Part shown: positions 1-51,182 of the stretch, piece by piece
Layout: each line of letters begins with the position of its first letter
How positions within the stretch are numbered: the stretch's first letter is position 1
Origin: a virus
Lineage: Duplodnaviria > Caudoviricetes
DNA length: 51,182 nt
Virus record (IMG/VR): IMGVR_UViG_3300020045_011216
Location: 1-51,182 of that record
Strand: one strand, 5' to 3'
Notes under the pieces: generated by a model
Databases searched by the model: none
What the model was told of the DNA's origin: nothing
What the model saw: only the letters and a program-made list of their open reading frames with translations
Position numbers and translations under genes: made by a program

Positions 1-410
1 TACTTACTTTTTAAAATTTATATTTATAATACAGACGCTCCCTAGTGTTGCTGCAAGTTGAAGTGACTTTTCCTAAAGCTGTATATGTTTTTCTGAAAAA
101 TTTTAGGACAATTGGACAAACGGCCTTAAGTGCTTGATTTCACAGGGAAAAGGCTTGTCCAGTTTCTAAAAAGTTTTAGGACACCTGTCTACTTTCCGTC
201 CATTTTGTCCGAAAACCGAAAACGAGGATGGCTTCTTGTCCGGTTTTGAGTCCCAAAGCCATCCCAGGACAGATCGGCGGTATGGTTGCTGTAGGGCTCC
301 TTCCGCCTTACCCCAGGCTTCCTCTAGAAGGCCTCTGGAAGGCCATTAGAGCTGTTTTAAATGGGTGTGGCTACACTGGCCTTGGGTTAGGGTTTTAAAT
401 GGCTTAAAAC
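1..410 (+). repeat. Left terminal inverted repeat (410 bp)
   Basis: 1-410 is the reverse complement of 50773-51182; identity stops at 411/50772. Confidence 0.97.
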
Positions 411-429
411 TCGTTTAAACATCGCACGT

Positions 430-452
430 AAAAAAGCCCGCACAAGGCGGGC
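430..452 (-). terminator. Intrinsic terminator ending the minus-strand baseplate operon
   Basis: GCCCGC-acaag-GCGGGC stem with A6 on its left (T-tract on the minus strand), just after the stop of 473..979. Confidence 0.8.
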
Positions 453-472
453 CGTTTTTAAGCTTTGAAACC

Positions 473-979
473 TCAACCCAGACCAAACTCCGGGAACGGT
501 ACCGCGACAGCAGCCTCTTCACCGGCCATCGTCGTCAACGTTACATACATCAAGAAGCCCTCGTCGTGCTTGTCTACGCTAAGCAGCACAGCCTTATCCA
601 GGCAGCTTGAAGCGTCAGCGTTGTACGCATTCAATGACGCAACCGTTTGATTACTGGCATCTTCAATGGATTCACGAAGATTGGTAATGAAGATTGCATC
701 GTTGAGAGTGATGTTTGCGCCAGAGGTCAGCGAAGCAAAGAAGGTTCCTCGATCTGGATAGAAAGGGTCCGATCCTTTTCCCGTAAAGAGGATCTTCATG
801 AAGACTTGTGCTACTTTTTGGAGTCCGGTAATTTTCATAGGTACGTCGTATAGGCCGAAAGAGATTTTCCCTTCCGGGTAAGTCCCTTCAAATTTAATGA
901 GAAGAAGATCGTAGCTGCCACCGGGCTCAAGGTTGGTGGCAGTGCCTACGCGCATGTTGGAAGAAGTTGCCATTAGCAC
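473..979 (-). CDS. Baseplate wedge protein, gp25/GPW-like
   Basis: 'ITGLQKVAQVFMKILFTGKGSDPFYPDRGT' matches the gp25-like pattern (LxTxxGsxxxxPxxG); last gene of the tail operon. Confidence 0.65.
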   Translation of the reverse strand: MLMATSSNMRVGTATNLEPGGSYDLLLIKFEGTYPEGKISFGLYDVPMKITGLQKVAQVFMKILFTGKGSDPFYPDRGTFFASLTSGANITLNDAIFITNLRESIEDASNQTVASLNAYNADASSCLDKAVLLSVDKHDEGFLMYVTLTTMAGEEAAVAVPFPEFGLG

Positions 980-1353
980 TGACTCCCACTAGTCGGAGCA
1001 CCACTCATAACCCCTGGTAAGAACACAGCGTTCTGAGCCAAGAAGTCAGCCTCTCTTTGTGCCTCTGAAATAGCAGAGATATAAATAGAAGTCTTCCCTG
1101 TCTCAGTCATGGCTAATTCCCTTTCTACGGCTACGAAATGGTTGATACCCTCGATGCCTGCACCAATAGAGAAGTCTGCGGCTGAATTTGTGTTGAGTCG
1201 AAGATATGTCAAAATCTCCTCGAAGTTCAACCCGTCGTAAAGCAAGTAAGGATCCGGGAGTTCAACTCCGTCAGATACATACTGGGCCATGTCTTCGAAA
1301 TAGGCAGACAGGGCTGCAAACCCTTCTCTACACTGTTCGATTGCTGTGCTCAT
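973..1353 (-). CDS. Hypothetical protein (baseplate operon)
   Basis: 126-aa ORF overlapping both neighbours (translational coupling). Confidence 0.6.
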   Translation of the reverse strand: MSTAIEQCREGFAALSAYFEDMAQYVSDGVELPDPYLLYDGLNFEEILTYLRLNTNSAADFSIGAGIEGINHFVAVERELAMTETGKTSIYISAISEAQREADFLAQNAVFLPGVMSGAPTSGSQC

Positions 1354-2114
1354 TGAACCCCCAACTCTGTCTTTAGCTTCAACACCTTGTTCTTCAAGGA
1401 GTTCTTCAGGTAGTTCAGGCGGTTAATGTTTACACCAAGCTTTGCTGCAAGTTCAGTCGAGGATAGTTCCTTGTTTAGGTCCCAGATCATTCTCTCCTGA
1501 GGTGTCAGTTGTTCTAGTAAATGCTTGAACAAAATAGAGTTGTCCGAGTAGTGACTCAGCTCAGCTGGTTTTTCTGAGGCTCCTTCAAGTAGGTCAGCGT
1601 ACAGGCTTCCCTTGAACTTAACCACGTAAGCCTTGCTCCAGCCTAGGTGCTTGGCCATCTCTTCTTCAGTTGGGTCTCTATTAAGCTCGTCTGAGAGCTG
1701 GGCTAAAGATTTGTTGTATTCGTGGAACTGAAGCTGCATGTTTTCAGGCAGACGTACAGCGTTTTGATACTTGTAGTTAAGTCTGCGAACCTTTGGGAGA
1801 TAGTTCATGACATGCGTAGCCAAGGCGAAACCTCGTTCTGGCTCGAACGTCTGAATAGCCTTGACAGTCCACTTCTTAGCTTCAGCGTTGAGTGCTGCAG
1901 TCGGCAATGTACCTGAAGCTCTGGAGACTTCTTTGTAAATCAAAGGAGAAAGCTGGTTCACAAGCTTACCCATGTCCTCGCGGGACTTGGTTTTGTTCCA
2001 TTGATGGTACATGGCTAAGTCTTGGGCTCGGCGTTCTTCAGAGACTGAGTGGAAGACGGGGGTGTAGTCTTCTTCGTCTTCGGAGGCGGCGAGGGGAATA
2101 GGATTAGACTGCAT
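1350..2114 (-). CDS. Sigma-70 family RNA polymerase sigma factor-like protein
   Basis: Region 2-like 'VKAIQTFEPERGFALATHV', 'AVRLPEN', region 3 'LNRDPTEEEMAKHLGWS', region 4-like HTH 'LTPQERMIW...STELAAKLGVN'. Confidence 0.85.
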   Translation of the reverse strand: MQSNPIPLAASEDEEDYTPVFHSVSEERRAQDLAMYHQWNKTKSREDMGKLVNQLSPLIYKEVSRASGTLPTAALNAEAKKWTVKAIQTFEPERGFALATHVMNYLPKVRRLNYKYQNAVRLPENMQLQFHEYNKSLAQLSDELNRDPTEEEMAKHLGWSKAYVVKFKGSLYADLLEGASEKPAELSHYSDNSILFKHLLEQLTPQERMIWDLNKELSSTELAAKLGVNINRLNYLKNSLKNKVLKLKTELGVQ

Positions 2115-2319
2115 ATACAGAGTAGTTAGAGTAAACCGTGTTCACGTACCCGATCATGAAAGCCTGCAACTTGTTGCTAAATCGTTGATTAATAAAACAT
2201 TCTGGCGCGCTGCTGGTGTCACTCATGACTCCTTGTCGGAGCATGTTTGAAGGAATTGATTGGATTCTAGGAGTGCCTGCGTAAGACGACTCTAAGCTGT
2301 CAAGGGATGGGTTTGCCAT
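2104..2319 (-). CDS. Small hypothetical protein
   Basis: 71-aa ORF tightly packed in the operon. Confidence 0.5.
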   Translation of the reverse strand: MANPSLDSLESSYAGTPRIQSIPSNMLRQGVMSDTSSAPECFINQRFSNKLQAFMIGYVNTVYSNYSVYAV

Positions 2320-2322
2320 GGT

Positions 2323-4851
2323 TTAGTTTAGAACCTTACTTGCCTTGATGAAGTCTTCTGTTTCCATATAATCCAAGAACAAACTAGCCCCGGGCTCAAG
2401 ATAAAACCCGGCTGCAAGAATTGGATTGACGTAGTTCATGAACGTGTTGTTGTACTGAGTTGGACCCATGTCGATGAAGTTGTACTCGAACTTGGATGAG
2501 ATACTATCCTTGCTCTCGATCGGTCTGGACACAAGCCGTAGAGAGCCTACAGTCGAATAATAGTCAATCGTGTGTCTACCCCTCACCTCGCTATGAGCGT
2601 GGCCTGTAAGGTCTGGAATAGTGCTCCCTGCGGGGTTTGTAGTAGGGATGAAAACCCCGGCATTTCGAGTAACAGGATAAGCTCTTCCTGACGAGAAGTG
2701 AATAAGTTCGTCGGGTGCAGCTGCTCCTACACCTAGGACTTGTTTATAAAAAGTATCCGCTGAAGCTTTGGCTGCAGGGTTCTGAAGTAATGTTGAAGAT
2801 ACATTTGAGAAAGGCGTTGTGCTGTAATCAGCGACGAGATTATAAACCTCTTCGTCAATCTCAGAATTAACCAAGTTCAGTGCAGTTTGCAAAAACGGCG
2901 GCGAGGGTGGCGTATAGTAGTTAGATAGCTCAGCGTATGTCATTGCAGCAGCCATACCAATCGTAGTCCCAATACTGCGTGACGTGATCGTATGGTTGAC
3001 GGAAATACACATGCCGTGGAAGCTGGGATGGTTTGGACTGTCGTCAATCACATCCATTGGATAGCCAGGTATGATATAAGGATTGAAAGCTGCCTCAATG
3101 GTCCCTGCTCTGGACCCTGCAATTCTCTTGGAGAACTCGTAGTCTACTGTAGAAAACAGTAGTCTTTCGTGAGGGAGAATGTCACCATTTCTAGGATCAT
3201 AGGGGTTTAACTTGGCCTTGTTCAAATTAGGCTTGGTCGTCATGACGCTATCGGCTTGATTAATATCCGTGCCGTTACGCTGTTGCCACTCGATATTCAA
3301 TGCCATCATATCGTTATAGGCGTCAGTTCCTCTTAGCGGATAGTTCTCTGACTTATCACCGGACGCAGAAGAATTACTGGTTAATGTAGCAAGCCACCAA
3401 GGAAACCCAGTTGCCTCAGGGCGAATACCTTTGCCTTGCTCGTACTTACCAGGAATAGCATAGGAATAACTCTTGACAGAGGCCAGGCTCAGGTTGTCAG
3501 GTGTCTCATTTTTAGCTAAAAGAGCGTTATACGCAACAGCTTCCCTGATTGTGTGCGGACCACGATAGTTGACGCTGTAAGCTTGGGATCCGCCTTGCCC
3601 GTGAAGACCGTCGTGAGAAGCTGTTACCCGAGAAGGCACGCCGGCTTCTTCTTGGTCGATTTGAATCGATTCGTACATTCTCGGCAAAAGCACATTGCAG
3701 ATGGGTGCGTAGTAGAACGGTAGCTGAGGCTTGATAACCGTTTCAATCGTAGACTTGACTACGCCACTTTTGCTAAAGTCATCTGTAAAAACGTCAGGAT
3801 CTACGTTGATTTCCGCAGGGCTTGCAAGTGTAAGAATTTCGTAATTGATACTACCGTAGAACGCTTCCAGCATCTGGGGGAAAGACGTAAGCTCTCCTGA
3901 GAACCCAATCTGGTTAGCAATAGTCTCTACTCCAAGCTGTCGTTGAATAGCGGAAGTTATAGACAAGCTAAAAATAGGTGGCGTCATTACAGAAACGTCT
4001 TTCAAGTCCTGTTCTTTACAGTAAGGACCTTTGGCGTCTTGTACTTTGTTCTCTAAGAGAGGATGTCCACTCATGCGAGAGAACATTCCCAGTGAATCTT
4101 CGATCAGTGGAATGTACATCGTAGCCAGTGCTACGTTGTGTGTTTTGTCTGCGTACACGTCTTTGCGCAATTGATTCCAAAGGTTGACAGATGCAGAGGG
4201 GAGTCCCGTCAGTCTTTTGGAGAATATTGAGAGAGATGGGTCGATCTTGTTTGTAGGCGCAGCTAAGAGCTTCTCCGAAGTAGACGAGGACGAAATGATC
4301 TCTTCACCTGTTGCCACTCCAGTAATACCGTTCAAGGCGTGAACAATCATGAACTTGGAGTTCAATGCCTTAGGCTTGTAGACTGAGTTTGACAAGTTCG
4401 GGTCTACAAAGCTAGGATTCACAGGAGAAGCCCACCCTGTGAAATCCAGGGTCAACTGATCTGCGAGCATATTCTTGTGCTCACAATGGAAGTTAATAGA
4501 GGATGATCCCTGTCCTCTACGTGAGCGGTGGTATCGAGTAGAAGTGACAACGCCCCAGAAGAGAAGCCTATCTCCTCCATAGTTATCATCTTTGTAAAAA
4601 ATATGAACCTTCGGAGAGTATCCACGGAGAATATCCATAAGCCCACTTGAAGGTGGGATTTGAATATCTGCACTTGGCCTGCGGCCATATGCCTGAGCGA
4701 TAGAAATAGCCTCGAAAGGTACCTGGACCCCTTCGATGTATAGCTTTACGTCTGGCGCAATGACATCCGTGTTGTTCTTTGCCGCAGGGACTTTTGGGGC
4801 CGTTGTGCCAGAATATGTCGTCTTAGGTGCAAATTTACGGAATTGAGCCAT
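2323..4851 (-). CDS. Baseplate hub / tail protein (gp27/gpD-like)
   Basis: 842 aa; 'KLYIEGVQVPF...ADIQIPP' N-terminus and 'FNPYIIPGYP...CISVNHTIT' hub-like C-terminal motif; downstream of tape measure. Confidence 0.55.
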   Translation of the reverse strand: MAQFRKFAPKTTYSGTTAPKVPAAKNNTDVIAPDVKLYIEGVQVPFEAISIAQAYGRRPSADIQIPPSSGLMDILRGYSPKVHIFYKDDNYGGDRLLFWGVVTSTRYHRSRRGQGSSSINFHCEHKNMLADQLTLDFTGWASPVNPSFVDPNLSNSVYKPKALNSKFMIVHALNGITGVATGEEIISSSSTSEKLLAAPTNKIDPSLSIFSKRLTGLPSASVNLWNQLRKDVYADKTHNVALATMYIPLIEDSLGMFSRMSGHPLLENKVQDAKGPYCKEQDLKDVSVMTPPIFSLSITSAIQRQLGVETIANQIGFSGELTSFPQMLEAFYGSINYEILTLASPAEINVDPDVFTDDFSKSGVVKSTIETVIKPQLPFYYAPICNVLLPRMYESIQIDQEEAGVPSRVTASHDGLHGQGGSQAYSVNYRGPHTIREAVAYNALLAKNETPDNLSLASVKSYSYAIPGKYEQGKGIRPEATGFPWWLATLTSNSSASGDKSENYPLRGTDAYNDMMALNIEWQQRNGTDINQADSVMTTKPNLNKAKLNPYDPRNGDILPHERLLFSTVDYEFSKRIAGSRAGTIEAAFNPYIIPGYPMDVIDDSPNHPSFHGMCISVNHTITSRSIGTTIGMAAAMTYAELSNYYTPPSPPFLQTALNLVNSEIDEEVYNLVADYSTTPFSNVSSTLLQNPAAKASADTFYKQVLGVGAAAPDELIHFSSGRAYPVTRNAGVFIPTTNPAGSTIPDLTGHAHSEVRGRHTIDYYSTVGSLRLVSRPIESKDSISSKFEYNFIDMGPTQYNNTFMNYVNPILAAGFYLEPGASLFLDYMETEDFIKASKVLN

Positions 4852-4865
4852 GAGAAAAATATTAT

Positions 4866-5726
4866 TTAGTTAACTGCGTTTGAGAAAATAGAGTCTACTG
4901 CAATAGCAAGTAAAGCCTTTTCCAGGATCGAGGTTGTGTTTGGAAAGTATAGCTTCATGTCTTCCGGAACCATTTCCATACCTGAAATTTTATCAATTAT
5001 AACATCGATTTCAGAAACAGGGATTACAGCAGATAATAAACTTGGCTTCAACGTAAGTGGGCGAATAGGTAAAGGTTTCAGACCTAAAAGAGAGCCTCCG
5101 TAAGTCTTTGCTAGCCAGTAAAAGAATGGTGCGCGTGATAGAACGTTATACTTGACTACGATATTCGAGTCTAGTGTAACAGGTGTTGCCAGAGTAAGAA
5201 TATCCCCAAATACAGAATAATCAGATGCAGGGAGAACCACTCCATCTAGTACAACAGTGATCGTATCGTATATATCAGAAGTGAACGACATTTGTGCAGA
5301 AGAGAATCCTGCCCGAATAGATAGCACTTCTGATTGCATTTGAAACTGAGGTGGGATCTGTACGTAATCTCCAATGTTAGGATATGTTCTATTTGGAAGA
5401 GATGCATTAAAACATTCCTGGCATACGCCGTCTTTTGAGATGCAGGAGCTTAGGCTTCTTATTTGAACCTCGTATATACCCTGAGAAAGTTGAGATTCAA
5501 TGAATGCTCTATTGATAACATCACCTGTTACAACAGACTTGCTACCTTCTATTTCAAAGTTCAAAGCATGCACTTCACCCAGCATTGTCCCGCAGTCGTA
5601 TTCAACTACCCTAACGAAGGGGGAGAATACCGCATTAGCTACATTGACTAGCGTTTGGTTAGAAGATGGGATCGCATCAAATACGTTTTCGAAAATAAGC
5701 GTACCCGAATAAGTTCTACTGGACAT
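4866..5726 (-). CDS. Protein with an RNA polymerase beta' second zinc-binding module fused to a beta-rich domain
   Basis: 'RVVEYDCGT...IRSLSSCISKDGVCQECF...NIGDYV' parallels RpoC 'EDDCGT...VRSVVSC...GVCAHCY...NKGEAIG'; no NADFDGD motif. Confidence 0.65.
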   Translation of the reverse strand: MSSRTYSGTLIFENVFDAIPSSNQTLVNVANAVFSPFVRVVEYDCGTMLGEVHALNFEIEGSKSVVTGDVINRAFIESQLSQGIYEVQIRSLSSCISKDGVCQECFNASLPNRTYPNIGDYVQIPPQFQMQSEVLSIRAGFSSAQMSFTSDIYDTITVVLDGVVLPASDYSVFGDILTLATPVTLDSNIVVKYNVLSRAPFFYWLAKTYGGSLLGLKPLPIRPLTLKPSLLSAVIPVSEIDVIIDKISGMEMVPEDMKLYFPNTTSILEKALLAIAVDSIFSNAVN

Positions 5727-5727
5727 A

Positions 5728-7362
5728 TTAGAGAGTATTAGAAGTTACAGGATCATACGGAGGTATCGTTCTTAGAATTGCAGCCTTGTTGACAGGAACT
5801 GCCCTTCTAACAGAAAGAGACGCCCCTGATCCAGAAGATGGCAGACTTGCAGTCAAAACGGGCCGAGAGAAAGACGATTTTATACTATTAGATAGAAAAG
5901 GGCTAGAGGATGGGATTGCGCCATTGCGAAACATGTGGGAAATACTCTGAGAAATGGTAGTAGGAGCTGTAGCGACAACACCTGCAGCCTTCTTCAGATT
6001 CTTTATAGCGTCCTTATAATCCTTCTTTACCCCCTTAAGCTGACCTTTTACATATCTACCAAAACCTCGAATCGAGGAGTTAATCTGATTTACTAGGGCG
6101 ATGGCCTTCTTACTGATGTTAGTAATGTCTCGAAGAATGTTTCTAACAGGTTGAATGATAGCATCAAACACGCCCTTTACTTGCTTGAACGTATTGCTGA
6201 CAAGTTTGGAAAGACTTGTCATAACCCCGTAAATCGGTGCAAACAAGTTTGTGCGAATCCCCATCAAAGAACTTGTTACGGTCTGGAACATTGCGGACTT
6301 CTTGACTGAACTAAAGTAGCTAGTCTCAGATTTTGTCCAGCCTTCTACGCGTTTCTGGAACCCATTAATTGCATCCTTTGTAGATGAGTTTGATACTCCC
6401 AGGGCCCCGCCAACGCCAGCCCCTACCCCTTGCAGCGCAGTACCTTTATCCTGAAGAGATGCTTTTGGGTCTTGAATTGTCGTTGTAAAAGTCGTCATTT
6501 GAGCCTTTAAAGAGTTGATGCTGCTTTGACTTACGAACAGATTAGCTTGACTGAAATCAACTGCATTCAACGCATTACTGGTAATCATATGGCCTACGAC
6601 AGGTTCAGTAGGAACAACACTCTTAGCTAAGAATTGGAATGAGAACGGGATATCTACATCTCTTTCTGAACGCTGATCCCACGCAAAACCCATAATAGAG
6701 CCTGTGATTGTCATATTTGGAAGAACCAGCGTCAGCAACTCGTAGTTCTTAGCAAGTTGAGTTCCTCGTAGAACATCGGAGAACATTCTCAGCCAAGTTA
6801 CGAACCAGTTGTTATCAGGGCTGTCGATGAGGATACCTGAAAGATTGAAAACCATCGGCTGTCGACCGAAATAATAAGCAACCTCACCATCTCCGAAAAC
6901 TTCAGTGATTTGAACTTTCTCGCTCATATTGGCACTAACGCCAGTTAGCAAAAATTTATCATATCCAGATGCATTTTGTCCAGAGGGATCTGACATGTTA
7001 GCTAATTCACTACCAGAGCCTGCAAGCTTTGAATACGTCAGCTCCCTTGCAGTTTTACCAGACATGTACTCCTTTGCTTGCTCTTGACTTGTAACAAGCT
7101 TGATATAGGCATAATTACCTCTAAATCCTGAATTATCACCGATAGAATCAGAGGTCCCGTTAGTAACAGCAGCCCGTGACCGAGTAGTAAATAGTCGTTC
7201 TGTTTGAATAATGGTACCATCTTCTCTTAGGACATTGGTTGTCGCACCTGAAGTTGCCCCTGTCGTACCGACGGATCTAGCTGCATCCGATACCTTTGCG
7301 GAGATTTCAAAATTACGAGTCGCAACGGACTCAACTGGGCCTACGAATGGATTTTCCGACAT
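5728..7362 (-). CDS. Probable tail/baseplate structural protein
   Basis: 544 aa; downstream of tape measure; beta-rich core followed by a helical region. Confidence 0.5.
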   Translation of the reverse strand: MSENPFVGPVESVATRNFEISAKVSDAARSVGTTGATSGATTNVLREDGTIIQTERLFTTRSRAAVTNGTSDSIGDNSGFRGNYAYIKLVTSQEQAKEYMSGKTARELTYSKLAGSGSELANMSDPSGQNASGYDKFLLTGVSANMSEKVQITEVFGDGEVAYYFGRQPMVFNLSGILIDSPDNNWFVTWLRMFSDVLRGTQLAKNYELLTLVLPNMTITGSIMGFAWDQRSERDVDIPFSFQFLAKSVVPTEPVVGHMITSNALNAVDFSQANLFVSQSSINSLKAQMTTFTTTIQDPKASLQDKGTALQGVGAGVGGALGVSNSSTKDAINGFQKRVEGWTKSETSYFSSVKKSAMFQTVTSSLMGIRTNLFAPIYGVMTSLSKLVSNTFKQVKGVFDAIIQPVRNILRDITNISKKAIALVNQINSSIRGFGRYVKGQLKGVKKDYKDAIKNLKKAAGVVATAPTTISQSISHMFRNGAIPSSSPFLSNSIKSSFSRPVLTASLPSSGSGASLSVRRAVPVNKAAILRTIPPYDPVTSNTL

Positions 7363-7364
7363 GA

Positions 7365-7592
7365 TTAACCGTTCACCTTAAAGTCTACTAATTTAATGAC
7401 TGAGTTTGAAACAAGAGACTCTTGTTGACCTTTGGTTCCCCCGAACTGAAGCGGGGTGTATTCATACCCCGCTGCTTGCATACGAACGCCGTCTGTGACA
7501 GAACGAACTCGTTCGATATACAGGTTGAAAGCTGTAAGAGGTACTACGCGTACAATGACTTGATCTTTTTGAATTGTTTTAATGATGGCCAT
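7365..7592 (-). CDS. Small hypothetical protein
   Basis: 75-aa ORF with AAGGA RBS, in operon. Confidence 0.6.
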   Translation of the reverse strand: MAIIKTIQKDQVIVRVVPLTAFNLYIERVRSVTDGVRMQAAGYEYTPLQFGGTKGQQESLVSNSVIKLVDFKVNG

Positions 7593-7604
7593 GAGAATCC
7601 TTGT

Positions 7605-10244
7605 TTAGCCTAGAAAGTTCTTCCAGGCATTTAGCCCAGACTTAGTCTTATCATATGTACTAGATCCTTCCGAGCCTGCTGCAGCCTTTGATATTGCCTT
7701 CGCAGCATCGTTAAGATTTCCTGCAGCCTCATTAAGCTTAACCGAACTTCCATCAAGCATCTTTGTAGCTGATGTGAACTTAGAGTAATCCACTCTGCTA
7801 TTGGCAGAATCATAGACTTGCTTCTGCGCCTTAGCACCGTCCTTGATAATAGCACCAGCAGCCGCAGCCTGTTCATCTGACATGTCTGAAGTAAGATTTA
7901 CAGATTCTCCTACAAGAGTTCCACCGTTCATCTTTGCAAAATGAGTAGCAATGATCTTCGAAATTTTAGCCCGATCACCCTTTGCTTCTTGGATTTGCTT
8001 GACAACTTTCGGATCGGATATGTGCTTTCCAGGATTCGCCATGACCTGATCGACGTTAGCATCCGACCCTGAGATTAGAGAAGCCACCCCAAGCATACCG
8101 GAAGACTTTCCGTAATTACTAAGTTCCCGGATTCTCGTAACCATTTGGTCAACAGGGATATCACCCATTGCCTTTTTAAGGTCTCTATACTTAGGCTCTT
8201 CTAATTTCTTCCGAATGTCCGCAATCATGGACTTTTCAGGGTTTGCGGTATAGAACGACATAAGTTCATCTGCATCTCCCATGACATCCAGGTTATCTAC
8301 AAGCTCACCTCTGAGACCAGAGCCCTTTTGGACCTCCCCTTCAAGATTTTTATAAAGATTACCGCTTGTTGTCCCTAAAACATCCCGATACTTCTGCCTA
8401 CGTTCACTGCTCACAGCACTTCCTGTCGTCAGGAAGTCTGCAATATTCTCCATCCTATCGCCCGTCCACCCTACAGCGTCTACTACAGGGCTTGCCATCG
8501 CACTCCCAACTGACTTGAAGGCTTTACCTACGTTAGTAACCTCTCTACTTACCGTAGAAATTGCGCCTGTGCCTAGATTATTTTGAGAAATAAAAGATCT
8601 AGTCTGTTCTGATGTTTGTGCTGCAATCGCCTTAGATTTAAGTGCAGCCGTAGCTGGGTCGTTTTCCCCACTACGAGAAGCTACGTAAGCTACCGCCTCT
8701 GTCTCAGACATCATCCCATTACCGACCATGACTGCAACCATATCAGCAGGGTCTACTTTTTCACCCGGCTTGATAAGACCTGCAGCCTCCATCATTTCTA
8801 AAGCTTGGCGCTCAGGATCAAGATTCCCATCTTCACGGGAAGCTCTACTGGCCATAGCCTTGCCGTAGAGCATCATTTCACCTTGCGCACGAACAGGATT
8901 TTTGGCCGCGTTGTTCCCGAAACGAGTTAGATTGTCTACGACACCGCCTCCAGCACCACCTCCAAGGTACTTATTGGCCATGCGCATCTTGTTATACGGT
9001 GTCTGCAGACTGCTAAGTTGTGCTGACAGTACTGACTGCGTTGCACCTTCTGCTCCACCCATTCTAGCCAACTGAGCGTCACCGATAACGCCTGTACGAT
9101 GCGCAGCTGAAAACCCTGCGTAGGCATTGCCTGCAGCCATTTGGCCAAGGTACGGCGTCATTCCATTCATCTGGAACATATACTGACCTTGAGTTCCCAC
9201 AGTCGCCATCAGCTTTTGAACTGAAGTCCCTGCCATGCTTGCATAGTTACCAAGCTGACGGTAGGACGAAGCAGCAGAAGAGGTGACGCCCCCATTGATG
9301 CTTGCGCCACCCATTTTTAACTTGGACAGTTCTTCGATTGCGCCTTGAATACTCGGGTCTTTGGAGATGGCTACGATTAGCTTGATCTGTTCAGAAATAC
9401 CCTTGAACTTATCCACGAGCTGTTTAGATGACCCAGTACTATCTAAAAGTCCCGCCTTAGAGGACATGTCAGCAATGGCTCCGTATTGCGCAGACGACCA
9501 TGTCATGTCCTGAATGCCTGCACGGTCAATCTGATGCGACATACTAGCTGACTCGCTTCTACCTAAGCCTCTGCCAGTGATTTGATGCCCGGTCGCATCT
9601 GAGAACGTGAAGTTCTTAAAGTTGTTTTGAAGATCGTTCCCGATCTGCCTTTGTCTTGAGTATCCTTGGAAGATAGTCTCTGCGCCAGCCATTGCTACTG
9701 CGCCAATACCCATCGTAGCGATACCACCGAATATCATCGACCCTGCGCCACCAGCAATGCCCGCAGCTCCTGACCCCATGCCAAGGCCTCTTGCCATGCC
9801 AATACCGAAAGATTTGCCAGCAGCGCCTCCTAAACCTCCTCCAGTCCAAAGTCCGGATACTTTTGAGCCCATTGCAATCTTTGCAGCAAGGCCGTACGCA
9901 ATCGCAGGAGCGACAAAGCGCTGCCCGACTTCCATGGCAGAGTCAAATGGCTTCTGAGAAAGAGAGTCTACTGCCCCACGAGTATGGTCAGTTGGCGTAC
10001 CCCAATATGGATCCCTTGCGAATGGATTCATGAGCTGACTCGCAGCCCCCATCATCGTAGGGTTCGAATACGCAGAGTAAGGACTTGGCCCCTGGAATCT
10101 GGGCCGATATGGAGCGTCGTAACTTGGAGTTAGAAGGCTAGGGTCTACGCCCCAGCCAGGTTGCATATGAGAAACGCTGGTCGGATTGTAGAACCCATTC
10201 TGGGCCTGATTTGCGGTGGTAGCGAATACGCCAAAGGGATTCAT
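7605..10244 (-). CDS. Tape measure protein
   Basis: 879 aa, Ala/Gly/Met-rich and helical with a hydrophobic Gly-rich stretch; directly follows the frameshifted chaperone pair. Confidence 0.75.
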   Translation of the reverse strand: MNPFGVFATTANQAQNGFYNPTSVSHMQPGWGVDPSLLTPSYDAPYRPRFQGPSPYSAYSNPTMMGAASQLMNPFARDPYWGTPTDHTRGAVDSLSQKPFDSAMEVGQRFVAPAIAYGLAAKIAMGSKVSGLWTGGGLGGAAGKSFGIGMARGLGMGSGAAGIAGGAGSMIFGGIATMGIGAVAMAGAETIFQGYSRQRQIGNDLQNNFKNFTFSDATGHQITGRGLGRSESASMSHQIDRAGIQDMTWSSAQYGAIADMSSKAGLLDSTGSSKQLVDKFKGISEQIKLIVAISKDPSIQGAIEELSKLKMGGASINGGVTSSAASSYRQLGNYASMAGTSVQKLMATVGTQGQYMFQMNGMTPYLGQMAAGNAYAGFSAAHRTGVIGDAQLARMGGAEGATQSVLSAQLSSLQTPYNKMRMANKYLGGGAGGGVVDNLTRFGNNAAKNPVRAQGEMMLYGKAMASRASREDGNLDPERQALEMMEAAGLIKPGEKVDPADMVAVMVGNGMMSETEAVAYVASRSGENDPATAALKSKAIAAQTSEQTRSFISQNNLGTGAISTVSREVTNVGKAFKSVGSAMASPVVDAVGWTGDRMENIADFLTTGSAVSSERRQKYRDVLGTTSGNLYKNLEGEVQKGSGLRGELVDNLDVMGDADELMSFYTANPEKSMIADIRKKLEEPKYRDLKKAMGDIPVDQMVTRIRELSNYGKSSGMLGVASLISGSDANVDQVMANPGKHISDPKVVKQIQEAKGDRAKISKIIATHFAKMNGGTLVGESVNLTSDMSDEQAAAAGAIIKDGAKAQKQVYDSANSRVDYSKFTSATKMLDGSSVKLNEAAGNLNDAAKAISKAAAGSEGSSTYDKTKSGLNAWKNFLG

Positions 10245-10259
10245 AAAAGAGAGTTTAGG

Positions 10260-10658
10260 CTAATTCTCTCCGAATATGCCAACCACACCCTTAACCGATA
10301 ACTTCCCATCCTTGTCTTTGTGAATCGTAGGTTTAACCTTCTTAACTACGTTCTCATAGAACTCGATCATTTCCTTCTCTTGCAAGTCTTCTTCTGATAC
10401 TTCGATTCCCATGAGGAGATCGACGTACTGAGTGAATACTTTCTTTGATTGTTCGTTCCAACTTCTTCGTGTAGCTTGATCTGAGATCGTTGGTGCGCCC
10501 ATGACAAGAAGAAGCATCATCTGGTGCCTCTTTGCTTCAATCTTGGACTCATGAAGCATGTATTGCCTGAATATTTTGTCCCGCATGCTTCCTAGTGCCG
10601 GGACTTCTATCCCTTGAAGAAACAGCTTAGTTCGCTGCTTCGCCCAAGGGTGTGTTAA
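10260..10658 (-). CDS. Tail assembly chaperone, -1 frame extension (gpT-like part of a gpGT fusion)
   Basis: The frame of ORF 10260..10586 is open up to the slippery site at 10658 (LTHPWAKQRTKLFLQGIEVPALGS-MRDK...). Confidence 0.75.
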   Translation of the reverse strand, partial: LTHPWAKQRTKLFLQGIEVPALGSMRDKIFRQYMLHESKIEAKRHQMMLLLVMGAPTISDQATRRSWNEQSKKVFTQYVDLLMGIEVSEEDLQEKEMIEFYENVVKKVKPTIHKDKDGKLSVKGVVGIFGEN

Positions 10659-11251
10659 AAATTTTGCTCACCTACGCGGCACGCCATGCCAATCTTATGG
10701 TCAAATTTAGCGAGAGTAATAAGTAAAGCGCCGATGATAGGACCAGGAAGAGCTTGAACGAAGCTCTCTTTCTCAGAAACACGTAGTGTACTCAAGTCCT
10801 TGCCATTATATGAAACAAGTGCGCGTTCAAGGTGCTTGAATGAGCGAAGATTTTCTACTGTAGAGATTAGGCTTGCACCAAGCGAATCCAAGCTCTTATC
10901 AATGTCTTGAACCTCTTTAGCCGTACGGGTACGGAAAGTCACTTCCATACGGCCACGGATCGAGAACGTTTCTGAGTATTCGTTTGAGAACAGGATTTCG
11001 TCGAAGACGCGTAGGAGTTCTTCTTCGGGATATTCCGGGGCGGAAGAGCTTTGTTCGGTTGAAGAAGACGTTTCAGTCTTCTCTTTAGTTTCTGGAAAAA
11101 TCTCACCTTCTAGGTCGTTAGAAAAGTCTTCAATGGGTTGTGAACGTGGGCGCCCAACAGGACGAGCTGGGCCATGCGTAGCGCCAGGGCTCTTTTTAGG
11201 TAGGGACTTGCCACGGGGGAATTCGAAGTCTGAAGCGGAGTTTGATGACAT
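10655..11251 (-). CDS. Tail assembly chaperone (gpG-like)
   Basis: 198 aa upstream of tape measure, ending in a slippery site. Confidence 0.75.
   Translation of the reverse strand: MSSNSASDFEFPRGKSLPKKSPGATHGPARPVGRPRSQPIEDFSNDLEGEIFPETKEKTETSSSTEQSSSAPEYPEEELLRVFDEILFSNEYSETFSIRGRMEVTFRTRTAKEVQDIDKSLDSLGASLISTVENLRSFKHLERALVSYNGKDLSTLRVSEKESFVQALPGPIIGALLITLAKFDHKIGMACRVGEQNF
10658..10664 (-). other. Programmed -1 frameshift heptamer A AAT TTT
   Basis: CAA AAT TTT TAA at the end of 10655..11251; XXXYYYZ pattern; the -1 frame joins the downstream ORF. Confidence 0.8.
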
Positions 11252-11290
11252 AGTGTCCTATTCTAAGCGAATTTCAGAGACCTGTCAAGG

Positions 11291-11317
11291 AAAAGAAAAG
11301 CCACCCGAAGGCGGCTT
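11291..11317 (-). terminator. Intrinsic terminator after the SGNH protein
   Basis: AAGCC-acccgaaggc-GGCTT stem with an A-tract on its left. Confidence 0.65.
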
Positions 11318-11345
11318 GAAGTTATAATACTCACCTGCAGTGAGA

Positions 11346-12989
11346 TCAAATCAACGCAGTCGGTAGCAGCGGCAGCACGACCGGCAATCCTGGTGACGCC
11401 ATGTCCGTGTGGCCCACTTCGTTCGGGTGCGTGCCGTCGGTGGTCTTGGAAGCAACGAAGCGCGCCGGGGTTGCGCCATCGCTCAACACGGCGTCGAAAT
11501 CGATCACCGGCACGCCGGCTTTCTTGGCTTCCAGGATCTGCGCTTTGAGCGCCAGCCGGAACCCGTCTGCGGTTGCATCCCATGCCGCAGCGGTATTCGG
11601 GCACGGCGTCGTGAGCACGAGAATTTTGCTACCGACAGGCCGCGGCGACGGAATCAGCGTCACGGTCGGCGCAACGGTGTAGGTGATCGTCACCGCGTCC
11701 CCGTCAACGACGGCCACCGCTCCTGCAGTCGGCATTGCAACCGTTACCCCTGCACGCGCGGCAGAAACGGCAGAAACAGTACCTCCGACAATCATCAGAG
11801 TACCGGGGGCGCGGACGTTGTAGGTATATGGGCTGGCGCCAGGAGTAATTGGCAGCGGCTTGAGTTGGGGGTACGTCCCATTGACGACCATTTCGGCCAT
11901 TTGCTGCCAGTACTTGTGCTGCGCTAATACTGTCGACGAATTTGGTGGCCCGTCGTTCGGTGAAAACGGTGAATATATCATGATATCAAAGTGCGTGCCG
12001 TCGAGTATGAAGCGTTCAGCTCGTAGTGGGAACGACACTGCATTCTGTGAGGTGAACGCCAGTAGGCACAATTCGATTGGCAGGTCCGGCCGCGCAGCAC
12101 GCAGCAGGTTGGCCAGCTTCCAGGCCCACCCGTTGCCGTAATTACCAGAGCCCCCATTCACCGATCCATCAGCAATCGAATCACCTGGAACCGCAATCGT
12201 CACTCCAGGAGACACTCCTTGATATTCAAACCGATTAAAAAATGAGCCGGTCCCGGATAAATCTGTCGTATAAACGAAATTCGCCGGCACTGTTATTCCG
12301 TCGCCCGTATATCGGTACGAAGTAAAAATACGCCCGCCGTGAATATCAGTGTTTGCAATCAGATTGAACGCAGAGGTATTATAACCAGTGAGGTTGTAGC
12401 CAACACCGCTGGTGATAGTTGCTCGCATCATTACAACCGGCAACGTCCCGCCATCGGCTCGCGGGATCGTTGCGATGTCGATCCAGTCGGATGCAATCCA
12501 CGACGGCTGTTTATTGCCGGCAGATGTGTCGATCGCGGGCGGAATTGTTGCTGACGCCGCACCGCCGAACGTCACGGCCACCCACGCATTTGTGCTTGGG
12601 GTATAGCGGGCTGCACCAGTTCCGCCAACAGTTGGATCAGTGCCGACAGCGTTTGACACAGAAATTGCAACAGCCGCAACCGTCACCGCAGCGGCAGCCA
12701 TGTTCGGCAGCCAGATACGAAATCGCCTGGCATGTTGCTCCACCGTTGTCGTAGTGTGGTAGGTGAACGTCGACCCTGCGCCGCCGTAGTTCGCAACCGA
12801 CCCCATAAGGCCTCTCGTCATGATATTCGTCGCTCTGGTTGCCGCGCTCCCTCCTGACACTTGAGATAGAGAAACGCTTCCGCCCGATGCAGTCGCAATC
12901 CCAGTCGGTACCCCATTCTCATCCACCGTAATATTAGCATGCAACGGGGCTGTTACAACATAACCCTGAGCGTTTGGATCGTAAGCCAT
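11346..12989 (-). CDS. Virion-associated SGNH/GDSL esterase-domain protein with MAYDP N-terminal module
   Basis: 'GDSIADG' and 'DGTHPN' SGNH blocks; N-terminus shared with 35327..37111, 39749..40939 and 42650..43087. Confidence 0.75.
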   Translation of the reverse strand: MAYDPNAQGYVVTAPLHANITVDENGVPTGIATASGGSVSLSQVSGGSAATRATNIMTRGLMGSVANYGGAGSTFTYHTTTTVEQHARRFRIWLPNMAAAAVTVAAVAISVSNAVGTDPTVGGTGAARYTPSTNAWVAVTFGGAASATIPPAIDTSAGNKQPSWIASDWIDIATIPRADGGTLPVVMMRATITSGVGYNLTGYNTSAFNLIANTDIHGGRIFTSYRYTGDGITVPANFVYTTDLSGTGSFFNRFEYQGVSPGVTIAVPGDSIADGSVNGGSGNYGNGWAWKLANLLRAARPDLPIELCLLAFTSQNAVSFPLRAERFILDGTHFDIMIYSPFSPNDGPPNSSTVLAQHKYWQQMAEMVVNGTYPQLKPLPITPGASPYTYNVRAPGTLMIVGGTVSAVSAARAGVTVAMPTAGAVAVVDGDAVTITYTVAPTVTLIPSPRPVGSKILVLTTPCPNTAAAWDATADGFRLALKAQILEAKKAGVPVIDFDAVLSDGATPARFVASKTTDGTHPNEVGHTDMASPGLPVVLPLLPTALI

Positions 12990-13010
12990 TTAGAATTCTA
13001 GTCCTTTAAA
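12973..13010. repeat. 38-bp direct repeat, copy 1 (leader and first codons of MAYDP genes)
   Basis: TTTGGATCGTAAGCCATTTAGAATTCTAGTCCTTTAAA identical to 37095-37132. Confidence 0.9.
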
Positions 13011-13019
13011 AGATAAACA

Positions 13020-13030
13020 TATTTTAAACC
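13020..13030 (-). promoter_or_regulatory. Putative late promoter motif YTAAAAT(A/C), representative copy
   Basis: Same motif a short distance upstream of minus-strand starts at about 13020, 22217, 28001, 37140, 38325, 40965, 46102, 49823 and 50717. Confidence 0.6.
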
Positions 13031-13035
13031 TGGAT

Positions 13036-14634
13036 TCACCCAAAGGTGAATGCGTTGTCAACAACCGCGTCCTTCTCTTGGTAAACGAATTCACCCCTTA
13101 GAATCATCCCCGCCAGATTAGCGAAGACTAAAGAATGGAGGAAGTCATCAGGACTATCCTCATCTTTTCTATAAACCCGTCTGCCAGAATTAGTCTCTTC
13201 TTCGTACACGTGTAGCGCGTCCTCCCAGAAGCTATGCATCACATCCCAGCACGGGGATTCAATCTTGGCCGGACCCATCTTTATCAAAATCACAGGCGTG
13301 TCGATAGCCAATGTTCTATCTGCAGCGAAGTAGTTACCGTCCTTGTCGAATCTCAGATTAGTCTTGGCTGCAACATAGTTAATCATGGATACCTTGTCGT
13401 CACCTAAGGTACTTTTCATCATCTGACCTTGAAGCACACCTACGCCACGGTCAGAAGCCAAGTGACTGCAGGCAAACTGGTCGTATGTGCGAATAACAAT
13501 ACCGACCTGTTCAATGATGTCAATACCCTCTAGCTTCTGGGCATGAAGAATATACATTTTCCCCAGTGAATCAAAGCCAATCACAGTGACTACCGTATAG
13601 CTCTTCGTGGATCCAGTCACAGACCAGTCTACGCCTAAAACTGTGTATAGGATGTTTCTCTCATCCCTCGGGAATCCGATATCAAAACCCTTTCTGGCGG
13701 GGTTGCAGCAACCCATGACTTGTTTGAGGGAAAGAGGTCTACCACCTGCCCCAACAGGGAGTCCGAACACTTCGTTTGAAAGCTTGACTTTCGTGTACTT
13801 ATTAAGCTTATCGACCAGCTCTTTCCACTTCTTAGGATTCGTTCGGGCAGGAATAATGATCTGAGGGATGTGCATCCCGATGTGATTCTTGATACTAGGC
13901 TTGGCTGCAATCCAACGACCCTTCTTCATGTCCAGCAAATTACCGCAGTGCATACACCCAGGACCGTCAGGGTTCATCGTAGACATCTTCATGCAATTGT
14001 CAAAGTCGTTTGGAATGGAATGCTTGCCACACGAATCGCACTTGACAACCCATTCCAAGCCATTCGAACGCTTAAACAAAACCGTGAGCGTATTAGAGTC
14101 ACTTTTAGCCGTCCCAGTGAACCGTCTGAATGCGTGCTCTGACGCAGAGAGGGTTTCCTCTAGGATAGGTACAGCTTCTAGAGATACGTCTTGAACTTCG
14201 TCGATGAGAAGCATATCCCCTGCTACGCCTCGAATTCTGTCAGCGTCCTGCTCAGTCTCACAATACCCAAGGGTAATGCTTGAACCATTATTGAGGGTTC
14301 GTGAGAACACGTTCTTGACTGAGCTGCTGTCAATGAAATGGTTCTTGACCAAAGGAGAGTTCAGGAAGGGCGCAAGGTACTGAGTTGAGAATCGTGAAGT
14401 TTGCTGAGATAATGGGGAGACCATGAGCGTTGAGAAGAATGGCCTCAGGATAGAGTTCGAGGTCATCGAGGCGCCTAGGGACACGCTCTTTCCTACCTGT
14501 CTTCCTGCGCAAAGCGTAAGCGTGTCAGGGGCTGCGTCATAGACTAGCTCGAAGGGTTTGTAGTCTGAGAGGTTGAGAGGCTTACCTTTGAGTTGAAGGA
14601 TTGCCTGGGCTAGCTTGGATGGTTGGATTTCCAT
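13036..14634 (-). CDS. Terminase large subunit (GpA-like)
   Basis: Walker A 'AGRQVGKS', Walker B 'LLIDEVQD', CxxC...CxxC zinc ribbon, nuclease 'LGVDWS' and 'PDDFLHS'. Confidence 0.9.
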   Translation of the reverse strand: MEIQPSKLAQAILQLKGKPLNLSDYKPFELVYDAAPDTLTLCAGRQVGKSVSLGASMTSNSILRPFFSTLMVSPLSQQTSRFSTQYLAPFLNSPLVKNHFIDSSSVKNVFSRTLNNGSSITLGYCETEQDADRIRGVAGDMLLIDEVQDVSLEAVPILEETLSASEHAFRRFTGTAKSDSNTLTVLFKRSNGLEWVVKCDSCGKHSIPNDFDNCMKMSTMNPDGPGCMHCGNLLDMKKGRWIAAKPSIKNHIGMHIPQIIIPARTNPKKWKELVDKLNKYTKVKLSNEVFGLPVGAGGRPLSLKQVMGCCNPARKGFDIGFPRDERNILYTVLGVDWSVTGSTKSYTVVTVIGFDSLGKMYILHAQKLEGIDIIEQVGIVIRTYDQFACSHLASDRGVGVLQGQMMKSTLGDDKVSMINYVAAKTNLRFDKDGNYFAADRTLAIDTPVILIKMGPAKIESPCWDVMHSFWEDALHVYEEETNSGRRVYRKDEDSPDDFLHSLVFANLAGMILRGEFVYQEKDAVVDNAFTFG

Positions 14635-14680
14635 ATGTAGTCTTAGTTTAGGTTTGAAGATTCAATAATTTGAAAAGCCC

Positions 14681-14698
14681 TGGTATAAGAATAGTACA
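14681..14698 (+). promoter_or_regulatory. Conserved early/middle promoter motif, copy 1
   Basis: TGGTATAAGAATAGTACA; extended -10-like; four copies, each heading a plus-strand block. Confidence 0.8.
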
Positions 14699-14774
14699 CA
14701 CAAGATATACGTATATTTTGGTGTGGGTTAGAAATCCGTCTAACTCTTTTTTCATTTCTTAGAAAGCTTTCAAA

Positions 14775-14987
14775 ATGGCAATTACCCAAACCATCTTCGT
14801 CGTCACCGCTATCGACCAAACCTATGGCCCTATCCCTGGCGAATGGCACGCTGCTCAGCTCGTTTCGAACTATGGCGTTTCTATTCCCGGCCTGTCTGGC
14901 TATGCGTCAACTGAGACGATTGCTACCGGTGTCGACGGTGATACCCTTACGGTGACGTTCTCGCCGCGTACGGGCAATAAGGGTTAA
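14775..14987 (+). CDS. Ubiquitin-like protein (PRTRC protein C-like)
   Basis: 70 aa ending 'TVTFSPRTGNKG' (C-terminal Gly, GxKG); first gene of an operon with E2, JAB and E1. Confidence 0.75.
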   Translation: MAITQTIFVVTAIDQTYGPIPGEWHAAQLVSNYGVSIPGLSGYASTETIATGVDGDTLTVTFSPRTGNKG

Positions 14988-14991
14988 TGGT

Positions 14992-15049
14992 AGAGGCTCA
15001 AGTTGAGCCTCTTTCCTAAAACTGAAAAGCAGAGTTATCTGCTTTTTTT
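14992..15049 (+). terminator. Two hairpins after the Ubl gene (attenuator/terminator)
   Basis: AGAGGCTCAA-g-TTGAGCCTCT, then AAAAGCAGA-gtta-TCTGCTTTT plus T-run. Confidence 0.7.
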
Positions 15050-15071
15050 AGTCTTTTAACAGGATATTACA

Positions 15072-15848
15072 ATGCAAGAAGTAGGGCTAAACAAAGCGGA
15101 AGTATCTACGCTCACCCGTATTAATAAAGAAGAACTTTCACAAAAACTGTTCGAACAAGAAGCACTTGCAGTGAGTAGACTCCTTCTTCGAAAGTATCCA
15201 GAAGCACCTCCGAAAATAAAGAACTTTCTATCTATAGCTGACAGTGGTGCGACATTACCTCCATCGTTTATATCCCCGCGAAAGTTCGGAAGTACGAAGG
15301 AGTCTTTGCTCGGAGCTGCGTTCTGCCTTGAAATTCTCAGGGCTTTGAAAAGCGACCAGTTCGAAGTAGAAGACTTTGAATGTAAATCAGAAATGGAAAA
15401 TTCCCTATCTGTAAAATTCAAAGCAAAAACAAAGTACTTGCATAGCTCACACGGTAGACTGTCCGTGTTTGCAAGATATATTCGAAGGCTGAATGCGGAG
15501 TGTTTGCGCAGAAATATTCCAATTGTCATAAGTCTTACCGAGAGCGAGTCAAGCAAGAGAAGTACTCCTACAGTAGAAGGGTTCCCTGTAATTGAGAACT
15601 CTGAACTGCTTACATCTTGCCTGCTGATGATATCTCTTTCAGAAATTGTCGGTGACATTGACAACTCAGTGTCTGTGTATCAATGCTTATCCCGAAATAG
15701 CTTAGGTATTCTTAGAGAAGATTCTGGCTTGTACAGAGCCAGTATTTCACCCAGATCTTATATAAGAAAAGCTTTTCACTCAAAACATATATTTCACGTA
15801 AGCGCTATAAGTCAAATTATCAAATCCTTAAAGAGGATCGCTTCATGA
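15072..15848 (+). CDS. Hypothetical protein in the Ubl operon
   Basis: 258 aa, AGGA RBS, ATGA overlap with the next gene. Confidence 0.65.
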   Translation: MQEVGLNKAEVSTLTRINKEELSQKLFEQEALAVSRLLLRKYPEAPPKIKNFLSIADSGATLPPSFISPRKFGSTKESLLGAAFCLEILRALKSDQFEVEDFECKSEMENSLSVKFKAKTKYLHSSHGRLSVFARYIRRLNAECLRRNIPIVISLTESESSKRSTPTVEGFPVIENSELLTSCLLMISLSEIVGDIDNSVSVYQCLSRNSLGILREDSGLYRASISPRSYIRKAFHSKHIFHVSAISQIIKSLKRIAS

Positions 15849-16159
15849 TCGACATATTTCAAACTCTTCTAGAAGTTCCTCCTATACAGATAAAAGTTAT
15901 TCCAAAAAACCTTTTAGATGCAATGTATATGAAGTCAGACCCCATTTCAGAGGTTGATGACCTCAGCGTGAATTCTGAGTTTTTAAAAACTATCACAGTA
16001 TTAGAGCTTGCAAAGGATGTCTTAGACAATCCTATTTTCTCTGACGTATTTGCAGTGGATAACGACCTCACAAGACTTTACTTGCAAAGCTTGGAAGCCT
16101 CTTTAGGGGAAAAACCTGCATTCAAACCGGAACTCTCAGACGACTTTTTCTTTATTTAA
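15845..16159 (+). CDS. Acidic hypothetical protein in the Ubl operon
   Basis: 104 aa, translationally coupled. Confidence 0.65.
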   Translation: MIDIFQTLLEVPPIQIKVIPKNLLDAMYMKSDPISEVDDLSVNSEFLKTITVLELAKDVLDNPIFSDVFAVDNDLTRLYLQSLEASLGEKPAFKPELSDDFFFI

Positions 16160-16170
16160 CTGGACTAAAA

Positions 16171-16992
16171 ATGGAAATTCTAATCGAGCCTACTAACGAA
16201 GAGATTCAACCGAACCTAGTCTTGAAAGAGTCGGGATTAATTCCTCCTGGGGATAAGGAGAGTAACGTTCAAGCAGTATCTCTCGATATTCTACAAGAAT
16301 GCGTTCGTCTTAATTTCAATAACGGATTCTCGAAGCTCGTATCCTTCGAAAACCTTATTGATACATTATCTGAGGCGATCGGGAAAGACAAGAAATCTGT
16401 CAATCTAGAATCATTATCTCTTCCGAAGGGTGTATTCTTCATGGAGTCCAATAGCTCCTCCATGAACCTTGCATGCTTTTACGAAGGTGGCGTACGAGAT
16501 GTAAACTTCAACGGTCAAGTTCTAAAACGAATCGTACCGAACGTTATCCTGTATTTCAAACTCTTTAAGGGTAAAGCCGAAGGAGAGTGGATCCATTCAT
16601 CGACGACATACTTCTGTACCGACTCAAGTCTTACTGATGTACCTCGTGAATTCATCAACAAGGTCAGCTCTTCAAATCGCATCTTCCTTCTTCCTTTCCC
16701 GAATATGTACGCTGAAGGTGCGATGTGCACAGGCCAGAACCAGCTACCCAAAAACTTCGTGAAGGGTGATCTCCGTCCGCTCCAGTGGCACTTTGATATG
16801 GTCTGGACCTCTCCGTTCAATTACGACTTAGGTATCCGCGCACTTAGAGAAAATAGTAAGTTTGCAGACGGCCATCGCGGCATCGAGCAATGGTTCGTAC
16901 ATCTTGCAGAAATTGCTAAAACAGAAGACCCGCAGTTTCCATTTAAGGAACTTCGCGGGTGGATAGCTAAAGTAACCCCTAAAACTCTCTAA
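16171..16992 (+). CDS. Prokaryotic E2 family D conjugating enzyme-like (PRTRC protein B-like)
   Basis: 'LPFPNMYAEGAMCTG...VWTSPFNYDL' matches the PfxNvxxxGxvCxG...fwxSxFn pattern with the catalytic Cys. Confidence 0.8.
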   Translation: MEILIEPTNEEIQPNLVLKESGLIPPGDKESNVQAVSLDILQECVRLNFNNGFSKLVSFENLIDTLSEAIGKDKKSVNLESLSLPKGVFFMESNSSSMNLACFYEGGVRDVNFNGQVLKRIVPNVILYFKLFKGKAEGEWIHSSTTYFCTDSSLTDVPREFINKVSSSNRIFLLPFPNMYAEGAMCTGQNQLPKNFVKGDLRPLQWHFDMVWTSPFNYDLGIRALRENSKFADGHRGIEQWFVHLAEIAKTEDPQFPFKELRGWIAKVTPKTL

Positions 16993-17008
16993 CTCCTGAG
17001 AAATTATC

Positions 17009-18151
17009 ATGACTTTCAAAGTTATCGCCCCGTTTGTCAGCTGTGTTGTTAATGAAATGTTCGACACTCCGAAGGATACTCTTTCAGAGTTTGACGAAGC
17101 CGTCAACGCAGGCTATCCTAACATCTACATGCTGACTTCAAACGGCATCATTCACCACCGATCATTCCGACCTGGAAAAGAAGGTAAACCACGATTCATT
17201 CGCATACCCGTTAAGGAGATCCCCGGTTTGAAGCTTAAAAACGTGGCGGCCAAGGTCAGCTTCTTGCCCGAAGGAAAGATCCCTGTTCGACTTCTCACTG
17301 AAATCAAAGCTTTCTTCAAGAAAGTCATTGAGAAGCGTGGAACGGCAGTAGAAGCAATGATTTGGATTCTATGGGACGAATCAAAGGGGTATCATCTCTT
17401 CGTCCCTAATCAGATCGTTTCTCACGCCTCTGCTCGCTATGACTGGAGCACTGTCCCTCTTGGCTCAAGCATCATCGTAGACATTCACTCTCACGCAGAC
17501 TTCAGCGCCTTCTTCAGTGGCACTGACAATGCAGATGACAAGGGGTCTGTCAGGTATAGTGGTGTCATTGGCCACAACAATACTGACAACCAGGACATGG
17601 TCTGGCGGTTTAACCACCCTGGCGGCACCATTGAAGCAAAGTTGGAAGACTTGTTTGAAACTCCTGTTGCTCAGCAACCCGAAGTTCCAGACTCTTGGCT
17701 TGATCGAGTACAAGCTCCGCCGCCTCAGGTGGCAGGGGCGGGAGTAGGAGCAGGAAAAGGCTCTCATTACGCAAGGTATATGAAAGGTCGGTACGTCGAT
17801 CCCGATGAAGGTTCTTCACAGGGTGCACCCGGATATCAGTCAGAGTTCTTCAATAAGCCTAAAGGTGGAGGGAATGAGAAGGGCTTACACTCTCCGTTCT
17901 CGGATGACTCAGTAGAGCGGGGACAGTTTGGCAAGATTGACAGAGGTCCCTGGTCGAAAACTTCGTCGCATAAAGGGATGAACTATAACCCTAGAACGCC
18001 GAGCCCTGCTGACCGTGGTCTTGGCATTGTTGTGTTTGGCGATGATGGTCTTCCTGATTCAGAAAACGATGCATTTGAGCAGGAAGGGGCGCTGAAAAAA
18101 AAAGCGCGCCGGGGTCGGAAGACCCTGGTAGCTGGGCGAACGAATGGCTGA
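17009..18151 (+). CDS. JAB/MPN metallo-isopeptidase (PRTRC protein A-like) with a long disordered tail
   Basis: 'VEAM' Glu and 'DIHSHADFSAFFSGTDNADD' JAMM HxH-x7-S-x2-D motif. Confidence 0.88.
   Translation: MTFKVIAPFVSCVVNEMFDTPKDTLSEFDEAVNAGYPNIYMLTSNGIIHHRSFRPGKEGKPRFIRIPVKEIPGLKLKNVAAKVSFLPEGKIPVRLLTEIKAFFKKVIEKRGTAVEAMIWILWDESKGYHLFVPNQIVSHASARYDWSTVPLGSSIIVDIHSHADFSAFFSGTDNADDKGSVRYSGVIGHNNTDNQDMVWRFNHPGGTIEAKLEDLFETPVAQQPEVPDSWLDRVQAPPPQVAGAGVGAGKGSHYARYMKGRYVDPDEGSSQGAPGYQSEFFNKPKGGGNEKGLHSPFSDDSVERGQFGKIDRGPWSKTSSHKGMNYNPRTPSPADRGLGIVVFGDDGLPDSENDAFEQEGALKKKARRGRKTLVAGRTNG
18081..18128 (+). other. Putative -1 frameshift cassette: SD-like AGGAAGGGG, A9 run, GNRA stem-loop
   Basis: CTG AAA AAA AAA GCG, 5-nt spacer, then CCGGGGTC-GGAA-GACCCTGG; the -1 frame is open from 18079 to 18471. 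Confidence 0.65.
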
Positions 18152-18207
18152 CTGCTGCATTTGAAGAAAAGCAAAGCGATGCGGAAAAGCTGAACGAAGC
18201 CTACACA

Positions 18208-18471
18208 ATGATGGAAGAGCCCTTCTCAGAAAAGGGTTTGTCCGGAACATTCAATGACGACGTTCTGGACTACGGCCCAGATGTTGCGTTCGCTGCTCAA
18301 GACATTGAAATGACGATTGATCAGTTGAAGGGCTCAGACGATATTCTTGAAAGGATTATTTCTAAGTCTTTTGACATGATGGATCAAGAAGAACGCTTCG
18401 ATGTATTCATCGAAATGTATCAAATGCTTTCTCGAAAGCAGCAAGACCAAATCGCTACAAACGGTTTCTAA
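18208..18471 (+). CDS. Acidic helical domain, probably the C-terminus of a frameshifted long JAB isoform
   Basis: No clear RBS; the frame is open back through the A9 run. Confidence 0.6.
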   Translation: MMEEPFSEKGLSGTFNDDVLDYGPDVAFAAQDIEMTIDQLKGSDDILERIISKSFDMMDQEERFDVFIEMYQMLSRKQQDQIATNGF

Positions 18472-18520
18472 ACACAGGAGATGCGGCGGGGCTGCGTCCC
18501 CGCTAAATCTAGGATTAAAC

Positions 18521-19690
18521 ATGCTCAAATACACACCTCACTTTCTTCCTTCGGCAATCTACCTTGTCGGCTGTGGAGGTACAGGATCTCGCCTTGTCCC
18601 TATGATGACTCAACTTGTTCGCACAGTTCTTCGTGAGTTCAATCCTGCGGGCTGGATGACTGAACTTCCTATTTTCCTGATCGATGATGATGTTGTGGAA
18701 GAGAAAAATCTTCTACGTCAAAACTTCATTTCCCAAGATGTTGGCAAGAGCAAGGCTGTTGTATTAGCTGAGCGTTACCAGCGTGCGATGGGTATTCCGA
18801 TCCACCCCATCGTGAAAAGACTGAACAGTTACGATAGTATAACGAGTATTGCCGACAATGCTGTATCCTACTCGAAATGCCCCCCTGCTAACAATATCAT
18901 TCTAATCATGGCAGTAGACTCTCCGCAAGCTCGGCGAGAGATCCTCCACGTGTTCTTTAAGACGCGTGCCAATGATGTGTTCGTGATCGATGCAGGTAAT
19001 GAGGATAATTTCGGCCAAGTCAAGTTCTTCACGAATACGGTGATAAGCTTTAGGAGCCCTCATATGATATCTGATAACGAATACGCTGCTAGGATTAGGG
19101 ATATCAAGGCAGCTATGCCTAAGATGACTCCGGAACCGATGCCTGTGAACTATATCCCCTATAGCCCTTCTTACTATGATAATCTGGGTACTACAGTAGC
19201 TGAGAGAAGTTGTGCGGACCTAGATCAGACACTGGCAATCAACGCATTGATGGCAACGATCATGTGCGGTGTGTTGCAAAACTTCTTGTACATCAAGCCA
19301 TTTATGTACAATCAGATCAACTACAGTTTGAATGGCGCCGTTTCAACGGTATTTAACTCTGGTGCAAACTGGTTCTCTCAAGAGAATTTTGCAAAGGTAA
19401 ATTTTCGCAATGATAATGTAGTTTCCAAATACGCAACCTACTCTATTAGACCTCAGGAGTACACAAGTGACTATGAAACAAGCAGTACTTACAACGAGTT
19501 TGTACGTTACCTTGAATTCAACAAAGAAACCCTAGGACGAATGGGGTTAGATCTGTGTATGAAAACGGGGGAAGTTACTCCCAAGAAGGCGCCTGTAATA
19601 GAAGATATTCCAGTTGCAAGATCACCTAAAAAGCGTCAAAAGAAGGTAGAGGCTGTTGTAATGGAGCATAACGAAGATATTGACTTCTAA
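18521..19690 (+). CDS. E1-like ThiF family adenylyltransferase (PRTRC ThiF-like)
   Basis: 'LVGCGGTGS', 'DDDVVEEKNLLRQNF...GKSKA', 'IDAGNE', 'RSCAD' Cys; AGGA RBS before ATG 18521. Confidence 0.9.
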   Translation: MLKYTPHFLPSAIYLVGCGGTGSRLVPMMTQLVRTVLREFNPAGWMTELPIFLIDDDVVEEKNLLRQNFISQDVGKSKAVVLAERYQRAMGIPIHPIVKRLNSYDSITSIADNAVSYSKCPPANNIILIMAVDSPQARREILHVFFKTRANDVFVIDAGNEDNFGQVKFFTNTVISFRSPHMISDNEYAARIRDIKAAMPKMTPEPMPVNYIPYSPSYYDNLGTTVAERSCADLDQTLAINALMATIMCGVLQNFLYIKPFMYNQINYSLNGAVSTVFNSGANWFSQENFAKVNFRNDNVVSKYATYSIRPQEYTSDYETSSTYNEFVRYLEFNKETLGRMGLDLCMKTGEVTPKKAPVIEDIPVARSPKKRQKKVEAVVMEHNEDIDF

Positions 19691-19692
19691 TT

Positions 19693-19721
19693 AAAAAGCC
19701 CAGTCAGACTGGGCTTTTTTT
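19693..19721. terminator. Bidirectional intrinsic terminator
   Basis: AAAAAGCCCAGTC-a-GACTGGGCTTTTTTT between convergent genes. Confidence 0.9.
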
Positions 19722-19724
19722 AGA

Positions 19725-20123
19725 TTAAACGACTCGTTCTCGGCTACTAGAGTCTAGACCGTCCACAACGTTGAATGTTGCTAATGCGGACCCGTCTTGG
19801 CGTAGGAGGGACAACACACCAGTCCCTTTGTTCCATGACCAGGATCCGAGGGATTCGTCCTCAATGTTCTTCAGATAATCGTAGATGGACTTAGTAGAAA
19901 CCTTGATGCGTTCCTGGATCACCCCGAAAGCAAACAAGGACCAATTCCCAGTTGCGTTAGGAGTGAACGAAATAGACCAAACGGGGGTGGTACCAATTTG
20001 AACGACAGATACCACTTGTGCGGAAAGCGCCCCGTTCAGATAAACTGCAGCGTCTGTAAGTGAGCCTGTAGAAGGATTCACAACGACGGTAGTAATGGGA
20101 GTGTTAATTGCGGATTCTAGCAT
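19725..20123 (-). CDS. Hypothetical beta-rich virion protein
   Basis: 132-aa ORF at the end of a late operon. Confidence 0.55.
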   Translation of the reverse strand: MLESAINTPITTVVVNPSTGSLTDAAVYLNGALSAQVVSVVQIGTTPVWSISFTPNATGNWSLFAFGVIQERIKVSTKSIYDYLKNIEDESLGSWSWNKGTGVLSLLRQDGSALATFNVVDGLDSSSRERVV

Positions 20124-20132
20124 GATCTTAGT

Positions 20133-20690
20133 TTAGTGCTCGGAGTTCTTCCAAGCATCATCCATGTGACGGACATACCCGATGCATGCAATCCGCTTTT
20201 TTTCAATGTCTTCTGGTGTTTGACCGGGATGCAAAGTATCTGGAGAAACAAAGTCGAATACAGGAGGAGCAATAGAATAACCCTCTTCTTTTAATATGTA
20301 TCCTACCACACTCTTCAATTCAAATCCAGGCTCCCACTTTTGATCTGTCAGGCTTGCAATTCTTTTTAGCTCAGTGATAGTCCAAGCAAGTTCTAGGCTT
20401 GTAGGTAGCAGGATGTGCTCGAAGTCAGCTGGCTGATTGTTAATAACAGAAGTGGCCCAGATTAAAAACTCAGGAAGAGCTAGGAAGTTATTAATGTTCT
20501 CATTAAGAACCTGTAGGACCAATACCTTCTCTCTAAGAATAGGATCTACCGGCTCGTTAGGACCGTGGTCGTCCTGCAGGCTAAGAAGAATAGTCTCCGG
20601 CTCCCACTTGACCCAATCCTTGCCGTGCTCGGCAAAGCGGGTATCAAAGAAGGTTTGCAGGTATGAAAGAGGTGCGCCCGGGTGCAGCAT
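20133..20690 (-). CDS. Hypothetical protein
   Basis: 185 aa, TGATG coupling with the upstream gene. Confidence 0.65.
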   Translation of the reverse strand: MLHPGAPLSYLQTFFDTRFAEHGKDWVKWEPETILLSLQDDHGPNEPVDPILREKVLVLQVLNENINNFLALPEFLIWATSVINNQPADFEHILLPTSLELAWTITELKRIASLTDQKWEPGFELKSVVGYILKEEGYSIAPPVFDFVSPDTLHPGQTPEDIEKKRIACIGYVRHMDDAWKNSEH

Positions 20691-21574
20691 CAGGTATTTT
20701 TAATTAATGTCAGAAGAACTTGCTGAAGGTCTAAAGGTAGAGTTTCTACAACAGCCTTTGCATTGGCAGGATCAGCCTTTAACTCTTTAGAGAAATCAGG
20801 CCCGATATAATGGGATAGGTTACTGTCAGAAATGCGTAGGAGGGTTTCTAAGGGAAACTCTTCTTTGCCTACGCGAACGCGGATACTACCAGTGATAGCA
20901 GATTGTTTTACAAGAAGGGCTTCTTTGTAGAAGTCAAAACCCTTTAAGTGAAGATTCGCAGACTTGTCAAGACCCGTGATAGTCTTACAAAGGTCTTGTA
21001 CTGTATGAGTAGGGAACGAAGTTCGTTCACCGATTGCTGCTGCCAGCTTGACGAAGACTGGATTCTTGGTTGCCTGGAATCGAGCGGTGAGTGCATTAAC
21101 TGCAGCTTCCTTGGATAGGAATGCGTGGCCAGAATAGCGAGCTACGTCCTCGGAAGGAGTTTCTCCGAGCTGAATAGCTTCGTCATATAAGGCGCTTGAG
21201 GTCTTACACAGAGCTTCTGGATCGTTCCAGCCAGAACGCTCACCTTCAAACGAAGCTTGCTTGGTTAGATATGCGGCTTGACGGTTAATACCCGAAGCCA
21301 CTTTCGTGAAAAGATTGCGTTGAGCTAGCTTCTCCTTGAATTGGTTGAACTCAGTTCGGATGCCATAAGTATCGACAGCAGCCGCCACCTTTTCCATGAC
21401 CCAAGGGTCTACACTTTGATGACTTACGTGTTCGTGATATGCGATGCACAAGGCTGAAGCCATGCAGGCATCTCTATCGTCCAAAGGATAGTCTTTCTCG
21501 ACTGAAGCCCTCTTTACGAAAGGCATTGCCTCAGGGACTAGTTCTAGTACGGATTTAAGAGTGTAGGCAATCAT
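20690..21574 (-). CDS. Hypothetical head-associated protein with repeated K-x-A motifs
   Basis: KRAS, KVAA, KVAS, KQAS, KLAA, KSAN. Confidence 0.55.
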   Translation of the reverse strand: MIAYTLKSVLELVPEAMPFVKRASVEKDYPLDDRDACMASALCIAYHEHVSHQSVDPWVMEKVAAAVDTYGIRTEFNQFKEKLAQRNLFTKVASGINRQAAYLTKQASFEGERSGWNDPEALCKTSSALYDEAIQLGETPSEDVARYSGHAFLSKEAAVNALTARFQATKNPVFVKLAAAIGERTSFPTHTVQDLCKTITGLDKSANLHLKGFDFYKEALLVKQSAITGSIRVRVGKEEFPLETLLRISDSNLSHYIGPDFSKELKADPANAKAVVETLPLDLQQVLLTLIKNT

Positions 21575-21577
21575 AGG

Positions 21578-22210
21578 TTAAGTAGGTGTGTCGTGGTAAC
21601 GGTACGAATTTTCGAAGTCACTCTGGAGTCTTTCTCTCATGGCGCCTCCACTGACTTGCCCATTAATTACGTTGATGATTTTAGCGGCAAGGTCTCTACG
21701 AGGTGCGGATACTTGAGAATATAGATGCGACGCTGCAAGTGCGCCAAGAGCATTTTCGTTCGTAGGTGTTTTTGCAGTAAGCTCAAGTTCTTTTCGAACA
21801 GCTTTGCGAGAAGCAACTGAATCGTCTGTCCCGAGTCGACCTGAGATGTATCCGGCCGCTCCTCCAATAGCCAGGGCAGTCCCGCCCATGAAAGCTAATG
21901 ACTTGTTGCGATTCATTGTATTAGAAAATGCAGGATTGCGCATGACTGCGCCGACTACTCCTGCTGCAGCAGAACCTGCAAGGATTGAACTGCCCAAAGC
22001 GTTTTGCCAAATGAGGCGCTTTTCCGGCTTAGTCAAAGTTTTCGAAGTTCCAGCTAGGATTCTATCCGCATTCTTTTTAATAGCTTCAACCTGGTCTTCA
22101 ACAGGGAGCTTTCTAAAGATAGGGTCGCCCAGAACATAGCTCATGTCTACGCCTTTCCTGGCGTAAAAAGAGATGAGGCTGTTTAGGATCTGCTCGTTCG
22201 AGAAACTCAT
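21578..22210 (-). CDS. Hypothetical protein with two Gly/Ala hydrophobic segments (possible internal/ejected protein)
   Basis: 210 aa; late motif immediately upstream. Confidence 0.55.
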   Translation of the reverse strand: MSFSNEQILNSLISFYARKGVDMSYVLGDPIFRKLPVEDQVEAIKKNADRILAGTSKTLTKPEKRLIWQNALGSSILAGSAAAGVVGAVMRNPAFSNTMNRNKSLAFMGGTALAIGGAAGYISGRLGTDDSVASRKAVRKELELTAKTPTNENALGALAASHLYSQVSAPRRDLAAKIINVINGQVSGGAMRERLQSDFENSYRYHDTPT

Positions 22211-22213
22211 AGT

Positions 22214-22825
22214 CTAGATTTTAGCCGGAGAACGGATGAACTCATCAAAAACAGAGATTGCATCAAAGCTTACTTTAGGCTGGTTATAGATGTCGAGTGT
22301 TATCGTGGAAATTAAACGGTCTTCGTGAAGACCTGAGCTTGGAATATATCGGTTCTCCAAGAACACGAATTCCCACGTCTTGGTTAAAGAAAAGGTACAA
22401 ATGGCCAGGACATCGAATTCACCTCGCATAAGACAAGTCGTGCGCTCGTGCGTGTCTGGTATTTTACCCGCACCCGTCTTCTTCAGGTTAACCCGACCAA
22501 TCCATGAATCATTCAGGAGATCTTGCCGGAGATCGTTTGACGATAGGCTTTTGGCCTCTACGGTCAATGTATGATTCAAGTATGTCACTAGGAAATCACC
22601 CTTACGAGAATCTCTGTCAGGGATCTTTTCTACCTTTGATATACCATGGAGGCTCTCTAGGTGCCGCTTTAGAAACAGCTCTGCGATGTACCCATGAAGG
22701 TAGCCTCGTAGAGAAGGGTTCTGCTCTGCGAGTTCTTCGATGTCTTGGATGCAGACCCCGGAGAGGACTTCTTTCCCTGTTAATGCCATGTTGGGAGTAG
22801 TATAGTCGGAAGAAGGTGCGTCCAT
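22214..22825 (-). CDS. PD-(D/E)xK restriction endonuclease-like protein
   Basis: 'GYIAE...KGDFLV...TVEAKS' catalytic pattern. Confidence 0.65.
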   Translation of the reverse strand: MDAPSSDYTTPNMALTGKEVLSGVCIQDIEELAEQNPSLRGYLHGYIAELFLKRHLESLHGISKVEKIPDRDSRKGDFLVTYLNHTLTVEAKSLSSNDLRQDLLNDSWIGRVNLKKTGAGKIPDTHERTTCLMRGEFDVLAICTFSLTKTWEFVFLENRYIPSSGLHEDRLISTITLDIYNQPKVSFDAISVFDEFIRSPAKI

Positions 22826-22919
22826 AGGTCGTGGATGGAAGAATTATGAAGCTCGTATTCTATCACAGAGAGATAATGCTTAGGAAGTATTTAACTGTTT
22901 TATTCAAGTACTAACGAAC

Positions 22920-23015
22920 CCTCTTGAAGGCCTCTGGAAGGCGCTAGGAGCGATTTAAACGGGTCTTGGCTACACTACCTTACCCTATCGCTTTAAACGC
23001 CTTAAAACGCTTCCT
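22920..23015 (+). repeat. Degenerate internal copy of the inner part of the terminal repeat
   Basis: CCTCT.GAAGGCCTCTGGAAGGC...TGGCTACACT...CTTAAAACGCTTCCT aligns with 321-410 and with the right-end flank. Confidence 0.8.
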
Positions 23016-23042
23016 GATTGATTCCAATTTACAACTCGTTTT

Positions 23043-23060
23043 TGGTATAAGAATAGTACA
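23043..23060 (+). promoter_or_regulatory. Conserved promoter motif, copy 2
   Basis: TGGTATAAGAATAGTACA, identical to copy 1. Confidence 0.8.
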
Positions 23061-23100
23061 GATATCCATAACTGTTGTCAACCCTTAAATTGGAATTATC

Positions 23101-23403
23101 ATGCTCAACTTCTTCTCCTCCAAGAAATTCATCTGGATTCTTCTGGTTCTCTCCTGGATCGGATTCACTATGCGCATGGTTCAAACCGAAGGTGCGCTCT
23201 ACGCGACGACGGTAGGGCAAGCCGAGTCTGTTTGCGAGCTTCGCGGCGGAATGGCTACAGTCGATTTCAAAACTGCACCGAAACCTTTCTACAAGTCAGT
23301 CAAGTATGGCGTGTGCTACGACGGGACAAAGATCTTCCCCAACCCCGTCGAAGAGACTCAGATGGAAGAACTCGCAGCATATATCAAAGCCCAGAAATCC
23401 TAA
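23101..23403 (+). CDS. Membrane-anchored hypothetical protein
   Basis: N-terminal hydrophobic helix; GGA RBS. Confidence 0.65.
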   Translation: MLNFFSSKKFIWILLVLSWIGFTMRMVQTEGALYATTVGQAESVCELRGGMATVDFKTAPKPFYKSVKYGVCYDGTKIFPNPVEETQMEELAAYIKAQKS

Positions 23404-23419
23404 ACGAAAGAAATTAATC

Positions 23420-23644
23420 ATGGGTACCCTTAGTAAAGAATTCGCCGACAAGATCATCAACGGCACCGACTTCGTCGACGAGACGAAGTACCTCGTTCTC
23501 TACCAGAACATGTTCAACGGAGGAGACGCCTACGGACAAATCACGTGGCGAGAAGATCCTCTTCGCTACCACAACTCTCCTGCTTGCATGAATCCGAAGT
23601 TCATCTGGAAGCATCCGAAGGCGGAAGACTTTCCGAAAATCTAA
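23420..23644 (+). CDS. Hypothetical protein (74 aa)
   Basis: ATG at 23420 (MGTLSKEF...) within ORF 23306..23644. Confidence 0.55.
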   Translation: MGTLSKEFADKIINGTDFVDETKYLVLYQNMFNGGDAYGQITWREDPLRYHNSPACMNPKFIWKHPKAEDFPKI

Positions 23645-23686
23645 GATCAACCCCAGAGGCTCCTCGCCTCTTTTTTGCCAAACAAA

Positions 23687-24247
23687 ATGCAACCTACTAT
23701 TCTCACAGTCTCAGGCAATTACTTCGATTTCAACAATCCTGAAAACTCGGTCATTGACATCGTTGATATTGCTCACGCCCTTTCTAACATCTGCAGATTC
23801 ACTGGCCACGTACGAAATCACTTCTCCGTTGCCCAGCATTCTGTCATGGTTTCAAGGCTTGTTCCACCTAAGTTTGCACTGATGGGTCTGCTTCACGACG
23901 CAAGCGAGGCTTACCTAGGGGATGTTGCAAGTCCATTGAAGATGATGCTACCCGACTACAAATTGATTGAAGCTCGTGTTGAAAAGGCGGTGCTTAACCG
24001 ATTCGGCATGCCTGATAAACTAGACCCGTGCATCAAAGTCGCAGACTTGATTGCATTGGCTACGGAAAAGCGAGACTTGATGCCAGAGTCAAAGACAGAC
24101 TGGGAGATTCTTAAAGGAATCAAGCCATGTGAGGAAAAGATCCGGACCATGTACCCTATCACCGCATACAATCTTTTCCTTGACAGGTTCGACGAACTCA
24201 TGCATGATAGGGACCAAGAAAGACCTTACATTTATCATGGACCATAA
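23687..24247 (+). CDS. HD-superfamily phosphohydrolase (YfbR/YfdR-like 5'-deoxynucleotidase)
   Basis: 'DIAHALSNICRFTGH...SVAQHS...LLHDASEAYLGD...KVAD'. Confidence 0.88.
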   Translation: MQPTILTVSGNYFDFNNPENSVIDIVDIAHALSNICRFTGHVRNHFSVAQHSVMVSRLVPPKFALMGLLHDASEAYLGDVASPLKMMLPDYKLIEARVEKAVLNRFGMPDKLDPCIKVADLIALATEKRDLMPESKTDWEILKGIKPCEEKIRTMYPITAYNLFLDRFDELMHDRDQERPYIYHGP

Positions 24248-24374
24248 ACAAGCTGTTCAAATCGCACTCCAAGTTCTTGCTGTAAAAGTAGAAGCTCAAG
24301 CTTCTAGAGATCTCCGAAACTACTACGCTGAAGCTTGGAACAAGCTCTACGAGTACTTTCAAACCCTGCCTTAA
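24237..24374 (+). CDS. Small hypothetical protein (45 aa)
   Basis: ATG 24237 overlapping the HD gene stop. Confidence 0.4.
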   Translation: MDHKQAVQIALQVLAVKVEAQASRDLRNYYAEAWNKLYEYFQTLP

Positions 24375-24398
24375 ACATTTTCTGACTTTATTTATACT

Positions 24399-24665
24399 AT
24401 GCCAGCCATCAAAGACATTGATCTTACCGAATTCGAATCCTACGAATTCTCTTCGCCCAGTTCAGCCCCGAAGCCTGTCCGTCGAGACAAGGTTCGGTTC
24501 GGAAGGTCAAACACATACATCGTTGCTCAGCAAAAGGCCAACGCTCAAATCGAGCGGGAAACTGCTGGTCAGCGATTTGACCGCATGCAAGCAGAAGAGG
24601 CTGCTCGGATTGAGCAGAGCTTTTCCTACAAGCCCGACGAGGGCTATGCGGATCCTCGCAAATAA
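24399..24665 (+). CDS. Hypothetical protein
   Basis: 88-aa ORF in operon. Confidence 0.55.
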   Translation: MPAIKDIDLTEFESYEFSSPSSAPKPVRRDKVRFGRSNTYIVAQQKANAQIERETAGQRFDRMQAEEAARIEQSFSYKPDEGYADPRK

Positions 24666-24673
24666 GGAATATA

Positions 24674-25489
24674 ATGCCTTCAGCACCTAAGTTTTTACGT
24701 ATTGCAAGCGACCTTCATAATGAGTGGAGTCGAGCCCCTGTCGAGCACACCACGGTTCTTCCTCCTGACGAAAGGGACGCTTCTTCAGTCCTTATTCTTG
24801 CAGGTGACATCGGCTCAGGCCGCCCACTTGCAAAATTCTTAGCGGAGGTCTCCCATCGCTTTCATCGCGTCATCTACGTCCCTGGGAATCACGAGTACTA
24901 CGGAGGTCAAGGCTACGACCATACCAACCAAGCTTTAACTAAGCTTTTGGCGGACATCCCTAACCTAGACTTTTCCTGCGGTACGACGGGGTATGCGCAA
25001 TGGGCATCCTGGGGATTTGACATCATCTATACGACGATGTGGACGGATTGCGACAATGGTAACCCTCTGGCCGTTGATGCAATTCAGAAAGGTATGTGCG
25101 ATTTCCGAGCTATTCCGAATTTCTCCGCAGTAACCACGATTCGTCTCCACGAGAAAGCTAAGAAGGAGATCCAAGAGAACTTGGAGAAATCCTACTCTAA
25201 CGGCAGAAAAGCCGTCGTTGTCACTCACCATATCCCAAGTCACGAGTTAATTGCTGACAAGTGGAAAGCTCCCGGGTGGAACGAAATCAACGGAGGTTTT
25301 GCAGCTCACTGCGATGACCTTCTTGATAAGCCTTGGTCTCCTGCGTTGTGGGTATTCGGGCACACGCATGACAAGATCAATGCTACAATCGGAAATACGT
25401 TGTGTATGTCAAATCCAAAAGGGTACCCGACGGAATACACACTGTTTGAACCACTAGACTTTATCCACTTACAGGACTTACTGACGTGA
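24674..25489 (+). CDS. Calcineurin-like metallophosphoesterase
   Basis: 'SDLH', 'AGDI', 'GNHE', 'VTHH', 'GHTH' motifs. Confidence 0.92.
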   Translation: MPSAPKFLRIASDLHNEWSRAPVEHTTVLPPDERDASSVLILAGDIGSGRPLAKFLAEVSHRFHRVIYVPGNHEYYGGQGYDHTNQALTKLLADIPNLDFSCGTTGYAQWASWGFDIIYTTMWTDCDNGNPLAVDAIQKGMCDFRAIPNFSAVTTIRLHEKAKKEIQENLEKSYSNGRKAVVVTHHIPSHELIADKWKAPGWNEINGGFAAHCDDLLDKPWSPALWVFGHTHDKINATIGNTLCMSNPKGYPTEYTLFEPLDFIHLQDLLT

Positions 25490-25923
25490 AAACCAAACTC
25501 GCATCACTCCTTATTACAGTTTCTGCACTCTCCTTTGTGGCGACTTCTGTTTCTGCGGAAACGGCGCTCATAGACCTTCCTATCGTTGGGATCGGCTCCG
25601 CAAGCGTCATTGCGGAAATGCTTTCCGGCGACGACGAAGAACTTCAAGTTCGTGCCGCTTCCTACATTGCAGGAATCTTTGATACAAACTTTGGAACGTC
25701 TATTTGCCCGACGAAAGACACAACCATTCGGATCGTGCTTGGTTTGTCCCAGTTTGCGCTGATTAACGCCAAGCCAGGTGATCGTGCGGCACCTGTCATC
25801 AAGGACATCTTATCCCAAGCATTCCCTTGTGATAAGAAGAGCACTTTCAATCCTCCAGCTCGACAAGTAGAGCCTGCGCCTGCGACTCCTCCTAAGAAAG
25901 CAGTTGGCAAAGACTATACTTAA
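25486..25923 (+). CDS. Secreted Rap1a/Tai4-like immunity protein
   Basis: Signal peptide; 'YIAGIFD...ICP...AA...LSQAFPC' pattern. Confidence 0.65.
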   Translation: MKTKLASLLITVSALSFVATSVSAETALIDLPIVGIGSASVIAEMLSGDDEELQVRAASYIAGIFDTNFGTSICPTKDTTIRIVLGLSQFALINAKPGDRAAPVIKDILSQAFPCDKKSTFNPPARQVEPAPATPPKKAVGKDYT

Positions 25924-25924
25924 A

Positions 25925-26377
25925 ATGCCTATTCAAATCCCAAAACTAAGCAACACAATTTCCATGCAAAACAATCCTAAGACCAGCAAGAAGACCCGAT
26001 CGAAGCCTGTAGGTTCACTAGGTGCCTTCATCAGTCGAACCCCTGCAACCGACTACTTGAATGAACTTGGCACAAGCGGTACGGATCCCTCCGAAGAGAG
26101 TTCAGTTCTCCTCCTGATCTCTACTCACAAGGATATGCGGGAACAATACACCCGCCTTCTTGCGGAGCGCATGGAATTCAACGAAGACATTCAAGATCTG
26201 GAAGACGATCTTGACGCGATGCGCCAGCTCTACCAAGAAGCTGTCGATGAACTCACTGAGATCGACGAAGAGTATTATCAGCTCCCTAAGTGGTACCGCT
26301 GGCTCGTTGAAAAGATTGAATCTTTCCTTTCCAAGAAATTCAAAGGAAATCCTGACTATGAGCCCTACAAAGACTGA
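25925..26377 (+). CDS. Coiled-coil hypothetical protein (start uncertain)
   Basis: Acidic heptad region; ATG at 25925 or 25964. Confidence 0.55.
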   Translation: MPIQIPKLSNTISMQNNPKTSKKTRSKPVGSLGAFISRTPATDYLNELGTSGTDPSEESSVLLLISTHKDMREQYTRLLAERMEFNEDIQDLEDDLDAMRQLYQEAVDELTEIDEEYYQLPKWYRWLVEKIESFLSKKFKGNPDYEPYKD

Positions 26378-26558
26378 ACTTTCTCAGTCGAAAGAAGGGG
26401 TCTCTGACTCCTCTTTTTTGACTAAAGAGCAACGTGAGGCGAGGATTCAACGTAAGTTGGATATCTTTCGCCGGTATTCAGATAGTAGAAATGTCTATCA
26501 TTACCTAGAAGAGCCTGAAGATGTTCCAATTATTCACGAGTTTCCTGAGCGGAGTTAG
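26358..26558 (+). CDS. Small hypothetical protein
   Basis: ATG 26358 (MSPTKTEL...) bridges its neighbours. Confidence 0.4.
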   Translation: MSPTKTELSQSKEGVSDSSFLTKEQREARIQRKLDIFRRYSDSRNVYHYLEEPEDVPIIHEFPERS

Positions 26559-27042
26559 TGGGGGAGGTTTGTGGAAATGGGTAGCCCTTCTTGCGGCAGT
26601 GTTTTCCATCGTTGCAGCAAGCTCAGGGTTGACGTATTCCAAAACCAAGTCTTACTTTGTTCAACAAGGTGATTTCAAGGTTTCTGAGATAAAACTTGAA
26701 CTGGATCGTGTTCGAATGGAATTCCAGGAATACATTGCCTTGCAGAACAAGAAAGTTCACGACCTAGAAGTAGAGTCTGCAGCCCAAGCTCAAGCCGCTC
26801 AAACTCGAATCTCCGCCTATCGGTCTCAACTCTCTAAAGCGAAGTCCGACTACGAGAAACTCCTGGCTGAACGAAACGAAACTCCGGGGCAACTATCAAC
26901 TTCAGCAGTAGATACTATCAATGCTAAAACTTTCACTAACCTTGAGTCTGGCCCTGGCGTTATCAGCCTGCCAGCTTTGCCCGAAACCTCCTCAGCCGCC
27001 TCAAATTCCACCAGCAGTATCCAAGGCTCAGTTCAACATTGA
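26521..27042 (+). CDS. i-spanin (Rz-like)
   Basis: N-terminal TM helix plus long coiled coil; overlapped by a lipoprotein gene. Confidence 0.7.
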   Translation: MFQLFTSFLSGVSGGGLWKWVALLAAVFSIVAASSGLTYSKTKSYFVQQGDFKVSEIKLELDRVRMEFQEYIALQNKKVHDLEVESAAQAQAAQTRISAYRSQLSKAKSDYEKLLAERNETPGQLSTSAVDTINAKTFTNLESGPGVISLPALPETSSAASNSTSSIQGSVQH

Positions 27043-27199
27043 TAGGGCCTTGATGGAGCCATGCAAGCCCTTACTGAGCCTTTCATCTGGCAAGGAAAGT
27101 GACGTAGTAGATTGGGCCCTAAAGATTAAAGGTGACTACGTTGAGTGTAGCGAGAACCATAAAGCGCTGACTGAAACTTTAAAGAAAGAATTGAAATGA
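26921..27199 (+). CDS. o-spanin lipoprotein (Rz1-like)
   Basis: Lipobox 'LALSAC', Pro-rich stretch, 'LMEPC...YVEC'; 122-nt overlap with the i-spanin. Confidence 0.75.
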   Translation: MLKLSLTLSLALALSACQLCPKPPQPPQIPPAVSKAQFNIDRALMEPCKPLLSLSSGKESDVVDWALKIKGDYVECSENHKALTETLKKELK

Positions 27200-27504
27200 A
27201 AGACCCTAACTCTCCACCTGGTCAACTTGAGATCGACTTCGAAGAAAAGCGATTCTTGAAAATCGACGAAATTCCGTTGAACTCTTTTTGGGTTTCAACA
27301 AGTCTTCCTGGAAACGGGGGGTACTCTTCTGCAGTCAAAGTCGTAGATACGGAGACGTATAGGGACGTGCATGACGTTGTAGTACAGTATGTTCGCACTG
27401 ACGGAACAAGAGAGCCTCCTTACCTAATCGACGCCTTCAAGCTGCAATACAGGTACTTATTCTTGCCTAAGAATGCCAGGCCAGAATGGATGCACAGTGC
27501 TTAA
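27196..27504 (+). CDS. Hypothetical protein
   Basis: 102 aa, ATGA coupling. Confidence 0.6.
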   Translation: MKDPNSPPGQLEIDFEEKRFLKIDEIPLNSFWVSTSLPGNGGYSSAVKVVDTETYRDVHDVVVQYVRTDGTREPPYLIDAFKLQYRYLFLPKNARPEWMHSA

Positions 27505-27643
27505 GCCAAAGATCCGAAAGCTAGACTACGTCTGGCCTTTCCCCCAAAGCGTCGTTGGTCAAGTTCTATTCAAAAACGTTATCCCAAAAGAAAAAGCCGA
27601 GAAACAAGTCCCGGCTATCCCACTAGAAGATGCACCCTTCTGA
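27497..27643 (+). CDS. Small hypothetical protein (48 aa)
   Basis: GTG start overlapping the previous stop; fills the gap to the convergent gene. Confidence 0.35.
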   Translation: MLKPKIRKLDYVWPFPQSVVGQVLFKNVIPKEKAEKQVPAIPLEDAPF

Positions 27644-27646
27644 GTT

Positions 27647-27991
27647 TTAGTCCAAGTGGTCCCCGCTTGGATCGAATGGGTTCAATACGTGCTTGCCAAG
27701 ACTACGGGCAATGTTACCTCTCCAACCTTCTTTTGTTACATGACGCTTAAGGCGCGCAGTAACAGTCAGTTCACGAGGAGGCTCTAGCATGATAAGTGAG
27801 AAAGGGCCTACGTTGACTAGAAAGTCAATAACTCCGCCAAGGACAAGTAACGGCGCGGCAAGGACAAGAGCGGGCTTAGACAGCTCACCGCGCTTCTTTG
27901 CACCCTGAACATTCATTAGTGCAAGGTAGAAAAGCCAGAGGGCGTAGATTGAAAGAACTGAATAACCAATTGAATAAAGGATATTAATCAT
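27647..27991 (-). CDS. Two-TM membrane protein, late-promoter driven
   Basis: Two hydrophobic helices; GGTTAAAATA motif about 10 nt upstream of ATG 27991. Confidence 0.6.
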   Translation of the reverse strand: MINILYSIGYSVLSIYALWLFYLALMNVQGAKKRGELSKPALVLAAPLLVLGGVIDFLVNVGPFSLIMLEPPRELTVTARLKRHVTKEGWRGNIARSLGKHVLNPFDPSGDHLD

Positions 27992-28397
27992 GATGGATGA
28001 TATTTTAACCACTTATAGTACATCTGCACAGACGGGACCTACTCTGAGTGCAAAGGAGATTCTTGATGGGATTGATTTCACTATGCAAGAATTTAATCGA
28101 CTCTCTCGATCAGTACCTGTGTCGTTCAACAAGGTCATTGTCAACGACATGTTTACTCAGCAGGAGAAGCCTATTAGAGTCCACAAGAAGCGCCGAAATC
28201 AATCGGAATCATATCATAGGCGAATCTCTAAAAAGTGGCTTAAACGTTACGGGACTAAGCCAGAAGAGTTTGCATACCTTATTAATGATGGTTATTGTGG
28301 CGGCACTCTCGTCGTGTCTGAGAAGATTCGGCAAGAGCTTAAAAGGCAGAACTATATCGACTTGTATAGCTACAACCTGAATAGGTGGTTTTTGTGA
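27990..28397 (+). CDS. Hypothetical protein
   Basis: 135 aa, AAGGA RBS; basic 'HKKRRNQSESYHRRISKKWLKRYG' segment. Confidence 0.6.
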   Translation: MMDDILTTYSTSAQTGPTLSAKEILDGIDFTMQEFNRLSRSVPVSFNKVIVNDMFTQQEKPIRVHKKRRNQSESYHRRISKKWLKRYGTKPEEFAYLINDGYCGGTLVVSEKIRQELKRQNYIDLYSYNLNRWFL

Positions 28398-28750
28398 GCT
28401 TTGAAATCCGCCCATGCCCGTTCTGCGATAATCCCTGCGATGCAGACTGGGTTGATGTAGGGATTGGTCACGTCCAATGCGGCCCATATCACTGCGTTGT
28501 ATGTGGTGCTTCTGAGATTGGAGGGTTTGATGCTTCAAGAGAACTTACCTCACTAGAAAAGGCTTACGGCTGGTATGGCCCAGGCTCAGAGCCTGGAAGC
28601 TCCGCTAATGTCGTAGCTGGAAAAGTGGTATCGGCAAATGCAATGAACGATATCTATCGAAAAGAGTTTGTGATGAACCCACTTCACTCTATTCCTGGGT
28701 ATGTAGAAGACTGGCGAGAAAACGTTAGAAAGAGAGGGGTATATAAATGA
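28385..28750 (+). CDS. Zinc-ribbon hypothetical protein
   Basis: CPFC...CVVC. Confidence 0.6.
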   Translation: MVFVSFEIRPCPFCDNPCDADWVDVGIGHVQCGPYHCVVCGASEIGGFDASRELTSLEKAYGWYGPGSEPGSSANVVAGKVVSANAMNDIYRKEFVMNPLHSIPGYVEDWRENVRKRGVYK

Positions 28751-29055
28751 CACAACCAAATATCTGGAAACAATCTTTCGAAGCTCACATGGTCTTAGAA
28801 GGAAGTTGGGGATCGCGTAAGCTTGGAAAGTATTCCTCAACTATGGAATTGCATCTCAATTCCGATACAGGGAAAGGTTTCATTGAATGGGATATCCCTG
28901 AAATCGAAACGACTGAACATATTGGACTTTGGTTTTCCCGCAATAACTATGGCGGACTAATTCTTTCCGATTACGACGGAGTGTTTAGTCTGCCAACTCA
29001 GGCTATTAGTATGCTTGAAGAAGCTGGTGTTTTTGTAGATGAGGAATTTCACTGA
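28747..29055 (+). CDS. Hypothetical protein
   Basis: 102 aa, GAGGGG RBS, coupled on both sides. Confidence 0.65.
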   Translation: MTQPNIWKQSFEAHMVLEGSWGSRKLGKYSSTMELHLNSDTGKGFIEWDIPEIETTEHIGLWFSRNNYGGLILSDYDGVFSLPTQAISMLEEAGVFVDEEFH

Positions 29056-29849
29056 TGAGTGACGATCTTGGCGACCGAATGAAGGGTTATGAGTCCAAGT
29101 ACACAAGCATCAAGCTTGATAGTACGCAGCCTATTATGGCAAGAATGGACGGGAGATCTTTTCATTCATTTACACAGGGCATGTTTCGACCCTTTGATAT
29201 GCGCATGGTACAGGCCATGACAAATACAACGATAAAGCTAGTCAAAGAGACTAATGCGTTAATAGGGTATTGCCAGTCTGATGAGATCTCTTTGATGTGG
29301 ATGCCAAAACATGAAGAGGAGCAAGTATGGTTTGACGGCAAGCTTCTGAAAATGACATCTCAGCTCGGTGCATTGACTTCTCTCCTGTTCTATCGGGAAG
29401 TAGAAGCCCTTATGCCAGAGTACGCAGGCAGGCTTCCAACGTTCGATGCCCGAGTATGGAATGTCCCAGACAAGGTTGAGGCCATGAACACTTTTCTATG
29501 GAGGGAGATTGACGCCAGGAAGAACAGTGTTTCCATGCTTGCATATTCTGAGTTCAGTCACAAATCCCTACTTAATGTTCGAACCGAAGAGAGGATTCAA
29601 AGGCTTAAAGACATCGGTATCGATTGGCATAATTACCCAGATTGTACAAAATACGGTACCTATGTCGGAAGAGTTGACCTAAGCGGGAAATTCACAAAAG
29701 AAGAGATCGAGAGCTTGCCCCTTAAGCACCTGGCCAGAACTGATCCGGATTTGATTGTCAAGAGATCTATCGTAAAAGAGCTTGCAGGAAGCTTGCTAGA
29801 AAAAGAATCTTCTGCTGAAAAGGTGAAATTCATCTTTCGAGAAGAGTAA
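29055..29849 (+). CDS. tRNA(His) guanylyltransferase Thg1-like protein (3'-5' polymerase)
   Basis: 'RMKGYE...ARMDGRSFHSFT...YCQSDEISL...PTFDARV'. Confidence 0.92.
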   Translation: MSDDLGDRMKGYESKYTSIKLDSTQPIMARMDGRSFHSFTQGMFRPFDMRMVQAMTNTTIKLVKETNALIGYCQSDEISLMWMPKHEEEQVWFDGKLLKMTSQLGALTSLLFYREVEALMPEYAGRLPTFDARVWNVPDKVEAMNTFLWREIDARKNSVSMLAYSEFSHKSLLNVRTEERIQRLKDIGIDWHNYPDCTKYGTYVGRVDLSGKFTKEEIESLPLKHLARTDPDLIVKRSIVKELAGSLLEKESSAEKVKFIFREE

Positions 29850-29874
29850 TTACAATAATTATTCTCGTATCCTT

Positions 29875-29892
29875 TGGTATAAGAGTAGTATG
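29875..29892 (+). promoter_or_regulatory. Conserved promoter motif, copy 3 (RT locus)
   Basis: TGGTATAAGAGTAGTATG. Confidence 0.75.
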
Positions 29893-30026
29893 CAAAGACT
29901 AAACCTAGTCTTGCTTGGTGCCGGCCATTCCCGGTGATTTTTTTATAGGTTCCATTTGACCAATAACCATACTGCCCCAAGTGGTAACTACTATAAAGAA
30001 AACAACAGAGAGTTTCACTTATCTTT

Positions 30027-30176
30027 ATGTTCGCAAAAATCATGCTATTCGTCGTCCGTACAAAGCGCGCCCTGACCGTCATCATGACTGTCCTGGACAT
30101 TGTAGCGGGCGTCATGGAGGCTGCAAAGGCTTCCGGCTATAACTTCCCGAGTCAAAAGACTCCGGTCGTCGCGTAA
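30027..30176 (+). CDS. Small hydrophobic protein (49 aa) not in the ORF track
   Basis: MFAKIMLFVVRTKRALTVIMTVLDIVAGVMEAAKASGYNFPSQKTPVVA; C-ending codon bias like neighbouring early genes. Confidence 0.5.
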   Translation: MFAKIMLFVVRTKRALTVIMTVLDIVAGVMEAAKASGYNFPSQKTPVVA

Positions 30177-30180
30177 CGTA

Positions 30181-30813
30181 GAGGGGTGGGTTTGGGAGAA
30201 GTCGAGTGCTCAATTTCCTAGTAGAGAAAGACTATGTCAACAACTCCACCGCCCCTGGATCTTATTCCAGTCACTGCGTCGGGTTCTGCCGTTACGGCTA
30301 ACCTGACTGCGCAGATGATGCCACCTTTGCCTGCACCCGTGCCATCTGCACGGCGGAGAGCTAGGCCGGCACCCGTACAAGTAGTTCCGACAAATAATGA
30401 CGAACTTCAATCGGAAGAGATTATTTTGGAAGATTTAGTGGACGCACTGACTCTGACAAATGAAATCTTTCCACTGCTCAGCCCTGCAACGGATTTTCTA
30501 GGCTTGGCACGCTCTTTACGGAACGTAGACTTTGAGGCAGCGGCCTCCGATATCCAAAGTATCGCTACGGCTCCACCTTCGCTTGAATCCATCCAGAGTA
30601 CTAGCTCTGCGACAAGCGAAGATCGTTCTTTAAACACGGCCCCTGAAGTTGCTGTGGACCCCGTAGGCCGTACACCTGAAATGTCTCTAGGATCGAGTAG
30701 CTCTCCTAGTTCAAACGATACTGAGTCGAGCAGCTCCTCAGTCGTTGCAGATCCATGGGCGGGGCACGATAGTCCTTATGCGTTGGGAGTACCTCCGGAA
30801 AACCTAGGTTTTC
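30181..30813 (+). ncRNA. Candidate structured RNA (msr/msd-like RT template), largely inside the 379-aa ORF
   Basis: Near-continuous hairpins, including a recurring TCGAG(Y/YA)GCTC core with different closing stems; boundaries uncertain. Confidence 0.4.
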
Positions 30814-31373
30814 ATGCGTATCCTGAAAACTTTGAAATCCCTACTGAACTTCTTAGGAGGATCAAGAAGAAGAAAGTAGTCCCGAACTCCGATAAATTAT
30901 CGCGGAAGAAAGACTACTATATTGTCCCTTGGCTGGGAAAGTTCCATTACTACAAAATTCAGCCCGTAGTCGAACGCAACGCGTCCCTTTACGAATTCAC
31001 GGTCAAACCCGACACGCGCAAAGAAGGCTTTGTGGCAATCGGAAAAGATCTTTATTATGTAACGTTCAAAGACCTGATTCGTGGAGTAATCCGCAAAAGT
31101 CGGAAATTAGAAATCAAATCTGGTTCAACCTATGCAGACCTCCTCGATTATGGAAACGAACAACCTGCCAAATCCAAGCCTAAGTCCAAGCGAGCCGGAG
31201 CCACAAACACGGTTCTTATTGAACAAGGTATCCCTGAAACAACCATTCAACCTGAAGACCAATCAAGACTTATCGCAGACTTTGGATTGGACCTCATCAA
31301 AAGCGTTGACTTGGCTAGCCAGATCCAAGAACGAGCATTACACGCCTTTATTCTTGAAGAAGAAGAGTGGTAA
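30234..31373 (+). CDS. RT-associated hypothetical protein (low-complexity N-half, basic/aromatic globular middle)
   Basis: 379-aa open frame; last 242 nt overlap the RT in another frame. Confidence 0.6.
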   Translation: MSTTPPPLDLIPVTASGSAVTANLTAQMMPPLPAPVPSARRRARPAPVQVVPTNNDELQSEEIILEDLVDALTLTNEIFPLLSPATDFLGLARSLRNVDFEAAASDIQSIATAPPSLESIQSTSSATSEDRSLNTAPEVAVDPVGRTPEMSLGSSSSPSSNDTESSSSSVVADPWAGHDSPYALGVPPENLGFHAYPENFEIPTELLRRIKKKKVVPNSDKLSRKKDYYIVPWLGKFHYYKIQPVVERNASLYEFTVKPDTRKEGFVAIGKDLYYVTFKDLIRGVIRKSRKLEIKSGSTYADLLDYGNEQPAKSKPKSKRAGATNTVLIEQGIPETTIQPEDQSRLIADFGLDLIKSVDLASQIQERALHAFILEEEEW

Positions 31374-32238
31374 AATTCGGAAGCTGTATAATCCGGATGC
31401 AGTCATGCGAGTCATGCAGTACAAGATTCTAAATCAAGTACTGGAAAACTTTGAAATCCCGGAGTATATCTGGGGTTTTGAGAGAGGTAAGTCTATTCCT
31501 GAAATGGCGAAAATCCACGTAGGAAAAACGATCGTCATCAGCTTGGATATTGAAGACTTCTTTACCAGCATTCACGAAAGTGGCATTCGTGCCATTCTCA
31601 TTGAATCTGGGATCGAAGAAGCTCCTGCAAGAAGTTTGAGCGAGCTAATGACCTATACGCATTTTGTTCCACAGGGTGCGTTAACCTCCCCTAAGATCAG
31701 CAACATCGTTGTTGCAGCTACGTTTGGAGAAGAGGTAAAGGTCTTCTGTGAAAACGTTGGGCTTACACTTTCTATCTTTGCTGATGACATCACAGTGTCT
31801 ACTGATAAAGTCTTTGAAACTCGTGAAGAGCAAAAAGAGTTCATCCAAGATGCTGTCGTGGAAATCTCGAAGTCAATCCGAAAGTACGGATTCTCTATCA
31901 ATCATAAAAAGACGAAAGTCATGTTTCCTCACCAACGAATGTGGGTAACGGGTTGCGTCACTAACGTCAAGGTTTCACTACGAAAAACAGAGCGGCAACG
32001 GCTACGAGCAATCGTTCATAACACTGAGAAGAACGGTCTTGAAGAAGAAGCTTCCAAGATGGAGCTAACTCCTCAGAAGTTTGCATCAGTTGTGACTGGG
32101 AGGCTGAACTGGTACGAACAGCTGGATCCTCGACTAGGGGGTCCGCTGAAAGAAAAGTTCAAGACTCTAGTAAAACAAGAAAAAAGCATTGACGCAGACT
32201 TAGTGTTTGCCTCAGTAGACAGCCTATACGCAGGCTAA
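31132..32238 (+). CDS. Retron-type reverse transcriptase
   Basis: 'KKKSGKIR', region X-like 'MAKIH', 'LDIEDFFTSI', 'PQGALTSPKISN', 'FADDIT', region Y 'WVTG'; start at 31132 or 31150. Confidence 0.9.
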   Translation: MQTSSIMETNNLPNPSLSPSEPEPQTRFLLNKVSLKQPFNLKTNQDLSQTLDWTSSKALTWLARSKNEHYTPLFLKKKSGKIRKLYNPDAVMRVMQYKILNQVLENFEIPEYIWGFERGKSIPEMAKIHVGKTIVISLDIEDFFTSIHESGIRAILIESGIEEAPARSLSELMTYTHFVPQGALTSPKISNIVVAATFGEEVKVFCENVGLTLSIFADDITVSTDKVFETREEQKEFIQDAVVEISKSIRKYGFSINHKKTKVMFPHQRMWVTGCVTNVKVSLRKTERQRLRAIVHNTEKNGLEEEASKMELTPQKFASVVTGRLNWYEQLDPRLGGPLKEKFKTLVKQEKSIDADLVFASVDSLYAG

Positions 32239-32243
32239 AAAGG

Positions 32244-32269
32244 AAACCGAGGTTACACTCGGTTTTTTT
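32244..32269 (+). terminator. Intrinsic terminator after the RT
   Basis: AAACCGAG-gttaca-CTCGGTTT plus T-run. Confidence 0.85.
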
Positions 32270-32292
32270 AGATTCAATAAGGAGTTGTAATT

Positions 32293-32310
32293 TGGTATAA
32301 GTATAGTACA
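32293..32310 (+). promoter_or_regulatory. Conserved promoter motif, copy 4
   Basis: TGGTATAAGTATAGTACA. Confidence 0.8.
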
Positions 32311-32356
32311 GACATATGTCTGCTTATCTGTAACCCTTAATAGGACCAGCATCATC

Positions 32357-34378
32357 ATGGAATTCAAGACTTTCAAGACCGCCGTTGCCAAGCAATTCGA
32401 ACTGATGGCAAAGCACGACCTCTTCCGTAGTGCCGTCAGTAAGGACGACATGTGGAATACCTATCTCAGCTCGTTCCCGGAAGGCACGAATCCGATCTAC
32501 AAGACTCGTACGGAACATGACTGCAACTGCTGTAAGCAATTCGTACGGTCTGTCGGAGATGTCGTCGCAATCATCGACGGCAAGATCGTCTCCCTCTGGG
32601 ATGGCGTCGTCAAGGATAAGGACTACCAAGTCGTCTCCAACGCCCTTTCCGCCCTTGTCAAGGCCCATCCGATCGAAGACACCTTTCTTCACTTCGAGCG
32701 CAAAGCCGGCACTGATCGCACCCTCGTCAACGCCCTGGATGGCGTGATCTCGTGGGACCACTTCTTCATCAACATCCCTGCCAAGTTCCACAAACCTGGC
32801 AAGGACATCGCAAGCGCTCTCAGCGAAACCCGGGCACACCACGATGTGTTCCTGCGGAGCCTCCAAACGATTACTTCGGAAGCCGTCGACACTGTTCTGG
32901 AACTGATCGCCCAGAACGGCCTGTACCGTGGCCAGGAGCACAAGGCTACGCTAACCGCATTCAAGCAGGCTCAAACGGCCTACAACAAGCTCAACGAGGC
33001 TGGTAAGGGTGTGTTTGCTTGGGGCAAGGCGTCGTCTCTGCCTGGCGCAGTCACCAAGATCCGCAACACCTCCATTGGCACCCTGCTCGTGGACCTATCG
33101 GAAGGCAAGGACCTGGAAAAGGCAGTCAAGGCTTTTGAGTCCATGGTCGCCCCGACCAACTACAAGCGTCCGACTGCGATTGTCACCAAGTCCATGATCG
33201 AGGCAGCAAAGACAAAGATCGCTGAACTCGGCCTGGGTTCAGCACTGGAGCGTCGCTACGCAACCATCGACGACATCAGCATCAACAACATTCTGTACGC
33301 CAACCGAAATGCTCGCAAGAGCATGAACGCTGACGTGTTCGATGAATTGATGTCAAAGGCAAGCGTGAAGACGCAATCCTTGAGCAAGGTCGAAGACGTG
33401 TCGATCGACAAGTTCCTCGCTGAGATCCTGCCGAAAGCAGAGTCGATCGAGGTCCTGGTCGAGAACAAACACGTCCCTCATCTGGTGTCTCTGGTTGCTC
33501 CTGCCGACGCAACGGCGAATCGCCTGTTCAAATGGGGCAACCCGTTCAGCTGGTCCTATAACGGTGACGTTACGGACTCGATCAAAGAACGGGTGAAGGC
33601 GGCTGGAGGCAACGTCACTGGAGATCTGTGCTGCCGTCTGGCATGGTTCAACCACGACGATCTGGACTTCCACATGATCGAACCGACAGGGAACGAGATC
33701 GACTTCCGGAACAAGGGCATCAGCGGCTGCGGTGGCAAGCTCGACGTTGACATGAATGCAGGCATGGGTACGACACGAGAGCCGGTAGAGAACATCTTCT
33801 ACGGTGACAAGAAGAAGATGAAGGAGGGCATGTACTATCTGAATGTGAATCAATGGTCCAAGCGGGAAACGAAGGACGTTGGCTTTGAAGTCGAAATGGA
33901 CTTCATGGGCACCGTCACGAAGTTCTCACACCCGGCCGCCGTCCCTCAAGGCAGCACCGTCACCGTCGTCGAGTTCCGCTATTCGCACAAGGATGGTATC
34001 ACCATTCTCAAGTCCCTGCCGGCAACGACCTCCGGGAAGGGCAAAGAAGTCTGGGGTATCACCACTCAGACTTTTCAGCCCGTCAACGTCGTCATGCTCA
34101 GCCCGAACTACTGGGACGACAAGCCTGTCGGCAACAAGCATCTGTTCTTCATGCTGGAAGGCTGCAAGAACGACGCAGAAGCACGTGGTTTCTACAACGA
34201 GTTCTTGACGGAGGAGTTGACCGCCCACCGCAAGGTGATTGAAATGGTCGGGGCCAAGATGCGTACGGAAAAGTCCGAGCAGCAGTTGTCCGGCCTTGGG
34301 TTTTCTTCGACCCAGCACGGCAATTTGACATGCCGCGTGAAGGGAAGTTTCTCCCGTGTCATCAACGTAGTTTTCTAA
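32357..34378 (+). CDS. Large hypothetical protein with a YfaP/DUF2135-like beta-sandwich segment
   Basis: 673 aa; 'HDCNCC' metal motif; 'DDLDFHMIEPTG...LDVDMN...PVENIF'. Confidence 0.7.
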   Translation: MEFKTFKTAVAKQFELMAKHDLFRSAVSKDDMWNTYLSSFPEGTNPIYKTRTEHDCNCCKQFVRSVGDVVAIIDGKIVSLWDGVVKDKDYQVVSNALSALVKAHPIEDTFLHFERKAGTDRTLVNALDGVISWDHFFINIPAKFHKPGKDIASALSETRAHHDVFLRSLQTITSEAVDTVLELIAQNGLYRGQEHKATLTAFKQAQTAYNKLNEAGKGVFAWGKASSLPGAVTKIRNTSIGTLLVDLSEGKDLEKAVKAFESMVAPTNYKRPTAIVTKSMIEAAKTKIAELGLGSALERRYATIDDISINNILYANRNARKSMNADVFDELMSKASVKTQSLSKVEDVSIDKFLAEILPKAESIEVLVENKHVPHLVSLVAPADATANRLFKWGNPFSWSYNGDVTDSIKERVKAAGGNVTGDLCCRLAWFNHDDLDFHMIEPTGNEIDFRNKGISGCGGKLDVDMNAGMGTTREPVENIFYGDKKKMKEGMYYLNVNQWSKRETKDVGFEVEMDFMGTVTKFSHPAAVPQGSTVTVVEFRYSHKDGITILKSLPATTSGKGKEVWGITTQTFQPVNVVMLSPNYWDDKPVGNKHLFFMLEGCKNDAEARGFYNEFLTEELTAHRKVIEMVGAKMRTEKSEQQLSGLGFSSTQHGNLTCRVKGSFSRVINVVF

Positions 34379-34425
34379 AACCCAGCCCTCTACGGAGGGC
34401 TTCTACTTTCAAACAAGGAATCATC

Positions 34426-34821
34426 ATGTCTATCATTTTCGAAAAAGCCGCCCGCCAAAAGATCCGCTTCGAGTCGAAGCAAGGTTCCATCTCGACCGAG
34501 GACCTGTGGGACTTGCCGCTCACCCACGCAACCCGCACGAACCTCGATGAGATCGCTCGCGGCCTGTTCCTGAAGCTGAAAAGCGGCCAGGACGTGTCCT
34601 TCGTCACCCCGGCTCAAAAGTCGAGCGACATCGATCAACTCAAGTTCGACGTGGTCAAGCACATCATCGACGTGAAGCTTGCCGAGCGTGACGTGGCCGC
34701 AACGGCCAAGGCCAATGCAGACAAGAAGCAGAAGCTGCTGGCGATTCTGGAGAACAAGCAGAACGAGGCTCTCGGCTCGCTGTCTTTGGAAGAGCTGACT
34801 GCTCAAATCAACGCTCTGTAA
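34426..34821 (+). CDS. Hypothetical helical partner protein (131 aa)
   Basis: AAGGA RBS before ATG 34426; 'STEDLWDLPL'. Confidence 0.75.
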   Translation: MSIIFEKAARQKIRFESKQGSISTEDLWDLPLTHATRTNLDEIARGLFLKLKSGQDVSFVTPAQKSSDIDQLKFDVVKHIIDVKLAERDVAATAKANADKKQKLLAILENKQNEALGSLSLEELTAQINAL

Positions 34822-34874
34822 CAAGAGCTGAACAAGGGGGAGCTACATGCTCCTCTTTTTAAACTGGAAAAACT

Positions 34875-35237
34875 ATGAATATTCTAGAAACCTGGGGTCG
34901 AGTTGAAGAGCTTGAAGATGAGATTTCTACTATCAAGGAAGACATTATAAACATCGTCAGACCAATCTTTAAAGAACTTGGACTTACTGTATGGGGGAAA
35001 CCTTCCCTCATATCTAAATCTACTAAAGAAGAGTTAGTTATTGAAACGGAGTATTGGTCAAGTGGAGGAAAGTGCGATTTCACATATAAAATCCCCTTGT
35101 CAGTTCTAAATTCCCCAGATCCAATCCAAGTCGCAAAAGAGTACTTCCTCGCCAAGGAGATGAGGGAAGATGAGGCAAGGAAGGCTCAGATTTTGGCGGA
35201 AATTGAGAGGTTGAAGAAGAGCCTAGAGCAAGGCTGA
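34875..35237 (+). CDS. Hypothetical protein
   Basis: 120-aa ORF before a terminator. Confidence 0.6.
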   Translation: MNILETWGRVEELEDEISTIKEDIINIVRPIFKELGLTVWGKPSLISKSTKEELVIETEYWSSGGKCDFTYKIPLSVLNSPDPIQVAKEYFLAKEMREDEARKAQILAEIERLKKSLEQG

Positions 35238-35255
35238 AGTAGGTGAGGAATGAAG

Positions 35256-35282
35256 AAAACCGGGCTTAGTCCTGGTTTTTTT
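35256..35282. terminator. Intrinsic terminator between convergent blocks
   Basis: AAAACCGGG-cttagt-CCTGGTTTTTTT. Confidence 0.75.
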
Positions 35283-35326
35283 AGGTTGAGGAAGGGGGGG
35301 TCCCCTTCTATCATTATGAGATAAAG

Positions 35327-37111
35327 TTAGATCGTCACCTCAGAGCATGACACTAGGGTGGGAACGACACCTGAGTATATAAGAGGTCTTAGTGCAGACC
35401 CTTCAACTGCATTTACGCAATTAGTCAAAGTCCACGCAACGTTACCATTGTGAAGGAAAGCATTTTTGCGGCCAGAGCCTTCATCAAGATAGACAAAGAT
35501 AGAGCGATTAAATCCTTCTGCAGTGCTTGCGCGCTGAAAGTTTGTACATAGACTATTACTTACAACTAAAAGGTCTCGAATTTGCCACGCCTCTGTTCCT
35601 GCAGCAGACGATGCGTCCTGAATAATAGCTTGGGCATTTGCCGGGGTGCCGTCAGTGTAGTTAATGAGGCTTGCATCATGTTCAACAACACCTCGAAGAA
35701 TCTGAAAGTTACCAGCACCCATCCCGAACTGAAAGGCATCGCAATGGTTCCCACTATAGGTTGCAGTAGGTTTGTGGTGAATTGCAAAATCGTTCAAGGA
35801 CCAGTTCGTCGCCGGGACAGCAGCGGATGCCCAGAAGGCGTCTGTACCAGAGTCTCGAATGGCAAACCGCCGAAGCTTATGTGATCCGTTCGATGATGGT
35901 CCTTCTAGTCTGATTCCACAACCACCCGCCTCTGTAGTCCCGGCCGTATCTTGTTTGCATGATTCGATAAGGAAGTCTGAAACATCCCATGCACCTCCTG
36001 TTTGTGCTACTATGCCTCCATAAGGCCAACCCTTAAGATAGATGCCGCGAATCTTAACCCGAGAGGCACTTGCGGTTCCAGTGATACCCTTTCCAGAAGT
36101 ACCTGTAATAACTGATGCGTTTACGGCGTATCCATTAGCGATAACGTGGAAGTATTTAGAGTCAATATCATCTTGAGTAACCCAACGCCCTTCTAATGCA
36201 AGAAGAAACGGGTTAGGTTGATCACATATTTCGTTGAACGTAGCGCGGTCGTACACCGTCATCGACGTAAATACCGAGTTGGCTGAAATTCCATTACCTG
36301 TCGGCGTTGTCGAAAAGTCGATTTCTAACTTAGCTCCTGCATTGATCCAGTAATGAAAGTTTGATACAAGGGATGTCGGGATAGATCGTTTTGCAGCTGA
36401 CGGAGATGATCCTGAATTGGCGTCATTACCAGCAACAGAGTCAACCCACTGCTGTTGAATTCGAGTCCAGGTGCAAGTGTTATCTACAATTGATGTATTA
36501 TTGGCCGTTGGACCTGATCCAGATGATGCAGATGTTCCAGGAACAGTACACGCATACATCTGTCCTACATTTGTTACAAGCTTTCCATACGGGTATACCG
36601 TGTTAATCTTCCACGCATCAGGGTCAGTCCGCAGATGTCTCCAGGTAACAGTACCATCAGCGATGATAGACAGCGTAGTCGATGGACCACCAGTCGAGGC
36701 AGAAGTGCCTCCGATGTCTGCAACATATATGCGTCCTAGATTGGAGCGTACTGAGCCTGTCGCATACACAGTCGATGCAACCCAAGGAAGTACAGGGAAG
36801 GGGTCGACTCCGTCAGAGAAGGTTGTGCCTGAACCGAAGCCAGAGATCATCTTCTGAAGCGGGAGTGCGCGGCGAACCATAGACCATGGACCGTCACCAG
36901 AAACTAATGTTTTTACTTCAACACCCTCAGAAGTCTTGGTTACAATTGTTGGCGCACCTGTCGCCGGGTCAGAGGTAATACTAGCTTTGCTTAAAGCAGC
37001 AACACCGCCACTCGCAGTAACAATCTCCGTCGGATTCCCATCATTGTCTACCGAAATCCCCGCATGCAGCGGAGCCGTAATTACATAACCTTGCTTTGGA
37101 TCGTAAGCCAT
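35327..37111 (-). CDS. Tailspike/depolymerase-like protein: MAYDP module, two carbohydrate-binding-like repeats, beta-helix
   Basis: Repeats 'W...T.Y..G....N.G..Y.....GTSAS..GP......I.D.T.TW'; 'WVDSVAGNDANSGSSP' beta-helix start. Confidence 0.65.
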   Translation of the reverse strand: MAYDPKQGYVITAPLHAGISVDNDGNPTEIVTASGGVAALSKASITSDPATGAPTIVTKTSEGVEVKTLVSGDGPWSMVRRALPLQKMISGFGSGTTFSDGVDPFPVLPWVASTVYATGSVRSNLGRIYVADIGGTSASTGGPSTTLSIIADGTVTWRHLRTDPDAWKINTVYPYGKLVTNVGQMYACTVPGTSASSGSGPTANNTSIVDNTCTWTRIQQQWVDSVAGNDANSGSSPSAAKRSIPTSLVSNFHYWINAGAKLEIDFSTTPTGNGISANSVFTSMTVYDRATFNEICDQPNPFLLALEGRWVTQDDIDSKYFHVIANGYAVNASVITGTSGKGITGTASASRVKIRGIYLKGWPYGGIVAQTGGAWDVSDFLIESCKQDTAGTTEAGGCGIRLEGPSSNGSHKLRRFAIRDSGTDAFWASAAVPATNWSLNDFAIHHKPTATYSGNHCDAFQFGMGAGNFQILRGVVEHDASLINYTDGTPANAQAIIQDASSAAGTEAWQIRDLLVVSNSLCTNFQRASTAEGFNRSIFVYLDEGSGRKNAFLHNGNVAWTLTNCVNAVEGSALRPLIYSGVVPTLVSCSEVTI

Positions 37112-37132
37112 TTAGAATTCTAGTCCTTTAAA
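37095..37132. repeat. 38-bp direct repeat, copy 2
   Basis: Identical to 12973-13010. Confidence 0.9.
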
Positions 37133-37143
37133 GATACACTATT

Positions 37144-38316
37144 TTAAGCCAGGGCAACCCCGGAGGCAGACACGATACAGGAATGTCCTCCAGAAACAAG
37201 AGAAGCGTTAGACCCGTCGACAATCATAGTTGTACCACCTTTTTTAGCTTCGATCTTCCCAGCGTCTACTGTGACCGTATTGCCGGAAAACGTAGTTACT
37301 ACACTGCCAGAACTCATGTTCACATGCCCGTCTTGAAAGTTGGCTCGGAGACCTTGCGGGTCGAGAATAAGTTCTGCCCCGTCTGAGCGAATAGCTTGGA
37401 TGAAGTCTTTCTTTACCGTAATCGTATTCTGGTCAGCATAGCTAAAAGTTAGAACTCCGCCTGTCGCCTTCATTCGTGTAAAAATAGGCGGATCACCGTC
37501 CGGTGTCACGACCTTAATCCAAACCTCTTCGTCTCCGCTCAGCTCCACTGTTCTACGCATAATCTCAGCCTGAGCCTCGTTCAAGACTTGTTCTTTAAAA
37601 ATGACTGGCGTAACTGCAGGAAGAGTTCCTTCGAAGCTTACGTAGTTTGTCTTTACAGCCTCTGCAGCAACAACATCTCCGAAGTACTGGTTGTACTTGT
37701 AGATTTCATTCTTGGCTTCGACGAAGTCTTTACTGTAGCCAACATAGCGGTAAACTCTTCCTTTGAAGTTCTTAACCACGTCTGAAGATGTGTCAGTGAA
37801 GTGCTCGAAATTCCGGCTGACAATACGTACCAGGTTCTGATATTTGCTTAGTAGAATCTCTGAAGTCCTAGAAGAACGAAGCAGCACAGTGCCACCTCTT
37901 AGCAGCCCCAGCAAAGCTCCACCAATGCTAGAGATAAGCCTGTCCCCGCCTACACTATCCTTAGGCTTGTTCTGGTCTGGTACGGCAAGGTTGGCGCCTG
38001 AGTAGCTACCAAGGTCTATGGCAACCTCGCCGTTAGCTAGGCTTAGAGGCGTAGCGCCGTCGCTTGTCTGAAGGCGAGGAAAGAATCCTACGATTACAGG
38101 ACTTCCCAGTCCATGTTCAATCATGACTCTGTCGCCCATGTGTGGGGAGATTCTGTCAGAGCCTCTTGTAGATCCTCCAAACGGAGTCAGCCAGCGGACT
38201 TGATGCAAGACTTGACCACGCAGGGTTCTGACTTTGCAAAGACAGTGCTGGTGGTCTACTTGGAGGATCGTGGCTTCGTCTACGTTGCGGCTGGGAGGGG
38301 AGGATTGGAGGAGCAT
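37144..38316 (-). CDS. Baseplate central spike (gpV/gp5-like)
   Basis: N-terminal OB-fold pattern 'PHMGDRVMIE...PVIVGF' and C-terminal short beta-strand repeats. Confidence 0.65.
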   Translation of the reverse strand: MLLQSSPPSRNVDEATILQVDHQHCLCKVRTLRGQVLHQVRWLTPFGGSTRGSDRISPHMGDRVMIEHGLGSPVIVGFFPRLQTSDGATPLSLANGEVAIDLGSYSGANLAVPDQNKPKDSVGGDRLISSIGGALLGLLRGGTVLLRSSRTSEILLSKYQNLVRIVSRNFEHFTDTSSDVVKNFKGRVYRYVGYSKDFVEAKNEIYKYNQYFGDVVAAEAVKTNYVSFEGTLPAVTPVIFKEQVLNEAQAEIMRRTVELSGDEEVWIKVVTPDGDPPIFTRMKATGGVLTFSYADQNTITVKKDFIQAIRSDGAELILDPQGLRANFQDGHVNMSSGSVVTTFSGNTVTVDAGKIEAKKGGTTMIVDGSNASLVSGGHSCIVSASGVALA

Positions 38317-38337
38317 ATCCTCCCTATTTTAGCGGAG

Positions 38338-39747
38338 TTATCTCTTTATCGACGAGCCGTCTGCAAACGTAAGTTTCACTGCACCGTCGTAGTAGACTTC
38401 GCAATCTTTTATAGTTTTACCCACAAAATCAGTTGCCGCATGAGATAAGAACTGTTGCTTGATAGAACTTGTCGATAGTGGAGGCGTACCCAAAAGATCC
38501 TCGTAGATATAATAGAAGTGAGACTGCATACCCATTGATGCACTTACAGCTAAGTGTCTCCACATTTTGACTGCTTGCTCTAAGTCAGACTTAACGTCGA
38601 AGTATCCTACGCTAGGGCTTGATCCTCCGGGAATCCAACCTTGCTCACTTACGAATAAAGGAATACTCGGTGACATCCCTGAAGATGTGCATTGAACTCT
38701 TAAGTCTGACAGCCAACTGAACAGTCCAATATCCCCGCTATCATTAGGGTTTAGCGTAGTATTATAGGGGTGGCATCCTACGATATCCTGCCAATCCCTT
38801 CCGAATCCGGATGCGCCATCACTTGCGGAGCAGTACGGCGAGATTGTCGACTTTAAGTCGAAAGCAGGGGATGCTACCACAATGTTAGGATTGAATGCCT
38901 TGACTTCCTGGTAAATAGCCCGTTGAAGTTGTGCAAGTTCAGAGGGTGTGCCCCAGTAAAAACTGGAATGCTTCACCATTGTATGAACTCCGGTACCTGC
39001 ACCCGTAATATCTACGTCTGCGCCTCCTGATGTTAAAGATACGGTCGTACTATTACTAGATGTTTTTAGATAATAAAAAGTATTAGGGTTAAGTCCGGCA
39101 GGCAAAGTTCCTGTAGTTGTAAAAAATACTTTGGAATTTGTAGAATATAGAGAACTTACTGGAAAAGTTATCTGATTTGTCGAGGCATTTGCAGTAAATT
39201 CTAACTGAGAAAATCGAGGCTCATTCCACCCTTCGATCATGTCTACTTGAATACCGTTTACTAAATGTCGATTTAAAACTGCTTGGACGAAAAGTCTTAC
39301 CTTAGTTAGATCAGTCGGGTTTGCACACCCAGCAGCGATATTATATACGTCAAGAACTTGATACTGAGCGCCGGCAAGCCAAGAAGGACATCCGAAGATA
39401 TTATATAGTATCTTTGCACCTCTTGCATTGTGAGCCACCATAGCCTCATCAAACTTACTCCACGCAACAGACGCGGACGCATACATGTCCTCTATAGTAG
39501 ACACATTAGTCGGATTTAAAGCAGACCACTTTATTCCGCCATTGAATAATGGGCCGTAGTCATGAAGTCTTGCGTATCCGTAAGGAAAATTAGGAGTAGG
39601 AGAGGCTACTCCACTACGCGAAACCGGCCAACCCTTGAAGTGCATGCCTAAAAATGAACTTGGCACACTCACATTACCAGAAGACAGCACGCTATACGCT
39701 ACTGTGCTGTCGCTCCCTATATTGCTGTAAGTTCTGGCGATGTGCAT
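38338..39747 (-). CDS. Clan GH-A glycoside hydrolase-like virion protein with an inserted beta domain
   Basis: 'EGWNEP' acid/base and 'LFVSEQG' nucleophile motifs; insertion 'TGTLPAGLNPNTFYY'. Confidence 0.7.
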   Translation of the reverse strand: MHIARTYSNIGSDSTVAYSVLSSGNVSVPSSFLGMHFKGWPVSRSGVASPTPNFPYGYARLHDYGPLFNGGIKWSALNPTNVSTIEDMYASASVAWSKFDEAMVAHNARGAKILYNIFGCPSWLAGAQYQVLDVYNIAAGCANPTDLTKVRLFVQAVLNRHLVNGIQVDMIEGWNEPRFSQLEFTANASTNQITFPVSSLYSTNSKVFFTTTGTLPAGLNPNTFYYLKTSSNSTTVSLTSGGADVDITGAGTGVHTMVKHSSFYWGTPSELAQLQRAIYQEVKAFNPNIVVASPAFDLKSTISPYCSASDGASGFGRDWQDIVGCHPYNTTLNPNDSGDIGLFSWLSDLRVQCTSSGMSPSIPLFVSEQGWIPGGSSPSVGYFDVKSDLEQAVKMWRHLAVSASMGMQSHFYYIYEDLLGTPPLSTSSIKQQFLSHAATDFVGKTIKDCEVYYDGAVKLTFADGSSIKR

Positions 39748-39748
39748 A

Positions 39749-40939
39749 TTAGATTGCAATTCTTAGGAAGCCGTCTCCACCACTTCCGCCATTTTGAGTC
39801 TTTCCGCCGCCACCACCGCCACCGCCGAAAGAGTCTGCAAATCCAGATACACCAGCTGAAGGGGATCCCCCTCCCGCACCACCTGTACCGCCAGTACCTC
39901 CTGCAACGAATACTGGCACATTCCCTTGTCTACCCCAAGGTCCGCTTGCGCCACCGCCACCGGCACCAGATCCTGCGCCACCGTTGCCAGATTGTGATAC
40001 GACTACTCCACCATTACCTCCTAAAGTAGACGTTCCATTACCCGCTCCAGCGCCACCAGATCCACCTGTATAGATACAAGTTGGAGTAATAATCTGCGCT
40101 CCAAACACATCAGAGCTGTTAGGCTTACCCGCTCCGCCGTTTACGTTTGCACCTCCTCCTGCGCCTCCAGAAAGAGCAAAGTTGGCAGCAACTCCACCTG
40201 CACCTCCAGTGCCTGCTGCAGTCGCTACACCACCTCCTACTCCATTGTTTAGTCGCAAGAGATAGGAGCCTGATTGACTCCCAATCTTAATGTAAGACTC
40301 CGTACCGCTCGTACCTGCCAAGCTGTTACCTGCAGCATTACCTGCACTACCAGCACCCCCAGCGCCAATCTGAAGATAAATATTTGAATTACCAGGAGGT
40401 ACAAATACGGGCAGCTGGCAACAACCTCTTGCGCCTCCGCCACCACCTCCACCAGTATCCGTAGAGCCTCCACTTCCGCCGCCACCTCCGCCGGAGCCGT
40501 CTACATAAATATAACCTCCTCTGGCAACGATTCCTGCTGGCATTGCAAGGGTAGTTTGTAGAAGTACTCCTGCTGAAGAGGTTGTAAAAGTGTTAAAAGT
40601 AAAGGCTGTTCCGATCACTGTAGTGCTTCCTGCGTTAATTGCGATAACGTTACCGCTTAGATCAAGTTCTGTAGAGAGTTGAGGAATAAGTCTATTTCCA
40701 TCACTCCGATACTGAGTATAGGGATATACGTTTAACTGGTAAATAGAACTTGTAGAACTGAGAATTTCAGGGGTAGGTGATAAAATCTGAGCGCTTGTAA
40801 GTAAATTTACAGTAGATAGGGCCGTAGTTCCTCCGTGTTCGCTGTTAATACCGGAGATGCTGCCGGCATCGTCTACTATGAAGTTCATATGCATGGGCGC
40901 AGTTACCACGTAGCCCTTTGAATTCGGATCGTATGCCAT
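39749..40939 (-). CDS. Glycine-rich fibre protein with MAYDP module
   Basis: GGGGG-rich domain ending 'GSGGDGFLRI'. Confidence 0.7.
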   Translation of the reverse strand: MAYDPNSKGYVVTAPMHMNFIVDDAGSISGINSEHGGTTALSTVNLLTSAQILSPTPEILSSTSSIYQLNVYPYTQYRSDGNRLIPQLSTELDLSGNVIAINAGSTTVIGTAFTFNTFTTSSAGVLLQTTLAMPAGIVARGGYIYVDGSGGGGGGSGGSTDTGGGGGGGARGCCQLPVFVPPGNSNIYLQIGAGGAGSAGNAAGNSLAGTSGTESYIKIGSQSGSYLLRLNNGVGGGVATAAGTGGAGGVAANFALSGGAGGGANVNGGAGKPNSSDVFGAQIITPTCIYTGGSGGAGAGNGTSTLGGNGGVVVSQSGNGGAGSGAGGGGASGPWGRQGNVPVFVAGGTGGTGGAGGGSPSAGVSGFADSFGGGGGGGGKTQNGGSGGDGFLRIAI

Positions 40940-40983
40940 TCTTTGTTTAGTCCTGTTAGAATCCTATTTTAATTCCGGATGGA

Positions 40984-41006
40984 GAAAAGCCGGCGCTTGG
41001 CCGGCT
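40984..41006 (-). terminator. Intrinsic terminator
   Basis: AGCCGGC-gcttg-GCCGGCT with an A-tract on its left. Confidence 0.6.
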
Positions 41007-41032
41007 AGGTTTAAAGATGTGTATTCTTGTTT

Positions 41033-42646
41033 CTAAGTAGAAGTTGATATCATAGACACATCGAATGCACCGATAGATGGGGGATTGGGACGTTGCTTGC
41101 CATCATAGTCCCGACGGTATCCTAGATGAACACCAGCGCCTAATAATGGTGAGTTGAGCTTAGGATGGAAGGTGGAATCTAGTTGAGGGTCGGCTACGGT
41201 CCAGTCTGAAGTAGCGATAGCACCGCCTGCATACTGTTGACGAGCGTTCTCGGTAAAACCATTCTGTAGGTTAGTGTCGATTGTGCCTGACCATGTCGTA
41301 GGCGCTTCCGCGAGGTATACCGCTGCGGTGTTGGACAAAGCGCCTACGTTATTGAACACGTTATTGCGCACACTAACATCAACGTGATACTCTGGGGCTT
41401 TGTTGTGTGCATACATTCTCCACCCAAGGAAGTCGGTACCTGGGCCGAACTGCTGAGGTACGTCATATCCGACGATGCACGTGTTATTGTGGAACGTGTG
41501 ATTCATGGTCCCGTTGTTTTGCTCATCTGTGACGCTCATGGCCGCGTGGCAGCCATACACAAGATTTGAGTGCCACCGGGACGTTCTGCCACTATTGTCT
41601 TGCAGGGCGACCGTGCAGTTCCACACAGTGTTTGCATATACGTCCAAATTATCAGATCCGGTCTCAGCGTAGATAGCAGAACCGTCAGAGGTCTTATCTC
41701 GCGTACCGTAGTGAATCGTATGTAATCTATTATGGAACACTTGAGGCTTAAAACCTGGGGATCGTGCCTGCAAATAGATGCCGCCTTGAGAATAGGTCTT
41801 TACCCCGTCATAGATCAAATTGTCGTGAATCTCAAGTTGCTTGAAGCCTAGGCCGTCTGGAGTAAAGGCAGTTATGCCCGTCGAGCCAAACTGGCTTATC
41901 TCGCAGTTACGAACGAACATCCGAAGAGTGCCGGCAGTCTCACCCATTCCAGTGATTGGATTACTGACGTAAGATGCACGTATATTATCGACGATAAGCC
42001 CTGTAGGGTTTACGTTGTTAGAATAGCCCTTGATGCAAGTGCCCGCTTCACTGAATTCCCAACCAGTAACTTTTACCCAACCCCGAGCACTGCTGACTGT
42101 CAGAATAGGGGAGTCGGTTCCTAGTCGCACCTTTCCGTAGTAGGCTGTCGGATTAGTGGTCGAAGGAGCGTACAGGTAGAAGTTGTTGCCCGAGTTATGG
42201 TAACGTCCGTCCACAGACGCTAGAGGAAGACCGATGTCAATTCGAGAAGCTTCCCACGTGTCCGCAATTCTTACGTAGCACAGGTTTCCAACGGCGGCAG
42301 GCGCTGTGTATATCCACCCGTTGTTAGGCGCGCTATACGTCCAGGCGTTTTCTGGGATGTCTATGTACCGCTGGAATAAGGGGCGACTCGCCGTCTGACC
42401 CGCAGGAGTGTAGGTTGAGAGTACTACGGGACGCGACTGAGACCCAGTCCACGTTGCCGGGGGCACGATACGCCAAGAGTCAGCCAAGTCAAACGTCCAC
42501 ACAGAATCGTCGGCAAACAGAAAGTAGGTGTCCGGTGGGGCGGACGCAACAGCGTTTAGCTTGTTAGGTGTCTTCCAAGCGGTAGCTGGCGTGAGACCAT
42601 CGTTGGTATCGAGTCCACGGTTGTTGTCTACGTAATACGTAGCCAT
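41033..42646 (-). CDS. Right-handed beta-helix (pectin lyase-like) depolymerase
   Basis: 'TYYVDNNRGLDTNDGLTPATAWKT', Asn-ladder repeats, C-terminal 'SPLLGAG...DYDGKQR...SIGAFD'. Confidence 0.75.
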   Translation of the reverse strand: MATYYVDNNRGLDTNDGLTPATAWKTPNKLNAVASAPPDTYFLFADDSVWTFDLADSWRIVPPATWTGSQSRPVVLSTYTPAGQTASRPLFQRYIDIPENAWTYSAPNNGWIYTAPAAVGNLCYVRIADTWEASRIDIGLPLASVDGRYHNSGNNFYLYAPSTTNPTAYYGKVRLGTDSPILTVSSARGWVKVTGWEFSEAGTCIKGYSNNVNPTGLIVDNIRASYVSNPITGMGETAGTLRMFVRNCEISQFGSTGITAFTPDGLGFKQLEIHDNLIYDGVKTYSQGGIYLQARSPGFKPQVFHNRLHTIHYGTRDKTSDGSAIYAETGSDNLDVYANTVWNCTVALQDNSGRTSRWHSNLVYGCHAAMSVTDEQNNGTMNHTFHNNTCIVGYDVPQQFGPGTDFLGWRMYAHNKAPEYHVDVSVRNNVFNNVGALSNTAAVYLAEAPTTWSGTIDTNLQNGFTENARQQYAGGAIATSDWTVADPQLDSTFHPKLNSPLLGAGVHLGYRRDYDGKQRPNPPSIGAFDVSMISTST

Positions 42647-42649
42647 GAC

Positions 42650-43087
42650 TTAGCCCACCAACACGTTGACGGTCGCAGCACCTGACAGCACGACGTGACA
42701 GCCTAGACCTAGCGATCGCTTATACAGGAACTCGGTACGGCCTACAGTTAGTGCAGTAGTAGGCACGATTACTACGCCGGCAGCACTTGTGTTGTCATAG
42801 ATCGTGATGTTGCCAACAGCTACTGTGCAGTCAAAACCTGCTAGCTCACAAGGCCCTGTGAAGGCAGTACCCGTAGCGGTCATATTAACGTAAGGGGTTA
42901 CTTCTGCAAATGCCACTGCAACGCCTCCCACCGAAAGAGCCCCAGTAGTAACATTACGTTGTAGCATAGGCGTCTCGACCCCATACTCAGTAACAATCTT
43001 AGTAACCGCTCCAGTATTAAGATCAACTTCCATACCAGCTCTAACTGGTGCGCTAACTACGTAGCCTTGATTAGGATTGTATGCCAT
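42650..43087 (-). CDS. Small virion protein with MAYNP module
   Basis: N-terminus 'MAYNPNQGYVVSAP'. Confidence 0.65.
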   Translation of the reverse strand: MAYNPNQGYVVSAPVRAGMEVDLNTGAVTKIVTEYGVETPMLQRNVTTGALSVGGVAVAFAEVTPYVNMTATGTAFTGPCELAGFDCTVAVGNITIYDNTSAAGVVIVPTTALTVGRTEFLYKRSLGLGCHVVLSGAATVNVLVG

Positions 43088-43100
43088 TTCTTAGACTTGT

Positions 43101-43772
43101 TTAGTTTAGGGAAACCGGTAACGCCCGGTCAAACTCAACCGCAATACTTTCAACAATCACTGGTGAACTTGAAGCAATCTGGAACTGATAATTCGAGAAC
43201 ATGCAGTACTCAAGGTACAGTGCAGTCAAGGGTTTACCTTCACCAGATGCGCCGCCGCCACGAGTCTTGAACAGGAGCATCAGGCCGAACGGAACTGCGA
43301 AGTACTCGGAGTCCAGATTCATCATAATGTCTGCATTCGGACTTTCTGCACCAGGCTGACTAGAGGCAGCATAGGTCGGATGATATGCCTGCATCGTAAG
43401 AGCAGCCAGAATGTTCTTCTGATCCGCTAGCATCTTACCAAGTGTCAATCCATTTGCAGTCTTACCGCGAGTGAAGAATGAACGGTTAGAGCCGACTTCA
43501 AACAGACGTGCCAGCGAAGGATTAGTCGTGTATGAAATCTGGTCAGTAAGACCGATCGGAATCAGTGCAGAAGCGTCACCGGCAAGGCCTGTAAAGCGTG
43601 CAGGACCAGCAAAGAGCACGGTCGTGTCTGGTGTAGCTGAGAATTGAGAGAAGCGTTCTAAGCCGTCTTCCTTCAAAGCTGAAACGTAGTTGCTCTTCCA
43701 ATCCCAACCTGGTTGAAATGCCCCAGTTTCTGCTACGGGTAGTTGGTCGTCTGTGTTTGAGTCTAAAGCCAT
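43101..43772 (-). CDS. Tail tube protein (probable)
   Basis: 223 aa directly after the sheath; 'RLFEVGS...YLEYCMFSNYQFQI...VIVESIAVEFDR'. Confidence 0.7.
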   Translation of the reverse strand: MALDSNTDDQLPVAETGAFQPGWDWKSNYVSALKEDGLERFSQFSATPDTTVLFAGPARFTGLAGDASALIPIGLTDQISYTTNPSLARLFEVGSNRSFFTRGKTANGLTLGKMLADQKNILAALTMQAYHPTYAASSQPGAESPNADIMMNLDSEYFAVPFGLMLLFKTRGGGASGEGKPLTALYLEYCMFSNYQFQIASSSPVIVESIAVEFDRALPVSLN

Positions 43773-43836
43773 TTTGTTTAATTGGTTGTAGGGGCCAAGC
43801 CCCTGTTTTCGTTGAGACTAGTTTTCACGTTCCGCT

Positions 43837-46038
43837 TCAAATCATCAAGTACAGATCAATGTAATTCATTACAGTCGGAATCACAACCGGCAGCTCGATG
43901 ATTACATGATCCTTGTTTGCAGCGTCTTGCTTGAGAGTCTTAATCTGGAAGTCCAGCAAGGGTGCACCAATCTTAGGAAGGGTTTTGCCTTGAAGAAGCT
44001 TGCCACTAGCATTGATTGTAGTCCGAAGAATCTGTAGCGTATCTGGCGTGATGTTATAACGACCTACGAAACCCTTTAGCTTGTCATAGAAGTAGTAAGA
44101 CAGGAAATCAATGTTTTTGACTTGTTGAACTTCACGATACTGCAGAACTGTCATATCCGTAGTCAGAGAGTGACGGATGTAAGGAATCGTTCCAGCAGCC
44201 TCTTGTACAACTAGTAGCGTACCGGCTCCAGCCATGTTGTTTAGCTGAGCGCGGGTAAAGTAGAAGTTTGAGTGCTTAACGTCAGCGATGCCAGCTAAAC
44301 CGATGTTTGTAAGTCCCTGCTGAGCTGGTAGACCTGAAACCAGGCCAGCCATGGCAGCACAGATATAGTAACCTGGAAGGTACTTGACTACACCGTCAAT
44401 CGTAACGCCAGCAAGGTCAGGCTGCACGTGGACAATACGGTTTGAGCCAAAGGTTGTGCTGGCCGCAATCACTGCGTCAGACTGCTGTGAGCGAGTCAGA
44501 TTACGGGAAACATAGAAGCTGACTGCGGTAGCGCCAGAAGGAGCACCTGCAATACCGACCTGTTGGTTACTAATGACTGAAGTAATAGTAGCCGTTGTAT
44601 ACGCAGGGGCCCCAGTTGAGATTGCTGTGATGTTAACAATATCGCCAGGGACAACGCCATCAGAGATAAACTGGGAATTCGAAGAAGTTAGAACATAGCT
44701 ACCCGTACCGTTTGCAATCGTATTATTACCGCCGTTGGCGTTAACCAGGTCTGGGCTGAACTGACCAATATACGAAACAGTAGGGATCGCAGTGTTAACT
44801 AGAGCCATTCTCCACGAAGCTTGCTCAGGCGTACTGAGTTGCTGAACGTGTTGCTGTACAGCAGCTAGGATGTCGACCTTTTGGGTGAGCGGTGTGATGG
44901 CATACAGGCGAACATTTTCAGCCAGATCTAGTGCGCCTAGATACCCGGTAAGGTCATCACTCTCTAGAGCAATAGCACGAATACGGCCAACAGTATTAGC
45001 AAGGGCCAGGTTAACACCAAGAGCCAGCGGATTACGGTCACTTGCTTCTCCTAGAACGCCGACTTGGTCGTCGATGCTGTTGATATCTAGAACTGAACCT
45101 GAAAGGTCAGTGCGCAGGGCACGATACTCAGTGTGAACACGACCAGATACTACAGTACCGTAAGATACAACGGGTAGTGGGTTAATCAAAACCGTACCTG
45201 CTGAAGCGGTATTAGCAGTAGAGTAATTCGTGTGGCCAGATAGAACCGTGGGAAGTAGAAGATTGTTGTAAGTCTTGCGGACTGAAATCGTAAACGGGGT
45301 AGTAATACCTACTGGCATTACATCGCTAGTCTTCAGAGCTGTTACGACGTTGTTCGTTGACGTGATAGCCATGACGGTCGTATTGAATACCGTCGAGCCA
45401 TAAGTAATAACTACTGCGTCACCTGGCTCTACGCGAAGAGTAGAACTGGTTTGATTCAGGTTATTAAACGAAGAGCTGGTAATTGCAGCAGAACCAGAAG
45501 TCGTGACAGCCGTGTCCGCGATTGTCACAGAAGCGCCGGAGATACTGAGAATTGTTGAGGATAGTGCAGTACCTGAGGCGCCTGCACCAGCGATAGAGAC
45601 TACGTCACCGACATTTAAATTCGTTGGGCTGGTTACAACAGTTAATACGTTTGATCCAGAGGTTGCGTTACCTGTACCCGTGTAAGCAGAGATTGCAACG
45701 GAGTTAGACCCCGCAGTACCTGTGGCACGAATAACCTTAGTCTCAACGCGAGAGTCATTCAGATAAACAAGTAGGGAGGATAATTCCACGACTTGTCCTG
45801 GCTTTTGACTAGGAAGATAGACTGTGTTATTGACAGTGTTATCAGTTAGCGTGAAAGCTACGCCCGCCTGATTTGTAGCAGAGGTTAGAGTTAGTGCAGC
45901 GGCAGAGCCTGCAACATACTCGACCAAGTTAAAACAAGGACCAATGATGCAAGCATCCAGATCGGGCGTGACGTTAGCCACCCCGCCATTGGAAGTGAGC
46001 TGTTGGTAGACTAGGACTGAAGGTACGACATAAGCCAT
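43837..46038 (-). CDS. Tail sheath protein
   Basis: 'MAYVVPSVLVYQ' start; C-terminal 'IRHSLTTD...YRE...KNIDF...PTVMNYIDLYL'. Confidence 0.8.
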   Translation of the reverse strand: MAYVVPSVLVYQQLTSNGGVANVTPDLDACIIGPCFNLVEYVAGSAAALTLTSATNQAGVAFTLTDNTVNNTVYLPSQKPGQVVELSSLLVYLNDSRVETKVIRATGTAGSNSVAISAYTGTGNATSGSNVLTVVTSPTNLNVGDVVSIAGAGASGTALSSTILSISGASVTIADTAVTTSGSAAITSSSFNNLNQTSSTLRVEPGDAVVITYGSTVFNTTVMAITSTNNVVTALKTSDVMPVGITTPFTISVRKTYNNLLLPTVLSGHTNYSTANTASAGTVLINPLPVVSYGTVVSGRVHTEYRALRTDLSGSVLDINSIDDQVGVLGEASDRNPLALGVNLALANTVGRIRAIALESDDLTGYLGALDLAENVRLYAITPLTQKVDILAAVQQHVQQLSTPEQASWRMALVNTAIPTVSYIGQFSPDLVNANGGNNTIANGTGSYVLTSSNSQFISDGVVPGDIVNITAISTGAPAYTTATITSVISNQQVGIAGAPSGATAVSFYVSRNLTRSQQSDAVIAASTTFGSNRIVHVQPDLAGVTIDGVVKYLPGYYICAAMAGLVSGLPAQQGLTNIGLAGIADVKHSNFYFTRAQLNNMAGAGTLLVVQEAAGTIPYIRHSLTTDMTVLQYREVQQVKNIDFLSYYFYDKLKGFVGRYNITPDTLQILRTTINASGKLLQGKTLPKIGAPLLDFQIKTLKQDAANKDHVIIELPVVIPTVMNYIDLYLMI

Positions 46039-46142
46039 GTGATTAGGTTCTCCGGAGTTTGTAGCCCTGACAATTCAAGGCAGAAAAGTGTTCGATAGAC
46101 TTATTTTAAACCCTAAGAACCTGGTTTATCAATCGGCTTAGT

Positions 46143-46736
46143 TTAAGTCTTCAAACTCACCTGTTGTAGAATAGCCTTCAACGCAGGTCCATCGTTTCTC
46201 AATCTCCAATGCTCCTCTTTAATCCAAGGAACATTTAGCTGAATCTGGAACTTAACCACGCCAGGGTCTTCGTCTTGAACCATCTGAGCATCAGAGACTC
46301 CGAGAGGTAACCCGAACTCTTTCCAGCCCTGGCTGTCGCAGAGAATAGGTCTGGTCCAGACAATGAAATGAGACACCATGTCTGCAAGCAGCTCACAGGT
46401 ACCTAAATTTCTAGCTTCGACGTAAACTGTAGCGTTGCCTTGGTAAAAGACCATGTTTGAAACGTCTTTAATACCTTTCGTATCAGAGAAAGAGGATTGT
46501 TGAGCTAAGTTATCAGTCAAACCTACTTTCCCTACAGAATACCCTCCACGAGCTACGAGTACTCTAGGTTTCTCCTGGATAGGAACTTTGTTGAAATCGA
46601 ACATTTCACCGATCTCCATTGTTCGGTGTTTTTCGTCATGATCCCAATACAGATTGGACCCTTGGGGATACCGAGAGAAGTAATAACGTAGAGGCTCTAC
46701 GATCAGGGGTGAGATGAGGCCGTTGGAGAATTGCAT
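46143..46736 (-). CDS. Tail completion/terminator protein (probable)
   Basis: 197 aa upstream of the sheath. Confidence 0.5.
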   Translation of the reverse strand: MQFSNGLISPLIVEPLRYYFSRYPQGSNLYWDHDEKHRTMEIGEMFDFNKVPIQEKPRVLVARGGYSVGKVGLTDNLAQQSSFSDTKGIKDVSNMVFYQGNATVYVEARNLGTCELLADMVSHFIVWTRPILCDSQGWKEFGLPLGVSDAQMVQDEDPGVVKFQIQLNVPWIKEEHWRLRNDGPALKAILQQVSLKT

Positions 46737-46747
46737 AAGATCTCAGT

Positions 46748-48151
46748 TTACTTCAATTTCTCAGGAACGTTTTGGACTTCTTGTTCTTGGAACCAGCCGG
46801 GAGTTGTCTTAATGTCGGAATCCAGGTAGCCACGCTCGAACCTGACAGGTGAAAACTTACCAGTCATTCTAGTAAGATACGCTTGCGAAGATTCTGGGCG
46901 AGGTTTAAGATTTTTAGCGACACGCAAAGGGATACCTGAAACCATTAGACTTGAAGCTCTTACAGCAAGTCTTCGTGTGAACCTAAATTGTAAATATCCG
47001 GAAGGATTGACTTGGATACCTGAAGTTGAAAAGGAAAGTTTTCTGCCGGGGCGAGTAAGGATACCACCTTGCGTAAGTACAAGTGAAAATCCAGAGACAG
47101 GGAATAGTCTTGTAACCCTAAGAGATTGGCTTGAAAGATTAGCTGACACGTGAGTGGGTTGCGTGAAGAGTTTCTTTCCACGAAGTACCCTGAATGCTGA
47201 AGTCGGAACTGATGTAACCAGGACTGAGGCTTTGGCACGTCTTCCAAAAAGTAGTCTAGATCCTGTAGAAGTCAATGCCTGCACTTCCAGGGATGAAGTT
47301 TGTACTCGCCTAGCCAATCTAATCTGAGAACTTGAAAAAGAAGAAGCAGTAGACGAGGTTAAACACTTAAGCCTTCTTGAGGAGAGTACACCTATGGACT
47401 CGGTATTAGCCTGAACTGGTTGAGTAGATAAGCTTAACCTTCTCTTGGCTAGAATTGTAGAGTTATGAGTAGCGCAGGAGAATTGCGCACTGGACGACGC
47501 AAGGAACCTACCTCTTAGTACTCTATACGGAACAAGTGAAACCTGAGCGGGAGTACTGGTTACAGCAAGTCTTCTGGTAAACCTAAAAACTACGGAAGAA
47601 CTTGATAATAAGTACTCTGTAGGCTGCAAAGCGTTGATTCTTCTACCTCGAAGAACGCGAGAGTTGTTAAAGTGAACGCTTGTAGCAGTAGAAGAGAGAT
47701 TTATCAATCTGCCAAACAGGACCCTTGAATTAAAAGGTTGGGCTTGAACATTGGCAGGACTTATTCCTAGTTTTCTAAAGGCTCGAAGTGATAGAGTTTT
47801 GGTTTCGGATTGGAGTGAAACAGTACCCGTAGGAAGTCTTTTTCCAACCAGTATTCGACTATTCTGAGTAATAACCGAGCTGGTAATCCGAGTAGAGCTT
47901 AGCTTTCGAGAGGCTCTAACTGAAACAACTTTAGGGGCTACGAGAACTGACCTCGTCGTAAACGAAGCTTTTCTAGTCAGTTTCCATAGAACGGAAGGCG
48001 TCCCTACGGAGTAAGATCTAACACTTACGGGGAGTTTTCTACCTCGTAGAATCCTGGTAGTGGATACTCCTGCTACAGAGACGGTAGACGTGGTTATAGA
48101 AAGAGTTCGAGTACTCTGTTCTCCAGCCTGAGAAAGAGCGCTGAACCACAT
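46748..48151 (-). CDS. Basic Ser/Thr/Arg-rich repeat protein
   Basis: Recurring R-x-L-x-G-R-x-L / R-x-x-R-x-L motif about every 22-24 aa. Confidence 0.65.
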   Translation of the reverse strand: MWFSALSQAGEQSTRTLSITTSTVSVAGVSTTRILRGRKLPVSVRSYSVGTPSVLWKLTRKASFTTRSVLVAPKVVSVRASRKLSSTRITSSVITQNSRILVGKRLPTGTVSLQSETKTLSLRAFRKLGISPANVQAQPFNSRVLFGRLINLSSTATSVHFNNSRVLRGRRINALQPTEYLLSSSSVVFRFTRRLAVTSTPAQVSLVPYRVLRGRFLASSSAQFSCATHNSTILAKRRLSLSTQPVQANTESIGVLSSRRLKCLTSSTASSFSSSQIRLARRVQTSSLEVQALTSTGSRLLFGRRAKASVLVTSVPTSAFRVLRGKKLFTQPTHVSANLSSQSLRVTRLFPVSGFSLVLTQGGILTRPGRKLSFSTSGIQVNPSGYLQFRFTRRLAVRASSLMVSGIPLRVAKNLKPRPESSQAYLTRMTGKFSPVRFERGYLDSDIKTTPGWFQEQEVQNVPEKLK

Positions 48152-48499
48152 TTAAGAAACCTGACGAATAGACCAAGGAATTGCGCGATCAGTACCAGAG
48201 ATCTTTTTTACAGTCATGTCCCAGCCATACATAAGGACGATAGAGGGTACAATATAGACAGGTTCAGAAACCACACCTGTAATACGCTTAGAAAAGCAAA
48301 GTCGTTGAGTTCCAGCAGAGATTGCCTTTTCATAAATGCGAATCTCATAAGTATCTGCGGTAGTCAGGTTTACTAAATCTAAAACTAGTTGAAAGATACC
48401 GACAGACGTGCTCGCTTGAGGCGCGGCTGTTCCCGTGATAAGAGAGGTTTCAGTTGTACTGAAGGTAGCCGATCCGGTGGTAAAAGAGGTGATTGCCAT
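48152..48499 (-). CDS. Hypothetical beta-rich virion protein
   Basis: 115 aa in a late operon. Confidence 0.6.
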   Translation of the reverse strand: MAITSFTTGSATFSTTETSLITGTAAPQASTSVGIFQLVLDLVNLTTADTYEIRIYEKAISAGTQRLCFSKRITGVVSEPVYIVPSIVLMYGWDMTVKKISGTDRAIPWSIRQVS

Positions 48500-48507
48500 A
48501 AAAGTAG

Positions 48508-49362
48508 TTAGTCCAAGGTATAGTAAGTGATACGAACGTATCCGTCTGAGCCTGCACCACCTGCTGCGCCACCACCACCGCCGCCGCCGCCAGCACCATA
48601 CGTACCAGCGGCAGGAGATCCTCCTTGAAGGCCCGCGTTTCCACCTACACCACCGAATCCACCGTTTGCACCTGTCCCAAATGCAGATTGGCCACCGCCA
48701 CCACCACCTCCATTAGTTGCGTTACCTGTGCCAGCAGTAGGCGTTGCATAAGACGAAGCCAAAGATCCCATTGCACTAGGAGATCCTCCTGAGAAGTTTA
48801 CGGCCCCGCCACCAGCTCCAGCTTGTGCTGACAAGAAATGTCTAGGGGCAAATGAAATCATACTAGCTGCTACAGCTACGCCCGCTGCGCCAACTCCCCC
48901 TGCGCCGCCAACACCGTAAGACCCATTTGCGCCTCCCGCACCGCCGTTAGTGGCCGTACCCGGCTGAGGGACCGTAGTCTTCGCACCTAATATAATCTTC
49001 CAACGAGCACCACCGACATCAAAAGTAGTATCTCCACCTTGAGTTCCTACTGCGCCTATTGCACCGCCAGATCCTGCAGCTCCGACAGTTATAACTATTG
49101 ATTGACCCGTGTAGAAGGGCATATCCGCCATTAATAGCATTTGACCACTACCACCTCCGCCCCCGCCTCCACCGGCTACCGAAAATCCACCAGCACCGCC
49201 ACCGCCTGCACCGCATGCGTCAAACTTAAGGTCGTAACAAGCGGGTACAACCCAAGTCCATGGCCCAGTTGTAGTTGTGGCATCGACAACGCCATCCGTA
49301 ACCATACCGGTTCCACGGATGAACTCAACGACGTGTTTGCGGATCTGAAGACCTGAGAGCAT
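48508..49362 (-). CDS. Glycine-rich fibre-like protein
   Basis: Gly-rich domain ending 'GAGSDGYVRI', paralogous to 39749..40939. Confidence 0.7.
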   Translation of the reverse strand: MLSGLQIRKHVVEFIRGTGMVTDGVVDATTTTGPWTWVVPACYDLKFDACGAGGGGAGGFSVAGGGGGGGGSGQMLLMADMPFYTGQSIVITVGAAGSGGAIGAVGTQGGDTTFDVGGARWKIILGAKTTVPQPGTATNGGAGGANGSYGVGGAGGVGAAGVAVAASMISFAPRHFLSAQAGAGGGAVNFSGGSPSAMGSLASSYATPTAGTGNATNGGGGGGGQSAFGTGANGGFGGVGGNAGLQGGSPAAGTYGAGGGGGGGGAAGGAGSDGYVRITYYTLD

Positions 49363-49371
49363 GGGATTAGA

Positions 49372-49797
49372 TTAAGTGATAGTGATGACGCCGTTAGTAG
49401 CGTCGAAGTCTAGAGTTAGAGTTTCTCCATCAGCAAGAGTAATAGAGCTACCGTAGTCGACAAAGCAAATCAACGGCTTAGCTGGAGTAGTCTGAGTGTC
49501 ATTGTAAATTGTGACATACCGCAGTGGGCCTACTGCACCACCGGTTGCAGTGAATACGTTATCTGTAATGGCAAGCTTTGCAACACCGGCCGAAGTTGTC
49601 CAAGTTACACCAGATAGAGTTACTCCGCCTGCTGAATAACCATTGCCTGCTGCAATCTGGGAAATATTAGCAAGGATAGTATTAGCTACGACAGGTGCGG
49701 TATTTGAAAACGCAGCCTTGAAAGTGTGAGATGCAAAGTTGTGGGCGCCAAGGCCGAGTTGATTGGTAAAATCGTCAAATTTCTGAGGGGCGGGCAT
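49372..49797 (-). CDS. Virion structural protein
   Basis: 'GNGYSAGG...DYGSSITLADGETLTLDF' typical of phage virion beta proteins; AAGGA RBS. Confidence 0.65.
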   Translation of the reverse strand: MPAPQKFDDFTNQLGLGAHNFASHTFKAAFSNTAPVVANTILANISQIAAGNGYSAGGVTLSGVTWTTSAGVAKLAITDNVFTATGGAVGPLRYVTIYNDTQTTPAKPLICFVDYGSSITLADGETLTLDFDATNGVITIT

Positions 49798-49838
49798 GGA
49801 ATTCCTTAATGGTTATGGTGAGTATTTTAAGCTTAGAC

Positions 49839-50711
49839 TTAGAATTCAGGGATGAATTCCGACCTCTTTGCAAGCAAGTTTTCGACATCGTTTCGACTCA
49901 ACTGAGTCAAGGTTAACATTTGGCGTACAGTATTAGATTGAAGCTCTGTGGATTGTACTTGAATTACCTTATAGACGTTCCAGTCTCCAGTTCTTACGAC
50001 GACATCGTCTGGGCTGAACTCTGGCAAAGATATTGTCCACGCCCCAATCTGGTTTGCTTCAAGATTTCCGAAGTAAGACTTGTTTCTGACGTTGCCAGTA
50101 GGTTCGAATTGAATGAAAGTAGGAACCGGGTCGTAGTAACCACCTTTAAAAGATGTACCATAACACACAGGGCAGTGGTCGTCCATAACCTTTTCGGTTT
50201 CCTTGCTCCAGCATCGAGGACAACGTTCTCCAAACATGCGCTTCTTGTAGATATAAGCCTTGACGCCTGCAAACTTAGATAGCAGCAAATACTCTCTGCG
50301 TTGAATCTCGGTTGCTCTTTTTTCAACCCAGTCGCGTCTTTTGTAATTCCATGACGTAGGTTGGGACTTGACTCGAAAACCTCTGCTCTCAATCAAGGCT
50401 TCAACTACGTACTTTGCGTTGTGGTACTTGGAATAGTCTTGGGCAAGGGGATTGGTGAAATGTAAGGAATCAATAGGAGTGCTTGTCAGGCGAGTGTAAG
50501 TACCGTCATCACCTGGGCGATAGTAGACGTGGAACAGGCAGGGGCCCCAAGTGTTTGGAATTTTCCATTCCAAGGAAACCTTAGTGAACCAATCAGGGTA
50601 CACGGTCACTTCAACGCTCTCGTTGACTTCGCTTTGTGGAATGCTTCCAGGGCCCGACGACTGAGGGCCTCGGGTGAACCAGGAGTGATCTAGAGAAACG
50701 GTAAAGCTCAT
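49839..50711 (-). CDS. Neck/head-closure-like protein with zinc finger
   Basis: 'GERCPRCW...CPVCYGTSFKGGY' followed by a closure-like beta domain. Confidence 0.55.
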   Translation of the reverse strand: MSFTVSLDHSWFTRGPQSSGPGSIPQSEVNESVEVTVYPDWFTKVSLEWKIPNTWGPCLFHVYYRPGDDGTYTRLTSTPIDSLHFTNPLAQDYSKYHNAKYVVEALIESRGFRVKSQPTSWNYKRRDWVEKRATEIQRREYLLLSKFAGVKAYIYKKRMFGERCPRCWSKETEKVMDDHCPVCYGTSFKGGYYDPVPTFIQFEPTGNVRNKSYFGNLEANQIGAWTISLPEFSPDDVVVRTGDWNVYKVIQVQSTELQSNTVRQMLTLTQLSRNDVENLLAKRSEFIPEF

Positions 50712-50772
50712 TGGAGGATTTTAGCTGAACGGGGTTTTTCGAGGGTTCTATTTAGACGAATGCGTAGGAAGC

Positions 50773-51182
50773 GTTTTAAGCCATTTAAAACCCTAACCCA
50801 AGGCCAGTGTAGCCACACCCATTTAAAACAGCTCTAATGGCCTTCCAGAGGCCTTCTAGAGGAAGCCTGGGGTAAGGCGGAAGGAGCCCTACAGCAACCA
50901 TACCGCCGATCTGTCCTGGGATGGCTTTGGGACTCAAAACCGGACAAGAAGCCATCCTCGTTTTCGGTTTTCGGACAAAATGGACGGAAAGTAGACAGGT
51001 GTCCTAAAACTTTTTAGAAACTGGACAAGCCTTTTCCCTGTGAAATCAAGCACTTAAGGCCGTTTGTCCAATTGTCCTAAAATTTTTCAGAAAAACATAT
51101 ACAGCTTTAGGAAAAGTCACTTCAACTTGCAGCAACACTAGGGAGCGTCTGTATTATAAATATAAATTTTAAAAAGTAAGTA
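50773..51182 (-). repeat. Right terminal inverted repeat (410 bp)
   Basis: Reverse complement of 1-410. Confidence 0.97.

Follow-up and report, generated by a model that had tools for sequence, protein, structure and literature searches.

Type VI retrons are among the described systems closest to the locus analysed here. The accessible part of a report on them (10.64898/2026.04.27.721009) gives their gene order as small protein, helix-turn-helix (HTH) protein and reverse transcriptase (RT), with the accessory gene partly overlapping the RT gene, e.g. in Retron-Sen3. According to the same text, a conserved non-coding RNA (ncRNA) is found within about 280 nt upstream of the small-protein gene, and a coding sequence, that of the small protein, lies within the wider RNA scaffold. 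A phage-borne comparison is offered by Staphylococcus jumbo phage MarsHill, whose gp206 is a retron-like RT; the accessible part of its description (10.1101/2020.12.14.422802) goes no further than hypothesising an ncRNA in an adjacent non-coding stretch.

Both defence systems and genome-editing tools are being sought among retron-type RTs, and putting them to use requires knowledge of the template RNA. We analysed the genome of a Caudoviricetes phage, an IMG/VR record of the complete class with 51,182 bp, which in its full length is the window referred to below. An earlier note on this DNA had proposed that 30181-30813, in the 5' half of the gene that partners an RT, is dense structured RNA used twice, being translated and serving as template/primer RNA of the RT.

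Comparison with described retrons

The gene order around the RT is promoter, small ORF, partner, overlapping retron-clade RT and terminator:

29055-29849, + strand: Thg1-like tRNA-His guanylyltransferase gene (Pfam 2e-25, phrog_4717 9e-74), directly upstream of the operon
29875-29883, + strand: TGGTATAAG, promoter-like motif of the extended -10 type, likely start of the RT operon transcript
29919-29945, + strand: putative terminator-like hairpin with T run, just 3' of the promoter motif (pattern scan)
30027-30176, + strand: small ORF, 49 aa, first gene of the module
30183-30190 and 30247-30256, + strand: G-rich leader GGGGUGGG, predicted to pair with CCACCGCCCC just 3' of the partner start codon
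30234-31373, + strand: partner ORF, 379 aa; the flagged interval 30181-30813 is its 5' half
31132-32238, + strand: RT ORF, 368 aa, in the +1 frame relative to the partner
31132-31373, + strand: overlap of partner 3' end and RT 5' end, 242 nt; both products are conserved across it
32244-32272, + strand: intrinsic terminator-like hairpin AAACCGAG/CTCGGTTT with T run (fold and sequence)

The RT matches Pfam RVT_1 (3e-23), and its catalytic motif FADD is intact in the translation; WVTG and MAKIH sit where we take the retron motifs VTG and NAxxH to be expected. Among the PADLOC models, RT_III-A was best (9e-60), with many other retron RT models close behind and RT_VI at 3e-49. In NCBIfam, the retron models St85, Ec67 and TIR reached about 1e-48 versus 1e-12 for the group II intron RT, all of them below the curated cut-offs. 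Every profile library used places the RT in the retron clade. Its identity to the RTs of a cultured-phage collection is at most 31%. Neither the small ORF nor the partner has a family match in Pfam, PADLOC, PHROGs or NCBIfam, and tblastn of the partner against cultured phages gave no match. Compared with retrons in general, we found no msr/msd with a1/a2 repeats here, and neither accessory protein falls into a described family.

As in type VI retrons, the window and all related loci described below encode a small protein, an accessory protein and an RT, and the accessory gene overlaps the RT gene. However, the accessory gene here does not encode a Cro/C1 HTH protein (Pfam, AlphaFold, PDB); its product is beta-rich and opens with a long disordered half. 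Furthermore, the leader from promoter motif to small ORF measures about 135 nt in the window and about 50-60 nt in two related loci, L002 and L003, too little for the ncRNA found within about 280 nt upstream in type VI; RT_VI is not the best RT model; and the module resides in phage genomes, whereas type VI retrons are found in bacterial defence loci. MarsHill, as far as its accessible description goes, shares with the window a phage-encoded retron-like RT. According to that text its RT has a fused N-terminal domain and 1.2 kb of non-coding region upstream, whereas the RT here is overlapped by a partner gene, with hardly any non-coding sequence nearby.

A search of the literature at the level of titles and abstract openings found no description of this three-gene phage module. 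The sequences point to a phage-borne family of retron-clade RTs in which the three-gene layout is fixed and a classical msr/msd would find hardly any non-coding space. The module may be a retron variant, marked by a conserved small ORF, a partner that has no fold match in the PDB and a long gene overlap.

In the window, TGGTATAAG occurs in four exact copies (14681, 23043, 29875 and 32293), all on the + strand and ahead of genes, versus about 0.4 expected by chance (own estimate); the copy at 32293 is the next one after the operon terminator. In the related loci, the motif stands upstream of the RT module or of neighbouring genes. Its recurrence ahead of genes in related phage contigs is why we read it as a promoter. 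The motif is followed by (a/t)a.agta, has many sites in L002-L010 and apparently serves this phage group as its promoter. The terminator hairpin of the operon (32244-32265) was given by the pattern scan on the - strand only. No Thg1-like gene was seen beside the RT module in the related loci.

Related loci

Searches with partner or RT alignments identified eight related viral loci (six different contigs), whereas the partner and RT of the window as single queries found none. All eight carry the module of small ORF, partner and overlapping RT. The overlap is always in the +1 frame and comprises 206-368 nt, and a small ORF of 42-49 aa with the pattern M..K[ILV][LMI]... occupies the same place in 6/6 different loci:

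L002: small ORF 370-507; partner/RT overlap 844-1091
L003: small ORF 4625-4762; partner/RT overlap 5263-5555
L004: small ORF 716-844; partner/RT overlap 1202-1407
L006: small ORF 848-976
L009: small ORF 2466-2600; partner/RT overlap 2950-3317

The related partners are 166-237 aa long. They keep the core and the acidic tail of the window's partner, and the long front half is absent in all eight loci, although these have the same RT module. This makes the front half a lineage-specific extension without which the RT of this family works, and it cannot be the template of the family.

Within the overlap, one frame encodes an acidic ...EEW/EWEIS tail and the other PF.[IV].TNQ.L...W; in L009 and L010, the overlap is expanded to low-complexity sequence in both frames. 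In 6/8 related loci, no more than a few kb separate the RT module from a contig end (e.g. the end region 1-60 of L002). In L009 and L010 the module adjoins an AT-rich tract bordered by numerous TGGACAC repeats (L009 1700-2360), which looks origin- or terminal-like.

A further relative was found in a search of sequencing runs, in the DNA run X1 (share 0.06); no RNA run was among the matches listed. The X1 relative aligned to 29800-30182 with 29 differences and 4 gaps and to 30198-30356 with 14 differences, and its contig diverges after 30356, the next 53 nt being unlike the window. At 80% likeness X1 leaves 30409-30843 uncovered, a gap that we do not count as evidence. In the small ORF, 6 codon changes are synonymous and 4 conservative; this comparison of small ORF and leader covers the listed differences only, with 57 others left out.

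The partner protein

In an exhaustive profile search, the partner had 84 representative homologues, and the majority match residues ~200-379 only. Homologues matching from residue 1-2 onwards are P0002 (49% identical), P0005 and P0006 only, and P0004 opens with the same short N-terminal motif in the alignment; these four front-half homologues are known from Logan assemblies only. An AlphaFold model of the partner, built on the 84-row alignment, gave the following parts:

30234-30830, + strand: disordered Ser/Pro/Ala-rich front half, lineage-specific (residues 1-200, pLDDT 44-61)
30861-31148, + strand: folded beta-rich core (residues ~210-305, pLDDT 92-98)

In the same model, residues 350-376 form an acidic C-terminal helix. 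The partner's conserved and functional portions are this helix and the beta-rich core, of which residues 223-304 are 77% identical to P0002. Comparison of the fold with the PDB gave no match below E 0.5, and the ESM Atlas gave no usable lead on it. A predicted complex of partner and RT scored 0.27 against a mark of 0.32, which counts as evidence neither way.

The peptide encoded by the flagged interval is rich in Ser, Pro and Ala (29, 24 and 22 of 193 residues) and the frame stays open (379 codons), both as described in the earlier note. Its further description as unconstrained fits the neighbouring disordered parts, which are 22% and 38% identical to P0002, but not residues 113-177. With 71% identity this stretch is conserved nearly like the core, which is unusual for a disordered Ser-rich sequence. 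The peptide motifs [LI]ES[IQ] and GxSxSP of this region are also retained by more distant homologues, so the conservation there fits selection on the protein as well. Apart from residues 113-177 and an N-terminal MxTTPPxLE motif, the front half evolves fast, in line with the divergence of the X1 contig after 30356.

Inverted repeats in the 5' half of the partner gene

All seven stems that had been listed for 30181-30813 could be located:

30255-30270: CTGGA/TCCAG
30288-30298: GCCGT/ACGGC, at most three pairs possible because of the 1-nt loop
30337-30353: CCGTGC/GCACGG
30428-30472: further listed stem
30577-30621, + strand: 9-bp stem CTTCGCTTG/CAAGCGAAG enclosing CAGAG/CTCTG, the best single hairpin
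30636-30671: ACGGCC/GGCCGT
30798-30813, strand-neutral: 16-bp perfect palindrome GAAAACCTAGGTTTTC

The stem GGAAGATTT/AAATCTTTCC pairs only with a bulge. About 0.8 palindromes of 16 bp would be expected by chance in 51 kb (own estimate).

Counting perfect Watson-Crick inverted repeats with arms of at least 6 nt and loops of 3-40 nt, we found 13 in 30181-30813, versus a mean of 4.6 in dinucleotide shuffles (0/500 reached 13). In frame we counted 12, as against 4.2 in codon-order permutations (0/500) and 4.8 in synonymous permutations (1/500; short repeats about 2.7x commoner). Among 506 sliding windows of 633 nt (mean 5.7, sd 2.4), the top two start at 30301 (16 repeats) and 30201 (14 repeats). 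Neither codon content nor protein sequence explains what is the highest density of perfect inverted repeats of at least 6 bp in the genome. The repeat-rich zone comprises about 30201-31000, with 4-6 repeats per 200 nt versus a genome mean of 1.9. The excess fades at other arm thresholds (at least 5 nt, p 0.09; at least 8 nt, p 0.27), and stems of at least 7 with G-U pairs allowed show no excess on either strand.

Folding energy

The earlier note had suggested comparing the fold with codon-preserving shuffles, and here the interval does better than its synonymous permutations. The minimum free energy (MFE) of the sense strand of 30181-30813 is -216 kcal/mol versus -198 to -199 kcal/mol for the permutations, i.e. 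about 17 kcal/mol lower (z -2.65, 1/150 as good; z -2.80, 1/120). The antisense strand does not differ from them (z -0.45; 41/120 as good). However, RT coding segments reach z -2.68 (31465-32043) and -3.04 (31660-32238) in the same test; of 14 other gene segments, just two come close, namely 2323-4851 (z -2.39) and the RT (z -3.00). Since the RT segments score similarly or lower, the interval does not exceed the RT ORF in structure.

Local folding of the interval is ordinary for this genome. The 200-nt windows inside it have z -2.58, -1.34, -0.80, -1.87 and +1.11, versus a genome mean of -0.45 (sd 1.21, n=476), and the run of six 200-nt windows at the interval falls between the 14th and 32nd percentile. 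With dinucleotide shuffles of 633-nt windows, the interval scored -1.76, while 7/25 others were at or below -2.33; a separate run with 20 shuffles gave z -2.85.

Thus, "dense structured RNA" is borne out by the repeat count and by the sense-strand MFE and is contradicted by the local 200-nt z, by the G-U stems and by the RT ORF, which does equally well or better. The hairpin excess of the sense strand is real but modest, and it is common to the RT ORF. A hairpin count above that of shuffles is not sufficient for a template, because the RT ORF also beats its shuffles and because the relatives do without the interval.

The lowest 200-nt folding z of the genome is found at 32001-32300 (-4.84 for 32101-32300, -3.94 for 32001-32200), which spans the 3' end of the RT gene, an imperfect hairpin of about 110 nt and the terminator.

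Base pairs in a front-half homologue

We tested pairs against the P0002 protein, i.e. one protein-only homologue, via the nucleotides that its codons allow. In the hairpin at 30577-30621, two compensatory changes are forced (30579/30619 and 30582/30616) and no pair is broken: S116P with E129G converts U-A into C-G, and L117I with S128I converts C-G into A-U. The stems at 30311-30349 and 30875-30918 have one forced compensation each, and those at 30636-30671, 30687-30709 and 30720-30742 are still possible. The conserved island of residues 113-177 coincides with four successive hairpins (30570-30750), all of which can form in P0002, and this would fit an RNA that is kept as a template or scaffold. 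Against such a role, the stems at 30268-30309, 30337-30353, 30385-30416, 30392-30426 and 30430-30469 are broken in P0002. The 16-bp palindrome cannot form there either (three pairs broken), and neither can most stems in the poorly conserved parts, including residues ~50-105.

As a null for the native MFE pairs, we then took the MFE pairs of 300 synonymous permutations. In the block of aa 105-193, four pairs are compensated versus 1.0 expected (p 0.017, P0002 protein only), and seven are broken versus 8.9 expected (p 0.15). The block of aa 1-57 is not significant, and the C-terminal half of the partner gives no signal. Nor does the proportion of broken pairs fall significantly below the null (p 0.13-0.38), which again counts against a template. 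Because they come from one protein-only homologue and from several blocks and statistics, we take the compensated pairs as a hint only.

A metagenome scan with the partner alignment found no DNA of a front-half homologue, and a degenerate DNA pattern for YYVT..DL.RG..RK had no match in metagenome, viral or genome contigs. A looser version of this pattern gave four genome loci, all of them chance matches according to tblastn.

Search for a template elsewhere in the module

In Rfam scans, no family, retron ncRNA included, reached its gathering threshold. Canonical a1/a2 repeats had already escaped the earlier note, and we likewise found none above chance. The best long-range inverted repeat (30269-30280 / 30441-30452, 12 nt, 92%) is at about chance level by our own estimate, and one of its central pairs breaks in P0002 according to our own codon reading.

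An ncRNA in the leader or in the small ORF was considered and is disfavoured: the changes in X1 are coding-like and break 8/10 affected predicted pairs, among the listed differences also both affected pairs of the leader hairpin. The small ORF of the window folds with z -0.8, and those of L002, L003 and L009 are likewise without signal. In L004, L005 and L006, the small-ORF RNA forms a hairpin of about 90 nt (z -3.6 and -2.5), and L006 keeps 7/10 varied pairs of this hairpin, one of them via compensation. The module has no structured element at a fixed place; the z-profiles of L002, L003, L004 and L009 peak differently.

No template for the RT was located in the window. A diversity-generating retroelement was rejected because blastn of 30234-30813 and the leader against the window matched only these sequences themselves, leaving no second copy that could form a template/variable repeat pair, and it is also disfavoured by the retron models being the best matches of the RT.

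Explanations for the interval

On balance, we favour the reading that 30181-30813 is ordinary coding sequence for a lineage-specific disordered N-terminal extension, with modest mRNA structure. The front half would be a disordered Ser/Pro/Ala-rich extension of the partner, about 200 aa in length, in a three-gene phage operon, and the mRNA structure would overlie a weakly constrained coding sequence. The hairpin excess would then be a feature of the operon mRNA, concerned with its stability or with translation control, rather than the dedicated template of the RT; we read it as such because the RT ORF shares the hairpin and folding excess. As to the purpose of the mRNA structure, we infer that it is of this kind and that the template lies elsewhere or is not a dedicated RNA in cis. 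If there is no dedicated template, the RT may work unlike known retrons. The repeat density, the restriction of the MFE excess to the sense strand, the conservation of residues 113-177 and the compensated pairs run counter to a plain coding sequence. The same goes for the small number of other gene segments with a similar z (2/14, one being the RT) and for the lack of any other template site among those searched, the leader and small ORF having changed in X1 like plain coding sequence.

It is possible, if rather unlikely, that the structure is cis-regulatory, the leader/start pairing and the hairpins gating translation of the partner, and of the RT via the overlap, or blocking decay. The predicted pairing of 30183-30190 with 30247-30256 (30177-30320 folds with z -2.23; 4/200 shuffles were as good) shuts in both the AUG and the ribosome site and would have a regulatory role. 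Sense-specific stability that reaches the RT ORF fits as well, and so does a hairpin between small ORF and partner start in each related locus. However, these hairpins differ among the loci in sequence and position, and the folding z of the spacer region in the module is mixed (+1.1 to -2.6).

We find it harder to believe that the repeats are a mutational by-product, generated with the low complexity by template switching or slippage under weak protein constraint and having no RNA function. The repeat-rich zone does stop where the conserved core of the partner starts, and the other repeat-rich windows are non-coding or terminal (starts 1, 101 and 201; leader window 29801). The expanded low-complexity segments in the partner/RT overlap of L009 and L010 would also fit. 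But DNA palindromes should stabilise both strands, whereas the sense strand alone beats the null, and the forced compensatory changes fit poorly.

The dual use proposed in the earlier note, in which the hairpins at ~30250-30930 are the template/primer or a recognition scaffold of the RT and are also translated as a tolerant disordered peptide, we regard as improbable. What stood of it is that the interval beats synonymous shuffles, together with a weak hint of compensation; for a template role we obtained no positive support. The genome-highest density of short inverted repeats, the sense-strand specificity of the MFE excess, the two forced pairs of 30577-30621 and the surplus in block 105-193 speak for it, as does the fact that the Rfam scan, the leader and the small ORF offered no other ncRNA site. 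There is a precedent in type VI retrons, where, in the accessible part of the report, the small-protein gene lies inside the RNA scaffold (10.64898/2026.04.27.721009). Against these points stand the absence of the front half in 8/8 related loci, stems that P0002 cannot form, a broken-pair fraction near the null, the missing a1/a2 pair and retron Rfam match, an equally structured RT ORF, and a covariation test based on one protein-only homologue with several blocks and statistics. Similarly slim is the chance that the partner gene of this phage lineage has taken up the substrate RNA of the RT, in which case the hairpins at ~30250-30930, chiefly the four at 30570-30750 that are still possible in P0002, would be its template or scaffold. 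The same holds for the broader idea that this RT family uses its own compact and highly structured operon mRNA in cis and has no separate msr/msd gene. A template inside coding sequence would, if true, be a new way to pack a retron.

Further features of the phage genome

The genome ends in inverted terminal repeats of 410 bp (1-410 and 50773-51182). They contain repeated motifs of the GGACA type, and a partial copy, 77% identical, is present at 22920-23008. Few of the large proteins have a PHROG or Pfam family match, and a search of the cultured-phage collection found no close relative of this phage.

Two adjacent genes form a phage-borne ubiquitin-like conjugation pair: 17009-18151 has a prokaryotic JAB domain (2e-9), and 18401-19690 has a ThiF/E1-like domain (2e-11). 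The region around them, 17.7-18.5 kb, is the second most structured zone of the genome (folding z to -4.1). Downstream of the RT operon, 32357-34378 encodes a 673-aa protein of phrog_1735 (2e-282), which is common in unrelated phages of Caulobacter, Serratia, Cronobacter and Vibrio. The G+C content of this gene (0.52-0.59) is well above that of its neighbours (0.42-0.45), which suggests a recent acquisition.
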